Assembly: GCA_963665235.2 (NCBI GenBank) | Contig: CAXXLX010000002.1 | Location: forward strand, 384,001-448,000 | Reading direction: 5' to 3' | Source: Candidatus Poribacteria bacterium | GTDB taxonomy: Bacteria > Poribacteria > WGA-4E > WGA-3G | DNA: 64,000 bases | Part shown: positions 1 through 64,000 of the stretch, in pieces | How the letters are laid out: every line of letters starts with the position of its first letter | Numbering within the stretch: position 1 is the first letter of the stretch | Notes under the pieces: model-generated | Told to the model about the DNA's origin: nothing | The model's input: only the letters and a program-made list of their open reading frames with translations | Database searches by the model: none | Position numbers and translations under genes: made by a program

Positions 1-80
1 CCATTCGGTGCTTGTGCCATAAAGACGATAGTCATCACAAAAACCAATAAAGTTGCACATTGAATCAGTTTGGATTTCAT
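1..80 (-). CDS. 5' end of a probable secreted protein (partial, runs off window)
   Basis: ATG at 80 preceded by GGAGG; MKSKLIQCATLLVFVMTIVFMAQAPN looks like a signal peptide. Confidence 0.6.
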   Translation of the reverse strand, partial: MKSKLIQCATLLVFVMTIVFMAQAPN

Positions 81-157
81 TTTTATCCTCCAAATTGCCA
101 CTCAACCGTGGCGTTCAGATGTGGCAGTTTTGTGCACACATCCTATTGTTTTTACTA

Positions 158-297
158 CAGGACTTACGCAGCACGTTGCTAAAGTCCATAGATAATGGGA
201 TTTAGAGATTGACTTAGCGGGCTGGGGGACCCAGCCCTAGAGGAGCGGGCTGTTTGCCCGAATACTGAGCTTATGTTCTAAATTTGCGTAAGTCCTG
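158..297. mobile_element. MITE with CAGGACTTACGCA terminal inverted repeats
   Basis: 13-bp TIR at 158-170 and 285-297; relatives at 31299-31412 and 33812-33912. Confidence 0.7.
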
Positions 298-553
298 GTA
301 ATATTAAAATCCCTTCAATTTTTCGCAAAAATCTTATATTATGATTTTTAGCACTTTTTCGTAATATGTAATTTTATATTACGATTTTTAGCACTTTTTC
401 ATAATATGGAATAATAACGGTTTTCGGTCAGTGTGCAGCTTCCTTCCTTCCAATCTTTCACCCTTCCCTTTGACTGGACGCACCCCTAAAATTGTCCAAA
501 GTTTAGTAACTTGTACAGAAACTTTACACACTCTCTTATCAACGCACAAAACA

Positions 554-588
554 CGGGGGTTAGACCCAAGCATAAATGCTTGGGATTG
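554..588 (-). mobile_element. solo IS200/IS605-type left-end hairpin
   Basis: TTAA|CAATCCCAAGC-loop-GCTTGGGTC, same start as the left end of the 37055-37571 element. Confidence 0.5.
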
Positions 589-1509
589 TTAAGGTTTATC
601 CGTCAACAGGAAAGAATCATCAGTAAATTCCTTATTATATTTGTCCCACACTTCATCAGAAATGGGGGTTGTGGCAGCCACGAAATTTTGCTCCACCTCT
701 ATTGCATTCTTGGAGCCTGTCAATGTTGTAGCAATTAACGGTTGACGGAGGCAAAATTGAATAGCGAGATTCAGCAGGTTCAAATTGTTATCAGTTGCCC
801 ACTGCCAAAGTTGATGCGCTTTTTCTGCCTCAGGAGCTCTTGTTGCAATATCCGGCTCAAGTCCTGTCAGTAGTGCCATTCCCAAAGGGCTGCCGTTGAT
901 GACACCGATGTCGTTTTCAGAAGCAAAGAGTAATAACCACTCATTTGCGGTTTGGCTAAGTAATGTGTAATCCAGATGGGTTAGGATGACATCAACTATG
1001 CCGGTTTCTATAGCAATTTTATGGAATTCATGTTCTCGGACACCGAGTCCGATAAATTTAACCAATCCTTCCTCATGCATCCGCTGTAGTTCATCCAACG
1101 CGCCACCTTTTGCCACAACCGGTTCCATGCTTGACGGGTCATGCACTAAGCAGACATCAAGGTAATCAGTGCCCAACAAGTGAAGACTATTTTCGACGCT
1201 TCGTCGCGTGCCGGACGCGCTATAATCACCTCGCCATTTTGGGTGTGTGCCTGTTTTTGTCGCAAGAAAAATCTTCTCACGCCACCCATCAGCAAGTGCT
1301 AACCCTACGCGTCTTTCGCTTTCGCCATATAGCGGTGAAGTATCGAGATAATTCATTCCCAATGTAATTGCACGGCGGACCGCTTCAATCGCTTCATCAT
1401 CGGTGACTTCACCCCTGCCGATGCCTGCACCGCCCATACTAAGGCATGTGACTTGCAATTCGGTCCGTCCCAATCTCTGTTTTGGTAACGGATTTGTTTG
1501 TGTTGACAT
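589..1509 (-). CDS. aldo/keto reductase
   Basis: RLGRT..., DTSPLYG, ATK, DVCLVH motifs; ATG at 1509 follows GAGGAG. Confidence 0.9.
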   Translation of the reverse strand: MSTQTNPLPKQRLGRTELQVTCLSMGGAGIGRGEVTDDEAIEAVRRAITLGMNYLDTSPLYGESERRVGLALADGWREKIFLATKTGTHPKWRGDYSASGTRRSVENSLHLLGTDYLDVCLVHDPSSMEPVVAKGGALDELQRMHEEGLVKFIGLGVREHEFHKIAIETGIVDVILTHLDYTLLSQTANEWLLLFASENDIGVINGSPLGMALLTGLEPDIATRAPEAEKAHQLWQWATDNNLNLLNLAIQFCLRQPLIATTLTGSKNAIEVEQNFVAATTPISDEVWDKYNKEFTDDSFLLTDKP

Positions 1510-1524
1510 AGTGCTCCTCATTTA

Positions 1525-2388
1525 CTATTGTTGGTCCGCAATTTCTTGAAGTCGTGTTAAAATTCGCAATGCAGCTTGACGCGATAGCTGTTCATTAAAA
1601 TCCTCCGCCGCTTTCCCCGCGTGATAGAAGTTTCCCTGATAATATCGGAGGAAAATCGTCGCACCCAACAAAACCGCATCCACATAATATCCATCTAGTG
1701 CCGTATTGACGGTAACGAAACCGAGGCCCCCGTTTAGCATAAGCGCGTTTAAGCCATCCCCCCAATCCCCCGCATAGACCTGACCTGCTCCCGGTAAAAT
1801 TGCCGAAAGGATTTTGGCAACCTTGACAGATTTCCGAGAGGAGCGGATAGCTGAATCGAAAAGCGTGTTAAGTTCAGCGTCGTCGGTGTAGTGTTGCAAG
1901 GCTTCCTGGGCTTCTTGCCATCGGAACTGGTAAAGATAGGCAACCCCTTTCAAGAACGCCGCGCGCCGCAGCAAACCTGCCGAGGGGGAACGTAGTGTCA
2001 CTTTTATCAATTCCAATTGGGCGAGCTCGTAGTTTTGACCAGCAATTAGCATAACGGCAAGTTCCAATTGATATGTCGATTTCGTTTCGCTATCTGTGGC
2101 GTGAAGCATCGCAGCACGCATCGCGACAATTGCTGCTGACCACTGCGCTTGGGCGCGGTAAGCACGGCCGATGTTATAATAGGTTTCTGCTGCACGCACA
2201 TCGTCCGGGTAAAAAAAGAGGAAACGTTTATACTCCGTGATAGCAGCATCATAGTTGCCAACCGAGAAGAGATGGTCCCCGAGGGACAATAGGGTGTTCT
2301 CCGCCTTCACAGTCAAACCGCAGCAGAGGACAAATGCTATTAACAGAAAGGAAAATGCCACATGTTTCAAATTCATAAGGGTTGCCAT
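1525..2388 (-). CDS. secreted/membrane TPR protein
   Basis: signal peptide, TPR helices, LSAILPGAGQVY membrane motif. Confidence 0.75.
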   Translation of the reverse strand: MATLMNLKHVAFSFLLIAFVLCCGLTVKAENTLLSLGDHLFSVGNYDAAITEYKRFLFFYPDDVRAAETYYNIGRAYRAQAQWSAAIVAMRAAMLHATDSETKSTYQLELAVMLIAGQNYELAQLELIKVTLRSPSAGLLRRAAFLKGVAYLYQFRWQEAQEALQHYTDDAELNTLFDSAIRSSRKSVKVAKILSAILPGAGQVYAGDWGDGLNALMLNGGLGFVTVNTALDGYYVDAVLLGATIFLRYYQGNFYHAGKAAEDFNEQLSRQAALRILTRLQEIADQQ

Positions 2389-2705
2389 TCACAGAAATAG
2401 AATTCGAGGTCATCGACGGAGGGAGATAACGTTATCTTATCGGCTGGTACTGCTACTCGAAGGCGCAGCTTCACAATTAGCATCGCGTCACCGATGTCCA
2501 GCGTCGCTTGTGCGCGAGATACCTCAATTGGCACATCCGCTATTTCTTCAATAAGGCGAGCTGTCTCCGGATAACCGATATAGCTTTGAAAGTTTTCCGC
2601 TTCGGCAGCTTCCCGCAGCCGTGCTCGGAATTCTGATAGTGGAATCTGCCGCAGTGTATACTGCCCCTCATTGGGCATGACAGCGGCATTCAGCAAATGA
2701 ATCAT
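2373..2705 (-). CDS. DUF1874 (YddF / STIV B116 / AcrIII-1 ring nuclease) family protein
   Basis: LLNA..., F.SYIGY..TA, V.R....L..GD..LIV.L..R pattern; 110 aa. Confidence 0.7.
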   Translation of the reverse strand: MIHLLNAAVMPNEGQYTLRQIPLSEFRARLREAAEAENFQSYIGYPETARLIEEIADVPIEVSRAQATLDIGDAMLIVKLRLRVAVPADKITLSPSVDDLEFYFCEWQPL

Positions 2706-2793
2706 AGTTGCTCCAAATAGGCGCAGGGTTAAAAACTTTTCTTGTCAAATATATTTTAGTTTACCATATTTGGCGAAATTGTGCCAATTCTTT

Positions 2794-2950
2794 ATCGCGA
2801 GCGGAGCTCGCTCCTACAGAAGAGAACTTTCATAAATCGCGAGCGGAGCTCGCTCCTACAGAAGAGAACTTTCATAAATCGCGAGCGGAGCTCGCTCCTA
2901 CAGAAGAGAACTTTCATAAATCGCGAGCGGAGCTCGCTCCTACAGAAGAG
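2794..2950. repeat. 42-bp tandem repeat x3.7 built on a GTAG-type REP
   Basis: unit ATCGCGAGCGGAGCTCGCTCCTACAGAAGAGAACTTTCATAA at 2794, 2836, 2878, 2920. Confidence 0.95.
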
Positions 2951-3056
2951 GACTTACCGAGTGTTCAGAATCTGAACAAGTGCATTCCACTACCGGAAAG
3001 ACAGGAGTTGCGATAGTTCTATGCTATTCGTGTGTTTTCGGCGTTTGCGATGAGAT

Positions 3057-3072
3057 TGGCACGGAATTTGCC
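3057..3072 (+). promoter_or_regulatory. sigma54 -24/-12 promoter
   Basis: TGGCACGGAATTTGCC matches TGGCACG-N4-TTGC. Confidence 0.6.
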
Positions 3073-3136
3073 CAACAATTTATTATTGGGTGAGGATTTC
3101 CCTGTCCCTGTAAGAAGACAAAGAAGGAGATTAACC

Positions 3137-3355
3137 ATGCGTCTACTAATAGCAAGCCTCAGTGTCCTCATTTTCCTCTTCTTTGCAATGGAGGCAAGTG
3201 CCAAAATCGTTTTTGACTCGACCCGTGAGGGCGTAAACGGCATCTATGTCATGGACGATGATGGTGGCAACGTCGCACTCTTGACAGATACGTTGGAACT
3301 GGATTTACCACGTTGGTCGTCCGATGGCAAGTATATTGTGTTTTCGTGTTTTTGA
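3137..3355 (+). pseudogene. truncated TolB-like/PD40 protein (N-terminal paralog of 3769-4917)
   Basis: AKIVF.S.R.G...IYVMDDDG..PRWS.DGK matches the next gene but stops after 72 aa. Confidence 0.65.
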
Positions 3356-3768
3356 GACAAACGGATAAGTGAAATAAATAGATTGTTTTGATGAGGATAA
3401 ACGCTTTCAAAATATTAGGCAATCAAAAATCCTATATTTTTTCTTGATACTTTGGACGAAATATGGTATCATTTTATTCGTTATGATGCAATGCTGTTGA
3501 GGGCTGCATTTTTGTGCATCATTCCGAGGGAAGGTTTTATCGCTCCAACATCAACGAATACGGAACATTCGGAGGATTTCCCTGTCAATCTAAATGGACA
3601 AGGACGGGGTATCTACGAGTCCTGGGCATATACTCGAATTGAAGTCGAGGGTGAGGGAACCACGGCAACAAGCACTGAGGAGTTTCATCACGAGGATGAT
3701 TAAGTAAACCCGGTTTTCCGAGGGGTTTTCCGCTCTGGGAGACCCCTCTCTGCTAAAGGAGGACTCCA

Positions 3769-4917
3769 ATGCGGATATTAACAACCTTATGTCTCACCTT
3801 ACTCCTCACATCGATGGTGAACGCAAAAATCGTTTTTCGATCCAAACGCGATGGGAATTACGAAATCTACGTGATGGATGATGATGGCAGCAACCTCCAG
3901 AGATTAACAAATAACCCGCTCTCAGACAGTGGACCTCGCTGGTCGCCAGATGGTAAACATATTGTTTTTATGCGGCAAGTGGATATAAGAGATAACCAAC
4001 GATCTCACCTTTTCATCATGAATGCGGATGGCACAAATGAACGTCAACTCACAGAACCACATCCATTTGTTGGGGCAGATCTAGATCCTGTGTTCTCACC
4101 GGATGGGAAGTCCATCCTCTTTTATAGGCTTCGCGGTAACGAGGACGACGGTCTTTATGTGATGGACCTTGAAAGCGGTGTGGTGAAAAGGATATCCGAC
4201 AGACTTATGAACGATGCTGAGTTTACGCCTGATGGCAGACATATCACCTTTTCAAATGTTACGGTCGCTCAGAACGCAGATGCTGCGAATGTCTTCATTA
4301 TGCGTGCGGATGGCAAGGATGTGCGTCCACTCCTACCGCGGATACCTGATGGCATACATCAGACCCGCCGTTTCGCAAGTTTCTCACCGAACGGTAAGAA
4401 AATTTTGTATGCGGAATCTACATTTGAGAATGAACTCAAACAGTTGGATAATGGTGGGTGGGCGTTTTTCCCGATAGCATATCGGACCTTTATATGTGAT
4501 AGCAACGGGAACAACCCATCGAAGCTGAATATTCCGACAAATTGGTTGAAGTATTCATTGGTGTGGATGGATAACGGTAAGGCGGCACTTTTTAGTGCGG
4601 ACAAAGATTTTGATATTCAACAAGCATGGGACGATCCGGAAAGGACGTTTGATATTTATAGATACGATATTGTGAAGCGGCAAATTACACCCCTCACAAC
4701 CCATCCTGCAAGTGACCAAGCAGCGCATTGGATAAGCGACGATGTCCTATCCGTATCGCCTATAGGGAAGCAGCCCGTGCAATGGGGGGAACTCAAGACG
4801 TTTGTACCTGCATATCGTGTAGTCTCCAAAGCGGTTTCAGCAAGCATTAAGAATCTAATGGAAGTCCGGCGATTTATCAAGTGTCGCCCACTCCGGAGCT
4901 TGGCTTGTATTTTTTGA
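3769..4917 (+). CDS. secreted TolB-like PD40 beta-propeller protein
   Basis: signal peptide; repeated WSPDG/FSPDG motifs; VSPIGKQPVQWGELK near the C-terminus. Confidence 0.85.
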   Translation: MRILTTLCLTLLLTSMVNAKIVFRSKRDGNYEIYVMDDDGSNLQRLTNNPLSDSGPRWSPDGKHIVFMRQVDIRDNQRSHLFIMNADGTNERQLTEPHPFVGADLDPVFSPDGKSILFYRLRGNEDDGLYVMDLESGVVKRISDRLMNDAEFTPDGRHITFSNVTVAQNADAANVFIMRADGKDVRPLLPRIPDGIHQTRRFASFSPNGKKILYAESTFENELKQLDNGGWAFFPIAYRTFICDSNGNNPSKLNIPTNWLKYSLVWMDNGKAALFSADKDFDIQQAWDDPERTFDIYRYDIVKRQITPLTTHPASDQAAHWISDDVLSVSPIGKQPVQWGELKTFVPAYRVVSKAVSASIKNLMEVRRFIKCRPLRSLACIF

Positions 4918-5156
4918 TTTTCATCAAAGCGCGCCTCCCAAGGCGCGCTTCCTCTAAAAGTTATGTTATCTGCAATTCAGTCAATTTCTGCCGACCTCCT
5001 TTCCCACTAACCTCTCAATGTTACGAAAACCTTCGGAGCATGCCTACGATTTTCACCCTCGCGAACCTTTTGTACGTTAACATGTCTAATAAGCTCGATA
5101 GCAGCTCCAAATTTTAAATCAACAAACACATTTTTTCCGTAAAAGAGAGAAATTAC

Positions 5157-5783
5157 ATGATGATAACGGACATAGGTAAGAATTCAGAAACTCTCATCAA
5201 CACACGCATGAAAGCACTCTTTGTTGCACAAGACGATAAACCTGCAACGTTAAAAAAAATCAACCTTGCACGACTAACACCGTTCCAACGGGGGCTCCTC
5301 GTCACGGATGGAACGGTTACACGGTTTATTGAAGCGTATACGTTCATGCCGGTCGCAGTCGTGCTGCTACAGCAAACGAAACGGACACTCATCACCGAAC
5401 ATGCCTGGCTTGAACTGCCAGCAGGGGAAGAGGTTATCTCACGTCAGGTAGTCCTCCAAAGTCAGCGACAAGACGAACCGTTGCCGATAATTCATACTTA
5501 TGCAGACTCGTTGATTGTGCCGAAACGTCTACCGAAATCGCTTTTGATGGGTTTGGAATCTGACAAGCAGGGGTTAGGTGGGCTTTTGCGGCGTAGCGGT
5601 CTGGAGACGCGGCGTGAACTCTTATGGTGCGGTATTGAAACCTTAACCGAGCTCCCGCCCGAAATTGGACACCTTGAAGGTGAGCCGTTTATCAGTCGTG
5701 CCTATCGGGTGTTCGCTAATCAAGAGCCGCTTATACTGATTAATGAGAAGTTCCCGTTCTTCAGTGATTGGCATGAAGCATAA
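5157..5783 (+). CDS. chorismate pyruvate-lyase-like (DUF98/UbiC fold) protein
   Basis: LLVTDGTVTRFIE, RQVVL, YADSLI, LG.LL, INEKFP. Confidence 0.7.
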   Translation: MMITDIGKNSETLINTRMKALFVAQDDKPATLKKINLARLTPFQRGLLVTDGTVTRFIEAYTFMPVAVVLLQQTKRTLITEHAWLELPAGEEVISRQVVLQSQRQDEPLPIIHTYADSLIVPKRLPKSLLMGLESDKQGLGGLLRRSGLETRRELLWCGIETLTELPPEIGHLEGEPFISRAYRVFANQEPLILINEKFPFFSDWHEA

Positions 5784-5804
5784 AGTCGAAAGCCATAAAA
5801 CGGC

Positions 5805-5905
5805 AGGGCCATTTAGTTTTGAGGTTTTTATAGCATTTTGAACCGAACTCGGACAAGCAGTCTGCTCTTCTCGGTCGCGTGCACAGCACGCTCCTACAGA
5901 AGAGG
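5805..5905. repeat. REP-containing ~100-bp element; inverted copy at ~8706-8805
   Basis: reverse-complement similarity including TATAGCATTTTGAAC and CGCGTGCACAGCACGCTCCTACAGAAGAG. Confidence 0.75.
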
Positions 5906-5975
5906 GGTGGTGAACAAACAACGGAAAATATGGTGAACGAAATAGCCCCGCATAAAACGAAACGAAAGGATTTTC

Positions 5976-7082
5976 ATGTTACGCAAAATATTACTCACAC
6001 TTATTGTAATGGCAATGGCGTGCGTCGTTGCACTTACGCTTAATGTTTTTGAATCTGCAGACGTTGAAGCAGAAAAACCGGCAGAAATCGCCGAAATCTC
6101 TACCAACCCCACAATTGTCGCCTTGGCAACCGCCATGAAAAGTTTCCGCGAATCGCTAAGCGATGAACTACTGACAGAAGCCTCTTTTCCACTCGGTCAT
6201 AAGGAATCCTATTCCTGGACAAATGTTCCAGCAAGGGCAAGCGACAATCCCGGCGGCATCCATTTTGGTCGGTTATCTGAAGAACAATTGACACGTTTCT
6301 ATAAAGTTTTGGATGTGTTTTTAAGCGATGAGGGTTATACCAAAGTCTCCCTTATTACGAAAGCCGTTGGCGCAGAGCTGGGCAGCGTCGCCCCCGGCTC
6401 CTTGAAGCCGAACTACTATATCGCACTGTTTGGCAACCCGGAGACAGATGGGTCTTGGGGTTTTCAGTTAGATGGACATCATTTGGCACTTAACTTTTTG
6501 GTGCATGGCGATGAGGTCACTATCGTCCCCGCTTTTATCGGCACTTCACCTGCAAGCGTCGATGGCACCGCAGTACTTGGCAAAGAGAGAGCCAACGCTC
6601 TAACTGTGCTGAACAGTCTCAATGCAACACAAAAGGAGAAAGCAATTCAGACAGACGGCCGCCGCGGACTTAAAGTCGGCCCTGGCAGGACAACCGACCC
6701 CTATCTGAATTACGATTATTCCGATTTTGTCGGTATCGGTTTGAAGGCATCGGAGATGACCAACTCCCAAAAAGAGAATCTTCGGAAGTTGATTAAAACA
6801 TACATCTACAATCTCGAGACCAAGTTTGCAGATGTCTGGATGAAGGATATCGAGGCTGGATTTGACGACACCTATTTCGTTTGGATGGGGGGTAATACCG
6901 AAAACGATTCAATTTATTACCGCGTCTTCAATCCCGCTGTCTGGATTGAATTCAATGACGAAGGCAGAAACAATAGGGGGCCGAACCATATCCACACAAT
7001 TACCCGCTCACCGAGTGGAAAAGATTACGGCATTTTTGCACTGAATAGCGGACCGAAGACGCTTTTGGAACATTGGTTTTAG
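5976..7082 (+). CDS. DUF3500 domain protein
   Basis: WTNVP, YYIALFG.P, WGFQLDGHHLALN, IYYRV, NHIHTITR..DYG. Confidence 0.85.
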   Translation: MLRKILLTLIVMAMACVVALTLNVFESADVEAEKPAEIAEISTNPTIVALATAMKSFRESLSDELLTEASFPLGHKESYSWTNVPARASDNPGGIHFGRLSEEQLTRFYKVLDVFLSDEGYTKVSLITKAVGAELGSVAPGSLKPNYYIALFGNPETDGSWGFQLDGHHLALNFLVHGDEVTIVPAFIGTSPASVDGTAVLGKERANALTVLNSLNATQKEKAIQTDGRRGLKVGPGRTTDPYLNYDYSDFVGIGLKASEMTNSQKENLRKLIKTYIYNLETKFADVWMKDIEAGFDDTYFVWMGGNTENDSIYYRVFNPAVWIEFNDEGRNNRGPNHIHTITRSPSGKDYGIFALNSGPKTLLEHWF

Positions 7083-7122
7083 TGAGCTCCCAAAACTGAA
7101 TATCTCTGATGGAGGTGCACGC

Positions 7123-7725
7123 ATGTTTGAAAAAGTTTTAGAAGAGGTTGAGGCGCAATGCCGCGAAGAACGGATTCCGATGTTGGGCCCTGAAAAAGCG
7201 AAACTTCTCGCGAGTTGTGTTGAAAACGCAAAACCATCCCTTATCGTGGAGTGTGGAACTGCTATCGGCTACTCCGGGTTATGGATGCTACGCGTCCTGA
7301 AAACTTTAGGCACGGGACGGTTGATAACGGTAGAGATAAATCCTGATAGCGCACACCGAGCCCGCGAAAATTTTGAAAACGCAGGTGTCGCTGACCTTGT
7401 CGACTCACGTATCGGGGATGCGGCGGAAGTGCTTAAAACCATTCAAGACCCGGTCGATTTTCTATTCCTTGACAACAACAAGGACGGTTATTTTGCATGC
7501 TTCCAAGCAATTAAATCGCGGTTAACCGACCCAGCAACGCTTGTCGCTGACAACGTCGGTAGAGCAGAGCAGATGGCAGAATATCTGGAACATGTCCGTT
7601 CACACTACGACTCCGAAACCCATTGGTTTGAAAGTCGACGGCGACGAAGACGCGGCGGTGGCGAAGATGGCGATCGGGGACAGCGAAGACGCGACGGCAT
7701 GGAGGTTAGCATCTACCGCCGTTGA
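7123..7725 (+). CDS. class I SAM-dependent O-methyltransferase
   Basis: ECGTAIGYSG, VEINP, FLFLD, VADN. Confidence 0.85.
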   Translation: MFEKVLEEVEAQCREERIPMLGPEKAKLLASCVENAKPSLIVECGTAIGYSGLWMLRVLKTLGTGRLITVEINPDSAHRARENFENAGVADLVDSRIGDAAEVLKTIQDPVDFLFLDNNKDGYFACFQAIKSRLTDPATLVADNVGRAEQMAEYLEHVRSHYDSETHWFESRRRRRRGGGEDGDRGQRRRDGMEVSIYRR

Positions 7726-7757
7726 GCTGAAACCTGTTCTGCTTTTTGGAACTTAGG

Positions 7758-8618
7758 CTATAGTAAAAATTGATGAACTCTGTTCTTTGCGGTTTGGCAA
7801 TATTCGGGTGAGATGTCTATTCCCAGGAAGCGGCGTTGACTCTTTTTAGCGACAACACACGTCGTGCCGGTCCCCGCAAACGGGTCGAGGATAACATCGC
7901 CTCTGAAACTGAACAATTTCAGGACACGATATGCCAATTCTTCCGGGAACATCGCGGGATGGCCGAATTTGTGCATGTGTCGCTCCGGTGCAATTGTCCA
8001 CTTAGCCGAGACCCAGTTTTTGAAAGATTCCGCGTCAATATCGGCATCCTTTGAGTCGCCCGCCTTTTTCAACGTGCCTTTGCAAAAGATTTCCAAAAAC
8101 TCCCAGGTGTATTTGAGATAAGGACTTGAGGGACTTTTCCAACTCCCCCATGCAGTATATTTGCAATTGTAATGATTTTTTTCCCACAAAATCTCGCCTT
8201 TCCATATCAGTTTATTCCGCATAAAGTACTGTGAGATAACATGGTGCGTCGGGATATAATCCGAAAACAGCGGTTGAACGTTAACAATGATACGTCCGCC
8301 ATATTTCAGAACTCGTATACATTCATCGAAAATGTCGAACAACGTTTTGAAGTAGGTGTCCCATGCAAGGGCATCCTCGGTTTGCTGATAATCCAGTCCG
8401 AAGTTGTAAGGCGGTGAAGTGAAGATAAGGTCGATGCAATTATTGGGCAACGCTTTGAGGACTACCTGTGATTCCCCGCAGATAATTTTATCCGTGTATT
8501 CTTCGGGCAGCGGATTATTTTCGCGACTAAAATTATGGTTTGCAGCGTAATAATGTTTTCCGCGTTGCGCTTCTTTCTGTTTTCTATTTGCAACCTTTCG
8601 CTCTTTTGTCCTGTCCAT
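7758..8618 (-). CDS. orphan beta-class amino DNA methyltransferase (probably m4C)
   Basis: TSPPY precedes HPAMFP and LDPFAGTGTT. Confidence 0.88.
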   Translation of the reverse strand: MDRTKERKVANRKQKEAQRGKHYYAANHNFSRENNPLPEEYTDKIICGESQVVLKALPNNCIDLIFTSPPYNFGLDYQQTEDALAWDTYFKTLFDIFDECIRVLKYGGRIIVNVQPLFSDYIPTHHVISQYFMRNKLIWKGEILWEKNHYNCKYTAWGSWKSPSSPYLKYTWEFLEIFCKGTLKKAGDSKDADIDAESFKNWVSAKWTIAPERHMHKFGHPAMFPEELAYRVLKLFSFRGDVILDPFAGTGTTCVVAKKSQRRFLGIDISPEYCQTAKNRVHQFLL

Positions 8619-8826
8619 TTTTTTATTCTCTCTAAATGATAGATATGCACATATCAATTTAGAATATCATATTTTGCGAAAGGTGTCAAATGAATTTTTA
8701 GCCGCTCTCTTCTGTAGGAGCGTGCTGTGCACGCGACTAAGCGGAGCGGACTGCTCGTCCGAGTTCCGTTCAAAATGCTATAAAAGACCGAAAACTAAAT
8801 AGCCTTGTTTACAGTGAAATAAGCAC

Positions 8827-8856
8827 TTGACAACCCATCAAGGAACGTGTTATACT
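8827..8856 (+). promoter_or_regulatory. sigma70-type promoter of sulfatase-mobA
   Basis: TTGACA-N18-TATACT. Confidence 0.5.
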
Positions 8857-8960
8857 TACCTTAAGAATTGGAGCCAAACGCTATTTTAGGGTGTTGAACG
8901 GAGAGAATCTAAGCGAATCAACTATTTTTTACGTTTTAGTACAAAACGGAGTGACCAATA

Positions 8961-10349
8961 ATGGCCCGAAAAACCGATAAACCGAACGTTCTCTTTATCA
9001 TGTCAGACCAGCACAGATACGATTATTTGGAAACGGTTGAAAACGCACCGCCTGCGCTCAACACGCCGAACTTACGCCGGTTGACAGAAATGGGGGTAAG
9101 TTTTCCCTACTGCACCACGAATGCCCCTGTCTGCGCGCCCGCACGAATCGGACTCGCCACCGGAATACAACCCGCTCGATTAGGGGCATTAGACAACAGA
9201 TGCTTTCTCCCTTCAACCGTGCCAACCTATTATCAGCAGCTGCGTGACCACGGTTATCGCGTCGGATGCGTTGGCAAACTTGACCTCGCTAAACCTGATG
9301 GTTATAATGGCCGATACGGCGACCGGCCCCGAAGCTACAGCTGGGGATTCACGCATCCAGAGGAGTGTGAAGGAAAGATGCACGCCGGCCGCTCCGCAAC
9401 ACCTATTGGGCCCTACACACATTATCTTCAGGAAAAAGGACTTTTAGAGACGTTCCATCAGGATTATCGCAAACGTTCCTCCGGCGGCGGCTGGATTAAA
9501 GGCGGCTCCTACGATTCTGTCCTTGCAACCGAGGATTTTGAGGATACGTATATCGGAAGGCGCGCGACCGAATTTATTGAAAATATCCCTGACGATTTCC
9601 CGTGGCACCTATTCGTCAGTTTCGTCGGCCCACACGACCCGTTCGACCCGCCTACTGAATACGGTGATAAATATCGGCAAGCGGAGATGCCCCCGCCTAT
9701 CGACGATAATATGGAAGGAAAACCGGTATCCGCACGCAAACGCGTGGTTAATCTCACCCCTGAAGAGGTTACAATAACGCGACGACAATACTGCGCAGCA
9801 ACCGAACTGATTGACTATCAAATCGGCAACATGCTGCACGCCTTAGAACAGCGCGGCATGCTTGACAATACCTATATAATCTATTCAAGCGACCACGGCG
9901 AAATGCTCGGCGACCACGGGCTTTACACCAAAAGCGTCGCTTATGAGGCATCGCTGCGGGTTCCGCTCATCGTGGCAGGCCCAGGAATAGAGGGCAATCG
10001 TACGGAAACGGGGTTAGTCGAACTCATCGACGTGAACCCAACGATATGCGAATTGGTTGACGTGCCAGCCGCTGAGAATATGGATGCACGCTCAATTGTA
10101 CCGGTCCTGCAAGGCAAAACGGAAACACATCGGACAGAAACGGTGAGCCGACTCCGAAACTTCAGTTGCATACGGACAGAAACACATAAACTCATCGAAA
10201 ACAGCGACGGTTTCACCGAATTGTATAACCTAATAGATGACCCGGATGAATTGCACAATATTGCCGAGACAGACCAGGAATTGGTGACAGAATTGCGGTC
10301 GCGCATGGAGAGTCGATATGGGCCGATGCTTGTCGAGGAAAACGAATGA
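8961..10349 (+). CDS. sulfatase (formylglycine-dependent)
   Basis: PNVLFIMSDQH, CAPAR, GPHDP, SDHGE. Confidence 0.9.
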   Translation: MARKTDKPNVLFIMSDQHRYDYLETVENAPPALNTPNLRRLTEMGVSFPYCTTNAPVCAPARIGLATGIQPARLGALDNRCFLPSTVPTYYQQLRDHGYRVGCVGKLDLAKPDGYNGRYGDRPRSYSWGFTHPEECEGKMHAGRSATPIGPYTHYLQEKGLLETFHQDYRKRSSGGGWIKGGSYDSVLATEDFEDTYIGRRATEFIENIPDDFPWHLFVSFVGPHDPFDPPTEYGDKYRQAEMPPPIDDNMEGKPVSARKRVVNLTPEEVTITRRQYCAATELIDYQIGNMLHALEQRGMLDNTYIIYSSDHGEMLGDHGLYTKSVAYEASLRVPLIVAGPGIEGNRTETGLVELIDVNPTICELVDVPAAENMDARSIVPVLQGKTETHRTETVSRLRNFSCIRTETHKLIENSDGFTELYNLIDDPDELHNIAETDQELVTELRSRMESRYGPMLVEENE

Positions 10350-10954
10350 AACCGCCGGTAACAGGTATTATCTTAGCAGGCGGAAAAAGCAAGCGGATGG
10401 GGAAGAATAAGGCGTTGCTAAAACTTGGCAACGATACACTCATCGGGCATGTGATTCGTCGGGTACGGCCCATCACGGATGAGCTCCTGCTTATCACGAA
10501 GAGCCCTGATGAATATGCACATCTCGGTCTCACGATGCATGAGGATATCGTTCCGCATGCGGGCGCGTTAGGGGGCATTCATGCGGGATTAACATACGCG
10601 TCACATGAGACCGTTCTCTGCGTCGGCTGCGATACTCCGTTTTTGGTGCCAAATCTGCTCACCTATCTCATCACCGTTTTGGGGCAATATGATGCTGTAA
10701 TGCCTTATACGGAGGGCTCTGATGACAATAAGTCAACGCTTCAGACGTTATGTGCTGTGTATGCCAAACATTGTCTGCCGATTATTACGCAGATGCTCAA
10801 AGAATCGGAGTTGCGTGTCCACGCGCTACACGAACGTGCAAACGTGCTGTGTCTATCACCTGAAATTTGGAACGTGTTTGATTCGGAGGGGGTATCTTTT
10901 TTCAACGTCAACACCCCCGCAGATTTTGAGAAGGCACAAAGTCTTTTTAGTTGA
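10346..10954 (+). CDS. mobA: molybdenum cofactor guanylyltransferase
   Basis: ILAGGKSKRMG.NKA, GALGGI, CDTPF, FFNVNTP. Confidence 0.9.
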   Translation: MKPPVTGIILAGGKSKRMGKNKALLKLGNDTLIGHVIRRVRPITDELLLITKSPDEYAHLGLTMHEDIVPHAGALGGIHAGLTYASHETVLCVGCDTPFLVPNLLTYLITVLGQYDAVMPYTEGSDDNKSTLQTLCAVYAKHCLPIITQMLKESELRVHALHERANVLCLSPEIWNVFDSEGVSFFNVNTPADFEKAQSLFS

Positions 10955-11054
10955 CCCTATTGCGTTATCTAGAAAGAGAATGAAGACAACTATTGGCAAA
11001 AAGGTATAAGTAGCAGTGATATAAGCGAAACATTCTGATACGTTTTTCATATTA

Positions 11055-11327
11055 TACCATTTTTATTAATTATTCTATCATTACCGGTTGTTAGAAATCA
11101 AACGGAGAACGGAAGACCCAAACTAAAAGTTTATGCTACAAGAAAGCACAAACTGGAAGTTTATGCTACAAAAAACACACAAACTGGAAGTTTATGCTAC
11201 AAAAAACAACACAAACTGGAAGTTTATGCTACAAAAAACAACACAAACTGGAAGTTTATGCTACAAAAAACAACACAAACTGGAAGTTTATGCTACAAGA
11301 AAGAGACATTTTCAATTAGAAATGGTA
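11055..11327. mobile_element. MITE (TACCATTT/AAATGGTA ends, TTA flanks) with internal ~30-32-bp tandem repeat x6
   Basis: second copy at 44789-44968 has only 3 units. Confidence 0.75.
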
Positions 11328-11544
11328 TTACTATAGACCAACTAAAATGAACAATTAAATCATTATAATGTCTAATATTCTTGCTATTTTTAGGAGCATT
11401 TGTTATACTAATTTAAAGAGTGCATCTCTATCAGCTGTTTTTTCAGAGTTTCTTTAATCCGGTCTTTTACAAAAACATTCGGTTATTAGCTACCATTCCG
11501 AAGGTAGTAGGCACACGTCGCTGTGCCGTTTCGCGGAGGATAAT

Positions 11545-14500
11545 ATGAATACAAGGGAAGGTTACGCGGAATTACAAGCAAAAATTTTAGCTGCACGACG
11601 CTTATGGAAACGGAGTCTGTTCTGGACAGGCTTCGCCATCGTGATGATAGGAATTTTGGTGCTGTTAATTGGCGAATCGGTCGTTGATGTGCTGATGCCG
11701 CTGCCAAGTCCTGTGCGCGTGGTACTCCTTGCAGCCGTTATCGGTGCAACTGTCTACCTACTTTATAAACACCTAATTCTACCGGTGCGAGCATCGCTCA
11801 CACTTCGGGATGTCGCGCTCAACGTTGAACAAAGCCACCCGAACCTTGAAGATAGGTTAGTGAGTGCAGTGCAATTCGGGGACCGCGAGTCGGATGACCC
11901 TATTGAGGCGCACATGCTACAACGCCTCCTTGAAGATACCACAGAACGGGTTAAGGGTATCGACTTCAAAGCGACAATTGACCACAGCCGCGCCCGAAAA
12001 TATATAGGCATAATGACCTTAGTCATCGCAGCGTGTGGGCTGCTCGCTGTCCTGTTTCCCACTGAAATTCAGACGAGTCTTATGCGATTGCTTGTTCCGT
12101 GGGAAAAAACCGAGCCGGTTTTGACGACCAAGGTAACCGTCGAGCCGGGGAATGCACGCATTCTACGCGGTAAAAGCCTGCCTATTAATGTCATCGTCAC
12201 CGGCAAATCTGCCGAAAAGGTCGTCCTCACGTATCACGATAAGGATGCACCGCCGCCTACGGAAACGGAAGGCACGGAAAGCAGTGCACAACAGATTAAC
12301 ATGGTGCAGAACCCGGACGATAAACGCGGGTTTACCTATGAAATCTTCAATATTGACGCGGATATGGAATACTACGTCGTAGCGAATGAGACAACATCCG
12401 AACGTTACACGGTGGAGGTTTTCGAGATGCCGCGCCTAGTGGACATCTCTGTCTCGTATACCTATCCTGAATATACAAACCTTAAGCCGGTTGTGCAACG
12501 GGGCAGCGGAGACATTAAGGCGGTCGTCGGTACAACTGCCGAGATAAGAATCACGACCAATAAAACTGTCCAGAAAGCGACTTTCACGCATCACAGTTCA
12601 GAAACGGCCCCTGAAACAGCGAACGGAGACGCAGTAGCCCAAGATGACCAAAGTGAAACTGAACAAGCAGCTGCACCCAGCTCTTCAGAGATGATTATTG
12701 CTGATGGAAATGTCCTGACAACAACTGTAGCGGTTCGTGAAGATGGGAAATACGCCGTTGAACTGCTCTGTATTGATGGGTTCAACAACGAAGTCCCGAT
12801 TGAGTATGCTATTAAAGCCATCCCGGATGCTGCGCCCAAAGTTGTTATCAAAGAACCCGGGCGCGATGTCAAGGTCACAAAATTAGAAGAGGTAAAAATT
12901 GTCGCTGAAGCCACAGACGACTACGGTGTAGAAAAACTAAACCTGATGTATCGCATCGGGGCAGGCGAATTAAAGGAGCTCGTTCTAGAGGCTACAGGTG
13001 AACCTGTATCGGCCGACGCGAATTTGGAATTGGGTAAACACCTCCGCTCCGGCACTTATACCTTCTACTTGGAGGAATTTGATATTGAACCGGGGGAGGT
13101 CATCTCCTATTATGCACACGCTGTAGACAATAACACGCTTACAGGACCGGGGGAAGCGAGCAGTGAGATTTATTTCATAGAGATTAAACCTTTTAATCAG
13201 CGGCTTGAACAGGGGGAGCCCTCCGAAAACGGAATGCCGAATCCATTTTTGGAGTTAATCGCTTCCCAGAAGGAAATTATTCGGGAAACCTGGAAGCACA
13301 TTAACATGCAACCGCCTACGGTTACAGAAGAGTACAGCGCGGCAGTTAAAAGCACCGGTAAGAAGCAATCTGACCTGAAGGATAGAACGCAGCAACTAAC
13401 CGATCAGCTCAGTATGGCGATGCAAGAAGCACAAATCGCTCCAGAAATTCTGATGAACCTTGAAGAGGCAATTGATAAAATGGGAGAGGCGACTGACGAA
13501 TTGAATGCTATCCAACCTGGGGATGCTATCCCACCGGAACAAGCTGCCCTTGAACTGCTCAATAAAGTCAACATTGAATTTCCGAAAATGCTTAGCCAAG
13601 CTAGAGCGTCACAACCGCAACTCGCTGAAAACTTCGAGTTGGAGATGGAAGAGCTGCAAAACGAACTGGAGCAGAATCAGGAAGAGCTTGACCAGCAGAT
13701 GCAGGAACAGACGCAGCAGATGTTAGATCAGGCACGTCAGATGCTGGAACAACAGCAAAATCTGAATGAACAGAGCCAACAATTGGGCAGAGAAGAGCAG
13801 CCATCCCAGAGCGACATGCAACAGAACAGTCAGCAGCAGGGGCAGTTGTCGCAGCAGGCACAGCAGATGTCAGAACAGCTCGGTCAAATGCAAGGCAGCG
13901 CGCAGGGCAACCAAGGACAACGCCTAGAACAGGCTGGACAAGCGATGCAACAGGCGGGTGAACAGATGCAGCAAGCCTCACAAGGGATGCAACAGCAGCA
14001 ACCGCAACTCAGTGCTGCTAAAGGACAAAAGGCAGAGGAGCGGCTTGAAGAGGCTATTGAACAGCTCGAAAGAGCCTCCGCAGAATTCACGGAGGATGCG
14101 TTGGCACGTGCCACCGAACAACTTCAGCAGTTGACGGCAGAGCAATTTGATGTCCAACAGCAAACGCAGGAACTGCGAGATAACGCGCAGCAATCCGGCG
14201 GAATGCGTGACGAGGATTACCAAAGAGCCTCTGAACTTGCCAATGAGCAACGGGACCTTCAACAGGACCTTGAATCGCTTGAAAACGCATTGAGCAACCT
14301 TCAGGAACAGCTTGACCAAAACAATCCTGAAGCTGCCCAAAATGTCGCCGATGCATCAAACCGACTCTCGGAGGAACAGACCTCAGAGGATATGTCAACA
14401 GCACAACGTGCGTTGCAATGGCGGAGCTTACAGGCTGCTGACCTAAATCAGCAAGAGGTCATCGATACGCTAGAGGAGGCACAAGCCGATTTACAGCAGG

Positions 14501-15102
14501 CAAGAGCCAATATGGCAAATACTGAAGAGGAACAGCTTGAAGCCGCTCTCGAACAGGTCCAAAGCTTTGAAGAGCAGGCGCAGGACATCCAACGCGAACT
14601 CGAAGCGATGGAAGGGCAGGAGCAGACTGAAGCGCAACAGGAACGCCAACAGCAGCTTGCTGAACAGCAACAGCAGCTTCAGGAACGGATGCAGCAGGCA
14701 CAGCAAGCTATGCAAAATGCACAGGAGGGACAACAACCCGGACAGGAAGGGCAGCAACCCGGACAAGGGCAGCAACCCGGACAAGAAGGACAACAGCCCG
14801 GACAGGAGGGACAACAGGAGGGTGAAAGTGAACTCGCGCGAGGCGGAGCTGAATCCAACCAGCGAATTCAGGAATTGTGGCTCGGAATGCTTGATACGAT
14901 GCAGCATCGCCCCGGAAATCGTACACGGCACTTCCCAAACTACGAACTCGTCATCCGAGACCTCCAGAAATTGGAATCCGCCCTAGAAGACCGACTCAAT
15001 ACGCTTCAAGAGAAAAAACGGTTGGCACAAGTTGCTAAGGAGGATGTCCCTCCTGAATACCGTAGATTCGTTGATAATTATTATGAGTCGTTATCCAAAT
15101 AG
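11545..15102 (+). CDS. DUF4175-like membrane-anchored, Gln-rich coiled-coil protein
   Basis: N-terminal TMs, A.DDYGV, long Q/E coiled coil, QQPG repeats, VPPEYR.V..YY terminus. Confidence 0.8.
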   Translation: MNTREGYAELQAKILAARRLWKRSLFWTGFAIVMIGILVLLIGESVVDVLMPLPSPVRVVLLAAVIGATVYLLYKHLILPVRASLTLRDVALNVEQSHPNLEDRLVSAVQFGDRESDDPIEAHMLQRLLEDTTERVKGIDFKATIDHSRARKYIGIMTLVIAACGLLAVLFPTEIQTSLMRLLVPWEKTEPVLTTKVTVEPGNARILRGKSLPINVIVTGKSAEKVVLTYHDKDAPPPTETEGTESSAQQINMVQNPDDKRGFTYEIFNIDADMEYYVVANETTSERYTVEVFEMPRLVDISVSYTYPEYTNLKPVVQRGSGDIKAVVGTTAEIRITTNKTVQKATFTHHSSETAPETANGDAVAQDDQSETEQAAAPSSSEMIIADGNVLTTTVAVREDGKYAVELLCIDGFNNEVPIEYAIKAIPDAAPKVVIKEPGRDVKVTKLEEVKIVAEATDDYGVEKLNLMYRIGAGELKELVLEATGEPVSADANLELGKHLRSGTYTFYLEEFDIEPGEVISYYAHAVDNNTLTGPGEASSEIYFIEIKPFNQRLEQGEPSENGMPNPFLELIASQKEIIRETWKHINMQPPTVTEEYSAAVKSTGKKQSDLKDRTQQLTDQLSMAMQEAQIAPEILMNLEEAIDKMGEATDELNAIQPGDAIPPEQAALELLNKVNIEFPKMLSQARASQPQLAENFELEMEELQNELEQNQEELDQQMQEQTQQMLDQARQMLEQQQNLNEQSQQLGREEQPSQSDMQQNSQQQGQLSQQAQQMSEQLGQMQGSAQGNQGQRLEQAGQAMQQAGEQMQQASQGMQQQQPQLSAAKGQKAEERLEEAIEQLERASAEFTEDALARATEQLQQLTAEQFDVQQQTQELRDNAQQSGGMRDEDYQRASELANEQRDLQQDLESLENALSNLQEQLDQNNPEAAQNVADASNRLSEEQTSEDMSTAQRALQWRSLQAADLNQQEVIDTLEEAQADLQQARANMANTEEEQLEAALEQVQSFEEQAQDIQRELEAMEGQEQTEAQQERQQQLAEQQQQLQERMQQAQQAMQNAQEGQQPGQEGQQPGQGQQPGQEGQQPGQEGQQEGESELARGGAESNQRIQELWLGMLDTMQHRPGNRTRHFPNYELVIRDLQKLESALEDRLNTLQEKKRLAQVAKEDVPPEYRRFVDNYYESLSK

Positions 15103-15162
15103 TTCAAGGGTTATATGGCCTAATCGCCATTAGCCAGAAACTTGCCTGCAAGCGGAGGGACA

Positions 15163-15963
15163 ATGATTCAAAATATTGTTAAACCCGGTGATAGTATCTG
15201 CTTGAAAGAGTATGATGCGGACTACACGGGGGTTTATCAAAAAAAGGGTGAAGTGAAACGCCCGTTGAAAGAACTACAGAAGCAGCTACTGGAACTTCAG
15301 GAGCTGCTTTACGCCGAAAACAAGCATGCCCTTCTCATTATCCTGCAAGGCATGGATACATGCGGAAAGGATGGCACCATCCGGAAGGTAATGGCCGGTG
15401 TTAATGTACAGGGATGTGATGTCGTGAGCTTTAAAGTGCCTACATCACAGGAGAAGGCGCGCGACTTCTTATGGCGTGCACACAGAGTCGTGCCCCGGAA
15501 GGGGCATATCGGCATTTTCAACCGTTCACATTATGAAGATGTACTCGTCGTAAGGGTGCATAGCTTGACAGAAAAATCGGTCTGGGAGCAACGATACCAG
15601 CAGATTAACGATTTCGAGAAGATGCTGGTCGAAAACGGCACGGTCGTACTGAAATTTTTTCTCAATATCTCAAAAGACGAACAGAAAGAACGGCTTGAAG
15701 CCCGAATTAACGACCCGACAAAACATTGGAAAATCACCGAAGCGGACATTCGCGAGCGCGCCTATTGGAATGATTACATAGAAGCTTACGAAGCAATGTT
15801 CCGTAAGTGCAGTACCGACTGGGCCCCCTGGTATATTATTCCAGCGAATAAGAAGTGGTATCGAAACCTACTCATTACCGAATGCATTGTTGAAACCCTT
15901 AAGAAGTTGGACATGCAATACCCGAAACCTGCTTTTGATATTTCAAAGCTTGTCGTGGAATGA
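15163..15963 (+). CDS. ppk2: polyphosphate kinase 2 family
   Basis: QGMDTCGKDG, FNRSHYEDV, PANKKWYRN. Confidence 0.92.
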   Translation: MIQNIVKPGDSICLKEYDADYTGVYQKKGEVKRPLKELQKQLLELQELLYAENKHALLIILQGMDTCGKDGTIRKVMAGVNVQGCDVVSFKVPTSQEKARDFLWRAHRVVPRKGHIGIFNRSHYEDVLVVRVHSLTEKSVWEQRYQQINDFEKMLVENGTVVLKFFLNISKDEQKERLEARINDPTKHWKITEADIRERAYWNDYIEAYEAMFRKCSTDWAPWYIIPANKKWYRNLLITECIVETLKKLDMQYPKPAFDISKLVVE

Positions 15964-15981
15964 AACGATGGGGTACATCTG

Positions 15982-16761
15982 ATGCTTTCAACCGAACAGT
16001 TAAAACAATTTGAGGAGATGGGGTATCTGCTCCTTTCCGATTTAATTCCGAAGGAGCTCACCGTAAAAGCGGAGGAAGCGATGTGGCATCAGATGGGTAT
16101 GGATGCAGAAGACCCCGCCTCCTGGGAACATTTCAAACGTCCACATCTTGCCGGTTTCTACATAGACAAATTGGCAAACGGCAAACGGCTCGAACTTTTC
16201 GGCGTAACGCATCCGGATGTGTTAGCGTGTTGTACGCCAGAATATCTCGCTGTTCTCAAGCAGCTTGCCGAAATATATCCGGCTATTCTGCACTGTAAAA
16301 GCCAATTTCCTGATGGCATTTGGGCGATGAATCAATTCCCTGTTGCCGCGGAATGGAAAACCCCATCGCCTCACCTGGATGGAGACTTTAGGGATTTCCG
16401 ATTAGACCCCGGTACATTTCGTGCAACGAGCATCACATACCTCACCGATGCCAATTCGCATCAAGGTACAACGGTGATATGGCCCGAGGGGCCGCAGCGG
16501 ATTCGAAAGTTCCGCAAAAAGAATCCTAAGTTCTCCAATCACGTTCGCGACATTCGTGCCCTGTTTCCAGAGATGGATTTAGGCGAACCGATGGAGGTCG
16601 TTGCAAGACAGGGAGATACCCTGTTTTTCCATCATCTATTACCGCATTCCGGTACGATAAATGCGGGAACGTACCCGCGTTTTGCAATACGTTACATGTG
16701 TTTGTGTCTCAATTGCCGCGCTTGGCAGAAAAAGGGGGAGTGGAATATCTGGATGCCTTAG
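15982..16761 (+). CDS. phytanoyl-CoA dioxygenase (PhyH) family
   Basis: HLD, GD.LFFH..L.HSG, R triad. Confidence 0.8.
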   Translation: MLSTEQLKQFEEMGYLLLSDLIPKELTVKAEEAMWHQMGMDAEDPASWEHFKRPHLAGFYIDKLANGKRLELFGVTHPDVLACCTPEYLAVLKQLAEIYPAILHCKSQFPDGIWAMNQFPVAAEWKTPSPHLDGDFRDFRLDPGTFRATSITYLTDANSHQGTTVIWPEGPQRIRKFRKKNPKFSNHVRDIRALFPEMDLGEPMEVVARQGDTLFFHHLLPHSGTINAGTYPRFAIRYMCLCLNCRAWQKKGEWNIWMP

Positions 16762-16888
16762 CAAGCAAAGACACACCAGCATTCCGTAACCCCTTACAGG
16801 CGGGCTCGTAGTAGGGAAACCATTCAGGGTTCCCCTCGATTACCGAAATATTTATTTAAACTTCATTAAACCCTTCGAGGAGGAAACA

Positions 16889-17668
16889 GTGAATCAAAAC
16901 CAATATCGAACGAAATTAGAATGCGCAACGATGCGCCTGTCATTTATGATTATCATGCTATCCCTTGTTACCGGTCTCTTTTCTGGACAAACCGCGGTAG
17001 CACAGAATATTTTAGTCCAAACCGGCTTTGAGGAATTCACGCTCGGTGAACCGCCAAAAGATTGGTCGGTAAGAGGCAACGGGTTTCAGGTCACCGATGA
17101 CACTGTCAAAACCGATGAAAAATCGCTCGCTATCCTCGGCGGTGCCAACGACGACAGGGTCGGGGTTGCTATTGAGACTGAAAATCCCATCATCTCGGTT
17201 GAATTCTGGGTTTATATTAAGGGAGAAGGACGTGCTTTCAACCTCAAAGTTGTCTCGGATGACAACATCGCACAAAACGATGGGGGGGTTTATGTCAATT
17301 GGAACGCAAACGCTATTCGCCTCTACAATGGCTCCGCTTGGGTGGCAATTGATGACTTTCAATTTGAAACATGGAAATACGTCCGGGTTGTCGCTGATGT
17401 TAGCAAAAGCACATTTGATTACTATGTCGGAGACGACAGGGACAAAGCACTGCTCGCTGACCCCAAAACGGACCTCGCTTTTCGAAAAGCAGCCGTAAAT
17501 CCGGTCGCGAAATGGGTTGTGTTTCACGTGTATTCGTCTGTCGCGCAGGGGTACGTAGATGATTTGCTTATCTATGAAGGCGGAGAACCGCCAGCCGTTA
17601 CACCTGTGAACCCGAAGGGAAAACTTGCAACGTTCTGGGGGCAGGTTAAGAAACACGGCGCGTTTTGA
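16889..17668 (+). CDS. secreted beta-sandwich protein with C-terminal GKLATFWG tail
   Basis: signal peptide; tandem paralog of the next gene. Confidence 0.7.
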   Translation: MNQNQYRTKLECATMRLSFMIIMLSLVTGLFSGQTAVAQNILVQTGFEEFTLGEPPKDWSVRGNGFQVTDDTVKTDEKSLAILGGANDDRVGVAIETENPIISVEFWVYIKGEGRAFNLKVVSDDNIAQNDGGVYVNWNANAIRLYNGSAWVAIDDFQFETWKYVRVVADVSKSTFDYYVGDDRDKALLADPKTDLAFRKAAVNPVAKWVVFHVYSSVAQGYVDDLLIYEGGEPPAVTPVNPKGKLATFWGQVKKHGAF

Positions 17669-17697
17669 TAGAGTCGAAACGCCCTAAGGAGTGTATA

Positions 17698-18489
17698 ATG
17701 AACCAAAATGGATGTCGCCGCACGTTAAAATCAGCAACCAGCCGTACGACGAATTGTTTTAGACATGTGCTCTTAGGCATCGCGCTTGTTCTCAGCCTCA
17801 TTTCAGTAGAAACGACACGTGCACAAGAGGTGTTTATTCAAACCGGCTTTGAGAAATTCGCGCTCGGTAAACCCCCAAAGGATTGGGAGGTCAGAGGCGG
17901 CGGGTTTGAAGTCACAGACGATATTGTCAAGACCGACAAAAAATCGCTCGCTATCCTTGGCGGTGCCAACGACGATAGGGTTGGAGTCGCCATCAAAACC
18001 CAAAATCCTGTCATCTCAGTTGAATTCTGGGTTTACATTAAGAGCGGCGGCAGGTCCTTCAATCTCAAAATTGTCTCCTCTGACAACATCGCACAAAATG
18101 ATGGGGGGGTTTATATCAATTGGAATGCAGACGCTGTCCGCCTCTTCGATGGCGCAGCCTGGCAGCCGATTGACGATTTTGATACGGATACATGGAGATA
18201 CGTCCGGGTTGTCGCTAATGTTGAGGAAAGTACATTTGATTTCTATGCAGGAGACGATAGAAACAAAGCATTAGCGGATAGAGGCAAAAAAGGGCTCCCT
18301 TTTCGGAGAGCTGCTGTGGCACCTGTTGCCAGATGGGTCGTTTTCCATGTGTATTCCATATCTGCCCCCGGATATGTAGATGATTTGTTCATCTACGAAG
18401 GGGACGACCCCATAAACCTTGCCGTCGCGCCTACCGGAAAACTCACGACCGCCTGGGGACATATCAAAAGATATTCCTCATTTCGGTAA
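17698..18489 (+). CDS. secreted beta-sandwich protein with C-terminal GKLTTAWG tail (paralog)
   Basis: long identical blocks shared with 16889-17668. Confidence 0.7.
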   Translation: MNQNGCRRTLKSATSRTTNCFRHVLLGIALVLSLISVETTRAQEVFIQTGFEKFALGKPPKDWEVRGGGFEVTDDIVKTDKKSLAILGGANDDRVGVAIKTQNPVISVEFWVYIKSGGRSFNLKIVSSDNIAQNDGGVYINWNADAVRLFDGAAWQPIDDFDTDTWRYVRVVANVEESTFDFYAGDDRNKALADRGKKGLPFRRAAVAPVARWVVFHVYSISAPGYVDDLFIYEGDDPINLAVAPTGKLTTAWGHIKRYSSFR

Positions 18490-18502
18490 AAGGAGAGTCA
18501 TT

Positions 18503-19318
18503 GTGGACAACGGAACAGTTCATCTAACACCTGCACAACGGTTGCACTTCGATATCTACGGTTTCGTCTTATTAGAGAACGTTCTCAATAACGACGAAAT
18601 CCACCGGATGAAAGATGCACTCTACAGAATCAAAGCCGATGAAAACCTTGATGATAAAAGGGTCTATGCCCGTTGGCACGGTGAACACCATGTGCAATTA
18701 GGGAATCTTGTTGAATACGATTCCGCACTGTTGGACTATGCGGTGCATCCCAAACTTGTGCCACTCGTTGAGGAAGTTGTCGGCGGCGGGGTACGACTCG
18801 AGGAAACCGAAGCCATCATTAACAGACGAAATCCGGACGTAGATGTGGGAGCACTTCACAAACGCCGCTATAATCCAACCGGCTTCCACCGCGGAACAAA
18901 ACACGGTTGGGGCACCTATATGGAACAGAACAAATTTCACTGCATCTTTGTGAAGACGCTCGCCTACCTAACAGATGTCGGCCCCGATGATGGCGGCACA
19001 TGCGTCATACCGGGGAGTCACCGCTTAACGTGGAATCAAAACGAAATGATCGAAGCGGCCTTAGCCGATGATAAACTTATCCATCAAGTTGAAACATCAG
19101 CAGGCTCCGTCCTACTTTTCGCAGAATCCCTCGTTCACAGTACAACTGCTATCCGTAGCGATAAGGAACGGGTCATTCTCATTGCAGGCTATACGCCGCC
19201 AATGGTGCGTGAATGGCCAGGTTGCGAGATTAGTCCTGAATTCATTGAGACGCTCCCCGAAGAAATCCGTCCCCTTGTCTCTGGAAGCGACAGTTGGCAT
19301 TGGAAACGACGCTATTAA
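18503..19318 (+). CDS. phytanoyl-CoA dioxygenase (PhyH) family
   Basis: YLTDV...GGT.VIPGSH, AGSVLLF.E.L.H; GTG start after AGGAG. Confidence 0.8.
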   Translation: MDNGTVHLTPAQRLHFDIYGFVLLENVLNNDEIHRMKDALYRIKADENLDDKRVYARWHGEHHVQLGNLVEYDSALLDYAVHPKLVPLVEEVVGGGVRLEETEAIINRRNPDVDVGALHKRRYNPTGFHRGTKHGWGTYMEQNKFHCIFVKTLAYLTDVGPDDGGTCVIPGSHRLTWNQNEMIEAALADDKLIHQVETSAGSVLLFAESLVHSTTAIRSDKERVILIAGYTPPMVREWPGCEISPEFIETLPEEIRPLVSGSDSWHWKRRY

Positions 19319-19496
19319 AGAGCTACAAAACTGGGGTGGGTAAAGTTTTTGTCAAAAGGATGGGGTGGAAGAGTGGAAGAGTGGAAGCGGAAGAAGTTGT
19401 CTAAATTGCAGATTGGCGTGGATTGCGCAGATTTTGCGGATTTTTCAGAGCCCTCTTTCTCTTGCTAATGGTTTCCAACAGCCAACAGCCATATTT

Positions 19497-20285
19497 ATGA
19501 ACCAGCATTTATCGGTCGAAACACCAGAACAGATTGAACTCAACTTCCAGCGAGCAGGTATAGGGACGCGGTTTTATGCGGCACTCATAGATACGGCTTT
19601 GCTGTCTCTCATTATATTTGGGGGTGCCTATATAATTCGGGTGATAATAATTGACCTTGATGGTTTCATTGGGAATTGGCTCGGTGCGGTGAGTGCTGTC
19701 ATTGTTTTCGCACTGACTTGGGGCTACTATATGGTATTTGAAATTACAACGAATGGCCAGTCGCCCGGGAAAATGGCATTGGGCATCCGAGTTATCAAAG
19801 AGGGTGGGTATCCTATCAATTTCTCCGACTCGGCAGTCCGAAATTTGGTCCGAATCGTCGATTTTCTACCGTTCTGTTACGGAATCGGTCTGTTTTGCAT
19901 GTTGCTAAATAAAAACTGGCAGCGGTTAGGCGACTTAGCTGCTGGCACGCTCCTTGTGAAGGTGACGCGCTCAGAAATTGGCACTACCGTTTCCGAAGCC
20001 ACAGCAAACGTCCAGGTCAGCGACAGTCAGCCCAGGACGTATCTCTATGCAGAATGGATACAACCCGCGCTCGTCACCGACACTGAATTCGGGGTGATAC
20101 GCGAATATCTCGCTCGACGCCCGAAGCTTTCAACAATTCGCCGCACAGAACTCGCCCGAACTATCGGCAGTCCCCTTGCTCAAAAGATGGGCGGCACCGG
20201 CAGCAATTGGATACGACAAATTCTTAGAGGAGGTCTATGCACTAAAGGTAGCAGAGACCTCCTAACGCTGTTAAGGAATAATTAG
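19497..20285 (+). CDS. RDD family membrane protein (possible frameshift near the 3' end)
   Basis: TPEQI, R..AALID, GQSPGK, RNLVR..D, QRLGDLAAGT. Confidence 0.85.
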   Translation: MNQHLSVETPEQIELNFQRAGIGTRFYAALIDTALLSLIIFGGAYIIRVIIIDLDGFIGNWLGAVSAVIVFALTWGYYMVFEITTNGQSPGKMALGIRVIKEGGYPINFSDSAVRNLVRIVDFLPFCYGIGLFCMLLNKNWQRLGDLAAGTLLVKVTRSEIGTTVSEATANVQVSDSQPRTYLYAEWIQPALVTDTEFGVIREYLARRPKLSTIRRTELARTIGSPLAQKMGGTGSNWIRQILRGGLCTKGSRDLLTLLRNN

Positions 20286-21203
20286 GTGGAAACCGGTATC
20301 CAAAATCAACCGACTACGCTGCGGCCTCTAGGGTTCGGGGAACTGCTTGATACGACCCTCACTCTATATCGGACGCATCTCCTACGATTTCTCGGTATTG
20401 CCTCCTCCTATTTTACCACTATCGTTGTTGGGTCAGCAATTAGTGTCTTCAAAAGCTCAGGAGGTCAAGATGGGGGGCAAGCAATTTGGATTCCAACAAT
20501 AATCACAATCTTCGGGATTACCGTTATCGTGATTGGGGGACTTATATCGGCAACGTCGCAAGCCTATCTTGAGAACACTATTAGAACGGGGGCTGCACTC
20601 AAGCCGGGAATACGTCGATTTTTTAGTTGTGTTTTCGGTGCCGTCCTTTATGGCTCGCTTGCAATTATCGCCACATTTCTCACTGGGGCATCTTTAGGGG
20701 TTTTCTTTCAAGCCATTCCGATTTTTTTTCTGCTTGCATTCCCAATTTTCGTTTTCATAGTGGTCTATTTCGTAACCGATTGGTTTTTCTTTACCGCTGC
20801 CATTTTAATAGAAGGAAAATCGATGCGGAATGCAGTAAAACGCGGACGCGACTTAATCAGAGGGCGGACGTTTCAAATCGGCGGCACAATGATAGCTATT
20901 TTCCTACTCTATATCGGCATCGGTTTCATCTTCCGTTTCTCCTTAGGCATTTCGCTCACCTTTACCGGACTCACGAACATGACGAATTTGATGCAGGAAT
21001 TTAACTCGCTAATGTTCATCCGACCCCCAGTCATTCAAGGCGAGTTGAGCCTCTCAAATATAGTGTTGTACCTAATTTACTTAAGTGTTGATACCATCAC
21101 GATGCCAATTTGGATTATTGGAGCGACACTTCTCTATTTTGACCAACGTATTCGGAAAGAGGGATTTGATATTGAAATAATGGCGACGCGCCAAGGCGGA
21201 TAG
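20286..21203 (+). CDS. integral membrane protein (RDD-associated family)
   Basis: LRPL..GELLD start, multiple TMs, LLYFD.RIRKEGFD end. Confidence 0.75.
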   Translation: METGIQNQPTTLRPLGFGELLDTTLTLYRTHLLRFLGIASSYFTTIVVGSAISVFKSSGGQDGGQAIWIPTIITIFGITVIVIGGLISATSQAYLENTIRTGAALKPGIRRFFSCVFGAVLYGSLAIIATFLTGASLGVFFQAIPIFFLLAFPIFVFIVVYFVTDWFFFTAAILIEGKSMRNAVKRGRDLIRGRTFQIGGTMIAIFLLYIGIGFIFRFSLGISLTFTGLTNMTNLMQEFNSLMFIRPPVIQGELSLSNIVLYLIYLSVDTITMPIWIIGATLLYFDQRIRKEGFDIEIMATRQGG

Positions 21204-21228
21204 AAAAATGTAGAAACACCCTCCTCAG

Positions 21229-22377
21229 TCAGGAACGCTCCTTATTGCTGATAACCTGTAGCGCGTCCTGAATTTCCGTTATGACTGCCGCATCGGTTTC
21301 ACATGTTAATCGGGTTCGCAAACTCTGTTCAGCCGTTTTCCCACCGATTTGTCCTAATGCCCACGCCGTGTGGCTACGAATTAGCGGTTCATCGTCAGTC
21401 AATGTCTTTTGAAGGGCGGGGACAGCGGCGCGCCCCCTCCAATTTCCGATAGCAACGATAACATTGCGTAAAAACCCGCGCCGTTTTGCACGTTTGATAG
21501 GGCTCCCCTTAAACCTTTTGCTAAACTCAGGCTGCGTCATACCGACCAGCGTCAGCAATTCGGGGGCGAGATTCCCGCTTCGCGGGTAAAATGCCGGTTC
21601 ATTTGTAGGGGAAGCTTTGCTGTTCCAAGGACAGACCTCTTGACAGATGTCACATCCAAAAATGAGGTTGCCCATTTTCGAACGGAGGTGCTGCGGAATA
21701 CTATCCTTCAATTCAATAGTGAGATAGGAGATGCACAGCCTGGAATCCAGTACGTTCGGTTTAATAAACGCATCGGTAGGGCATGCCTCAATACATTTTG
21801 TACACGTACCACAACTGCCCCGAAGCGGTTCCGCTTCAGGCTCCAATTCAATACTCACCAGTACTTCCGCTATAAAGTACCAGGAGCCGGAACGCCAATT
21901 AATCAGGTTGGTATTTTTTCCTATCCAACCGAGTTTCGCTTTCTGGGCATATTCCCTTTCCAAGATGGGGCCCGAATCTACAAAGACACGGCTCTTGAGT
22001 CTACTTTCAGCGGTGTGCTTAATGAATTCAACAAGACGATTGAGACGTTCACGGATAACGTCGTGATAGTCGTCACCCCAGGCGTATCGAGAAATCTGGC
22101 CTCGAGCCGGGTCGCTTGCGTCAGCTGCCGATGGGTCAACGGTATAATAGTTCATTGCGAGACTAATAACAGATTTCGCCTCTTGTAAGAGTCGCCGCGG
22201 GTCGACTTTGAGGGGGAGATGCTTTTCAAGATACCCCATCTTTCCCGCGTATCCATCTTCAATCCACTGTCGGTAAAGTTGAATTGTTTGGCTCTGTTCT
22301 GCTGGTGTAATTCCGACAAGTTCAAAACCGAGCGCGTGTGCGCGATTCTGAATTTGTTCGGTTAACGTGTCGCCCAT
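21229..22377 (-). CDS. queG: epoxyqueuosine reductase
   Basis: YAWGDDYH, GWIGKN, CGTCTKCIEACPT, FGCDICQEVCPWN, HEAT tail. Confidence 0.93.
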   Translation of the reverse strand: MGDTLTEQIQNRAHALGFELVGITPAEQSQTIQLYRQWIEDGYAGKMGYLEKHLPLKVDPRRLLQEAKSVISLAMNYYTVDPSAADASDPARGQISRYAWGDDYHDVIRERLNRLVEFIKHTAESRLKSRVFVDSGPILEREYAQKAKLGWIGKNTNLINWRSGSWYFIAEVLVSIELEPEAEPLRGSCGTCTKCIEACPTDAFIKPNVLDSRLCISYLTIELKDSIPQHLRSKMGNLIFGCDICQEVCPWNSKASPTNEPAFYPRSGNLAPELLTLVGMTQPEFSKRFKGSPIKRAKRRGFLRNVIVAIGNWRGRAAVPALQKTLTDDEPLIRSHTAWALGQIGGKTAEQSLRTRLTCETDAAVITEIQDALQVISNKERS

Positions 22378-22420
22378 TTTTTCCTTTGTTACGGGGTATA
22401 TCAGAGTATGCCTACTCCTT

Positions 22421-23491
22421 TTAACGGCTTTTTGTTCCACGGGGATAAGAGCCCAGAACTTTAACGCTCTGGCAAACCGTCTTAAGTTGGGCGAGCGCGG
22501 CATCCACAGGTTCATCTGCAATATGCCCATCCATATCGGCGAAAAAGATATACTCCCACGCCTTAGAACGCGAAGGGAGGGATTCAATATAGCTGAGGTT
22601 TCGCTGATATTTCTCTAATATGCCCAACACTTCGTATAACGCGCCGACTTTGTCTTTCACAGAAAAAAAGAAGGAGGTGCAATCATCCCCACTTCTGTCG
22701 ACGGTTTCCGTGCCAATCACGAGAAAACGGGTCGTATTATTCGGATTATCCATAATGGAGTCTGCTACTACCGGTACGTGATAAATATCACTTGCGAGTT
22801 TGCTAGCGATTGCTGCAGCATTCGCTTCATTTGCTGCACGTTGTGCTGCCTCTGACGTACTCACAACTTCAACCTGCTCCACCGTTTTCACAAACTGATT
22901 TAGCCACATTCTGCATTGTGCAAAAGGCTGTCGATGTGAGTAGATACGTTGGATTTCTGTGAGAGAAACCCTTGATATCAGGTGGTGCCGAATAGGTTGA
23001 AAAATCTCAGCGCAGATTTTCAGCGGGGTATCTTGAAAACGTTCTAAAACATCCCGGACAGTCCCGTGTATAGAATTTTCTATGGCTACCACGCCGTAGT
23101 CAGCACGTCCAGTTTCCACCTCGGTAAAGATATCGGTCTGCGGCGTAATCGGCAGCATCTGAGCGGAGGTGCCGAAATGGACTAAGCTTGCAGTGTGTCC
23201 GAAACTTCCAGCAGGACCGAGGAAGGCAACCCGTTCGGGGGCTTGCAAAGCACGAGATGCCGAGAAAATTTCGGTCCAGATTTTCTCCAGGGCAGCGTCG
23301 GGAAATTTACCGCCGTTCTGCGCTTTCAATCGGTTGCGAATTTCGGTTTCACGCTGCGGCGAGTAGATTTCTATACCTGTCCCCGCTTTTACAGAACCGA
23401 CCTGTTTGGCAATATCCGCCCGTTTGTGAAGCAGTGCCAAAATTTCGTCATCTATCTCGTTAAGTTGGTCTCGATATTTCTTAAGTTCCAA
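22421..23491 (-). CDS. pheA: chorismate mutase/prephenate dehydratase
   Basis: N-terminal CM domain, FLGP.GSF, ENS..G, NTTRF, ACT domain. Confidence 0.93.
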   Translation of the reverse strand: MELKKYRDQLNEIDDEILALLHKRADIAKQVGSVKAGTGIEIYSPQRETEIRNRLKAQNGGKFPDAALEKIWTEIFSASRALQAPERVAFLGPAGSFGHTASLVHFGTSAQMLPITPQTDIFTEVETGRADYGVVAIENSIHGTVRDVLERFQDTPLKICAEIFQPIRHHLISRVSLTEIQRIYSHRQPFAQCRMWLNQFVKTVEQVEVVSTSEAAQRAANEANAAAIASKLASDIYHVPVVADSIMDNPNNTTRFLVIGTETVDRSGDDCTSFFFSVKDKVGALYEVLGILEKYQRNLSYIESLPSRSKAWEYIFFADMDGHIADEPVDAALAQLKTVCQSVKVLGSYPRGTKSR

Positions 23492-23675
23492 ATCTTTGAT
23501 GTTCCTTGCCGTTTTGATTGTGACGCATCTTATAGTAGCTCTTATAATTATTTATACACGCGGTGAGAATCGCACGGGCGGGGAGACCCCGCCCCTACAA
23601 GTAATTTATGAGATACGCTCTAATAGCGTAACGGCTCGTACACGACGGGCGATGAATCGCCCTACTACGAACCGA

Positions 23676-23924
23676 CTACTCCCCGTTCAATTCCCTCATA
23701 GCGGCAATCATCTCATCATCTGAGGGATTGTCTTTCACCATCTGAACGAATTCGTCAGGCGTTAGCTTATGTTCCTCCAGGAACATTCTGTCCTGCGGTC
23801 ACGGGTAAATATATTCCCCGATGATGCCAGCCATCTTCGCGTTCGCTTTGTCCGAAATTCTGGCTAACCAAGGAATGCCGCCGATAATCATATCACGGTG
23901 CCGCGGTTTCCAATCGAGAGACAT
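23676..23924 (-). CDS. DUF5069-like protein with in-frame UGA (candidate selenocysteine, residue 42; 82 aa)
   Basis: AGGAGGT RBS; GG..WL.R..DKA.A...G..GEY.YP-TGA-PQD.MFL; frame stays open to TAG at 23676. Confidence 0.75.
23769..23786 (-). promoter_or_regulatory. candidate SECIS hairpin
   Basis: AUGUUCC-UGGA-GGAACAU, 12 nt after the UGA. Confidence 0.6.
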
Positions 23925-23973
23925 CTTTTTCACCTCCTTTAGTAATAGCATAGCAGCATTCGGAGCATGCCTG

Positions 23974-26900
23974 CTATTGGATATTTTCCTCAAGTTGCCC
24001 CAAGGTTTTCCCTAACAATTCAATGTTTCGTCCGTATTCCGCCCAGTCTCCGTTGCGTTGTGCGTTCTGCGCGCTATTATAGTAGACGCTCGCCTGTTTA
24101 ATTAATCCCTGAAACGATGTTTCACCTTCGCTAGGCTCGGTTACCTCAACGGTATCACCGGCGGTAGATGTAGTGGATTCAATTTGGGCACCCGCCCTCT
24201 TCATGAACATCGTTTTAAGTGCCTCATCGAGACTTTCGCCCCAGACGACATCCTCCTCATATCCGATGACAACGCGGCGGAGTTCCGGTATCGCGGTTTC
24301 TTCATCTTCGGACTGAATATAGATGGGTTCCACATAAAGCAGCGAGTTGTTCATTGGCATAATTAAGAGGTTGCCGCGCAGAACACGTGTGCCTTCTGTG
24401 TTCCATAAACTGATTTGCTGCGAAATCTCAGGTTTTTGACTAATAAAGTTTTCAACCTGCATCGGCCCGGGCACCAATTTCCGTTTAGGAAATCGGTAGA
24501 CAAGCAGCTGACCATATTGTGGTAAATCGCATCGAGCGGCGAGCCACGCGATGAGATTCGGTTTGTTCCGAGGGGTATACGGAATCATCAACATAAACTC
24601 TGCCTTCTCTTCCCCCGGAAGCCTGAGCACAACGTAGTAAGGCTCTACTGGCTGCACGTTGCTCGGTGATTTTTGAACAATTGGACGCCGTTGCGCGAAC
24701 GGTGTCGTTGGCTGCGCTGTAACGGGCTGAGTGCTTTGTGCATCCGTGTTGTCATACAGTTCAGTCCCGATTTCCCACTGGTCCTCACCTGCATAAAAGG
24801 TTACCGGGTCTTTCATGTGATAATCTTGATAGATACGTGCCTGTATAAGGAACATTGTCGTTGGATAGCGGATATGCGCTTTCAGTTCAGCGGGCATCTC
24901 CTCGAACGTCTTGAAAAGCTTCGGAAAAATTTTGCGATAGCACTCCGCAATTGGATCTTGTTCCTGTTCAATGAGATAAAAATCAACTGTACCATCGTAA
25001 GCATCAACAACAACCTTCACAGAATTTCGGATGTAATTTCCCCACGATTGGTTATCCCTCCGCTGCATGAATTCCTCCGTAGAAACAGCATACGGGTACC
25101 GGTGCGTGACGGTATACGCATCAATCATCCAGACAAGTTTGCCGTTATAGATAACAGCGTACGGGTCGCCATCGTACCGCAAGAACGGGGCAATTTTAAG
25201 GATGCGCTCCTTGATATTTCGCTTGTAAAGCACACGGCTTTTTGACGTAATTTCACCCGGCAACACAAATTTGATTTCGTTATTAAACTTCAGCATGTAC
25301 ACCAGCTTCCGCCAGAAAGAGGATAGCACAACACCACCTTTACCTTGATAGGCGTAGTCAACGTACTGTTGTCCCTCCTTCGGATAATCAAACTCAAGCT
25401 TTAGCTCGGTACGTTCCGGGTGCACAATGACATACCGATTCGTCCGTTCACCGTAGTAGACACGGGGCCCCGGTTTATCCGGCTCGCCATCAAACCTAAA
25501 CGGCCATTCTGATTCATACTCAATCGGGGGCAATCCTTTAATGTACATATAAGGTTTACCGTTATCGATTTCGTTTACTGGACTGACCACAGCCCCATAA
25601 CCGTGTGTATAGGTATAAGTCTGCTTATACCAATCATTTCTCACAGCCGGCGGGAGGTCCTCTATATTTAGTTCTCGTACAGAGAGCATCACCTGCTGCG
25701 GATCATCTTCAAGCGTATATCTATCAATATCAACATCGAAAAAATCGTACTGTGAACGTAACTCTTGGAGTTGTCTGAAGGTTCGGCGTAGCGGTCGCCA
25801 ATCCCAAAGACGGATACTATTAATGACAGGCTCGTTCTCGGGACTCATTATGTCAGTATATGCAAGCTCCTCTGTCAGTGGATATTCCTCTTCCGTCACA
25901 GTATTATCCTCTAAACCGTAAGCGTGAAGCGTCGCCTTGATATTGTAATTGATATATTTTTCCTCTAACACCTGTTTATTCGGTTCAACCCGCCACGTCT
26001 GTATCAGTTTCGGGTACATCTGACCGAGCAAACCAGCGGCTATAAATATACCCAATGCCCCGAAAGCAAACGTGTTGCGTTTCAGGAAAATGCTCACAAT
26101 CAGAACTATGGCACACACCAAGGTTAGCCAGAAGAGAATATGTAGCACTGGCAGCCGTGCCTGTATTGCAGCGTAACCCCCACCGCCACGCACAACATCG
26201 TTTGAGGTATAGAGAAGGTCATACATTGCAAAGCGGTAGTTCCACATTCGGAAAAGAAGCGTCACACCGCCTAAAGCGAACAGATGTGCTTTCACAGCAG
26301 GGGGGGGTTGAAACCGGAACTCATTTGTGTCGCCTGTTATTAACCCGTGGAAAAAGTAGATAATCAACGCAAAAACTGTCACTAATAGGAACAGACCGAA
26401 AAGCGTTCCGCAGATATATCGCTCCATCGGCATTTTAAACACATAATAGGCAACATCCTTATTAAAAACTGGGTCGCGAGCTGGAGATGTGAAAAACGCT
26501 TTCTGCCCCACCTCTATCTGAACCGGTGTACTCAAACGGATACCGTTTGGCAACATTGCTTCCACACTCCCTGTTTGTTCATTCCCATCAACGTGAACGG
26601 TCACTTCGTCACCGACCTGTATCTTTTTCGCCGCTAATTCTAACGTTGAGACAGGTATTTCAGGGGAATCGAGGTTGTTTTCTACAACAATAGGCGTGGC
26701 AGTGCGGAACATAAGTTCATCGGTATGGGTGTAACGTAAATAGACCTCCCAGCGGGCACTTGCAGCGTAACCCATCAAGATACTATATAAAATAGCAAGA
26801 AGCGCGAGACCCCCATAAATCAGTCTTCGCGTGTCCGGTTGGTCGCCTGTAAACTCTGTCCCTCCCATAAAGGTAGGGCTGAGATGTGCCGGTGTGAACC

Positions 26901-27117
26901 GATAGACCAAGTAGAGGTTAACCGAAAGGATTAGCAGATAGATTACCCCAACAATGGCCCCGACGAAGATTTTGGTCGACAGAATCTTGGTATAAACCCC
27001 AAGGTAGTTCACCATGTCGAACCATAAAAAATCTGGATAAATATTAATCCAAGCGGCAACAATACCAACAAGTACCGCTAAGATTGCGATAGTAATAATA
27101 AAACGTTTTTGAATCAT
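23974..27117 (-). CDS. UPF0182 family membrane protein
   Basis: DPVFNKDVAYYVF, IRLWD, DIDRY, YTHGYG, NYIRNSVK. Confidence 0.92.
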   Translation of the reverse strand: MIQKRFIITIAILAVLVGIVAAWINIYPDFLWFDMVNYLGVYTKILSTKIFVGAIVGVIYLLILSVNLYLVYRFTPAHLSPTFMGGTEFTGDQPDTRRLIYGGLALLAILYSILMGYAASARWEVYLRYTHTDELMFRTATPIVVENNLDSPEIPVSTLELAAKKIQVGDEVTVHVDGNEQTGSVEAMLPNGIRLSTPVQIEVGQKAFFTSPARDPVFNKDVAYYVFKMPMERYICGTLFGLFLLVTVFALIIYFFHGLITGDTNEFRFQPPPAVKAHLFALGGVTLLFRMWNYRFAMYDLLYTSNDVVRGGGGYAAIQARLPVLHILFWLTLVCAIVLIVSIFLKRNTFAFGALGIFIAAGLLGQMYPKLIQTWRVEPNKQVLEEKYINYNIKATLHAYGLEDNTVTEEEYPLTEELAYTDIMSPENEPVINSIRLWDWRPLRRTFRQLQELRSQYDFFDVDIDRYTLEDDPQQVMLSVRELNIEDLPPAVRNDWYKQTYTYTHGYGAVVSPVNEIDNGKPYMYIKGLPPIEYESEWPFRFDGEPDKPGPRVYYGERTNRYVIVHPERTELKLEFDYPKEGQQYVDYAYQGKGGVVLSSFWRKLVYMLKFNNEIKFVLPGEITSKSRVLYKRNIKERILKIAPFLRYDGDPYAVIYNGKLVWMIDAYTVTHRYPYAVSTEEFMQRRDNQSWGNYIRNSVKVVVDAYDGTVDFYLIEQEQDPIAECYRKIFPKLFKTFEEMPAELKAHIRYPTTMFLIQARIYQDYHMKDPVTFYAGEDQWEIGTELYDNTDAQSTQPVTAQPTTPFAQRRPIVQKSPSNVQPVEPYYVVLRLPGEEKAEFMLMIPYTPRNKPNLIAWLAARCDLPQYGQLLVYRFPKRKLVPGPMQVENFISQKPEISQQISLWNTEGTRVLRGNLLIMPMNNSLLYVEPIYIQSEDEETAIPELRRVVIGYEEDVVWGESLDEALKTMFMKRAGAQIESTTSTAGDTVEVTEPSEGETSFQGLIKQASVYYNSAQNAQRNGDWAEYGRNIELLGKTLGQLEENIQ

Positions 27118-27254
27118 GAAGCCTCCGCCTCTTCTGTAGGAGCGAGCTGTGCTCGCGATTCCTTTTATGTTAGGAGCGAGCTGTGCTCGCGACCTCCACT
27201 GTTCCCAAAATGCAAAAATGCCGAAAACTAAATAAATAACTCCGATCTGTGTCT

Positions 27255-28092
27255 AACGCACCCGTAAGTCCGAACAACGTGAAGGGCTGGATATATGGCG
27301 CGTTGGCGATTAGCGATTGGCAATTAGCAATTAGCAAGAGGTTTGTGATGCTAAGAACATATCTGAAGCACGTCAGAGTCCACTTCCGCTTGCTATAGGT
27401 TTCAAATGTGTCCAACACACCCGTAAGCCCGAACAACGTGAAGGATTGGATATATGGCAATTTGGCAATTGGCAATTAGCAATTGGCAATTGGCAAGCGT
27501 TTTTGAAGCAAAACAGGTTTCTGATGTGCTTCAGAGCCCTCTTCCTCTTGCTATAGTTTTCCACTTTGTTTAACGCACCCGTAAGTCCGAACAACGTGAA
27601 GGACTGGGTATATGGCAATTTGGCAATTGGCAATTAGCAATTGGCAATTGGCAAGCGTTTTTGAAGCAAAACAGGTTTCTGATGTGCTTCAGAGCCCTCT
27701 TCCTCTTGCTATAGTTTTCCACTTTGTTTAACGCACCCGTAAGTCCGAACAACGTGAAGGACTGGGTATATGGCGCGTTGGCGATTAGCGATTGGCAATT
27801 AGCAATTAGCAAGAGGTTTGTGATGCTAAGAACATATCTGAAGCACGTCAGAGTCCACTTCCGCTTGCTATAGGTTTCAAATGTGTCCAACACACCCGTA
27901 AGTCCGAACAACGTGAAGGATTGGATATATGGCAATTTGGCAATTTGGCAATTAGCAATTGGCAATTGGCAAGCGTTTTTGAAGCAAAACAGGTTTCTGA
28001 TGTGCTTCAGAGCCCTCTTCCTCTTGCTATAGTTTTCCACTTTGTTTAACGCACCCGTAAGTCCGAACAACGTGAAGGACTGGGTATATGGC
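27255..28092. repeat. 158-159-bp tandem array: six conserved cores with two alternating intervening types (A B B A B)
   Basis: core AACGCACCCGTAAGTCCGAACAACGTGAAGG at 27255, 27414, 27572, 27730, 27889, 28048. Confidence 0.9.
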
Positions 28093-28165
28093 GAAAAACC
28101 TATGCAATCCACTACCCCTTATCAAACCGCAAGGAAATATTAAAAAATCAAACCGCAAGGAAATA

Positions 28166-31051
28166 TTAAAAAGCCTGGCCTAGGCCTAAGTGGTATTTGA
28201 CTCCTGGTTTGATACTAGTTAAATCTGTGTGACGTGCAGCAGCGAAATCTATAGAGAACAGACCGAGCCGCAGTCTAAGACCGACACCTATTGAGCCTTT
28301 GACATCCGCAAGTCGGATACGATTATTTTCACGTTCAAATATGCGGAACGGCGTATCCGAATCGAACCGCCAATCTGCCCAGGCACCCCCAAAATCAGCG
28401 AAAAATATACCTCGAATTCCCCCAATCGACCAGCGGATGGGCCAACCGAAATAGAGAACGTCTATGAACGGGATGCGTAGCTCAAGGTTGAGTAATCCGA
28501 TACGAGACCCAACGAAATCTTCGTAGTTATATCCCCGGAGCGTATCAATGCCGCCGAGATAAAACAGCGATTTATCTGCACCGAAACTGCCACCGAGTAA
28601 TAACCGAGTCGCAATAGTGGAGCGTCGCCCTAAACCGATATAACCACGCACATCAAAAATGGCATTGGTCAAGGCTAACTTGCTACCGAGCGGTTTAAAG
28701 GAACGTTCAACCTCAAAACGGTACCGTGCACCTCTATAAGGGGCCCACTCCCGCCACATCGTGGTATCCCCTACAAACGCTAAGCTGCCGAGACTCAGCA
28801 GCCCCCGTTCCGCATAATTGTAGGGTTGCTGTGTCTGATAATTGTAAGAGAACGGGGTTGAATACATCGCAACTTGAAAATCAAGCCGGTGATACCGGTT
28901 AAACGGATAGCTCAGATAACCGCCGATTCCTGTGATACGTTGTAAAATCCCGCGTTGATTACGCAGCGTACCCAGCAGATGGTATTGATGATAGTTGTAA
29001 ATTGACGCACCGATATCCGCGCGATGCGTCAAAAAACCGTACTGGGCAACAAAATCCGGAATAAGATAACCCGCCGACTGATTGATGACGCTCACTTCAA
29101 CCCGATGATTGCCTAACATATCGCTAGCACTCATCTGAATCTGACTCCGAAGCAAACCGTCGGCACCATAACTGAACTCCGGAAAAATCGCATCAAACCG
29201 GAAAGAGGATTTCGTACTATACTTCCGTTTCGCAATCCGAAGATTCGGTTCCGGCACCTCTCTATTTAAAGCGATAGGCACCGGTTCTGTTTCCAACGGA
29301 GGTGTCTCAATTTCCTCATGAATTGTCTTTGTAGCATCCATAACACAGACATCATATTTACCAGCCTGATAAGCACTAAACAGCAGACGTTTCCCATCCG
29401 GCGAAAAGCTCGGATTGAAACACCCTGTCATGAAGTTAGTTAGCCGCGTCAATGCCATCTCATCAAGCTGCAGTTTGTAAACGTCAAATACACCTGTCCG
29501 GTCAGAACAGAATAGCACAGACTTCCCATCAGACATCCAAACCGGACTGATAGCGTTTGCTACGTTATCGGTCAGCACACGTTGGGTTTGCTGGTTCACA
29601 TCTAGTAAGATCAGCCTATTTTTACGCTCCCGTTCCGAAGCGTAAACGATGGTCCCGTTTGTCGGATGCCAAGACGGATGCGTATCGTTAAATGGGTCGT
29701 GTGTTAATCGGGTAATCGTGCCTGTCTCCAGTTCCATTACATATAGGTCAGTTTGTCCCTCTTTTAGCGCGGAGAAAACTATCCGTTCACCGCTGCCATC
29801 GTAATCTGGGGAGGTAACGTTATCAAAGTCGAGTTTAAAGTAATGCGTCAGTTCGCGTGTTAAAATATTGACAACGAGCAGATAATTCGCAGCGTGATGT
29901 TTGCCGATAAAGGCGATGTTATCCCCATCAGGGGCCCAAGCGAGGCTTTTTCCGAACCCCCCGAAATCGGTACGGATTTCCTCATACCGATTACGGAAAA
30001 AACGTTCTGTGATACGCTCAAGCCGTTCACCGGTTTTGGAAGACATCAGGACAATCTCTAAAAATCCCTCATTTCCCGTAACATAAGCCACAATATCGCC
30101 ACTCGGAGACCATATAGGTTTAATGTTGTGGGAGTATTTTGAGCTTTCTGTGAGATTTTTTGCAACAAGGTCAGGTAATTCCATATCGGCTATTAGGGGC
30201 CAATAACGTTGCCGCACTGTCTGCCGCCATGCTTTATCAAAATCCTTTAGATTAACGCCCAACACATTTTTAAAGACGACATCTAGGTTTTTCGTACGGC
30301 TTTGTCGTAAACCTTGCAAGATTTCAGCAATCTTTTCCCGGCCGTACGTCTGAACGAGATAGGCGACTGCCAATTGCCCCATCTTATAACCGACATAAGG
30401 CGAGCTAAGGCGATTGAAGTTCTGTAATTCTGTTAGCGGCACGATATTGTTATTGATACTTGCATCGCGTAACACCATCTCACCCATAGCATCGTTATCC
30501 TCAGCGAAGTAATCCGCCATCCCCTCCATAAACCATATCGGCGGCGAATACAGAAACTCTCCGCTATAGATGCTCGCGTGCGGTTTATGGTAGAGAATAT
30601 CATACTGAAAAATATGGATAAGCTCATGGTAAATCACCTCTCGAAACGCCTCAAGCGACCCGGTAAACGGTATGACGATGCGATGTTTAAAGAGCTCCGC
30701 GAAACCGCCTATCCCTTCGTGTAGTTCTTGAAGGATAATATTCGTCTCCTGAAAATCCTTATGTGATTTATAGAGAATCAGCGGAGTCCGCTCTTTAAGT
30801 TCGTGCTCAAAGTCTTCGCTATGTCTTTCGTAAGCCTCCTCAGCGATAGCCGCCATCACCGGTACCAGCTTCACTTCACTCGGATAGTAGTGAATATCGA
30901 AGTGTTCTGTCCGATGGATGTGCCAATCGAAACGTTGGGCAGTAATCTTATTCTTCCCGAAACCTTGTGCAAAAACACCGGTAACACCTAAGAGTGTCAA
31001 TCCCAAGGAGAGGAGAATGCCCACAATCTTTTTGTAGGTCGGCCTAAACAT
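28166..31051 (-). CDS. Omp85/BamA-TamA family outer membrane protein with N-terminal HExxH and PD40 domains
   Basis: FGKNKI, HELIH, PD40 repeats, LGG..TLRGY, NLELR.P, C-terminal F. Confidence 0.85.
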   Translation of the reverse strand: MFRPTYKKIVGILLSLGLTLLGVTGVFAQGFGKNKITAQRFDWHIHRTEHFDIHYYPSEVKLVPVMAAIAEEAYERHSEDFEHELKERTPLILYKSHKDFQETNIILQELHEGIGGFAELFKHRIVIPFTGSLEAFREVIYHELIHIFQYDILYHKPHASIYSGEFLYSPPIWFMEGMADYFAEDNDAMGEMVLRDASINNNIVPLTELQNFNRLSSPYVGYKMGQLAVAYLVQTYGREKIAEILQGLRQSRTKNLDVVFKNVLGVNLKDFDKAWRQTVRQRYWPLIADMELPDLVAKNLTESSKYSHNIKPIWSPSGDIVAYVTGNEGFLEIVLMSSKTGERLERITERFFRNRYEEIRTDFGGFGKSLAWAPDGDNIAFIGKHHAANYLLVVNILTRELTHYFKLDFDNVTSPDYDGSGERIVFSALKEGQTDLYVMELETGTITRLTHDPFNDTHPSWHPTNGTIVYASERERKNRLILLDVNQQTQRVLTDNVANAISPVWMSDGKSVLFCSDRTGVFDVYKLQLDEMALTRLTNFMTGCFNPSFSPDGKRLLFSAYQAGKYDVCVMDATKTIHEEIETPPLETEPVPIALNREVPEPNLRIAKRKYSTKSSFRFDAIFPEFSYGADGLLRSQIQMSASDMLGNHRVEVSVINQSAGYLIPDFVAQYGFLTHRADIGASIYNYHQYHLLGTLRNQRGILQRITGIGGYLSYPFNRYHRLDFQVAMYSTPFSYNYQTQQPYNYAERGLLSLGSLAFVGDTTMWREWAPYRGARYRFEVERSFKPLGSKLALTNAIFDVRGYIGLGRRSTIATRLLLGGSFGADKSLFYLGGIDTLRGYNYEDFVGSRIGLLNLELRIPFIDVLYFGWPIRWSIGGIRGIFFADFGGAWADWRFDSDTPFRIFERENNRIRLADVKGSIGVGLRLRLGLFSIDFAAARHTDLTSIKPGVKYHLGLGQAF

Positions 31052-31100
31052 CCTAATAGAGGTAAGAAAACGTCCTGCTGTAATTTTTTTCAAAGCTTTG

Positions 31101-31219
31101 ATATTTCCTTGCGGTTTGATTTTTTAATATTTCCTTGCGGTTTGATAAGGGTTATTGGATTAGACAGGTTTTTGTCCATATATCCAGCCCTTCACGTTGT
31201 TCGGGCTTACAGGTGTGTT
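31101..31219. repeat. 119-bp inverted copy of 28048-28166
   Basis: reverse complement aligns, including the doubled TCAAACCGCAAGGAAATAT. Confidence 0.85.
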
Positions 31220-31298
31220 ATACCAAAATTAACACAATTCGTCTCGTTCCACTCTTCCGCTCCAGCGGAGCGTCCGTGAAGACGCTAAATCAAATGAA

Positions 31299-31412
31299 CA
31301 GGACTTACGCAAATTTATCAGGAGTCTCGTAGGGGCGGGGTCTCCCCGCCCGCTATGTCTCGCTCTAGATGCCACTATCATAAGGGTTTATCAACGCGCT
31401 GCGTAAGTCCTG
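31299..31412. mobile_element. CAGGACTTACGCA MITE with 5-bp target duplication ATGAA
   Basis: TIRs at 31299-31311 and 31400-31412; ATGAA on both sides. Confidence 0.8.
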
Positions 31413-31578
31413 ATGAATTTGGTATTAGCTCCATCCGGGTGAAATGTTTCATGCGCGGAAACCTCTTTTTTCCGCGTTCTCCGCGTTCTCCGCGCCTTCC
31501 GCGATTCAGACAATAAACATAAACATACCAAAAACCTTCCCGTTAGCCTCCGACATCGCGGGATGAATTTGGTATTAG

Positions 31579-32169
31579 TTAATCGTTCTGTGGTGGTATC
31601 GGCGGGGGTTCGGTGAATTGTTCGCCGCGTTCTTCCGCATTGATTCTTCGGTTATTCCATTCAGCTATCTCGCGATAAGCCTCGGCTCTGCCTTCGGTTA
31701 TTCCCTCGGCTCTGCCTTCTGCTCTGCCTTCGGTTATTCCCTCGGCTCTGCCTTCTGCTCTGCCTTCGGTTATTCCCTCGGCTCTGCCTTCTGCTATTCC
31801 CTCGGCTCTGCCTTCTGCTATTCCCTCGGCTCTGCCTTCGGCTTTAGCTTCTGCGCTGACTTGTGCTTTAAGTTCTCTTTCCTTTTTCAGCGTATCTCTA
31901 ATGCGTTGAAACATGATGTCGGTTGCCTCCTCAAATATCGTAAACATTGTTGCTGCTGACATGATTTTCGAGATGTTCCATCCAACGCTATAAAGCGCGT
32001 CAACAAAACTCTGATTTTTAATCAATATCTCATGGAAGAATACTACCAAAATACAGGATAGCGCAAAGATTGTGAACGTAATCATCGCGTTCTCAGCATT
32101 CCGGACTGTGAATATTGATGACCGTTTGGCGCTGTTTTCCGCTTCCATAGAGATCCCTTTGAGTGTCAT
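31579..32169 (-). CDS. membrane protein with AEGR/AEGI tetrapeptide repeats
   Basis: hydrophobic N-terminal helices, 12-bp-period repeat, Pro-rich end. Confidence 0.65.
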   Translation of the reverse strand: MTLKGISMEAENSAKRSSIFTVRNAENAMITFTIFALSCILVVFFHEILIKNQSFVDALYSVGWNISKIMSAATMFTIFEEATDIMFQRIRDTLKKERELKAQVSAEAKAEGRAEGIAEGRAEGIAEGRAEGITEGRAEGRAEGITEGRAEGRAEGITEGRAEAYREIAEWNNRRINAEERGEQFTEPPPIPPQND

Positions 32170-32511
32170 TTTATAGTAGTGCCCATAATTATTCGCACAC
32201 AGTATTCAGCACCGCCGCTCCTATCGGGAACCGCACGGACTTGGGGACCTAGGGGAAATACCCCCACGAGCGTGTTGTGTGGGAACCCTATCACAGCGTG
32301 CAGACATATTTTCAGAATTTAATATGCCATTATGAGTATTATACCTATATTATGGCGGTATGTCAATATGTTTTATCTGACCCGTCAGGGTTATTTAATT
32401 CTCCATATTTTGCGTTGTTTTTTCAACACCCCTCTTCTGAAGAAAACTCTGAAGCGCGTCAGAGACCTGTTTAGCTTCAAGAACGCTTGCCAATCGCTAA
32501 TCGCCGACGAG

Positions 32512-33288
32512 CTATTGAACAAGATAGCGGTCTACCTGTTCATAGTGCGGTGAAATTCTGCGTGTAAATTCGGAGACAGCGTGCCGACTCAGTTCTCTCA
32601 AAGTTGCCTCTTGCGGTGCCATCTGTGAAAAGACAAACGAGCCAAGGCTATGCGCCTCAGCTGTACTCCGTTGATACGTCTCATCCCAAATAACCTCTTC
32701 CGTATCTACATCTACAATCAACACGCGAAGTGAAAGCAGATAGGTTTTCTGTAGATAATCCTGATAATCCATGATATAACGTTGATGTTGAACCGAGTAA
32801 CGTTCCCCATAATACCGTCTAGGGCGGCTATCCGTGTAAAACCTATAGCTTCCGACAATAACGCCTTTAACTTCAAAATAGCGTCCGAGTTCGCTCAGCC
32901 GTTCGGTATCCTCAAGCCATGCTTCCGTCACCTCTTCACCGGTCATCAAACGTTTGGTCTCCTGCTTATCAACGACATCAAAATGTTTTTGACGTGCTAA
33001 GCTGCCACGCAGGAGCTCAGCAATTTCGGTGCCCATTTCCACAGGCAATTCGCTAGTCCTTGAATCACGTTTATCGTGGACAAACGGTAAAACAGCGAAG
33101 TTTGAATAGTTGCTGATGTCAATTTCGGATTGCACCTTAATCGGAATAGAGACGCGCGTTGCCCGACTGCCGCAAGCACAAAGCGTTAAAGCTACCGTCA
33201 CCACCAAGCTTATCAGTTTATATTGTTTTCGCAGTTGACTCCAGCGAAAGGACACCCGCGTGATGAGAGATTTTAATTTCTTTCGCAT
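32512..33288 (-). CDS. probable lipoprotein (CsgG/TolB-N-like fold)
   Basis: lipobox-like LCAC; AVLPF, V.GVIVG, LRVLIVDVDTEEVIW. Confidence 0.6.
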   Translation of the reverse strand: MRKKLKSLITRVSFRWSQLRKQYKLISLVVTVALTLCACGSRATRVSIPIKVQSEIDISNYSNFAVLPFVHDKRDSRTSELPVEMGTEIAELLRGSLARQKHFDVVDKQETKRLMTGEEVTEAWLEDTERLSELGRYFEVKGVIVGSYRFYTDSRPRRYYGERYSVQHQRYIMDYQDYLQKTYLLSLRVLIVDVDTEEVIWDETYQRSTAEAHSLGSFVFSQMAPQEATLRELSRHAVSEFTRRISPHYEQVDRYLVQ

Positions 33289-33292
33289 AAAA

Positions 33293-33691
33293 TTAATCCC
33301 TCTCGCCTTCGGAGGATATAGGCGACGTTTCTTCAGGCTCCGCACCACTTCGACGGAGGTGTAAACGACACCGCCGGTAATTGAAACGGTAATATTTATT
33401 ATCCGGATTAAGTGTCGTAGCCTGTTCATAAGCCGTTATAGCCTCTGTTATTCTGCCGAGGGCTTCATAAGCAACCCCCAGATTATTGTGGGCAGCGGCA
33501 TGCTCAGGCGCGACCGATACAACCTGTTTCCAGCGAAAAATCGCCTCATTCCAGAGCTCGGCGCGCGCAGCTTTTATGCCAAAGCTATTGTAAGCCTCTA
33601 GCCGCGCAGCATCACGAGAAGCGCACCCCAACACCGTTAGGAGCACAAAAATAGAAACATAGTAGATGCTATTATGATATATTCTTTGCAT
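33293..33691 (-). CDS. TPR lipoprotein
   Basis: VLGC lipobox; AHNNLGVAYE TPR. Confidence 0.75.
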   Translation of the reverse strand: MQRIYHNSIYYVSIFVLLTVLGCASRDAARLEAYNSFGIKAARAELWNEAIFRWKQVVSVAPEHAAAHNNLGVAYEALGRITEAITAYEQATTLNPDNKYYRFNYRRCRLHLRRSGAEPEETSPISSEGERD

Positions 33692-33912
33692 GCTAATCCC
33701 ATTATCTTTTTAATCTCTATTCTATTTTACTATAAATTTAACTTTTATGTCAAGTTTTTAAATTTCCGGAGGGTATGTAAAGTTTTTTCGTTCAGTGAAG
33801 TTCACGGTACACAGGACTTACGCAAATTTATCAGGAGCCTCGTAGGGGCGGGGGGCCCCGCCCGCTAGGACTCCCTCTAAATCCCATTAGCAGAAGGATT
33901 TATCAACGCGCT

Positions 33913-34270
33913 ACACCGAACGGACCGAGTATAACATTACTTTTGATAAAACTGTTGACCTGAGAGGGTGGCGGTTTAACTTAGAGGTGAGACCCGGACC
34001 GAACACGTTGCGAAACACAACGTGGGGGTTTCATCTTTGAAGGGGTTCATATTGACCTCAAACAAACGCTGTTAATCGTAACGCAGCGAGGCTCCGACTC
34101 TGGGCATTTCCCAGAGCATAAAGTTTACGATGTGTTCAGTGCAGCACACAGACATGCCCGGTGTGAGTGAACTACTTGACTTAAACTGATATTTGTTAAG
34201 TAGTGCCGGGTTTAGTCTGATGCTGTCCAAAGTTCGCTCTACAAAACCGAGAACTAAACAACCCCGCACC
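33913..34270 (+). ncRNA. candidate structured non-coding RNA
   Basis: six consecutive stem-loops; G-U pairs and a GAAA loop favour the + strand. Confidence 0.35.
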
Positions 34271-34332
34271 CTTCCCCCTATCCCTTTAACAAAAACTGGA
34301 CACCCCTAAAATTGTCCAAAGTTTAGTTTCCA

Positions 34333-35325
34333 TTAAGGCACCTCAATTTTTGAAAATACCTGCGTAATGATGCTCTCAACGTCGCGTCCCTCCGCTTCCG
34401 CTTCATAACTGAGGATAACCCGGTGTCTTAGCACGTCCATGCCGACTTCGTGGATATCTTCAGGGGTGACATAACCGCGTTGGGCGAGAAATGCCCGCGC
34501 TCTTGCCGCAAGTGCAAGGAAAATGGTCGCACGCGGCGACGCGCCGTACTCAATCAGGGAACTCAATTCGTCCAATTGATACGCCTCTGGCGCGCGTGTA
34601 GCACACACAAGGTCAACGATGTAGGTTTCCAACTGTTCTGCCATGTAGATGCTGCGCGCTATCTCGCGGAATCTATTGATATCCTCTAAGGAGATAACCT
34701 TCTCAATTGCTGGTATTTCTTCGGTTGTCATCCGCCGGAGAATTTGCAACTCCTCTGAGTGTGAGGGGTAGTTTACCTTAAGCTTCAGCATAAATCTATC
34801 TACCTGCGCTTCAGGGAGCGGATAGGTGCCCTCATGCTCAATCGGATTCTGGGTTGCCAAAACGAGAAATGGGTCATCAAGCGGGTAAGTGGTCCCGCCA
34901 ATAGTGACCTGTCGTTCCTGCATCGCCTCAAGTAGGGCACTTTGGACCTTTGCTGGGGCGCGATTTATTTCATCTGCAAGGATAATGTTGGCGAAGATAG
35001 GTCCCTTTTTTGTGTAAAATTCACCCTTCTGCTGGTCATAAATAAGTGTGCCGACTAGGTCGGCAGGTAGCAGGTCGGGTGTGAATTGGAGGCGTCTGAA
35101 CAGCGCGTCAATCGTTTTGGCAAGGGCAGAGATAGCTGTAGTCTTCGCAAGCCCGGGGACACCCTCAAGTAGAATGTGGCCGTTACAGAGCAGTCCAATG
35201 ACTAATCCCTCCAGCAGGGCGCGTTGCCCAACGATAATTTTTCCTGCCTCGGTTAAAATCTGCTGTATCAAGCCGCTATCGGCTTCAATACGGGCATTCA
35301 TTTCTTCTAAATCGTATTTTTGCAT
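34333..35325 (-). CDS. moxR: MoxR family AAA+ ATPase
   Basis: GVPGLAKT, QFTPDLLP, ADEINRAPAK, ATQNPIE. Confidence 0.93.
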   Translation of the reverse strand: MQKYDLEEMNARIEADSGLIQQILTEAGKIIVGQRALLEGLVIGLLCNGHILLEGVPGLAKTTAISALAKTIDALFRRLQFTPDLLPADLVGTLIYDQQKGEFYTKKGPIFANIILADEINRAPAKVQSALLEAMQERQVTIGGTTYPLDDPFLVLATQNPIEHEGTYPLPEAQVDRFMLKLKVNYPSHSEELQILRRMTTEEIPAIEKVISLEDINRFREIARSIYMAEQLETYIVDLVCATRAPEAYQLDELSSLIEYGASPRATIFLALAARARAFLAQRGYVTPEDIHEVGMDVLRHRVILSYEAEAEGRDVESIITQVFSKIEVP

Positions 35326-35461
35326 AGGTCTGAAGATTGGCTGTTGGCTGTTGGCTGTTGGTTTTTAGCAAGAGCAAGAGGTTTTTGACGCGCGTCATAA
35401 ACCTGCTTAGAATCACAACGTCTTGCTAATTGCTAATCGCTAATTGCCAATTGCTACTGAG

Positions 35462-36832
35462 CTAAAAAAAGGGTTGTGTCTCTCCTTCCTGAAAAGACTG
35501 CTCAAGCCAGGGGTCTTTGGTCTTCTGTCGGAATTCAATGACCTTTCGGCGCATTTCATTAACCGTGTCCTGTAATTCCGGGGCATCAATAAGGTTTCGC
35601 GATTCTGCGGGGTCATTCTGCATATCAAATAGTGCTTCGCGGGACTGTTGTAGGAAATCTTCCCGGTGTCGTTCTCCAAGTTGTTGCACATTGTCGTTCC
35701 GCACGGCTGTCCATGAGATAGAACGGAACAGGTCGCTCGGAAGGGGTGTCTCCAATTGATATGCCAGATTGCGGACATACTTGTATCGCCGTCCCCGCAA
35801 CACCCGATATGGATAGTAGTTGGTCACCTCGTGGAAGCAGTGTGAGAAATAGGTTTCCTCCCAGTGGCCATCGCCGGGGTGCGGACTATCGTCTTCAAGG
35901 ATAGGCAGCATTGACCTGCCGGGGAGTGCGTCTGCGCCATCAGGATGCGGAACGCCACACCACGCTAGCATAGTCGGGCAAAAATCGACCCAATTGACGA
36001 GTGCCTGATTTCGGAGCCCACGCCGTTTTTGCGTCGGGCTGGCAATAAGCAGGGGACAGTGATGTCCACTGTCAAAACTAGAAGCCTTCGCCCCAGGAAA
36101 CGGCATAGCATGGTCGGTGGTCACAAAGACGAGCGTTTCGTTTGCACGACCCGACGCGTCAAGAGCTTCCAAGACTGCACCGACAACTGCATCCCACCGT
36201 GACACGCTCTCGTAATAATCCGCAAGGTCTTCACGCACCGCCGGTATATCTGGCAGGAAATTAGGGACAATTATCTCGTCAGGCGTGTAACCGCCCGGTT
36301 CAATACCTGCATGTGTTCGGTCATTTCCGAATCCCTTGCCTGCGCGATGTGGGTACGCGCTGCCGATATGGAGATAGAAGGGTGTATCCGTATTCTGTGT
36401 GAGAAATTGCTTAACCTTTTCTGCCATGTCCACAGGACTGCGGTTGTCAACCCTCGGCTCAAAATCGAAAGGATAAACGCTCTTGGGTTCGACGTGCTTT
36501 TTTCCGATGCATGCGGTAGCAAATCCGTGTGCTTTGAGAATTTTCGGGACCGACTGCATGTGTTCGTGTGTACGGAATCCGTGAATTCCGTGGCAGTGTC
36601 CATATTGTCCATGCGTATGGCTATGTTGTCCCGTGAGAATACATGCACGACTTACGGCGCATGAGGGGCTCGTGCAAAATCCGTAGTCAAATACGACTCC
36701 GCGTTCTGCAAAGGCATCAATGTTGGGTGTTCTGATAACGTCATTTCCGTAGCACTTTGCGATGCGGCTCCAATCGTCCGCGATGACGAACATAACGTTT
36801 CTGTGGGAATTGGTCATGGTTTTCCTATTCAC
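35462..36832 (-). CDS. sulfatase (sulfamidase-like)
   Basis: IADDW, CAVSR, GKKH, PH, TDH motifs. Confidence 0.88.
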   Translation of the reverse strand: MNRKTMTNSHRNVMFVIADDWSRIAKCYGNDVIRTPNIDAFAERGVVFDYGFCTSPSCAVSRACILTGQHSHTHGQYGHCHGIHGFRTHEHMQSVPKILKAHGFATACIGKKHVEPKSVYPFDFEPRVDNRSPVDMAEKVKQFLTQNTDTPFYLHIGSAYPHRAGKGFGNDRTHAGIEPGGYTPDEIIVPNFLPDIPAVREDLADYYESVSRWDAVVGAVLEALDASGRANETLVFVTTDHAMPFPGAKASSFDSGHHCPLLIASPTQKRRGLRNQALVNWVDFCPTMLAWCGVPHPDGADALPGRSMLPILEDDSPHPGDGHWEETYFSHCFHEVTNYYPYRVLRGRRYKYVRNLAYQLETPLPSDLFRSISWTAVRNDNVQQLGERHREDFLQQSREALFDMQNDPAESRNLIDAPELQDTVNEMRRKVIEFRQKTKDPWLEQSFQEGETQPFF

Positions 36833-37014
36833 TCCTTACCGGCAAATACCATTTGTCTACAAATCTGTCTCAGAGCTGGTGCCTCTGCATAGAACTTCTA
36901 ACTTAAAGACTATTGTAACATCTAAGGTTAGGTTTGTCAAGGAGAAAACTGTGAGGGGGATAGGTATTTTGTTAAAAGGTCGGGTGGAAAGTTCAGCAGC
37001 AGGCAAGAAAACAA

Positions 37015-37048
37015 AAGCGGGGACAGGTTTATGTACCTGTCCCCGCTT
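37015..37048 (-). terminator. intrinsic terminator downstream of glnB and the inserted element
   Basis: AAGCGGGGACAGGT/ACCTGTCCCCGCTT stem followed by TTGTTTTCTT on the minus strand. Confidence 0.75.
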
Positions 37049-37054
37049 AATATA

Positions 37055-37571
37055 GTGACGTACTCCCACAGCTAAAGCAGTGGGCTTCTAAAAGAAGGTC
37101 CGCTCCCAAACAGCATACGGACAGCATTTTACCGCTCATCGGCGGCTCCAAAGGTATAAGCTCCTCTAAGGTAACTTGCTCACCTTTGTTACGACCCCGA
37201 AGGGTTTTACCATTGAATGCACAATCGCGGGACACGCCACTTATCCTACTACAGGGCCCCGAATAGTTTTGGGTAGAGCCCTGATACGCAACCGATACCA
37301 ATTATCGCATTGCTTACTTTTTACGTAACGCTTTGGCTATAACCTCACTTAATTTGTGGTAATAGAGAATCAAAGTTCTTTTTTTTACAACCCACAACTC
37401 AAGCCCATTATGCTATTAGGGCGGGTCGCCACTAACAAAGGGGTTGTTAGATAGCATTGACGACCCCAAGTTGTATGTTATAATTATACCACAGTTTCGA
37501 CCGAAAGTCAAAGTTCTTCTTTTTACCGACACGCGGGCTGGACCCAAAGCGGAAAAGATAGCTTGGGATTG
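37055..37571 (-). mobile_element. protein-less IS200/IS605-family element carrying a promoter and a structured RNA
   Basis: left end TTAA|CAATCCCAAGC hairpin; right end GAAGCCCACTGCTTTAGCTGTGGGAGTACGTCAC; no target duplication; no credible ORF. Confidence 0.7.
37483..37511 (-). promoter_or_regulatory. sigma70 promoter inside the element
   Basis: TTGACT-N17-TATAAT with extended -10 TG. Confidence 0.75.
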
Positions 37572-37673
37572 TTAAGTGATTCCCTTCAACGCATTTTGTA
37601 GGAAACCCGGCAAGGTTGGCGTGCCTGGCGTAGCTTATTATCTAACACATAGCAGTGCGCTTACGATAATGGC

Positions 37674-38030
<357 letters not shown>

Positions 38031-38297
38031 CTACGCAATTAGATAGGGTTACAGGCGGATATAAAATCCACCCTTACATATAGGTTGAGGCACCGGTGCA
38101 GTGCATTTTCGAGGCAGTTTTTAACAGAGGTTTTGCACGCCACTTCGCGCTCGCCTTCAAATCAACGCCTCACGTTTATCATTGCATCAGCCAGCCACGG
38201 GTGCCTCGCACGTTGTGTAACAAACATTAGAAGCTCATCCTATAATTGGACCCTAGCGCGCTTCGTCCGCACTTCAGGAGACAATTATGGAAACGTT

Positions 38298-39719
38298 CTA
38301 TATGTCGTGATAGAGGAAGAATTCGTATGGATGCGGTCGCATATTAACGGCATCTACCTCATTTTCGCGTTTGTAATCAATCCACATGTCAAGCACATCT
38401 TCTGTGAACACATCGCCCTTGAGGAGATATTCGTGGTCGTCCTCTAGCGCGTCAAGTGCATCACCGAGGGAAACAGGTGTGGACTCAATCGTATCAAGTT
38501 CCTCTGGTTCGAGGTCATAAAGATCTCTGTCAAAGGGGTCGCCTGGGTGGATTCGGTTCTGTATTCCATCGAGCCCAGCCATCAGCAACGCGCTGAATGC
38601 AAGGTATGGGTTACACGATGGGTCAGGCGTTCGGAATTCAATCCGCTTCGCGTTTTCACTCTTGGAATAGACCGGAATCCGGACGCATGCACTCCGGTTT
38701 CTCTGTGAGTAGGCGATGTTAACCGGGGCCTCGTACCCTGGGACCAACCGTTTGTAAGAATTTGTTGTTGGTGCTATGATTGCGCAAAGTGACCGCGCAT
38801 GCTTGAGCAAGCCGCCGATGTAATAGAGTGCATCTTCACTCAGCAAGGAATAGCCCTGTGGGTCGTAAAAAATGTTCTTGCCATCTTTCCAGAGACTTTG
38901 GTGTACATGCATGCCAGAGCCGTTGTCTTGGAAGAGCGGTTTCGGCATAAAAGTGGCTACGAGCTTATGGGCGCGGGCGATATTTTTGATGACGTATTTA
39001 TATAACGCGATTTTATCGCCTGAACTCGTCAGTGTATCATACCGGAGATCGATTTCGCCTTGTCCAGCGGTTCCGACTTCGTGGTGATGAACTTCGACAT
39101 CAATACCACATTCAATCAACTTGAGACACATCTCCGAGCGAATGTCTTGGAGCGTATCTGATGGCGGTACAGGGAAGTATCCCTCTTTATAGCGGGGTTT
39201 GTAACCGAGATTCGGGTTTTCCTCACGCCCAGAATTCCAGCTGCCTTCAACAGAATCGACAACATAGAACCCTGAATTTTGGGTCTGTGCATACCGGATG
39301 TCGTCGAATAGATAGAACTCCGCCTCAGGTCCCCAGTAGCTGATATCAGCAATTCCTGTGGAATTAAGGTATGCTTCTGCTTTCTGGGCGATATACCGGA
39401 CATCCCGCGTGTAATTTTCCAACGTAATTGGGTCTTTGATGTTACACGTGATGCTCAACGTCGGCACCTTACAGACAGGATCAACGAGGGCAGTCGTCGG
39501 GTCGGGAAAAAGCAACATATCACTCTCGTTAATCGCCTGAAAACCGCGAATACTTGACCCGTCGAAACCGATGCCTTCTTCGAATAGACTTTCGTCGAAC
39601 TCACCGACCATAATGGAGAAGTGTTGCCACATCCCAGGTAGATCCATAAACTTGAGGTCAACTATCTTTATATCATTCTCTTTTGCAAGTGCAACCACCT
39701 CACTTGGTGTCATTTCCAT
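38298..39719 (-). CDS. glnA: glutamine synthetase type I
   Basis: FDGSSI.GF, HHHEV, MPKP..DNGSGMH, NRSA, DLYDL adenylylation site. Confidence 0.97.
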
Positions 39720-39813
39720 TTCCTCCTAGTAGAATTTAATAATAAAACCCATCATGGGTTTGTTAATTGAAAGCGCAATTCTTGACTGATGACAGGAATC
39801 CCATGAAACACTG

Positions 39814-39829
39814 TGCAAAGTTTATGCCA
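39814..39829 (-). promoter_or_regulatory. sigma54 promoter of glnA
   Basis: TGGCATAAACTTTGCA. Confidence 0.75.
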
Positions 39830-39984
39830 ATTCTGTCTATAGATGCGCTCTGATTATGCAGGTTGAATATGTTAATGGCAAAAACAGCGTTGAATTGTGT
39901 GTAGAACGCCTATTTTTCGGAACAATTCCGCTGTTTGTTAGCGGACAGAGCACCGCTGTCTTAACCCATATCTCTCAAGGACAT

Positions 39985-40024
39985 TGCTAAATTATCAGGC
40001 ATAAAATTGCCCAAATTTTCAGCA
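39985..40024. promoter_or_regulatory. two NtrC-like enhancer sites
   Basis: TGC-N11-GCA at 39985-40001 and 40008-40024. Confidence 0.5.
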
Positions 40025-40027
40025 AAA

Positions 40028-40612
40028 TCACAGTTTTTTCAGTTCAAATTCCTCAGAAAATCGGCTGGTTTCCGGGCCATCTTGGCCTGCATATTTATTT
40101 GCAGGTTTGAGCTGGTACGGGACCTTTGCTGGAGATGAGAGCTGCTCAAAGGTAAAGGCACAAATCCGCATGCCTGGATAGAGTTTAACGGGCATACGGC
40201 CGAGATTTCCCAACTCCAAAGTAGCCGTTCCGACCCACCCCGGATCGAAAAGTCCGGCGGTGCTATGAACAATGATACCGAGTCTTCCGAGGCTGCTTCT
40301 TCCTTCAAGCCGTGCCATCACGTCATTCGCCAATTCCAATTTTTCCTGAGTCGCCGCAAGCACAAACTCCCCGGGTTGCATCGTAAAAGCATCCCCGTCC
40401 GGTACATCTACGCGGCGCATCAAATCGTCGGCATCAATCCGGGTCCGCAAATCGATGTAAGGGTACTTGCTGTGCTCAAACACACGAAAGGTATTGCTCA
40501 ACCTGAAATCTATTGAACAACTGCCAAGTTGTGTTTCTAAATCAGGCTCCGGTGTAATTTTGATTTTTCCATCGCGTATATATTGAAGAATATCGGTATC
40601 TGATAAAACCAT
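40028..40612 (-). CDS. dcd: dCTP deaminase
   Basis: SIDFRL, EGRSSLGRLG, TAG..DPGW.G, KY.GQ. Confidence 0.93.
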   Translation of the reverse strand: MVLSDTDILQYIRDGKIKITPEPDLETQLGSCSIDFRLSNTFRVFEHSKYPYIDLRTRIDADDLMRRVDVPDGDAFTMQPGEFVLAATQEKLELANDVMARLEGRSSLGRLGIIVHSTAGLFDPGWVGTATLELGNLGRMPVKLYPGMRICAFTFEQLSSPAKVPYQLKPANKYAGQDGPETSRFSEEFELKKL

Positions 40613-40621
40613 AATTTCCTG

Positions 40622-41950
40622 TTAGCCCTCCCCAGCTTCTGGTACAATGCCCCGGTAGGCACAATCCAAAAGATTGATAGGGTGCATCACTCTCATCGGT
40701 AACCCATGTTTTTGAATACCGAATTGAATCTGTAGGAGGCATCCTGGGTTTCCCGTTGCAACAATATCTGCCTCCGTTTCAGCGATGTATGCTATTTTCC
40801 GTTCCAAAATTTCCTGTGAAAGTTCAGGTTGGGTAATATTATAAATACCAGCACTTCCACAGCACCATTCGGCTTCAGTTAGCTCAATCAATTCAATCCC
40901 CGGTATTGCATTCAGTATGTGCCGGGGTTGAAGTTTGACGTTTTGTCCATGTAGCAGATGACACGGTTCATCGTAGGTAACGCGCTGTCGGATTTCTCCT
41001 GTGGGCGGTATCATCTCAATTTCAGCTAGAAATTCGCTGATATCTTGCATTTTGTGGCTAAATTCAGCGGCTTTGTCCGCGTAAGCGGCATCGCCTTCTA
41101 GGAGCACCCCGTATTCCTTGAGTGCTGCGCCACACCCGGCAGAGTTAATGACAATTGCGTCCAACGTCTCATATCCAAAAGCGTCAATGTTCTGTTTCGC
41201 AAGAGACGTAGCAAAATCCCGGAGCCCGTTATGAAGGTGTAACGCCCCGCAGCAGGTTTGTGCCCGGGGTGTGACGACCTCGCAGCCGTTCTCTGCTAGA
41301 ACGCGAATAGTCGCCAAATTCGTCTCGGTGAAAACCTGATTCATAATGCACCCCGGTATGAAACCGACACGATAGCGGGTTGCCCCTTTGGCAGGTGTTA
41401 TATCCTGTATTGTGTACTTGAGCCGTGGCTGCGGAATTTCCGGCAGGAGCGATTCCATCTTTCCAAGTTGCCCCAATAATTTCAGAATCCCTGTCTTTTG
41501 GACAAGCCAGCGGATACCGAGTCGCTGATAGAGCCACATCAGTTCAAAAATAAGGTCCAACCGTTCTTTGTTCGGTAGAATTTCCTTGAAAACTAGATTG
41601 CTCCAGAATCGATAACTTGTTGAACGTTTCGCGTTTAATTCATAGATGGCGCGTGCCTGTTCAAGAAGTTCGCCAAAGTGAACGCCTGATGGGCAAGCCG
41701 TCTCGCATGCCCGACAGTCCAAGCACCGATAAATGTATTCTGCCCACTCCTCGCTAAGCGGCGTGGCATCCTCCGTTTTAAAAGCACTTCCCATGAGATA
41801 TAACCTGCCCCGCGGTGAATCGGTTTCCAACCCCAATTCTCGATAGGTCGGACAGGTCGGCAGGCAGAGCCCGCAATGTGTGCAAGCATCCCACTTTTGC
41901 CAATTGAAGGTGTTTACGCCGATGAGCGGTTGTGTTTGTTGATTGGGCAT
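40622..41950 (-). CDS. glcF: glycolate oxidase iron-sulfur subunit-like protein
   Basis: two CxxCxxCxxxCP motifs, SPRGR, two CCG domains. Confidence 0.8.
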   Translation of the reverse strand: MPNQQTQPLIGVNTFNWQKWDACTHCGLCLPTCPTYRELGLETDSPRGRLYLMGSAFKTEDATPLSEEWAEYIYRCLDCRACETACPSGVHFGELLEQARAIYELNAKRSTSYRFWSNLVFKEILPNKERLDLIFELMWLYQRLGIRWLVQKTGILKLLGQLGKMESLLPEIPQPRLKYTIQDITPAKGATRYRVGFIPGCIMNQVFTETNLATIRVLAENGCEVVTPRAQTCCGALHLHNGLRDFATSLAKQNIDAFGYETLDAIVINSAGCGAALKEYGVLLEGDAAYADKAAEFSHKMQDISEFLAEIEMIPPTGEIRQRVTYDEPCHLLHGQNVKLQPRHILNAIPGIELIELTEAEWCCGSAGIYNITQPELSQEILERKIAYIAETEADIVATGNPGCLLQIQFGIQKHGLPMRVMHPINLLDCAYRGIVPEAGEG

Positions 41951-41974
41951 AGTAATGTTTTTGTTCCGTGTTTC

Positions 41975-42340
41975 TTAATACTTGCGAAATTCCATTTTTA
42001 TTGCAAGAATAACAAAAAAGATAGTGATCAGAATCAGGACAATCGTACTGATTATAAATCCCATATTTCCTTTTGCAGCAAAACCCTTCTTGCGATTTTC
42101 CTGTTTGGATTCCTGAATTTTTTCAGCCAAAACCCGCTTTTCGTGTTGCGTAAATCCACTTTTTTTCGGTGTCGGTTCACCTGAAGGGGTAGGTAGACTA
42201 CGCCGCGCCTTCCACCGAGGCCAGACGAGCCGAAATAGCAGAAGACATCCCAATAAAGGTAATATTAATAACAATCCAACGATACAGAGAAAAGTTAACC
42301 ATCCAAGGACAGCTATCAAAATATCAGAAATCGCTTCCAC
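41975..42340 (-). CDS. small membrane protein
   Basis: TM helices; paralog of 42637-42975. Confidence 0.6.
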   Translation of the reverse strand: MEAISDILIAVLGWLTFLCIVGLLLILPLLGCLLLFRLVWPRWKARRSLPTPSGEPTPKKSGFTQHEKRVLAEKIQESKQENRKKGFAAKGNMGFIISTIVLILITIFFVILAIKMEFRKY

Positions 42341-42384
42341 TTTGCGGGTCTCCTCGGCAATTCTACTGTACGGTCACGGTTATT

Positions 42385-42621
42385 ATCGCGTGCACAGCAC
42401 GCTCCTACATAAGAGTCGCAAGCACAGCCATAAGACATCGCGTGCACAGCACGCTCCTACATAAGAATCGCAAGCACAGCCATAAGACATCGCGTGCACA
42501 GCACGCTCCTACATAAGAGTCGCAAGCACAGCCATAAGACATCGCGTGCACAGCACGCTCCTACATAAGAGTCGCAAGCACAGCCATAAGACATCGCGTG
42601 CACAGCACGCTCCTACATAAG
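42385..42621. repeat. 52-bp tandem repeat x4.5 built on a GTAG-type REP
   Basis: units at 42385, 42437, 42489, 42541, 42593. Confidence 0.95.
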
Positions 42622-42636
42622 CGGTATTGCGTCGCG

Positions 42637-42975
42637 CTAAAATCTACTACGAAATCCCATTTTTATCGCGATAATAATAAAAAACACCGTGAGTGCGATT
42701 AAGCCGATTGTGACGAAAATCTTGTACTTAGTGGTATCTTTTCCAGCGAAACTTTTCTTGAGGTTTTCTGTTCGGGTGCTCTGAATCTTTTCGGCGAGAA
42801 GCTGCTTCTCGTTTTGTGTTAACCCCTTCTTTACAACGGGCTGCTCTGTTGAAATCAGTGGAGGCCTCCGGCTTCTTCTCCGCTTCGGCAAAATGAGGGC
42901 AAAAAGCAGGATACACCCGATAAGCGTCATGATGTGGACCGGATATGCCATGAGCAGCTCCAGAACACCTTGCAC
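42637..42975 (-). CDS. small membrane protein
   Basis: shares G.TQ.EK..LAEKIQ...EN.KK.FA and I.AIKM.FR with 41975-42340. Confidence 0.6.
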   Translation of the reverse strand: MQGVLELLMAYPVHIMTLIGCILLFALILPKRRRSRRPPLISTEQPVVKKGLTQNEKQLLAEKIQSTRTENLKKSFAGKDTTKYKIFVTIGLIALTVFFIIIAIKMGFRSRF

Positions 42976-42979
42976 CTCT

Positions 42980-43825
42980 CTATCCCCCTTTGATGATTTT
43001 GGTTATGCCTTCGTTGAGACTTCCGGAGCGATACCCTTGTAGGTCAAGCGTGACATAGAGATATCCGAGTGTTTTAAAGTGGACATTGATTTCATGGCGT
43101 ACGGTTTTTGAGAGTACGCGTGAAATTTCTTCCGCTTCAAGCTCAATGCGGGCGAGGTCACCGTGGTGCCGGACCCGGAATTGACGAATCCCTAAATCGT
43201 AGAGAAATTGCTCGGCAGCGTCTACCTGCCGCAGCAATTCACGGGTGATACGCATGCCGTAGGGAAACCTTGAGGAGAGACAGGCAAAAGCGGGTTTATC
43301 CCAGGTCGGCAGTCCCCACGCTTTTGAAATCTCGCGAATTTCCGCTTTCGTCAAGTTGACATCAATCAAGGGGGCTTGGATTCCCATCTGTTTTGCCGCA
43401 TCCATTCCAGGACGATGGTCACCGATATCGTCCGGAATCGCGCCGTAGACAATTGTCCCCATCTCGTATTTTTCAGCGATGGGACGCAATTTATTAAACA
43501 GCTCTGTTTTACAAAAGTAGCACCGATTGGTAGGGTTGCTCGCGTACCCCTCTAGTTCCAATTCTTCCGTGTGAACTGTTTCAAAGCGGATACCGAGCTG
43601 CTCGGCGATATCTTGCGCAGCTTGCATCTCTCGAATAGGATAGGAATCGGAAATAGCAGTGACAGCAAGGGCGTTATCCCCTAGCGCACGCTGCGCAGCA
43701 TCTGCCAGAAACGTGCTATCAACACCACCGGAAAACGCAACAATTACCTTGCTATAATCGCGTAAACATGCATAGAGCCGGTCCACTTTTGTTTGTAACT
43801 CGAGCGATTCTAAAGGTTTTAACAT
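42980..43825 (-). CDS. larE: ATP-dependent sulfur transferase LarE family
   Basis: AFSGGVDS, RCYFCK, D.RPG, ACLSSRFPYG, RVRHH. Confidence 0.9.
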   Translation of the reverse strand: MLKPLESLELQTKVDRLYACLRDYSKVIVAFSGGVDSTFLADAAQRALGDNALAVTAISDSYPIREMQAAQDIAEQLGIRFETVHTEELELEGYASNPTNRCYFCKTELFNKLRPIAEKYEMGTIVYGAIPDDIGDHRPGMDAAKQMGIQAPLIDVNLTKAEIREISKAWGLPTWDKPAFACLSSRFPYGMRITRELLRQVDAAEQFLYDLGIRQFRVRHHGDLARIELEAEEISRVLSKTVRHEINVHFKTLGYLYVTLDLQGYRSGSLNEGITKIIKGG

Positions 43826-43843
43826 CTGTTCCTGTCCTTAAAG

Positions 43844-44446
43844 TTAATACAACGGGCGCTCGGCTTGTCGTAATTGGTTCAATTCATTACTGAGGAGTTG
43901 TCGTTTTATGCCACTAATCCGATCGATGAAAAGGATGCCGTTGAGATGGTCTATTTCGTGTTGCAGCACACGTGAAAGCAAGCCATCTGCTTCTATGTCA
44001 GCCTGTTCACCGTTGATGTTAAGGGCTCTAACAACAATCTTCTCTGGACGTTTGACAAGTGCTTGTAGGTTCGGTAGACTCAAACATCCCTCTTCCGCTA
44101 CATCCTCTCCTTCAACGCTTAGAATTTCAGGATTGAACAGCATCAACGGTTCATATTCTCTCTCTTCATCGGGCATTAAGGCGATAATGATAAATCGCTT
44201 TAAAACGCCAACCTGTGTTGCTGCAAGTCCGATACCGTTCCCTATAGTGTAGAGGGTCAATAACATGTCATTGGCAAGTTTAATTTCTACGTCAGTGATT
44301 TCCTGAACCGGTTCAGCCTTTTTGCGAAGGACTGGGTCACCGTAATAACGAAGTTGCAACGGGGTAGTCTTCGGTAGGGATAGCTTCTCGTCTACACCTA
44401 CATCCGATACTGACTGATTTTTATGTCTTTTTTTAGGTCTTGACAT
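43844..44446 (-). CDS. def: peptide deformylase
   Basis: GIGLAATQ, EGCLS, QHEIDHLNG. Confidence 0.95.
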   Translation of the reverse strand: MSRPKKRHKNQSVSDVGVDEKLSLPKTTPLQLRYYGDPVLRKKAEPVQEITDVEIKLANDMLLTLYTIGNGIGLAATQVGVLKRFIIIALMPDEEREYEPLMLFNPEILSVEGEDVAEEGCLSLPNLQALVKRPEKIVVRALNINGEQADIEADGLLSRVLQHEIDHLNGILFIDRISGIKRQLLSNELNQLRQAERPLY

Positions 44447-44540
44447 GCGTCAAACAGTTCTCCATCTTTTTTTGAAAAATAAAACAGTTTTTAATATCGT
44501 AACATTTTTGACGAATTTTGTCAAGGAAAAAAATATTGTG

Positions 44541-45035
44541 GGGTGCGTAAAGTTTTTGTACAAAACAGGTGTAAATGTTACACTTTTGACACAAAGTGTA
44601 ACATTCAGTTTTGGGTTCTGAACTCCCTTGAACGCAAGCCCTGTCTATGTTTCAAGCGGTTTCGACCCATTTTTTCCCAGCACAAAAAAAACGTGTTGTG
44701 TCATTTCGACTGCCGGTTTTCGGGTATCTGTCCTGCCTACTTTTCTTACCGTTCTGCCCGAAAAATGTTTTGGTTTTCTGTTATATTATACCATTTTTAT
44801 TAATTATTCTATCATTACCGGTTGTTAGAAATGAAACGGAGAACGGAAGACCCAAACTAAAAGTTTATGCTACAAGAAAGCACACAAACTGGAAGTTTAT
44901 GCTACAAAAAACAACACAAACTGGAAGTTTATGCTACAAGAAAGAGACATTTTCAATTAGAAATGGTATTAGTTGCGAACTGTTTGATTTTTCTTCATAA
45001 AAAATATCGCAGCCGTACAAAAACTTTACACACCC
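44541..45035. mobile_element. 495-bp MITE with 21-bp TIRs and 9-bp target duplication, containing a nested MITE (44789-44968)
   Basis: GGGTGCGTAAAGTTTTTGTAC / GTACAAAAACTTTACACACCC; AATATTGTG at 44532-44540 and 45036-45044. Confidence 0.85.
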
Positions 45036-45057
45036 AATATTGTGAAGGGGGGCAGAG

Positions 45058-46254
45058 CTAAACCCATCCTGCAGAGATGAGATGGCGAAGTTCAAGGAGC
45101 AAGCTAGGTTGATGCCTTAGCACCGTTTGGAAAATCTTTCCTAACGTTATCTCTTCGCTGGGGAGTTTAGAGAGGACTTCTGCGTATCCATCAAGCGTTT
45201 CGTCTGAAATAAATTTGAAAATACCATCTCGGATGCGACAGATATGCTTAAAATGTCTACCAATTTCACGGTCCCAACGTTTTGGGTATGCGCTGAGAAC
45301 TTTTTCGGAGACATCCCCGTTACGAATACCAGCCAGTGCAGCTTCAGCAGCGAACTTTCCCGAGTACATCGCGTTAGGAATACCGCCGCCAGATACCGGG
45401 TCGCTGTGATGTGCCGCGTCCCCAACGAGCAGAATGCCGTCTCGGACAATCCGCGGCAAACCCTCTCCAACTGGCACTGCACCGCCCACTAATCCTAAAA
45501 TTCTACCTTCAGGAAACTTCCGTTTGACGAACGCGTTCAGGTAATCTATGGCGAGTTTACCCCCTTTGCCCGAAATATTCGCACGAATGCCAACCCCAAC
45601 GTTAGCAATGTCATCCCCTTTTGGAAACACCCAAACGTACCCAAGCGGGGCAACGTCGCGTCCGAAGTAAAAATCACAACACTCCGGTATAATATCAATG
45701 TTTGACATGAGATATTGAGCACAGGGGCCGATATCGCGTAGTTGGTGGGTTGTATCGATACCTGCCCATCGTCCCACCTGGGATTCAACGCCATCCGCCG
45801 CAATAACCACCTTCGTTTTGCTAGTGTACTCGCGGCCTGAATAACGGAACACGACACCGTTCACAGCTCCGTCATCAGCGGTTGTGACATTTGTGACACG
45901 TGCTTTCACCATTAACTCAGCCCCAGCATCTGCTGCCATCTCCGCAAGCCGGCGGTCGAACACTTTCCGCTCTAGCACATAGCCTGCGTCTGGACAATCA
46001 ATTGTGACAGCAGTCTCGTTGGGTGAGATGATACGTGCGCTGCTTATGCCACAGGATATCCAGGCTGCTTCGGGCTCAATAAATTCGCGCAGAGCCTCTG
46101 CGCTAATACCCTCCGCTCAGCGGAGCGGCACACCTATTTCTTGGCGTTTCTCTAGCAGCAGCACCCGCAATCCGTTTTCAGCGGCAACCTTTGCAGCGAT
46201 GGAGCCTCCTGGGCCCGCGCCAACAACAATGACATCGTATTCCGCATGTAGCAT
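45058..46254 (-). CDS. geranylgeranyl reductase (DGGGPL reductase-like) with in-frame UGA (candidate selenocysteine, residue 46; 398 aa)
   Basis: [12 protein letters not shown]...EIGVPLR-TGA-AEG, in frame with [22 protein letters not shown]; GGAG RBS. Confidence 0.85.
46087..46103 (-). promoter_or_regulatory. candidate SECIS hairpin
   Basis: GCGCAGA-GGC-UCUGCGC, 13 nt after the UGA. Confidence 0.6.
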
Positions 46255-46299
46255 TTATCACTTCTCCACAAGTTAATATTAGGGGACGCAGCAGGGTCT

Positions 46300-46518
46300 T
46301 CAGAAAAGGCCTCGGTCCGGATAATCGGGATAGTAAATCTTGCCTTTGCGTTCCATGGAGAGCACACCGATTGGACATCCCTTGACACATTTCATACAAT
46401 CGGTGCACTTCGGTTGGTCAATTTTCAGATGCGTGTCTATCAGGTCAATGATATTTTCGGGGCAGACAGCGACGCATGCGCCGCAATAGACACAGAGCTC
46501 TTCGTTAATATGAATCAT
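46300..46518 (-). CDS. 2x[4Fe-4S] ferredoxin
   Basis: CVYCGACVAVCP and CTDCMKCVKGCP. Confidence 0.92.
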   Translation of the reverse strand: MIHINEELCVYCGACVAVCPENIIDLIDTHLKIDQPKCTDCMKCVKGCPIGVLSMERKGKIYYPDYPDRGLF

Positions 46519-46586
46519 AGTCGGTTTCTCGTTGTTTCATAAGGATATTTTATTAAAAATCAGATATAAACGTTGGACTTGTATAA

Positions 46587-46615
46587 ATAATACCGTATCT
46601 TACAAAAAAAGTCAA
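46587..46615 (-). promoter_or_regulatory. sigma70 promoter of the ferredoxin-reductase pair
   Basis: TTGACT-N17-TATTAT. Confidence 0.55.
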
Positions 46616-46631
46616 GGAAAAATAGCACAGA

Positions 46632-48254
46632 TTAAGGAGCCTTCAGGAGATAGAGGTGGAAACCTTCATCCCCAATCGTTGAACCTGTAAACTGTGCTAA
46701 CAGTGTGAGACCATATTGCTCAAGCAGCTGGGAGTCTAAAGCACGATTCAAAATAATTAGCACGTCTTCGCCGTTTTGTCCGCTTAGGGTTTCAGCTTCT
46801 TGGATAATACCTTCGTTGGAAACGCCGTGTGTTCTCGCTCTGTCCCATCTGACAAATGACCCGAATCGGCTGCCTTTCGGATAATAAATCTGCTTCTTCT
46901 CTAGATATCCGACAACAGTGCTAACAGCAAAATCTGTGTCGCCGACCATCAGCATGTCTTGCCTGCCTTGTGCCCGAATATATTCAGCGGTCCGTTTTCC
47001 ATTAGAGAAAATCTCGAGGATATCCATACTGATAGCGTTGACGCTGCCGAAAAAATGAAAAAGGAGAATGACAGCAAAAATCGGGCTAAAGAGCCGTTGT
47101 GCGAATTCACTGAGTCGGTTGAAGGGTAGGTTTATTTCGGGGCAGTCATAGTAAATCCAACTCGCCGCCACAAATGTGATAAACAGGAAACCGTGATGCC
47201 GTATGCTGCCTCCATACTTGACGTAGAAGAAGGCGAGAAGTCCAATTGTGGCTATCAGATAGGTAAAAAGCGCAGTCGGACGTTTCAAAAATCGGAGGAC
47301 ACACCACACTATAATGAGACAACAGAGCGGAAACCGAATTAATTGAAAGAGGGCAATACTATTAAGCCAATTGCTACCCCAAAACCCTCTCACTGTATGC
47401 GGCACAGGGAAGAAAGGATTGGACATCAGACGGATAATCTGTTTCACACGTTGTCCGTCGAACCTAAAGTTCCAGCCGACAGCAAACCCGGTATCCGCAG
47501 GGGGATTGAGTTGCAAGACGGCTGTTACGATGCCGATGCCGATGAGTATAAATCCGAGCCAGATGCGTCTTCTCCCCTCGGTAAGCAGCTCATGTGCATC
47601 CCCCGCCTTGCAGCAGTAGAAATAGAGGTATTCTACCATGAGAGCAACCCCGATAGCGATGGTCACGATAAGGGCATGTACGCTTGTGTGGGCAAGTAGA
47701 ATTAAGACAATCCCTATCCATACAAATCGTTTATACCGTTCCCTGAAGAGGACGCAGAAAATAGTTATGAGAAGTAAACCGAGGGCATAATTTCGGGCGA
47801 CAATCGCATATTCATAGAGTGCAAAATAACCGAAACAGAAGAGAAGTTTGTGTAACCAATGAAACGGTGCGAAACGTGTAAATAGGAAAACTGTTGCAGC
47901 AGCAATTAGCAGGTGAAACGCCTGCATCATGACAGGTGAGGCACTGATACGGCTGAGTGGCATCAAACAGATATGCCATAAGGCGGGATGCCCTTCATAT
48001 TTCATATTTGCCAGAAGCTCAGAGAGAGACGCGCTATCTCTCGCGAGGAGCCACGCCTGAATTTCGTCTCGCCACATCTCATGGTGTGCCGCTGCGTACC
48101 CGCCGACAAGCAGAAAAAGAGCGGTCATCCCGATGGCGTAGTAGAAATCCTTTTTTGCGGACAGGTTTGACTGTACAGATTGTAGCAATTGAGAAAAATT
48201 TTGGAGGGTCATTGAGTGTTCTATTGCGTCCCTAAACTGGAAATGGGTATCCAT
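46632..48254 (-). CDS. polytopic membrane protein, GT-C glycosyltransferase-like
   Basis: HEMWRDE.QAW, YEGHP, ARNY; many TMs; start uncertain. Confidence 0.7.
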   Translation of the reverse strand: MDTHFQFRDAIEHSMTLQNFSQLLQSVQSNLSAKKDFYYAIGMTALFLLVGGYAAAHHEMWRDEIQAWLLARDSASLSELLANMKYEGHPALWHICLMPLSRISASPVMMQAFHLLIAAATVFLFTRFAPFHWLHKLLFCFGYFALYEYAIVARNYALGLLLITIFCVLFRERYKRFVWIGIVLILLAHTSVHALIVTIAIGVALMVEYLYFYCCKAGDAHELLTEGRRRIWLGFILIGIGIVTAVLQLNPPADTGFAVGWNFRFDGQRVKQIIRLMSNPFFPVPHTVRGFWGSNWLNSIALFQLIRFPLCCLIIVWCVLRFLKRPTALFTYLIATIGLLAFFYVKYGGSIRHHGFLFITFVAASWIYYDCPEINLPFNRLSEFAQRLFSPIFAVILLFHFFGSVNAISMDILEIFSNGKRTAEYIRAQGRQDMLMVGDTDFAVSTVVGYLEKKQIYYPKGSRFGSFVRWDRARTHGVSNEGIIQEAETLSGQNGEDVLIILNRALDSQLLEQYGLTLLAQFTGSTIGDEGFHLYLLKAP

Positions 48255-49297
48255 AATCCGCCGGTGCTGCGTGCGATAAATTTTTGGAACGGTTCATTAC
48301 GGCCGATAACATCCACCTGGATTTTGGCATCTTTTATTTTATTGTACACGTCGTTTGCAGCGTAAGACCCGCTGACATATTCGTCGGTGACTAAGATGAA
48401 ATGGAGTTTTGCATTTTGCCGTGGGGTGATTTCGTCAGCAGCTCGGACGAGGGCATCCATGGTTTTTTCGCCGCCGCGGCATTTCACTCTTGCAAGACTC
48501 CGTTTGATTTTTGCGACAGAACGGGTTTGCGGAATAACCTCAAAATCCCAACCCAGCATAGCGAACGCGGTACTATCCCGAAAAATCACGACACCGAGTG
48601 TAAAATCAAGCTCGGCTTCCTCAAATAGGTCGGTCATTTTATTCAGATAATCGCGGATTGCGTTAATATTATCTTTCATACTACCGCTGGCATCAATAAC
48701 GAAAACGATATCGGCGACCCCGGTGGTGTTGTTGGCTAAAATACGTTCTCCGATTCGCACCAATGCTATATCAGGCAGCATAAGTTCGCCTATATCTGGA
48801 AGGATATCCTCGACAGGGGGTTTAACCATCTGAAGTGTAACGCTAGGCCGATAAATCTTTTTTGGCACAAATTCACCTGTGCCTGATTCGCCACCGGCAG
48901 ACTCACTGGTTATGCTGGCCCCAGTACTTACCCCGGGTTTGCCAATCTCTGATACGCGCGGCGCGGGGAGCGTGAATCTTTGCTGTGGAAGCTCCGGATT
49001 TTCATGTGTGAAAGGGACGGTCGCTGGTGGGAGCGGAACCGGCTGAGCCACTGCTACCTGCCGCTGCCCGCGTTTCATTTTTACCGGCACTACTTCCGGC
49101 AGCGGACGCGGGTTATGCTTCGGAGTGAGTTTGGTGCGACGCTTCGGATAAATCTTTGTGATGTCAACGTGTGTCGTCCCTTCTTCCGGGCCAGGGTTCT
49201 TTTGCTGACTAGCCACCAATACAAACATCAGAACGATATGAAGAATAAACGAGAGCATAAGTGCAATTCGGGTGGATTTTCCAAATCTGTGTTTCAT
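48221..49297 (-). CDS. membrane-anchored vWA domain protein
   Basis: N-terminal S.ILH TM, Pro-rich linker, DIVFVIDASGSM, LVTDE. Confidence 0.85.
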   Translation of the reverse strand: MKHRFGKSTRIALMLSFILHIVLMFVLVASQQKNPGPEEGTTHVDITKIYPKRRTKLTPKHNPRPLPEVVPVKMKRGQRQVAVAQPVPLPPATVPFTHENPELPQQRFTLPAPRVSEIGKPGVSTGASITSESAGGESGTGEFVPKKIYRPSVTLQMVKPPVEDILPDIGELMLPDIALVRIGERILANNTTGVADIVFVIDASGSMKDNINAIRDYLNKMTDLFEEAELDFTLGVVIFRDSTAFAMLGWDFEVIPQTRSVAKIKRSLARVKCRGGEKTMDALVRAADEITPRQNAKLHFILVTDEYVSGSYAANDVYNKIKDAKIQVDVIGRNEPFQKFIARSTGGLWIPISSLGTQ

Positions 49298-49438
49298 GGT
49301 TATGCATCCCCCTTAATAGATATGATTTACGCAATTCCTTTTATCCGAGTCTTTTGGAGAAAATCTAAAAACGTGTCTTTTTACCATTATAGCATAATTG
49401 ACAGCAAAAAGCAAAAAAGGGCAGAAATCAGCTTTAGA

Positions 49439-49477
49439 AAAAAAAGTGTTGACAAAAAAACTTAAGTTTGGTATTAT
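49439..49477 (+). repeat. 39-bp direct repeat containing a TTGACA...TATTAT promoter; second copy 52404-52442
   Basis: one mismatch between the copies. Confidence 0.9.
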
Positions 49478-50881
49478 CAACGTTCCGCTACAAAACCCAA
49501 TCCTTCAGGTTTGGGATGTAGTAGCGGTGCATGAGTTGAAGTTTTAATTTGACTTTCTGACAAAAATGTGGTATAATAGGGACAGCCCCTAACACAAAAT
49601 ATGTCCAAGGAAACAAAGGTGTGTAGTGCGAAACACAAAACACAAACTCTTTCATGATAAGACCTTAAAGCGTCTGCATGACGAGCTTAATATCTGTGGT
49701 GTTGTTCGAAATCACTTCATCGCCTTGTCTATGCGATATTACCGTCGGTATGGTAAAGGTTTGTCGTATTCTAAAATGTCTGCTCATTTAACGAAGCTGA
49801 AGCAACTGAAGAAGTATGCCCATTGGAATATTCCGTATTCCTGGTCGTTACAAAATGTAGTTAAACGCCTTGCTCAATCGTTTAGAGAGATGCGGACGCA
49901 CAAACGCGGGCACCCCCAATTTAAGAAATGCCAAAAGCACAAAGGCATGACGTTTCGCGGTGAGCAAGTTCGTATAGAGAAGTTGCTTGACCAACAAAAG
50001 TATCACAGAAACCACCCAACCTATAGCATTCGCCTAAATGGGGGTTGGTATCGTTTTGCTTTGCATCGCGAGATACAAGGTGAAATCAAAGAAGTTCACG
50101 TCACACGTGACGCACTCGGAGCCATCTATATCACAGTCACTGAAGACTATAACGAAGTCATACCCGAACCTAAGACGGGTAAAGCCGAAGGGTTTGATTT
50201 TGGTATCAAAGACTTCTTGACTAGCAGTGACGCGAAACGATATAGTTCTCCGATGTTCTACCAACAGAATGCTAAAGACCTTGTGTTCGCCCAACGTGAT
50301 TTGTCTCGTAAGGTTACAGGTTCTAACAACCAAGAGCGTGCTAAAAAACGAGTTGCACGTATACACAAGAAAACAAAGACTCAGAGAACAGACCACCATT
50401 GGAAACTTGCTATTGACCTCTGTCGGCAGTTTGATATTCTGTTCTTTGAAGACCTAAATCTTAATGGTATGAAACAGATTTTAGGGAAACAAGTATCGGA
50501 CCTTGCTTTTGGTGAGTTCCTGCAAAAACTTAAACACCAAGCTAAAAAGCGGATCCGCTTTGTGCTAAAGATTGGACGCTTTTTCCCTACAACAAAGGTC
50601 TGTTCTGTTTGCGGACATAAAAACGAAACAATCACATTAGCAGATAGAAAATGGACTTGTCCAAGTTGTTTGACGCACCTTGACCGAGACCATAACGCTG
50701 CTATCAACATTCTAAAGGAAGGGGTAGCTTCCTTTGGCTTAGGAGTCGTCAGACCTATAGTTTTGTCTAACAAGATTGTGGGCTGCTCCGTTGAAGCTTC
50801 TAGTCGGCTTCTGAAATCCACAAATGCTTTCGTCTAAAAATTGTGACGGAAGCCCCCATGCTTTAGCTGGGGGTCTATCAC
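49478..50881 (+). mobile_element. IS200/IS605 family element, tnpB-only (IS1341-type)
   Basis: TTAT at the left flank, left-end hairpin 49496-49515, right-end hairpin 50851-50873 ending TCAC; internal promoter 49549-49577. Confidence 0.85.
49626..50837 (+). CDS. tnpB: RNA-guided endonuclease TnpB
   Basis: RuvC motifs GFDFG, FEDL, DRDHNAAINI; zinc finger CSVC/CPSC. Confidence 0.93.
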   Translation: MRNTKHKLFHDKTLKRLHDELNICGVVRNHFIALSMRYYRRYGKGLSYSKMSAHLTKLKQLKKYAHWNIPYSWSLQNVVKRLAQSFREMRTHKRGHPQFKKCQKHKGMTFRGEQVRIEKLLDQQKYHRNHPTYSIRLNGGWYRFALHREIQGEIKEVHVTRDALGAIYITVTEDYNEVIPEPKTGKAEGFDFGIKDFLTSSDAKRYSSPMFYQQNAKDLVFAQRDLSRKVTGSNNQERAKKRVARIHKKTKTQRTDHHWKLAIDLCRQFDILFFEDLNLNGMKQILGKQVSDLAFGEFLQKLKHQAKKRIRFVLKIGRFFPTTKVCSVCGHKNETITLADRKWTCPSCLTHLDRDHNAAINILKEGVASFGLGVVRPIVLSNKIVGCSVEASSRLLKSTNAFV

Positions 50882-51092
50882 CAGGCTGGACATTAACGAG
50901 CCATATCTTGCCCGAAAATCTTGTTTTCCAACTTGTGATTGGAGCAATTAACCTTATCTGTAGGTGTCTGATGCTATTAATGTTTACTACCACGGCAGGC
51001 CGGATTTTCTGAATCTCTGTACCAATAGTCGGATCGAAGTCTACATCCCAAACTTCTCCCCGACGCGGATTAGGGAATATCGTACTCGACAA
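50882..51092 (-). pseudogene. mazF: PemK/MazF toxin, truncated by the IS
   Basis: RGEVWDVDFDPTIGTEIQK.RPAVVV...APITS; the frame then runs into the IS right end. Confidence 0.85.
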
Positions 51093-52272
51093 TGGGACCT
51101 CCTTCCCACTCCTGCCACTCCGTATCGTGCTCGTAGAAATCTGCCATTTCCTTCGCTTGTTCGCTCAGGATACGGTCTCTCTCTTTCTTTGGCAACGCTA
51201 AGAATTGACCACGTTCACTCAATGATGGGTTAGTAGGTAGTTCTATCGCGTTATTAAGGAGTTGTTTGGCTTCTGTTTCGCTTATGAACTCCTCTGAAAG
51301 TGCTCGGAGCACCTGCTGGTGAAATCGCTCTGGTTTTTCAGGGAGTATCTCAATCGGTTCATGCTCTTTCCAACCGAATTTATTGATTTGAATGTCCCAC
51401 TTCTTATGGTAAGCGTCAGTAATAATTTCCAAATCTCTCAGCCGAAACAGTATTGCCTGAATGCTCATACCATAACGTTTTTTGAGATAGAAAAGTTCAT
51501 TTTTTTCAATGCGGCTCCGCTTTTCACCAACGTCGCGATACAGCTGTTCCGCGGGCGCAAGAAAAGCACCACCGAACCGAAAAGCAGCTTTTTCTGGATC
51601 AACGTCGTTGTGTAAATCTAAAACGAGATGTCCAAGCTCATGAGTGATATTGAGTCGCTGCCGGTCCCCCGGGACACCGTGGCGCGTTGCAATTGCTGCC
51701 GCAAGTAGATTGCCGTTGGCATCCCGTGCTACGGCAGAAATGCCATCAAACGTTTTACTTGCTTCCACCTCAATGATGTGAATGTAATGTGCTTCAAGTA
51801 CACCGGTAAGGTTTGCAATTGGATCGATACCTAAATTCAACGTATTGCGCAGCGCGAGGGCAGCGTTCTCGGCATCATTCAAATTGCGTACAGCAGCACT
51901 GAGTAGCGGAAACTCAGGGATGTCTCCTTCACAAATGTGCTCCTGCAACTGAACCCGTTTCTCAAATTCTTCTGCTACAAAACCCTGTATCCGTTTTTGC
52001 TCTCTTTTACCCAAACGAGCATGCTTCCGGAAGGCAATCCACTCAACGTGACATGGCGGCTCACCCCACAATTGGGCGGACTTAATTCCAAGGGCGGAAG
52101 CAATTCGATTGAGGACTCTCGCTGTCGGTTGAAGCTGCCCATGCTCATATTTTGACAGGGTTTGTGTGCTCATCGGTCCCTCAATCGCAGCCGCCAGAGC
52201 ATTCAGTGACATACCCCGAGCAAGTCTAAATCTTCTCAGACGTTCTCCTAACACGATTATAACCCCCCTCAT
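51070..52272 (-). CDS. XRE HTH / ImmA-IrrE metallopeptidase fusion
   Basis: N-terminal HTH, HELGH, FGGAFLAP, YGMS. Confidence 0.88.
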   Translation of the reverse strand: MRGVIIVLGERLRRFRLARGMSLNALAAAIEGPMSTQTLSKYEHGQLQPTARVLNRIASALGIKSAQLWGEPPCHVEWIAFRKHARLGKREQKRIQGFVAEEFEKRVQLQEHICEGDIPEFPLLSAAVRNLNDAENAALALRNTLNLGIDPIANLTGVLEAHYIHIIEVEASKTFDGISAVARDANGNLLAAAIATRHGVPGDRQRLNITHELGHLVLDLHNDVDPEKAAFRFGGAFLAPAEQLYRDVGEKRSRIEKNELFYLKKRYGMSIQAILFRLRDLEIITDAYHKKWDIQINKFGWKEHEPIEILPEKPERFHQQVLRALSEEFISETEAKQLLNNAIELPTNPSLSERGQFLALPKKERDRILSEQAKEMADFYEHDTEWQEWEGGPIVEYDIP

Positions 52273-52452
52273 CCATTTTTGAGAAAACTTGTTAAAACCG
52301 TGAATTCGGTCTCACATTCCATAATAAATTCTATCATGCTTTTGATTATATCATTTTATGTCAGGTAACTCAAGTTATTTTTCGAGATATAGACCAATTT
52401 TTTAAAAAAAGTGTTGACAAAAAAATTTAAGTTTGGTATTATAGATTGTACA

Positions 52453-52881
52453 ATGTATTGTTACGATTATCCTCGCCCTTCGGTTACTGTTGATATTGTA
52501 CTCTTGACAGATGCGTTTCCGCGTCCTGAGATACTGTTAATTCAGCGTAAGAACGCACCGTTCAAAGGATTTTGGGCATTGCCGGGGGGATTCATAGAGA
52601 TGGATGAAACGCTTGAAGCCACCGCCCTTCGCGAGTTACATGAGGAAACAGGACTATCAGATGTCCACCTACGCCAGGTGGCGACCTTCGGAAATCCGGA
52701 CCGAGACCCCCGGGGCCGTGTGATTACCGTCGCTTACGTTGGCACTGTTAAAAAGATGGAACAGAGGGCTATAGCTGGGTCTGATGCCGCAGAGGTTGCC
52801 TGGTTTTCAACCGACAATTTACCACCCCTGGCATTTGACCACGGCGAGATAATCCAAAAAACGTTGGAGGGATTAGCATGA
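52453..52881 (+). CDS. NUDIX hydrolase
   Basis: WALPGGF...ET...A.REL.EETG, RDPRG, LAFDH. Confidence 0.92.
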   Translation: MYCYDYPRPSVTVDIVLLTDAFPRPEILLIQRKNAPFKGFWALPGGFIEMDETLEATALRELHEETGLSDVHLRQVATFGNPDRDPRGRVITVAYVGTVKKMEQRAIAGSDAAEVAWFSTDNLPPLAFDHGEIIQKTLEGLA

Positions 52882-53210
52882 AACACTTCGGCTTAACGTT
52901 GAACCTCAAAAACGACGCGGCACTTATAGAAGAGTATAAAGCATATCATCGCGAGGCATGGCCGGAGGTATTGGATGCCCTAAAAGCGGTCGGCATAACG
53001 AAAATGAATATTTACCTGCTCGGGTGTCGTTTGTTTATGGCGATGGAGACGGTTGATACGTTTAATATGGAAACCGATTTTCCGCGTTATCTCCGAGAAC
53101 ATCCGAAGTGCAAGGCTTGGGATGAATTGATGCGAACGTTTCAAGAACCGGTGGCGGAAGCGCAGGAAGGCGAATGGTGGGCTCTGATGGAACCGGTCTT
53201 TGAGCTGTAA
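52878..53210 (+). CDS. L-rhamnose mutarotase family protein
   Basis: EEY...H...WPE, GI..M.IY, W..LM, MEPVF. Confidence 0.85.
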   Translation: MKHFGLTLNLKNDAALIEEYKAYHREAWPEVLDALKAVGITKMNIYLLGCRLFMAMETVDTFNMETDFPRYLREHPKCKAWDELMRTFQEPVAEAQEGEWWALMEPVFEL

Positions 53211-53236
53211 CACACAAAAAAGGACGCGCCTCTTCA

Positions 53237-54073
53237 ATGCCCATAACTTTTCTATCTATCGGTCATTTTTGTTATGATGTTTCGCCAGAAGGCTACCTGC
53301 TCGGTGGTTCTGCAGCCTATGCTACACTGACTGCACGGAACCTCGGACATTCTGCCCGGGCGGTTACAGCTGTTGGCCCGAACTTCCAGCGGGAAAATTG
53401 TCTGTTGGATGGCATTGAAATCGTCTATCAGGAATCACCTGAAACAACGGTCTTTGATAACCGCTATGATGAAATAGGGCATAGACAGCAATTTATCTTA
53501 GGCACAGCGCGGAAACTACACGGAACAGATGTCCCCGCTAAATGGCGGACTACCGATATAGCCTACTTATGTCCAATTGCAGATGAGGTTTCCGCAGAAA
53601 TTGTCCACTGTTTTAGCAAGAACACCTTAATAGGCGCGACACCGCAAGGATGGATGCGCCGCTGGGACACTAACGGTAAGGTTCAAGTTGCACGATGGCA
53701 GACCGCCGAAGATATTTTGCCTTACATTGAGGTATTAATTCTAAGTGACGAAGATTTGCGCGGCTATCCAGAGGAATTGGATAAATACATCCGATTAACC
53801 CCGATTGTCGTACTAACAGAAGGTGCAAAGGGCGCGACGCTTTTTCAAAACGGGACACAAGTAGAATCAACAGCCTATCCTGCTACAGAGGTTGACCCGA
53901 CAGGCGCGGGCGATGTGTTCGCAACCGCTTTCCTACTCGACTATTATCAAACCCGTTCTGCACGGAAGGCACTCAATTTCGCACACTGTGTAGCTTCGTT
54001 TTCGGTCGAAGGGGTAGGAGCAACCCGGCTCCCGAAACTTACACAGGTGATGGCGCGCTTGAAACAGGTTTGA
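53237..54073 (+). CDS. PfkB family carbohydrate kinase
   Basis: GGSAAY, DPTGAGDVF. Confidence 0.9.
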   Translation: MPITFLSIGHFCYDVSPEGYLLGGSAAYATLTARNLGHSARAVTAVGPNFQRENCLLDGIEIVYQESPETTVFDNRYDEIGHRQQFILGTARKLHGTDVPAKWRTTDIAYLCPIADEVSAEIVHCFSKNTLIGATPQGWMRRWDTNGKVQVARWQTAEDILPYIEVLILSDEDLRGYPEELDKYIRLTPIVVLTEGAKGATLFQNGTQVESTAYPATEVDPTGAGDVFATAFLLDYYQTRSARKALNFAHCVASFSVEGVGATRLPKLTQVMARLKQV

Positions 54074-54195
54074 AGGGAATCGACTTATAGGTGTATAGAC
54101 TAATAACTTTTGTAGGCCGGGTTGACTGAAGAGAAACCCGACACTGACTACGAACATGGACAGGACAAATAGCAATTCTTAATAAGGTAAAAATA

Positions 54196-55083
54196 ATGAC
54201 GACAATTAGTTATGACTTCATCGCATTCAGCAGCAGAACTTCAGCAACCGGTTGGAACCTCGGAATGAGGGCAATCCAAGGCGAAGTACCATTGGACGTT
54301 GTCATACCGAGCTTGAATGTATCACGAAATGTCGATAATAAGGAAATAGTCGGTGTCCTAACAACTGAGGGAACAGCACGAGAGAGTGACGATGCCCTCG
54401 AGCTTTACCGATATCTTCGGCGATTGAACCCGAAAACGAGTGACGCATTCGGATACAATGAGGTAGTCATTCGTAATATCCATAACCGACTCGGGGCATT
54501 GAACGTCGGGCAGGAACTCCAGGTCCAAATTACTTACATCGAGCGGAAAGGACCGTACACACAAATCTCATATAACCTCAAGTTGTTAGGGGTCTTCGAT
54601 ATTGGCACACCCGAAGAAACCGAGCCCGACGAAATGCCGGAAACACAGACTGCCGATACGGAACCACAGGCAAGCATACCCGCAATGAGCGCGGACCCCC
54701 CTGTTTATAAAACAACGAATACGTTAGAGAAATTAATCGTCTTTACGCAAAACCTGCAGCAGGAACTAACCGAGCTACAGGGAAAAGTTTCGGTGATGTC
54801 AGAGAAAATCCGGCAGTTAGAATCTGACAGACAACACTACATGGAACTGCAAAATCTGCTTCAAGACATTGTGGAACGGCTCAACTATCTGGAAACCTTC
54901 GACCAACGTATTGCCACCCTTGAAAACAACCGGGACCACATCGACAAACTAGAAAAAACCTTAACAACGTTTTTCAGAACCTCCCATCGGCAAACGGAGG
55001 CACTACTTAAAGAGGTCGGAGAACAGATGGATGACACCAATAACGCAACTTCTTATGCAGACGACGAGGAGGCCCCCGCATGA
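54196..55083 (+). CDS. hypothetical protein with C-terminal coiled coil
   Basis: 295-aa ORF whose stop overlaps the next start. Confidence 0.65.
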   Translation: MTTISYDFIAFSSRTSATGWNLGMRAIQGEVPLDVVIPSLNVSRNVDNKEIVGVLTTEGTARESDDALELYRYLRRLNPKTSDAFGYNEVVIRNIHNRLGALNVGQELQVQITYIERKGPYTQISYNLKLLGVFDIGTPEETEPDEMPETQTADTEPQASIPAMSADPPVYKTTNTLEKLIVFTQNLQQELTELQGKVSVMSEKIRQLESDRQHYMELQNLLQDIVERLNYLETFDQRIATLENNRDHIDKLEKTLTTFFRTSHRQTEALLKEVGEQMDDTNNATSYADDEEAPA

Positions 55084-55880
55084 TGAAAATTGGTACCATG
55101 TCTTTAAATGTCAAAGGCACCACAGCAACCGATTTCGCCCAAATCGTATACGACCTCGGCTTTGACGTGATTGAACTCCACTCAAGTGCATTTGAATCTA
55201 CCGATGCCGCATACTTACGTGACCTGAAACTTAACCTCATGCGGAAGGGTTTACCGCTCGGATACATCGGTATCAGCAACAACTTCGGTAAACCTATCGC
55301 TGAACACCCCGAACAGATTGCCCTGATAAAAAAATGGATTGATGTCGCTGCTTTTATGAGCTGCCCCCTCGTTCGCGTATTCGCCGCTTATGTCCCCGCA
55401 GATTGTGAAGATGAGGAAACTTTGTGGCCCCCGATGATTGACGGTTTCAAGGAAGCCGCCGAATACGGATATGAATCCGGTATCCTCGTCGGACTGCAAA
55501 ATCACAATCACAACAACGTCACGCGAGATGGCGATGCCGTTTTACGCGCATTAACCGAAACCGACCACCCCTATTTCACACATATCTTGGATACTGGACA
55601 ATACGCGGGCTCCCCAGGCGCAAGTGGACATCGCGGCTCACCGCACCCAGATTACGACTGCTATGCCAGTATCGAACAGACAGCCCCGCACGCTGTTTAT
55701 GTCCGCACCAAGTTTTATGAAATTGATAGCGGCGTAGAGGAATGGCTGGACTATCCCCGGGTTTTGGACATCTTGCGAGCGGTCGGCTATAACGGCTGTC
55801 TTTCCGTTGTCTATGAAGGACAATCCGACCCGATTGAATCCATGCGGAAGGCGAGAAGTTATCTGGAGTCCTTGCTATGA
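55080..55880 (+). CDS. sugar phosphate isomerase/epimerase (TIM barrel) family
   Basis: GFD.IE, RVF, LQNH, LDTG, Y.G.LS..YEG. Confidence 0.85.
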   Translation: MMKIGTMSLNVKGTTATDFAQIVYDLGFDVIELHSSAFESTDAAYLRDLKLNLMRKGLPLGYIGISNNFGKPIAEHPEQIALIKKWIDVAAFMSCPLVRVFAAYVPADCEDEETLWPPMIDGFKEAAEYGYESGILVGLQNHNHNNVTRDGDAVLRALTETDHPYFTHILDTGQYAGSPGASGHRGSPHPDYDCYASIEQTAPHAVYVRTKFYEIDSGVEEWLDYPRVLDILRAVGYNGCLSVVYEGQSDPIESMRKARSYLESLL

Positions 55881-56980
55881 AAACGCGTACCGCTGTTATG
55901 TATCAACATAATCAACCTGTCGTCGTTGAGGAATTGGAATTGGAGGAGCCCAAAGCAAACGAAGTGCTCGTCCGAACCGCTGCAAGCGGTGTCTGCCACT
56001 CCGATCTCTCCGTTGTCACGGGGGCTATCTATTACGATGCCGCCGTCGCACTCGGGCACGAAGGGGCTGGCGTTATTGAACGTGTAGGCGCGGATGTGAC
56101 AGGTTTTCACCCAGGCGACCATGTTATCCTCTCCTTCGTCAGTTATTGCGGCGATTGTCCGATGTGTCATATAGAAAAGGTGTGCCTCTGCGAAAGCTAC
56201 GATGTACCGCGCGGTTTTCAATTAGATGGCACCTATCGACTCTATAACAGCGCAGGTGACGGTATCCTTCAGATGGCGCGTATTGCAACCATGTCGGAAT
56301 ACATGGTGGTACCACAACAAAACCTTGTCAAAATTGACCCGCAGTATGCATTAGAAAAAGCGGCACTTGTCGGATGTGGTGTAACAACAGGCGTTGGTGC
56401 TGTTCTGAACACGGCAAAGGTAGAGCCCGGCAGTGCTGTAGCGGTTATCGGCACGGGCGGAGTCGGTTTAAACGTTATTCAAGGGGCAGGGCTTGCACAA
56501 GCAGGTCCGATTATCGCTGTTGATATTTCGGAGAAGAAGCTTAACTTCGCGAAAAATTTCGGTGCTACGGACACTGTCAACGCTGCCGAGGTTGACCCTG
56601 TTGACGCTGTTCGTGAATTGACAGATGGACGCGGTGTAGATTACGCGTTTGAGGTCATCGGAAACCCAGAAACGATTGTTCAGGCTTACCGCATGGTGCG
56701 TGCAGCAGGCACCGCGGTGATTGTCGGCATGGCACACCATCAAAAGGAATTCAGCATCCCCGCACAACACTTTGTCTCAACGGAAAGACAGCTCATCGGG
56801 TCGTTCTACGGGTCGTGTCACCCCCGAGTCGATATGCCGAAACTTCTCAATCTTTATACAGAGGGAAAATTGAAGTTGGATGAGCTAATTACACGTCACT
56901 ATCGGCTCGAACAGATTAATGAGGCGTTCGCAGACATGGAGGCCGGTGAAAACGCCCGCGGGGTTATTGTTTTCAACTAA
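55877..56980 (+). CDS. Zn-dependent alcohol dehydrogenase
   Basis: GVCHSD, GHEGAG, CxxCxxC, GTGGVG. Confidence 0.93.
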   Translation: MKTRTAVMYQHNQPVVVEELELEEPKANEVLVRTAASGVCHSDLSVVTGAIYYDAAVALGHEGAGVIERVGADVTGFHPGDHVILSFVSYCGDCPMCHIEKVCLCESYDVPRGFQLDGTYRLYNSAGDGILQMARIATMSEYMVVPQQNLVKIDPQYALEKAALVGCGVTTGVGAVLNTAKVEPGSAVAVIGTGGVGLNVIQGAGLAQAGPIIAVDISEKKLNFAKNFGATDTVNAAEVDPVDAVRELTDGRGVDYAFEVIGNPETIVQAYRMVRAAGTAVIVGMAHHQKEFSIPAQHFVSTERQLIGSFYGSCHPRVDMPKLLNLYTEGKLKLDELITRHYRLEQINEAFADMEAGENARGVIVFN

Positions 56981-56987
56981 ACACAAA

Positions 56988-57767
56988 ATGGCAAATTCTA
57001 TACATGCATCAGTCCGAAAACAGTTCAGTCAGCATGCCGACTATTATGCACAGAGCAGCGTGCATGCCGAAGGTGATACCCTTGAGGTTATCCTCAATTT
57101 TGCGGACCCGAAGGGTACAGAAAAGACGTTGGATATAGCCACCGGCACAGGCTTTACCGCCTTCGCGCTTGCACCCAAAGTGGAGCATGTCGTCGCCACG
57201 GACCTCACCCCGGAGATGGTAGGGAAAGCCGCCGATTTGGCACAGGAACAGGCAATACGAAACGTTACGTTCTCTGTCGCTGCTGCGGAGGCTTTACCCT
57301 TTGCAACCGCTTCGTTAGATTTAGTCACCTGTCGACTTGCACCCCATCATTTTCAGGATGTGCCCGCATTTTTGCGCGAAGTTTATCGCGTCCTACGGAA
57401 AGATGGACTGTTCTGTATGGTCGATTCCGTTTCGCCTGAGTCGGAGAGATTGATAACGTGGCAAAACCGCGTGGAGACGTTACGCGACGAATCCCATGTG
57501 TATGGATACCCCCCATCGCAGTGGGATGCGATGATTACGGAGGCGGGATTTGAAATTGAGGAGACTGCACACACACGAAATGCGTTGATGTCCTTTTTGT
57601 GGTGGGTGCGTCCGCAGAAAAATCCGCCGGAGCTGGTCCGGAAAATCCGTGAGGCGTTCGCTGAACTTTCGCCTGATGATGCAAAAACCTATTATACAGT
57701 TGAACCCGCAGGGGATGATTTCTACTTTTCGTGGCCGATGTATGCGGTTAAGGCGCGGCATCTGTAA
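56988..57767 (+). CDS. class I SAM-dependent methyltransferase
   Basis: LDIATGTG, AEALPF, CRLAPHHF. Confidence 0.9.
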   Translation: MANSIHASVRKQFSQHADYYAQSSVHAEGDTLEVILNFADPKGTEKTLDIATGTGFTAFALAPKVEHVVATDLTPEMVGKAADLAQEQAIRNVTFSVAAAEALPFATASLDLVTCRLAPHHFQDVPAFLREVYRVLRKDGLFCMVDSVSPESERLITWQNRVETLRDESHVYGYPPSQWDAMITEAGFEIEETAHTRNALMSFLWWVRPQKNPPELVRKIREAFAELSPDDAKTYYTVEPAGDDFYFSWPMYAVKARHL

Positions 57768-57791
57768 TTGAGATTCGCCTGGCAAAAGCTA

Positions 57792-59312
57792 TCATCTGTC
57801 CGCTTGCCTTGATTCCAAACCCACCAAGGTGTTCCTTCCTTTATTCGTTAAACGGTACTTTTGTAGACGACTTGTAGGTTTATCCGGCAGCGTATATTCA
57901 ATCATCGTATCCTTTAGCAGTGCCTGAACAACTTTATTGAGCTGACCGGAGATTTCTTTCTGTCCTAAACGTTTGGACATTTCAGATTTTTGCAGTGGCC
58001 CCTTAGCGAGCAGGACCAACACTTTTGATTTAAGCCCCTTATGCTGCGACTCTGGCTGCGACTCTGGCTGCGACTCTGGCTGCCCCGAAATCTGATTCGC
58101 CTGTGTAGCACGCCAAATCGTCGTTGTGAACCCGTGGCTTGTAGTGAACTCGGGCTCTGGCAAATCAGCGTCTATACACCGACGAATCATGTCCACCGTT
58201 CCCGTTCCTAACCGCTCAATGTATTCGGTGAGGTACAACGCTTCTGCAAGCAGCGGATTATGTGGTATTGATGGATGGGCTACACGTAACTGGGCCAATG
58301 TTAGCGGCGGTGGAAGTCTACCAGGGTTCCAGACCTCCAACCGATCTGTGAAGAGCATGACTTGGACGCTGCCATTACTGGTATAATCCCGATGTGCTAC
58401 GGCGTTGACAATGGCTTCAGTTACAACTTCCTTCGGAATTTCATAAGCGACAGGTGCTTGTACGCTTTCTGCGCGTGTCCCGACCCACAAATTGATCTTG
58501 CTAAGTACAAAATCCACCGTCTGATCTACAAGTTGGAACGCAGTCCCTTTGTAGACTTGGTAAGATGGAATCGGTTTAGCGACCTCTGTTCCGTGGAAGT
58601 GTGCACACCTGACCTCGGAGGAGATAAGAAATCGTTGTGGTGATTTTCCGAACAGTAGCATCGCCGCATTCGTAGGGTTACCATCATTCAAGAGATTGAG
58701 ATGCACAAGCAATTCCTCGATTGATGCATCTTCAGGCAGCGGGAACGCTCTAGCAAAACGGGCTCTGCGGATAAACCGGCGCATATTCTCTGAGTCAAGG
58801 TCAGCTAACGTTGCCTTCGTACAGGGGGCAGCATCAAAAGGCACGGAACGGACAAGCTCTTTGCTATCCAAGTATTCAACTAGTGCAGCATAGAGGGCCG
58901 TTACTAATTCTTCCGACGTGTTGAACCGCTTCCGAATTAGTCCAGTTTGTGCTTTACGGATGAGTGTCTGCATCTTTGGATGCCGCTCATCATCGTTTGT
59001 ACCTTTTACGAAAATCAGACGATGAACACCAGAAGCAGTCGCCTGATCGAACTCCCGTTCTGTCGGTGATATGCCATCCGCATCCTCTGACCCGTAGTCG
59101 TTCCCGAATAGTCCAACATAAATATCAGACTGCTCAACCTTGTCCAGATAGAGGTTATCCGGACGGCGATCTAATGCCGGAACATCTTCAAACAGAAAGA
59201 CATCAAAGAACCGTCGCATCAACGGGTCGGCGCGTAGGTAGTCGCGTAGTGCTGCGCGTTCTTGTGCGAATTCTCTTTGTACACTGCTGATGAAAATATG
59301 TATGGTGTTCAT
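57792..59312 (-). CDS. DUF4062 + ATP-binding (HATPase-like) + HTH protein
   Basis: IFISSVQ.EF..ER, EAIVNAVAHRDY, IERLGTG, PTSR.QKY. Confidence 0.8.
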   Translation of the reverse strand: MNTIHIFISSVQREFAQERAALRDYLRADPLMRRFFDVFLFEDVPALDRRPDNLYLDKVEQSDIYVGLFGNDYGSEDADGISPTEREFDQATASGVHRLIFVKGTNDDERHPKMQTLIRKAQTGLIRKRFNTSEELVTALYAALVEYLDSKELVRSVPFDAAPCTKATLADLDSENMRRFIRRARFARAFPLPEDASIEELLVHLNLLNDGNPTNAAMLLFGKSPQRFLISSEVRCAHFHGTEVAKPIPSYQVYKGTAFQLVDQTVDFVLSKINLWVGTRAESVQAPVAYEIPKEVVTEAIVNAVAHRDYTSNGSVQVMLFTDRLEVWNPGRLPPPLTLAQLRVAHPSIPHNPLLAEALYLTEYIERLGTGTVDMIRRCIDADLPEPEFTTSHGFTTTIWRATQANQISGQPESQPESQPESQHKGLKSKVLVLLAKGPLQKSEMSKRLGQKEISGQLNKVVQALLKDTMIEYTLPDKPTSRLQKYRLTNKGRNTLVGLESRQADR

Positions 59313-59337
59313 AATGATTTAGTGTTGAGTCCTATGA

Positions 59338-60888
59338 CTACTCCCGCCACTGTTTTAAAATTCTCTGTAGCTCATTCGCAAGGTACCGGATGTCACTCTC
59401 TCTTTGATCTGCCTCTAAACGTGCAACGATCCGGCAGATTTCCGATGCCTCTCTACGTAAGTTCTCGGAGAGGCTCCGAAATTTGTTTTTTGCAATCTCT
59501 GATGGCGAATCGGATGCCAAACTGTATATTGCATCCAACTGGTTCATTAAGTTAGACAAACCTGCTCGTGTGTTTCCGAGTCGTTCGATTTCTGCGTCAG
59601 GAATGTATTTTAACCGCTCCCAGACCCAACTTTCGGGGGCTCCACTACCGGGGAGAAATAGTATGGACACAGTAATTTTTGCAGCGTCTTGTATTTTAAA
59701 CGCGATTTCACCATTTCTCTGGTCACCATCGAGAACGAAAACAGTATTTTGAATCTGACCGAATTTTCTTAGCGTCTCAGCGTGTATCGGAAATTGGCTT
59801 GCCGCTGTATCTCGTCCAATGCGGATTGATTCTCTGTTCATTCCCTCTTGTGGGAGTAAAAAGTCAAATATACCTTCCAAGATACCTTCAGCAATTTCAT
59901 CTTCACAGAGCAGCTTGAGCATCTCGCTGGAGCGTCCGTAGAGCGTGTTCTGAATTAAGTCACGATATGCCGGGCGCACCACAACCTCGCCTGACGCGTC
60001 GTCTCGGTCAAGAAAAATCCGGCCGTTGGGTGGTACCGAGTCGAGAACGGCCGGACTGTGTGAGGTTACGATGATTTGAAGATCATTGCGGAGTGCCAGT
60101 TGCTGTAGATGCAACATGAGTAGTTGCTGTACCCAAGGATGCAAGCCTGCTTCGACGTCGTCAATCAGGACAAGCGCACCTTTGAGTTCTGTGATGTCTC
60201 GCGACAGTCGCAGGAGTGCGCGTTCCCCCGCCGCCATGTGTAGTTCAGAGTATGCCGCGCCACCTTTTTGGGCAGCAAAGAGCAGATTTTTGTTGCCACT
60301 AGCCAAACTCACCACCTCCGAATATCTGAAAGGGAGCATCTGATGTGCAAACTCGATCTGTGCTGATGTCAGTGGCGTTTCTTCTGGTTCGGATTTCAGA
60401 CGTGACATACTGAGAACACCGCTCACCTCCGAGGGGTTCCTTAGATTGCTAAGGATTCTGAGATAGACCGGCCGCATCGGTTGACTGGCATTTTTACGAC
60501 CGAAAAAGCTACGGCTCCACCCCTTGGCACGTCGCCATCGCATGGAGGTATCGCCTTCAGGAGTCTGGTAAGAGAACTCCATTGTAACCGTTTGCTGCAT
60601 ATCTTGATGTCTTCCGAGTTTAGGACGATAATCGGGGAAGAGCGTGGACGGGACAAATTCCTTAACGCCCGCACCTGACACCTTATACGCACACGCTGTG
60701 GCAAAAAGGACCGTTGACTTGCCAGTCGTATTTCCACCAGCAATTACACTTACTGGGTAATCAAATGGGACTCTTAAGTTATTGAATCCACGGATACCAT
60801 CCAAGCGGATTGCCGACAGAAAATGCGGTAAATGCGGTTTCTTGCCTTGCAAATTTCTCCCGAGTTCTTCTAAGCGTCTCTCAATCAT
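59338..60888 (-). CDS. ABC-type ATPase fused to a TOPRIM-like domain (OLD-like)
   Basis: GGNTTGKS, MAAGE, LIDDVEAGLHP, TSHS; LCEDE and LDGD. Confidence 0.75.
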   Translation of the reverse strand: MIERRLEELGRNLQGKKPHLPHFLSAIRLDGIRGFNNLRVPFDYPVSVIAGGNTTGKSTVLFATACAYKVSGAGVKEFVPSTLFPDYRPKLGRHQDMQQTVTMEFSYQTPEGDTSMRWRRAKGWSRSFFGRKNASQPMRPVYLRILSNLRNPSEVSGVLSMSRLKSEPEETPLTSAQIEFAHQMLPFRYSEVVSLASGNKNLLFAAQKGGAAYSELHMAAGERALLRLSRDITELKGALVLIDDVEAGLHPWVQQLLMLHLQQLALRNDLQIIVTSHSPAVLDSVPPNGRIFLDRDDASGEVVVRPAYRDLIQNTLYGRSSEMLKLLCEDEIAEGILEGIFDFLLPQEGMNRESIRIGRDTAASQFPIHAETLRKFGQIQNTVFVLDGDQRNGEIAFKIQDAAKITVSILFLPGSGAPESWVWERLKYIPDAEIERLGNTRAGLSNLMNQLDAIYSLASDSPSEIAKNKFRSLSENLRREASEICRIVARLEADQRESDIRYLANELQRILKQWRE

Positions 60889-61124
60889 GAATTAGTATTC
60901 CTTCCGATACCTTTTGATGTCTCTTTCGTTTGTATCGGTTCACCGACGTGTCGAGTTAGATACTCAAGAACCTCCTCTTGCATTTTTTCTATTTCTGCCC
61001 TGTACCCACTCGAAACGAGTGAGAATTCTTCAGCGGAGGCTTTAGCACGCAATTGCAAAAGTAAGTCTTGAAAATAGGCGATACGTTGTTGACTGGTTTT
61101 GAGTTCCTTATCATTTTGAATCAT
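60885..61124 (-). CDS. small helical hypothetical protein
   Basis: 79 aa; start and stop overlap both neighbours. Confidence 0.65.
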   Translation of the reverse strand: MIQNDKELKTSQQRIAYFQDLLLQLRAKASAEEFSLVSSGYRAEIEKMQEEVLEYLTRHVGEPIQTKETSKGIGRNTNS

Positions 61125-61561
61125 TCTCTCACCTCTATAATGCCACGAAGGGTCCCATCGCGTTTGACTTGCCAGCTTGCTATAAACTCATCAATGGTTT
61201 CTAAAAACAGCAATGATGGACGTATCCAGAAGATACTGGCACCAAATTCGTTTTCTGTTTGTTGATGGTTCAAGAGTTTTTTGACATCATCACTACAAGC
61301 TGCTATGTCAAAATCGTCATCAAAGATAATGACGACATCTATATCGTTCGGTTTCGGTTTTGCCGTAATATAACTCCCGAAAATAAGTAATTGCTGAAGG
61401 TGCCCCGTTTCCTTAGCAAGTTGGTAGATGCGTTGCAAACGCTGAGTCACAATTATGCGTCGTTCTGTTCCGCTACCAAATTGAGCGATGACTTCCTCAA
61501 TCGTTGCTGGGTGTACTCCTTCTGGCAATTCACCCTCAGGATTCAGATTAGGTAATGGCAT
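61121..61561 (-). CDS. DUF6932-like minimal nucleotidyltransferase-fold protein
   Basis: G.LP.GVH, FGSYIT.K..PNDID. Confidence 0.7.
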   Translation of the reverse strand: MPLPNLNPEGELPEGVHPATIEEVIAQFGSGTERRIIVTQRLQRIYQLAKETGHLQQLLIFGSYITAKPKPNDIDVVIIFDDDFDIAACSDDVKKLLNHQQTENEFGASIFWIRPSLLFLETIDEFIASWQVKRDGTLRGIIEVRE

Positions 61562-61673
61562 TCAATACCTCAACGTTGGTACACACAATTTGTACGGGTT
61601 CTTGTTGAAATCACACTATATTGCATATGTTACGTAACGTGAATTTGATAATAGATGTCCGTCTGCACTAACC

Positions 61674-62092
61674 TCTATAAACATATCGTCCCTACGGGAC
61701 TAAGGCAGGGGGGAGGGCACCTATTTCTATAAACATATCGTCCCTACGGGACTAAGAGGCGGTGGGGAAACGTCTGATTCTATAAATATATCGTCCCTAC
61801 GGGACTAAGTGGTCTGCTCGCTAAGATTATATCGTAAAATAGACACGCCATAATCACAGGCACAGTGCGATGTCCCGGCTATTATCTGGAAATTCAAATA
61901 ACATAAGAATTTACCGAGTGAACCACTAAGTGGTCTGCTCGCTAAGATTATATCGTAAAATAGACACGCCATAATCACAGGCACAGTGCGATGTCCCGGC
62001 TATTATCTGGAAATTCAAATAACATAAGAATTTACCGAGTGAACCACTAAGAGGTGGGGCGGAAACGCCTGATTCTATAAACCTGTCGTCCC
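61674..62092. repeat. REP-like array with a tandem MITE dimer (2 x 121 bp, 61804-62045)
   Basis: TCTATAAACATATCGTCCCTACGGGACTAA x3 plus one degenerate copy; MITE ends GTGGTCTGCTCGCTAA / TTACCGAGTGAACCAC. Confidence 0.85.
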
Positions 62093-62155
62093 TAAGAAGC
62101 GGGTTTTTCACCCGAATACTAGCGGAAAACTTTTTCCAAACTCACGTTAACCTTA

Positions 62156-62944
62156 CTATTGCACAGGCACTCTCTCGATGTTCGCGCTCAGATAATCTAT
62201 AATCTCTTGTCGGTTTACTTCTAAACTCGGAAAATATACCTTGCACACATCATCGAAACGGGCGACTACCTGATGACCAGCAGCTTCCCGATTCTGGAAA
62301 ATACCCAGAGGACGAAACGGAATGTCCCACTGCTTAATATGTTGTAATTTGATTGTGGCATCACGGATTCTATCATTGTTGGCAAGGGCATATACAAAAA
62401 GCGGTTCAGGCATTCCATTGATGCGACAATCGACTGTATATTTTTTCGCCGCATCGTGTTTTGGATCGTGCCAGCCGAAAGCCCTGTCCGCTTCTGGAAC
62501 AACTTCATGGAACAGATCTTTGAAATCTGCCATAAATGTGGATTGTGGCCGTTCTTTCGACAAACACAACACGTCCCCCATCTTCACAAGTGCTTGGGCA
62601 AAAGCGTATAACGCATCACCAAAGCGCGCGTCTTTGACCTCAAGAATTAATTCTCCACAACGGTCTTCAACTTTAAACGTAGACCGAGCATTTGAAATAA
62701 TTCTCTCGCGTGTACCGCTGAATAATTTCCTCTCATCAATATCGTAGGTAAGGTGCATATAGGTATGCCCTCCGTCTGAGAGTAACCAACGTCCCTGTTC
62801 TTTTTTTAGAATAATGGCTAAGTGGTCACCGTCGTCAAACCGGAAAGGGGTAAACACGCGAAAACGGTCTTTGCCATCGGGTAAAACCCGAACCTTTGCC
62901 GAGACTTTATCAATAAAGTCTTGCTCTATAGATTTTATCGACAT
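62156..62944 (-). CDS. DUF1828 domain protein
   Basis: VFTPF.FDDGD.L.I, W.LSD.GHT; VDC.I C-terminal region. Confidence 0.75.
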   Translation of the reverse strand: MSIKSIEQDFIDKVSAKVRVLPDGKDRFRVFTPFRFDDGDHLAIILKKEQGRWLLSDGGHTYMHLTYDIDERKLFSGTRERIISNARSTFKVEDRCGELILEVKDARFGDALYAFAQALVKMGDVLCLSKERPQSTFMADFKDLFHEVVPEADRAFGWHDPKHDAAKKYTVDCRINGMPEPLFVYALANNDRIRDATIKLQHIKQWDIPFRPLGIFQNREAAGHQVVARFDDVCKVYFPSLEVNRQEIIDYLSANIERVPVQ

Positions 62945-62947
62945 TGC

Positions 62948-63429
62948 TTAGCCCTCCTCAAATAAGGTGTCTTGTAACGCATTAGGGTCTTCAAAATTTG
63001 CATCCGCAAAAAGACATTTCAAAGCACCGTTGACATCAGCATAACGTTGTGTTGGTTCGGCGTAAGCTTCTTCTTTTGGCCCGTTCACCTGATATCGCTC
63101 TGTCGCGGTGTGAATGTGAAAACCCGTGAATACTTCATTTTCAATTGGGTTGGTGTGTTCATGGTTACCGCCATTGTAGCGTCTAAGTAGAAAAATTTCT
63201 TCGGCGGTGGAACTATAACGCTTAAGATAACTGAAAAGTTCAATTCGTCGGAAACGCTCGTTCTGACAATAACTCGAAATTCGTTCCCCTCTTCTCCTGT
63301 TATATTCAGGATATATTCATTGCTTCCGCGATTGATTCTTTTTTTAAACTTGCTACCCCAATTGTCTGGTAACACTTTGCGCTCTTGTATAAACGCTTTG
63401 ATTTCTTGATCTGTAAATATTATACCCAT
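62948..63429 (-). pseudogene. DUF6978-like gene with a frameshift near 63195
   Basis: alternative frame gives LRRYNG.NHEHTNPIE...FHIHTATERYQ and ends 3 nt before the next start. Confidence 0.65.
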
Positions 63430-63612
63430 AATTTATTCAGATTTCAACCAAATTCTGATTCAGCCAGGAGCCGCGCGAAACACCAAGTGTCCCTAATCCG
63501 CGAAATCCGTGTAATCCGCGATAATCCGCGATTCTGACAACCGCACCCATCCTATTGAGGAGCTGCCGCACCACTTCCTGTTGATGGTCCACGTGCTCTT
63601 GTATAGCAGCAT

Positions 63613-63774
63613 TTATTCGCAGTTGGTTCCACGATTTCTAACTTCTTTCGGTGTTGAATTTATTGCCTCTTGAGCGCGCCTCTTTTGAATAGCCTTATCT
63701 ACTGCGCGTTCAATTTGGCGGATTGTGAGCTTCCCACGTTTGGGTGGGAATTTGATAGTTCTTTGTCTTGCCAT
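63613..63774 (-). CDS. small basic hypothetical protein
   Basis: ATG after GGGAG; 53 aa. Confidence 0.4.
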   Translation of the reverse strand: MARQRTIKFPPKRGKLTIRQIERAVDKAIQKRRAQEAINSTPKEVRNRGTNCE

Positions 63775-63917
63775 GGGTATTCTCCCGCGACTCAAGGCAC
63801 GCGATACCTATAAACTGGCACCCTACTATTATTCGGAGCGAGCCCTATAAAATTGCCTAAACGTTGTTAAAAAGTTTACCATATTTTTGAAAAGAAATCA
63901 AATCAACGGAAAAGGAG

Positions 63918-63972
63918 GGGTGCGTAAAGTTTTTGTACAAAACCGGTGTAAATGTTACACTTTTGACACAAA
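63918..63972 (+). mobile_element. left end of another copy of the 44541 MITE family
   Basis: near identity to 44541-44595. Confidence 0.7.
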
Positions 63973-64000
63973 CGCTATCGATGGCTGGTCAGGTGGATTG

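Follow-up and report, generated by a model that had tools for sequence, protein, structure and literature searches.

In the 64,000-nucleotide stretch of Candidatus Poribacteria DNA analysed here (the window), a short gene interrupted by a TGA codon occupies 23676..23924 on the minus strand. It lies between a gene for a UPF0182 membrane protein upstream (23974..27117, minus strand; 1047 aa; Pfam PF03699, 803 bits) and pheA downstream (22421..23491, minus strand), whose product combines chorismate mutase, prephenate dehydratase and ACT domains (Pfam CM_2, PDT and ACT). The gene starts with ATG at 23924-23922 and ends with TAG at 23678-23676 (both minus strand), and its frame has exactly one in-frame TGA, codon 42 at 23801-23799, in a motif that would read Y-I-Y-P-U-P-x-D with selenocysteine (Sec, U) at this codon. 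The initial annotation, made from the sequence alone, had described a strong ribosome-binding site, an in-frame TGA ahead of the TAG and a read-through product of 82 aa, and all three are there: the Shine-Dalgarno sequence AAAGGAGGTG, read directly from the sequence at 23931..23940 (minus strand), is 6 nt 5′ of the ATG, and the residues of the product match exactly those quoted. The product is without any Cys, and Sec would be its sole chalcogen residue. A hairpin, AUGUUCC-UGGA-GGAACAU, had been reported to start 12 nt past the UGA and does so, at 23769..23786 (minus strand). By comparison, the list of open reading frames made with translation table 11 has just one entry at this locus, a 64-aa ORF that stops at the TGA. 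As detailed below, we assign 23676..23924 as the coding sequence of a putative short-form DUF5069 selenoprotein from its translation, Pfam match, dN/dS and orthologs, and the UGA at 23799..23801 (minus strand) as the candidate Sec codon from orthologs, Cys homologues and RNA-library contigs.

The RNA-library contigs, which may hold DNA and from which strand, level and origin in a single transcript are not readable, hint at transcription of the gene. They come from three of the four metatranscriptomic runs with the stretch, all of one study, and cover 23697-24100, 23696-24020 and 23685-24100, spanning the TGA with no variant listed at the positions of codon 42; gaps in their cover (e.g. 23544-23567) carry no meaning. 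A promoter and terminator scan of 23350-24150 gave two promoter-like sites, compared to 1.2 expected, and no terminators, and a search of the 64-kb window for tRNAs found none.

The read-through product matches DUF5069 across the TGA

The initial annotation had assigned the product to DUF5069 from a family motif, GEYxYxCPxD..FL, with the UGA on the Cys, and had proposed a profile check. In that check, the read-through product matches Pfam DUF5069 (PF16798) with 52.8 bits (cut-off 27; E = 5.9e-14) in one stretch, residues 7-78, that takes in both sides of the TGA. A six-frame search of the genome with DUF5069 likewise gives 47.1 bits, with one TGA. The match covers positions 4-75 of the 133 in the profile and is shorter than a full-length domain, so we file the predicted 82-aa protein in a short-form DUF5069 subfamily and not among the full-length members. 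The short form measures ~81-98 aa, and relatives are often 77-124 aa long. NCBIfam models gave no family at E ≤ 1 for the 82-aa product.

The profile built from the orthologs matches 3omd, the solved structure of a 145-aa protein from Leptospirillum rubarum, with E = 3.2e-17 over residues 8-79, and the residue of 3omd at the Sec column is Cys (GEYTYNCPLDQ). An AlphaFold2 (AF2) model of the product (pLDDT 81.2, pTM 0.69) has a short hairpin and four helices, and Foldseek aligns it to 3omd with a TMq of 0.83, an rmsd of 1.8 Å and 37% identity over 76 columns; the Foldseek search of the PDB gave no match but 3omd, and none informing function. The window protein thus has family membership, fold and the motif G-E-Y-x-Y-x-C-P-x-D in common with 3omd and DUF5069, but would have Sec where 3omd has Cys.

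A profile search of 1.84 billion representative sequences found 690 relatives at E ≤ 0.001. The best 150 of these, together with a few earlier matches, gave 172 aligned domains, 158 of which cover the Sec column, with Cys in 110, Ser in 32 and other residues in 16; judged from this alignment of the best 150 of 690 relatives and a few others, Cys is the commonest residue at the column family-wide. The column is missing in 14 of the 172 domains, mostly where the gene call stops there, and 13 representatives end at position 41, that is, at this same column. Tandem two- or three-domain DUF5069 proteins, among them a 427-aa paralog in the same genome, mostly have Ser at the column (YGSGLD). The motif GEYxYxCPxD..FL therefore describes the single-domain members well but not the tandem-domain paralogs.

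The UGA column is conserved across Poribacteria and in two further clades

A six-frame search of 61 genomes from the same order (4 families and 13 genera, with the source genome included) recovered an ortholog with exactly one internal TGA in 61/61. Identity ranges from 99% down to 59%, and the context of codon 42 is Y-(I/V)-Y-P-U in all 61 extracted sequences. When the search was extended to the phylum, the gene was found in 168 of 176 Poribacteria species genomes (E ≤ 1e-10). The homologue survey of TGA versus Cys that had been called for thus gave TGA at the column in 160 genomes, other orders (f6, f7 and f9) included, and Cys in eight, all of them in family f8 and with seven TGC and one TGT codons. 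The remaining eight genomes gave no match (f5, 0/3; f10, 0/2; f11, 0/1; and two genomes of 81% completeness).

A second group of TGA-truncated database proteins was used to seed a metagenome scan, which produced 58 loci, 50 of them with the motif; of these, 45 have TGA and five have Cys. Two marine metagenome clades with TGA, B and C, are distinct from the Poribacteria type, with the protein motifs FRPRSR...WLPRITDK in clade B and LDFKPRARG...Y(V/I)FP-U in clade C. Neither clade had a match in the 176 Poribacteria species genomes beyond the single ortholog per genome, and the only clusters found in a protein atlas were DUF5069 ones, which carried no functional name and, for clade B, no taxon. 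A UGA column conserved to this extent is far more than would be expected by chance.

Both sides of the UGA are under constraint

Selection on the coding sequence was estimated with 55 of the 61 orthologs (four with a one-codon insertion and two with N were dropped), using 400 sampled pairs and discarding those with saturated dS. We obtained dN/dS values of 0.060 for codons 2-41, 0.112 for codons 43-80 and 0.122 for codons 53-80. In the same 55 orthologs frame 0 stays free of stops past the UGA, while the two remaining frames have 206 and 243. These estimates show purifying selection at work both before and after the UGA.

They also bear on an alternative reading, that the UGA is a true stop in a decayed or split gene, which would leave a 41-residue peptide with the rest untranslated or separate. 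Public gene calls P0015-P0018 do end at ...GEYIYP, as do, at position 41, the 13 representatives mentioned above. However, the 40 codons downstream, with dN/dS of 0.11, are stop-free in 55/55 orthologs, and no conserved start lies further on (just 36/61 have Met at codon 47). The Pfam and 3omd alignments, moreover, cross the TGA unbroken, and a nonsense mutation would not persist in 160 species over several orders. We regard a true stop as barely credible.

A hairpin downstream of the UGA has the properties of a SECIS

The hairpin has a 7-bp stem (AUGUUCC/GGAACAU) with a core, GUUCC/GGAAC, formed by 23784-23780 with 23775-23771, and an apical loop, UGGA, at 23779-23776 (all minus strand), which begins 19 nt past the UGA. 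Folding of a 53-nt segment places it in the minimum free energy (MFE) structure (-14.4 kcal/mol, z = -2.29), and 3/200 shuffles were as stable. A 2026 review gives as criteria for a bacterial SECIS (bSECIS) a loop of 3-9 nt, a stem of 4-16 bp, a G in the first two loop positions, a spacing of 16-37 nt and an MFE ≤ -7.5 kcal/mol (PMC13188914). With its 4-nt loop, 5-7 bp stem and G at loop position 2, followed by another G, the hairpin agrees with these published criteria on all four counts, and its 19-nt spacing and its MFE are within the limits given there. The median MFE of 121 Sec-form segments is -10.7 kcal/mol.

When Poribacteria loci were pooled, the motif was present in 172/184, which yielded 118 distinct Sec-type and seven distinct Cys-type segments. 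Among 94 distinct Poribacteria sequences, the inner five base pairs are intact in 100% and the outer two in 64% and 85%; hence, the 7-bp stem described at the outset is present in the window, but only its inner 5 bp are conserved universally. Variants of the 14-nt core in Poribacteria are limited to C-to-U (a G-U wobble), A-to-G (a U-G wobble) and G-to-A together with C-to-U (A-U). Codons 48-51, which specify F-L-E-E, are practically frozen in the 61 orthologs (TTC 61/61, CTG 60/61, GAG 61/61 and GAA 60/61), whereas the same residues elsewhere in the protein vary in their codons (F59, TTC 32 and TTT 29; E57, GAA 17 and GAG 21), and dS for codons 47-52 is 0.24, compared to ~1.4 in the flanks.

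Covariation, which the initial annotation had put forward as a check, amounts to few events inside Poribacteria, where the short, 5-bp core hardly varies, and is stronger between clades, among sequences that are related and not independent. The hairpin is AAGUUCC-UGGA-GGAACUU in clade B and CUUCC-UGGA-GGAAG in clade C, the latter with a G-C pair flipped to C-G by changes in two different codons. The cross-clade comparison combined a choice of 28 of the 94 Poribacteria sequences with all 31 distinct metagenome sequences that were new, 59 in total. Of the cells, 87.4% were paired, compared to 21-63% when the 3′ partner was slid. Double changes were found in 26 cells, a number reached in 0/500 shuffles; given the relatedness of the sequences, this proportion should not be read as a probability. 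Pair 18-31 is G-C in 50 sequences and C-G in seven, and pair 17-32 is A-U in 17, U-A in 14 and G-U in 11, so that both G-C to C-G and U-A to A-U exchanges are seen between clades.

The Cys forms behave differently, for they keep F-L and yet pairing is lost in 11/11 distinct segments, some with recognisable relics of the hairpin. The mean MFE differs only modestly (-11.0 kcal/mol for Sec forms and -8.4 kcal/mol for Cys forms), and since the sequences that yield Cys forms are richer in G+C, we relied on the specific pairs and not on MFE. Fold, frozen synonymous sites, covariation and loss in Cys forms together support the view that the hairpin downstream of the UGA behaves as a SECIS.

Sec might also be inserted with the hairpin serving mainly as a regulatory, stability or pausing element, or merely reflecting constraint on the peptide FLEE, and with the true SECIS elsewhere. 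The stem core is indeed short and codes for this conserved peptide; a subset of bacterial selenoprotein genes is outside the bSECIS model, according to the review (PMC13188914); and Rfam at gathering score has no match in the whole 64-kb window. Nevertheless, the third positions are frozen beyond what amino-acid constraint requires (TTC and not TTT, CTG out of six Leu codons, GAG and then GAA), dS drops 6-fold in the hairpin, F-L is kept while pairing is lost in Cys forms, and the G-C to C-G flip in clade C came about through changes in two different codons. A separate SECIS is, on this evidence, most unlikely, and a SECIS role for the hairpin itself is preferred. By eye, and unscored, L218 and L220 have other sequences with a hairpin still at the same place.

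The source genome has the machinery to decode UGA as Sec

The Sec machinery of the source genome is complete. SelA was found with 520 bits, SelB as a 645-aa ORF with a wing domain of 71 bits, and tRNA-Sec with 78 bits directly 3′ of selB, with TCA as its anticodon (ARAGORN); SelD, found with 359 bits, itself has one in-frame TGA. TGA is at the same time in use as an ordinary stop, both in the queG gene of the window, which terminates at TGA (21229-21231), and in f2 orthologs of the DUF5069 gene.

This bears on the alternative in which a near-cognate or suppressor tRNA, or a variant code, would place Trp, Cys or Gly at the UGA instead of Sec. In a collection of 5.8 billion proteins we found 18 relatives, of which 11 have Trp at the column (P0002-P0012), four are truncated (P0015-P0018) and two have Cys (P0013 and P0014); Trp is also the residue in P0020, and reading with genetic code 4 gives an open frame. 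The Trp calls in P0002-P0012, however, come from short contigs of 530-1237 bases, on which the choice of code is unreliable. Ordinary TGA stops in queG and in the f2 orthologs, a complete Sec pathway with a TCA anticodon in its tRNA, and Cys instead of Trp or Gly as the alternative residue of homologues all argue against such decoding, as does a hairpin that conforms to the published bSECIS criteria (PMC13188914) exactly and only where TGA occurs. Insertion of Trp, Cys or Gly is accordingly very unlikely, and Sec remains the residue of choice.

SelA and SelB were found in 7/8 genomes of the Cys-form family f8, the one miss being in a genome only 61% complete, and all 8/8 orthologs in this family have Cys at the column. 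We thus rejected loss of the Sec trait as the origin of the Cys forms. As f8 genomes keep SelA and SelB with a Cys form of the protein, Sec is not obligatory for its function. Family f5 (0/3), by contrast, is without both the Sec machinery and the DUF5069 gene.

Taken together, these data make it very probable that the locus is a genuine bacterial selenoprotein gene, with the UGA at codon 42 read as Sec under the direction of a SECIS. The initial annotation had arrived at an 82-aa selenoprotein, and the UGA column, the Cys homologues, the SECIS and the machinery all bear this out; the segment past the TGA aligns with the family, the aligned residue is Cys (in 3omd, in 110/158 domains and throughout f8) and TGA recurs elsewhere (160 Poribacteria genomes and 45/50 metagenome loci), the three points on which that proposal had been made to depend. 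In the mechanism envisaged, the ribosome would read the UGA at codon 42 as selenocysteine, with insertion directed by an intragenic SECIS, the hairpin at codons 47-52, which SelB bound to Sec-tRNA(Sec) would recognise, and the product would be a mostly helical, 82-aa, short-form DUF5069 protein with Sec in Y-x-Y-P-U-P-x-D. Because the same hairpin sequence recurs in three clades and relics of it persist in Cys forms, we infer that Sec is probably ancestral in the short-form clade and that the Cys forms are derived.

Comparison with known selenoproteins

Table 1 of the 2026 review gives domain identifiers for all of its 119 selenoprotein families and subfamilies (PMC13188914), and none of the 119 entries has PF16798 or a motif of this kind. 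Our literature search found no mention of DUF5069, of PF16798, or of 3omd with Leptospirillum. As judged from listings, the literature on Poribacteria and selenocysteine has nothing on the DUF5069 gene, and no mention of the family was found in the accessible part of the deep-Sep paper (PMC12013277). GOS_A, a marine selenoprotein family left without a name and in which no conserved domain was then recognised, was described by Zhang and Gladyshev in 2008 with 2 Sec sequences and 155 Cys homologues (PMC2398784) and is absent from the 2026 table (PMC13188914). Clades B and C likewise come from metagenome records, and the DUF5069 selenoprotein and GOS_A, compared here by description, may be identical. 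GOS_B and GOS_C have NCBIfam models, none of which the DUF5069 selenoprotein matches at E ≤ 1. DUF5069 would thus apparently add a family to the known selenoproteins, unless it is the same as GOS_A.

The evidence is similar in kind (UGA with Cys homologues, and bSECIS) to that for the computationally predicted DUF523, DUF1858, DUF3179, DUF1573, DUF166 and DUF466 selenoproteins (PMC13188914), and decoding would be the same, with SelA, SelB, SelD and tRNA-Sec. Unlike those DUF-based selenoproteins, however, the DUF5069 protein would carry one Sec only, unpartnered by a CxxU or UxxC motif, and its Sec form is near-universal in one candidate phylum and not sporadic. With Trx, Grx, Prx and SelW-like proteins it has in common a Sec position at a helix N-terminus and the existence of Cys homologues. 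It differs from thioredoxin-fold UxxC/CxxU selenoproteins in having no second Cys in its 82 residues, and from the thioredoxin fold itself in its predicted hairpin and four helices, for which Foldseek gave no Trx-fold match.

If the assignment is correct, the prokaryotic selenoprotein inventory, 119 strong in the review (PMC13188914), gains one more family. The evidence is unusually complete, comprising near-universal conservation within Poribacteria, Sec forms in three clades, covariation in the SECIS and reversions from Sec to Cys. It further exposes an annotation error that affects all Poribacteria genomes with the Sec form, in which public gene calls stop at the TGA or place Trp there, and points to selenium use as a core trait of these sponge symbionts.

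Possible function of Sec42 and the gene neighbourhood

Sec almost always marks a catalytic residue. By this rule, the functional centre of DUF5069, for which a crystal structure exists (3omd), is likely to lie at Cys/Sec42. The initial annotation had supposed that this Cys would be redox- or metal-active, and it may be so. In the AF2 model, Sec42 directly precedes predicted helix 2 (residues 43-51), with residue 42 capping the helix, and it is one of the invariant positions, which are K6, P7, R8, R10, G15, W19, R22, D25, K26, A29, G36, Y38, Y40, P41, U/C42, D45, L49, F59 and D69. That Sec/Cys42 is a nucleophile for catalysis or redox chemistry, its lone selenol working with no resolving Cys, is a proposal on which we are evenly divided, as it draws only on the rule for Sec in active sites, the position at the helix N-cap and the alternation of Cys, Ser and Sec. 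The Ser found in 32/158 domains (best 150 of 690 relatives and a few earlier matches) would fit a nucleophile or helix cap and is not specifically suggestive of redox chemistry. Further against this functional proposal are the lack of a partner Cys and of a thioredoxin fold and the lack of any neighbour common to the clades. The conserved basic residues raise the possibility that such a single-selenol centre might act on an anionic substrate.

The UPF0182 gene ends 49 nt before the ATG of the selenoprotein gene and is upstream in families f1-f3 only, while pheA is directly downstream in 68/73 Poribacteria loci. None of the clade B and C loci has pheA, UPF0182 or queG nearby. The neighbours are an HDOD response regulator, SBP_bac_5 and an RsmD-like methyltransferase in clade B, and GT2, a semialdehyde dehydrogenase, an APH-like protein and a HAD hydrolase in clade C, with nothing in common across these clades. 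Given the absence of pheA from the loci of both clades, we take its linkage to be lineage-specific gene order and rejected a functional tie; a direct action of the protein on the chorismate mutase/prephenate dehydratase step, or redox control of it, is improbable. On balance we lean towards viewing short-form DUF5069 as an unrecognised selenoenzyme family with a non-thioredoxin-like, single-selenol active site, in which Sec would be ancestral and replaced several times by Cys, and which would be the most widely kept selenoprotein of Poribacteria, locked in place beside pheA.

The window was also scanned for further TGA-interrupted ORFs, which gave one credible side candidate, the remainder being noise.

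Further in-frame TGA codons in the window and source genome

A second candidate selenoprotein lies within the same window, at 45061-46254 on the minus strand, where a 398-aa ORF of the geranylgeranyl-reductase (GGR) family of flavoproteins carries an in-frame TGA at codon 46 (46117-46119; context ...GVPLR-U-AEGIS...). Its read-through product matched the Pfam models GGR_cat (88 bits) and FAD_binding_3 (63 bits). The initial annotation, in describing the UGA of the DUF5069 gene as the second, implied a first, which is probably that of the GGR-family ORF. Like DUF5069, the geranylgeranyl-reductase family is absent from the selenoprotein table of a recent review (PMC13188914, 2026; Table 1, 119 families and subfamilies). 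Elsewhere in the source genome, the SelD gene (G000:C1:3841015-3841941, locus L258; 359 bits) has one in-frame TGA and therefore encodes a Sec-containing selenophosphate synthetase.

DUF5069 paralog and family f2 orthologs

The sole other DUF5069 gene of the source genome encodes a 427-aa paralog with three full-length domains in tandem (G000:C1:2527535-2528782, minus strand; L012 1483-2766), in which the column occupied by Sec in the 82-aa short form falls in a Gly/Ser-rich loop (YGEGSGID and similar) and is not Cys.

Among orthologs of the selenoprotein in the poribacterial family f2, those of genus g10 end at TGA, and hence TGA serves as both Sec and stop codon within one gene. A C-terminal tail of about 12-17 residues, rich in Lys, Arg and Ser (for example, ...NKPSKKRKSKRRKA), was also observed in f2 orthologs. 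The loci concerned are L047, L052, L054, L055, L057, L062, L063 and L069, all of g10, and L070.

Flanking repeats and neighbouring genes

Immediately 3' of the selenoprotein stop is a 32-nt element with a palindrome (window 23641-23672; GGGCGATGAATCGCCC core). This repeat is dispersed through the genome, where about 32 copies occur at ≤4 mismatches. RNA-library contigs with many differing flanks stack on it, to a depth of up to 201, and the element resembles a REP sequence.

In two loci of clade B, one of two metagenome clades that are distinct from the Poribacteria type and have TGA at the Sec column, the neighbouring HDOD response-regulator gene (L205 4059-5249 and L207 4484-4990, both minus strand) is seemingly split or shortened compared to the 483-aa form in L216. 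A frameshift could account for this, as could a further recoded codon or faulty assembly.

At window 27170-28112, which lies upstream of the UPF0182 gene, identical peptide strings such as ...PYIQSFTLFGLTG.L...KRKWTLTCFRYVLSITNLLLIANCQ... recur several times among the ORFs listed for the two strands, and this recurrence suggests a DNA repeat array, tandem or interspersed.

Follow-up and report, generated by a model that had tools for sequence, protein, structure and literature searches.

A conserved in-frame UGA points to a selenocysteine-containing geranylgeranyl reductase-family flavoenzyme in Poribacteria

A genome of the sponge-associated Candidatus Poribacteria (GenBank assembly GCA_963665235.2) very probably encodes a full-length, functional flavoenzyme of the geranylgeranyl reductase family in which the UGA at codon 46 is decoded as selenocysteine (Sec), through SelA, SelB, SelC, and SelD and a bacterial SECIS (bSECIS) hairpin. 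The gene lies in a window of 64,000 nt, the whole stretch of DNA that was analysed (contig CAXXLX010000002.1, positions 384,001 to 448,000; Table 1). The original prediction, that this UGA specifies Sec at the position of a redox Cys, gains support from the conservation of the UGA together with its SECIS, from alternation with Cys codons in relatives, and from the Sec machinery of the genome. The 306-aa ORF called at 45058..45978 (minus strand) lies in the reductase frame 3' of the TGA; it had been described as lacking the FAD-binding N-terminus, which is present in the same frame from the upstream ATG, and the ORF list and the translation agree with that description. As claimed, the TGA (within EIGVPLR*AEG) is the sole interruption of the frame seen in the sequence, and read-through yields 398 residues. 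The GGAG that precedes the ATG would serve as the ribosome-binding site of the gene.

Table 1. Features of the reductase locus (positions within the window).
Feature	Position	Strand	Details and basis
Sec-containing geranylgeranyl reductase-family flavoprotein CDS (predicted)	45058..46254	-	398 codons + stop TAG; sequence, translation, family models
In-frame UGA, codon 46, putatively read as Sec	46117..46119	-	Aligned with the Cys of PVRCGEG in 3OZ2
SECIS-type hairpin	46087..46103	-	7-bp stem 46103-46097 / 46093-46087, triloop GGC 46096-46094
Start ATG 46254-46252 and GGAG 46267-46264	46252..46267	-	9-nt spacer; read from sequence
2x[4Fe-4S] ferredoxin gene, 72 aa	46300..46518	-	Fer4_7, Fer4 and related models

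Judged by its sequence, the gene belongs to the geranylgeranyl reductase family (TIGR02032/PF22578). The read-through translation matches TIGR02032 at 241.5 bits (cut-off 158.8) and PF22578 (GGR_cat) at 88.1 bits (cut-off 27), and residues 5-393 align with residues 4-397 of PDB 3OZ2 (E 3.2e-76). The motifs listed for geranylgeranyl reductases in PMC10821996 are GxGxxG, LxGD, and RxxxD (FAD interaction); the translation, aligned with 3OZ2, contains GAGPGG near the N-terminus, LLVGDAA, and RKVFD, with the GxGxxG included only when the UGA is read through. PLGYVWVFP fits the catalytic-domain motif PxxYxWxFP (PAGYIWVFP in 3OZ2). Scores against the archaeal DGGGPL reductase equivalog models NF041160, NF041080, and NF041385 (287.6, 161.4, and 88.7) are far under the respective cut-offs (780, 580, and 700); therefore, the protein is not filed as an equivalog, and its substrate stays inferred.

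The TGA at codon 46 is not an error. In 61 related genomes, 26 full-length orthologues were found; each contains a single TGA, always at this codon. A search of 176 genomes of the phylum gave matches in 55, of which 39 carry the TGA at codon 46, all in one order (families f1-f4; protein identity 68-100%); the 13 matches in families f5-f11 have no stop, and three partial matches from within the order do not span the site. Residue 46 is encoded by TGT or TGC in 13/13 sister-lineage Poribacteria genes. With identical sequences counted once, 39 distinct TGA loci stand against 60 distinct TGT/TGC loci in the same column (13 from Poribacteria and 47 others), nine loci being left unscored where the motif pattern did not find the site (L074, L088, L101, L122, L123, L131, L138, L139, and L141). 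The expected alternation of TGA and Cys codons is thus observed, with TGA across the order of the host and Cys codons in the sister lineages and the 47 other relatives.

If the TGA were a nonsense mutation or an artefact of sequencing or assembly, the locus would be a pseudogene or its real residue would be Cys. Gene callers do take this TGA as a stop, and among the best 120 database relatives, 63 are full-length with PxRC and 57, all close relatives, appear as N-terminally truncated entries; moreover, some copies within the order look truly decayed (G040 is split with additional stops, an additional TAG occurs in G145, and L082 is frameshifted). We nevertheless give this explanation practically no credence. 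A TGA unique to one assembly would have pointed to it, and that is contradicted by the same TGA in 39 genomes of four families and in contigs from four further runs (X5, X6, X7, and X9) of two other studies; X6 and X9 are RNA libraries, but their contigs are no proof of transcription. A systematic error shared by the 39 assemblies is excluded by the divergence among them. Strong purifying selection acts on the 42 codons that precede the TGA, with no stops in any of the 39 loci, a diversity of 0.113/0.042/0.571 at the three codon positions, and a median dN/dS of 0.042 (345 pairs); in the contigs from further runs, the five differences between strains that precede the TGA are all at third codon positions. 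Finally, a covarying hairpin is tied to the TGA.

This hairpin (GCGCAGA-GGC-TCTGCGC) begins 13 nt after the TGA, exactly as the original prediction had it, and 20 nt separate the UGA from the loop. In the alignment, 97.1% of the stem cells are paired, compensatory changes occur in three of the seven pairs, and the covariation score is equalled by none of 500 shuffles, while slid controls are 10-60% paired. These changes affect the encoded residues of both arms, pairing A/T at residue 52 with R/C/H at residue 56. All seven pairs are present in 31 and six in 8 of the 39 distinct TGA forms, whereas the 60 distinct Cys forms have at most five and none reaches six; hairpin and TGA are therefore conserved together, as had been anticipated. 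The first loop base is G in 39/39 TGA forms, the loop being GGC here and GTC or GGA in relatives.

According to PMC13188914, the bSECIS model comprises an apical loop of 3-9 nt, an upper stem of 4-16 bp, a G within the first two loop bases, a UGA-to-loop distance of 16-37 nt, and a minimum free energy of at most -7.5 kcal/mol. The reductase hairpin lies within all of these published limits, with its G[G/U]N loop pattern, its 7-bp upper stem and its spacing; the folding energy is -9.9 kcal/mol for the hairpin alone and -19.1 for the 60 nt from the UGA. As a single sequence, those 60 nt are unremarkable in stability (z = -0.51; 55 of 200 shuffles fold as well or better). A scan of 45900-46300 against Rfam gave no matches at E <= 10, which says little because bacterial SECIS elements resemble each other little (PMC13188914). 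A separate mini-hairpin with the UGA in its loop (CTCCGC-TGA-GCGGAG), absent from the original prediction, was considered and rejected as a functional element: it shows no compensatory change, shuffles match the observed value, it breaks in many orthologues, and codon conservation explains the pairing.

The callers' use of downstream in-frame starts (283-346-aa calls, with one 398-aa call, P0074) would also accommodate a split gene, in which ribosomes terminate at the UGA and reinitiate, giving a 45-aa peptide and a C-terminal protein of 300-350 aa. However, the called restarts vary among orthologues, with at least 10 different N-termini, and the conserved hairpin would be left unexplained. 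The 45-aa piece, furthermore, holds the GxGxxG, a dinucleotide-binding motif that functions only with the rest of the Rossmann fold and could not work apart from it. We consider such an arrangement extremely improbable.

An open frame alone does not tell which residue is inserted, and near-cognate decoding or a lineage-wide change of code might place a standard amino acid (Trp, Cys, or Gly) at the UGA. This is very unlikely. TGA is an ordinary stop in the window: 9 of the 37 long frames there end on it, and so does the adjacent ferredoxin gene, whose stop lies 45 nt upstream of the reductase ATG; since TGA terminates other genes, there is no code change. At the site itself, every homologue examined has Cys, so that UGA and Cys form a classic Sec/Cys pair, and the hairpin agrees with the bSECIS model. 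The Sec machinery, for which the original prediction had proposed a search, is complete: a tRNA-Sec gene (selC; 78.1 bits), which ARAGORN calls SeC(tca), adjoins selB, and selA, selB, selC, and selD each score above the family cut-off, selD having an in-frame TGA of its own. Among the 61 related genomes, 60 encode selA. Under Sec decoding, SelA, SelB, SelC, and SelD of this genome would insert Sec at codon 46, directed by the 7-bp hairpin with its G-first triloop 13 nt downstream.

In the tree, the 37 intact Sec forms make up one clade (SH-aLRT 99) nested among the Cys forms, with one change on the tree, and a single switch from Cys to Sec therefore accounts for them; five loci are omitted, two as decayed Sec copies (L051 and L082) and three as cut by contig ends (L136, L153, and L154). 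Outside Poribacteria, Sec forms were found neither in the eight matches from 301 genomes of a Chloroflexota phylum sample, nor in the matches from 87 of 201 genomes in the class of the Ignavibacteria relative (one of which has a TAA near its end), nor in the 47 distinct loci that were scored; these searches covered samples, and Sec forms elsewhere are possible. The reductase gene is dispensable, being found in just 15 of the 111 genomes of family f1, and three copies within the order look decayed.

The conserved neighbours of the gene were judged over 25 Sec-form and 13 Cys-form loci. The ferredoxin gene lies immediately upstream in 22/25 Sec-form loci and in 10/13 Cys-form Poribacteria loci, and ferredoxin-reductase fusions of 460-510 aa occur in databases. 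The ferredoxin is thus placed as a probable electron donor of the reductase, and its two [4Fe-4S] clusters would pass electrons to the FAD. The other neighbours in the window (a 442-aa ORF, a PP-loop ATPase, a peptide deformylase, a 540-aa ORF, and a VWA protein) are not conserved beside the gene and therefore give no functional clue. Of 38 Sec loci, 26 have a PcrB/GGGP synthase gene no more than 1500 nt downstream. In locus L077 the gene order is UbiA-UbiA-ferredoxin-Sec reductase-GGGP synthase, with TIGR01769 above its cut-off; the DGGGPS-like UbiA proteins score under theirs. A ferredoxin upstream and a GGGP synthase downstream in most carriers point to the saturation of prenyl-glycerol ether lipids. 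We infer that the enzyme reduces polyprenyl C=C bonds, the likeliest being those in prenyl-glycerol-phosphate ether lipids supplied by GGGP synthase and a DGGGP-synthase-like UbiA, the genes of which appear to flank the reductase gene in most carriers.

It is quite possible that a genuine Sec enzyme acts on a substrate other than an ether lipid, such as the menaquinone side chain, a polyprenol, or free GGPP. The protein has weak, sub-cut-off matches to MenJ (78.8 bits) and BchP/ChlP (158.3 bits), and reductases of this family are described as promiscuous (PMC10821996). In 12 of the 38 Sec loci, corresponding to the lineage of the window itself (genera g1, g3, and g6 of f1), the GGGP synthase gene is not adjacent, and it is not beside the gene in this genome. 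A query with PF13685 did not find a glycerol-1-phosphate dehydrogenase in the genome, its single match being a generic iron alcohol dehydrogenase by NCBIfam; the model also has matches in 11 of 14 control genomes, and the query does not prove absence. Against such a substrate, the best matches of the protein are archaeal DGGGPL reductases, GGGP synthase lies directly downstream in the majority of Sec loci counted above, and L077 has the DGGGPS-like UbiA genes upstream. A wider reading of the ether-lipid role, in which the whole Poribacteria order makes saturated archaeal-type isoprenoid glycerol ethers with a Se-dependent enzyme, and an ancestral cassette (DGGGPS-like UbiA-ferredoxin-Sec-reductase-GGGP synthase) constitutes one pathway, is possible but somewhat doubtful.

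For the flavin-proximal Cys, a 2024 review (PMC10821996) describes Cys47 of the Sulfolobus acidocaldarius geranylgeranyl reductase as essential for catalysis and near the flavin, in agreement with the importance for activity originally ascribed to the motif Cys, and gives its role as "speculated". The position of Cys47, the Cys of the PxRC(A/G)EG motif, is occupied by the UGA in the Poribacteria gene, making Sec a candidate functional analogue of this Cys, and the selenol would take the place of the thiol beside the isoalloxazine ring of FAD. A selenol is more nucleophilic than a thiol and has a lower pKa (PMC11431864); that such a group has replaced Cys and been retained in four families favours a redox or nucleophilic function of the residue. 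The selenolate might tune or relay the redox chemistry of the flavin better than a thiolate would. The natural Sec/Cys pair would be a probe for the role of this Cys and usable in enzymology.

Earlier lists of selenoproteins do not seem to include the geranylgeranyl reductase family. It is absent from the 119 prokaryotic selenoprotein families in the 2026 table of PMC13188914, and a direct literature search found no description of it as a selenoprotein, with the proviso that survey supplements may use a generic name ("FAD-dependent oxidoreductase"); the original prediction, which knew of no such description, accords with both. The candidate would add an enzyme family and a process, isoprenoid/lipid saturation, to the prokaryotic selenoproteome. 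It also corrects annotation, in that the truncated fragments in public protein sets are without the FAD site. The recurrent neighbours of the gene suggest that Poribacteria carry ether-lipid genes of archaeal type, a point of relevance to the "lipid divide" debate. If the wider reading given above is correct, no selenoprotein of membrane-lipid biosynthesis would precede this enzyme, the Cys-to-Sec swap would show that the flavin-proximal Cys of geranylgeranyl reductases is no passive proton donor but a catalyst of redox-active or nucleophilic kind, and the selenium supply of sponge symbionts would be tied to membrane chemistry.

The candidate can be compared with archaeal reductases, bSECIS elements, and Sec flavoproteins. 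With the Thermoplasma acidophilum DGGGPL reductase (3OZ2) it shares full-length homology, the FAD-binding N-terminus, the PxRCxEG site, YxWxFP, and LxGD; that enzyme is archaeal, has Cys where the Poribacteria gene has UGA/Sec, and takes NADP as reductant (PMC10821996), whereas the Poribacteria gene is paired with a ferredoxin. The S. acidocaldarius reductase (3ATQ/3ATR/4OPC and related entries; E about 2e-26) is of the same family, with Cys47 at the Sec position, but is more distant, has 453 aa, and retains the Cys. The Methanosarcina acetivorans reductase requires a ferredoxin of the same locus (PMC10821996, citing Ogawa et al. 2014), a pairing mirrored by the Poribacteria gene pair and by the fusions; it is archaeal with Cys at the site, and is likened here by description, not sequence. 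The hairpin resembles E. coli fdhF-type and consensus bSECIS elements in being located right 3' of the UGA within the CDS and in the G that opens its loop; it differs from the fdhF-type element in its minimal triloop and in having no evident bulged U, and shows no sequence similarity to it. Two bacterial Sec flavoproteins in Table 1 of PMC13188914 likewise combine FAD, Sec in place of a redox Cys near the flavin, and a bacterial SECIS. Those proteins are of the pyridine-nucleotide-disulfide-oxidoreductase type, with thiol, disulfide, or sulfide chemistry, whereas the predicted Poribacteria enzyme is of the geranylgeranyl reductase type, would reduce unactivated C=C bonds, and would carry its Sec in the motif PxRUAEG.

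The Sec reductase, a gene of the geranylgeranyl-reductase family, has a reading frame interrupted only by a TGA at codon 46; when this codon is read through as selenocysteine (Sec), translation gives 398 residues. The original prediction, made from the sequence alone, had described this frame, its UGA and a 3' hairpin; the observation is confirmed, and all of its coordinates are correct by sequence and translation.

Positions of the Sec reductase, its recoding elements and neighbouring genes in the window
Feature	Position	Strand	Details
Sec reductase CDS	46254-45058	minus	ATG 46254 to TAG 45060-45058
ORF-finder entry	45058..45978		306-aa piece; the only part of the Sec reductase listed
In-frame TGA	46119-46117	minus	context EIGVPLR*AEG
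Hairpin	46103-46087	minus	GCGCAGA-GGC-TCTGCGC; 13 nt after TGA; 7-bp stem
Inverted repeat	46111-46125	minus	CTCCGC/GCGGAG; perfect, 6 bp; UGA itself in the 3-nt loop
540-aa ORF	46632-48254	minus	upstream of ferredoxin; no Pfam/NCBIfam match; overlaps end of VWA protein gene
von Willebrand factor A (VWA) domain protein	48221-49297	minus	upstream of ferredoxin

The 42 codons ahead of the TGA are free of stops in 39/39 loci; across codon positions 1, 2, and 3 their diversity runs 0.113, 0.042, and 0.571, and the median pairwise dN/dS is 0.042 (345 pairs). Contigs of four further sequencing runs, from two other studies, span the site and keep the TGA, as all their differences from the window are accounted for elsewhere; the five strain differences upstream of the TGA are all at third positions. 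Thus, a dead N-terminus is excluded. Termination at the UGA followed by a restart downstream is argued against, because the N-terminal codons are conserved as coding and the downstream 'starts' are inconsistent among relatives. Among the best 120 protein-database matches, 63 are full-length proteins with PxRC; the other 57 are the closest relatives, recorded as fragments with varying starts downstream of the site.

The genome encodes the complete Sec machinery: selA and selB, each above its family cut-off; a tRNA-Sec (selC) at 78.1 bits, also above cut-off and called SeC with anticodon tca by ARAGORN; and selD (contig 1, 3841015-3841941), above cut-off and with one in-frame TGA, so that it is presumably a selenoprotein gene too. 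Outside the window, selB immediately precedes the tRNA-Sec gene (contig 1, 2393270-2395331). Of 61 relatives, 60 have selA (the remaining genome is 86% complete); the Sec trait thus holds for the order as a whole and does not discriminate carriers of the Sec reductase from non-carriers. Use of Sec in the phylum is already known, as a 2026 paper reports Sec-containing hydrogenases in nine phyla, Poribacteria included. TGA is otherwise an ordinary stop in this genome: of 37 stop-to-stop frames in the window with at least 250 codons, nine end in TGA, and so does the ferredoxin gene, whose end is 45 nt upstream of the Sec reductase start.

The hairpin is conserved together with the TGA. When 26 orthologues are aligned without gaps, 97.1% of stem cells are paired and three of the seven pairs show compensatory changes, a covariation score attained by 0/500 shuffles; sliding the partner columns lowers pairing to 10-60%. 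Codon 52 (GCA/ACA) covaries with codon 56 (CGC/TGC/CAC), coupling Ala/Thr with Arg/Cys/His; because these compensations are non-silent, stem pairing is preserved at the expense of amino-acid changes. Of 39 distinct TGA forms, 31 have 7/7 pairs and eight have 6/7, and the first loop base is always G (loops GGC, GTC, and GGA), whereas the homologous positions of the 60 distinct Cys forms give 0-5 pairs, for the most part 1-2. The bSECIS model specifies a loop of 3-9 nt, a stem of 4-16 bp, G in the first two loop positions, a UGA-loop distance of 16-37 nt and an MFE <= -7.5 kcal/mol (PMC13188914); in the hairpin, the loop is 3 nt with G first, the stem 7 bp, the spacing 20 nt and the energy -9.9 kcal/mol. 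The single-sequence folding z-score of the region is unremarkable, and Rfam gave no match to it. The inverted repeat around the UGA was rejected as a functional element, having zero covariation across orthologues; it can probably be put down to conservation of the Arg-Sec-Ala-Glu codons.

Among 61 related genomes, 26 full-length orthologues (68-100% identity) each contain exactly one TGA, at the identical codon in 26/26. Across 176 genomes of the phylum, matches occur in 55: TGA is present in 39, all from families f1-f4 of the order holding the window's genome; 13, from sister-lineage Poribacteria families (f5-f11), have no stop; and three in-order partial matches do not reach the site. All 13 sister-lineage genes have TGT or TGC at residue 46. 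The next-nearest relatives (36-45% identity; Ignavibacteria, Chloroflexota, ANME-1, methanogens, and Methanomassiliicoccales) have Cys in all scored, and no TGA form was found in samples of 301 Chloroflexota genomes and 201 genomes of the Ignavibacteria relative's class. The recoding signals, the machinery and this conservation are matters of observation.

A maximum-likelihood tree was inferred from 94 sequences, comprising 37 intact Sec forms, Cys forms from Poribacteria (11) and 46 others, with five loci omitted as decayed or cut by contig ends, and was rooted on one outgroup row. In it, the Sec forms all fall in a single clade (SH-aLRT 99), which branches at the end of a ladder of Poribacteria with Cys forms; one state change is enough. 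The tree points to Cys as ancestral, with a single Cys-to-Sec switch at the base of the order, inherited through f1-f4; this reading holds for every root placed outside the Sec clade. The gene was often lost later: only 15 of 111 f1 genomes have it, and its absence from most indicates that it is dispensable. Decayed Sec-clade copies occur in three genomes, one split and carrying further TGA and TAG stops (L048/L049, genome G040), one with an additional TAG (L051, genome G145), and one with a frameshift (L082).

The read-through product exceeds the cut-offs of TIGR02032 (geranylgeranyl reductase family; 241.5 vs. 158.8 bits) and Pfam GGR_cat (88.1 vs. 27), and contains GxGxxG, PxxYxWxFP, LxGD, and RxxFD, motifs given for geranylgeranyl reductases in a review (PMC10821996). 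The archaeal DGGGPL reductase equivalog cut-off is not reached (287.6 vs. 780), so the protein is filed in the family and not as that enzyme.

We infer the chemistry of the enzyme from its relatives and neighbours. The immediate upstream neighbour of the reductase gene encodes a 72-aa 2x[4Fe-4S] ferredoxin, as in 22/25 Sec-form and 10/13 Cys-form Poribacteria loci, and many of the best 120 database matches (within P0082-P0121; 50-55% identity, one from Poribacteria) are fusions of 460-510 aa that join an N-terminal 2x[4Fe-4S] ferredoxin to a Cys-type reductase. The geranylgeranyl reductase of Methanosarcina acetivorans, likewise beside a ferredoxin gene, reportedly requires that ferredoxin (PMC10821996). 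Together, these suggest that the ferredoxin would reduce the FAD of the Sec reductase. No other window gene is syntenic with the reductase; neither the 540-aa ORF nor the VWA protein gene is kept beside it in other genomes. The stretch of ~600 nt that separates the reductase stop from a peptide deformylase gene (44447-45057) contains just short opposite-strand ORFs.

A PcrB-family gene, above the GGGP-synthase equivalog cut-off (TIGR01769; 210-226 vs. 161.55), occurs within 1500 nt in 26/38 Sec-form loci, as a same-strand neighbour ~70-330 nt downstream. At locus L077, two UbiA prenyltransferase genes precede the ferredoxin, one matching DGGGP synthases best, below cut-off (226.6 vs. 296). Most carriers have this cassette of DGGGPS-like UbiA, ferredoxin, Sec reductase, and GGGP synthase (L077:486-4515; also L069:2283-4501), a set of ether-lipid genes of archaeal type within a bacterial phylum. 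It is broken up in the window's lineage; the window's own genome has the GGGP synthase and a DGGGPS-like UbiA elsewhere, on contig 1, and G1P dehydrogenase was not found in this genome. From the cassette neighbours, the most likely substrate would be a prenyl-glycerol-phosphate ether lipid, which we rate at no better than an about even chance because the reductase family is promiscuous (PMC10821996).

The reading of the UGA as Sec at the redox Cys is supported by the conserved UGA, the covarying hairpin and the machinery, and this is very probably a genuine, previously unlisted Sec-containing enzyme of the geranylgeranyl-reductase family. The original prediction knew of no selenoprotein in this family, which agrees with the literature: Table 1 of PMC13188914 (May 2026), which gives model accessions for 119 families and subfamilies of prokaryotic selenoproteins, has no geranylgeranyl reductase, nor TIGR02032, PF22578, or PF01494. 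The word 'geranylgeranyl' is absent from the text of that paper, the deep-Sep paper (PMC12013277) and the GOS survey (PMC2398784); supplementary tables of selenoprotein surveys might hold an unnamed listing. A full-text literature search combining 'geranylgeranyl reductase' with 'selenocysteine' or 'selenoprotein' gave nothing on such an enzyme, judged by title and abstract, and NCBIfam release 20.0 has no matching selenoprotein-specific model.

The Sec reductase aligns over nearly its full length (E 3.2e-76) with a digeranylgeranylglycerophospholipid reductase of solved structure, 3OZ2 from Thermoplasma acidophilum; the archaeal enzyme has Cys in PVRCGEG, whereas the Sec reductase has UGA in that column. 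In the Sulfolobus acidocaldarius geranylgeranyl reductase, the Cys at this position (Cys47) lies by the flavin and is reported to be needed for catalysis (PMC10821996). Recoding here follows the usual scheme of bacterial selenoprotein genes, and the enzyme family is well studied; what is new is the combination of the two.
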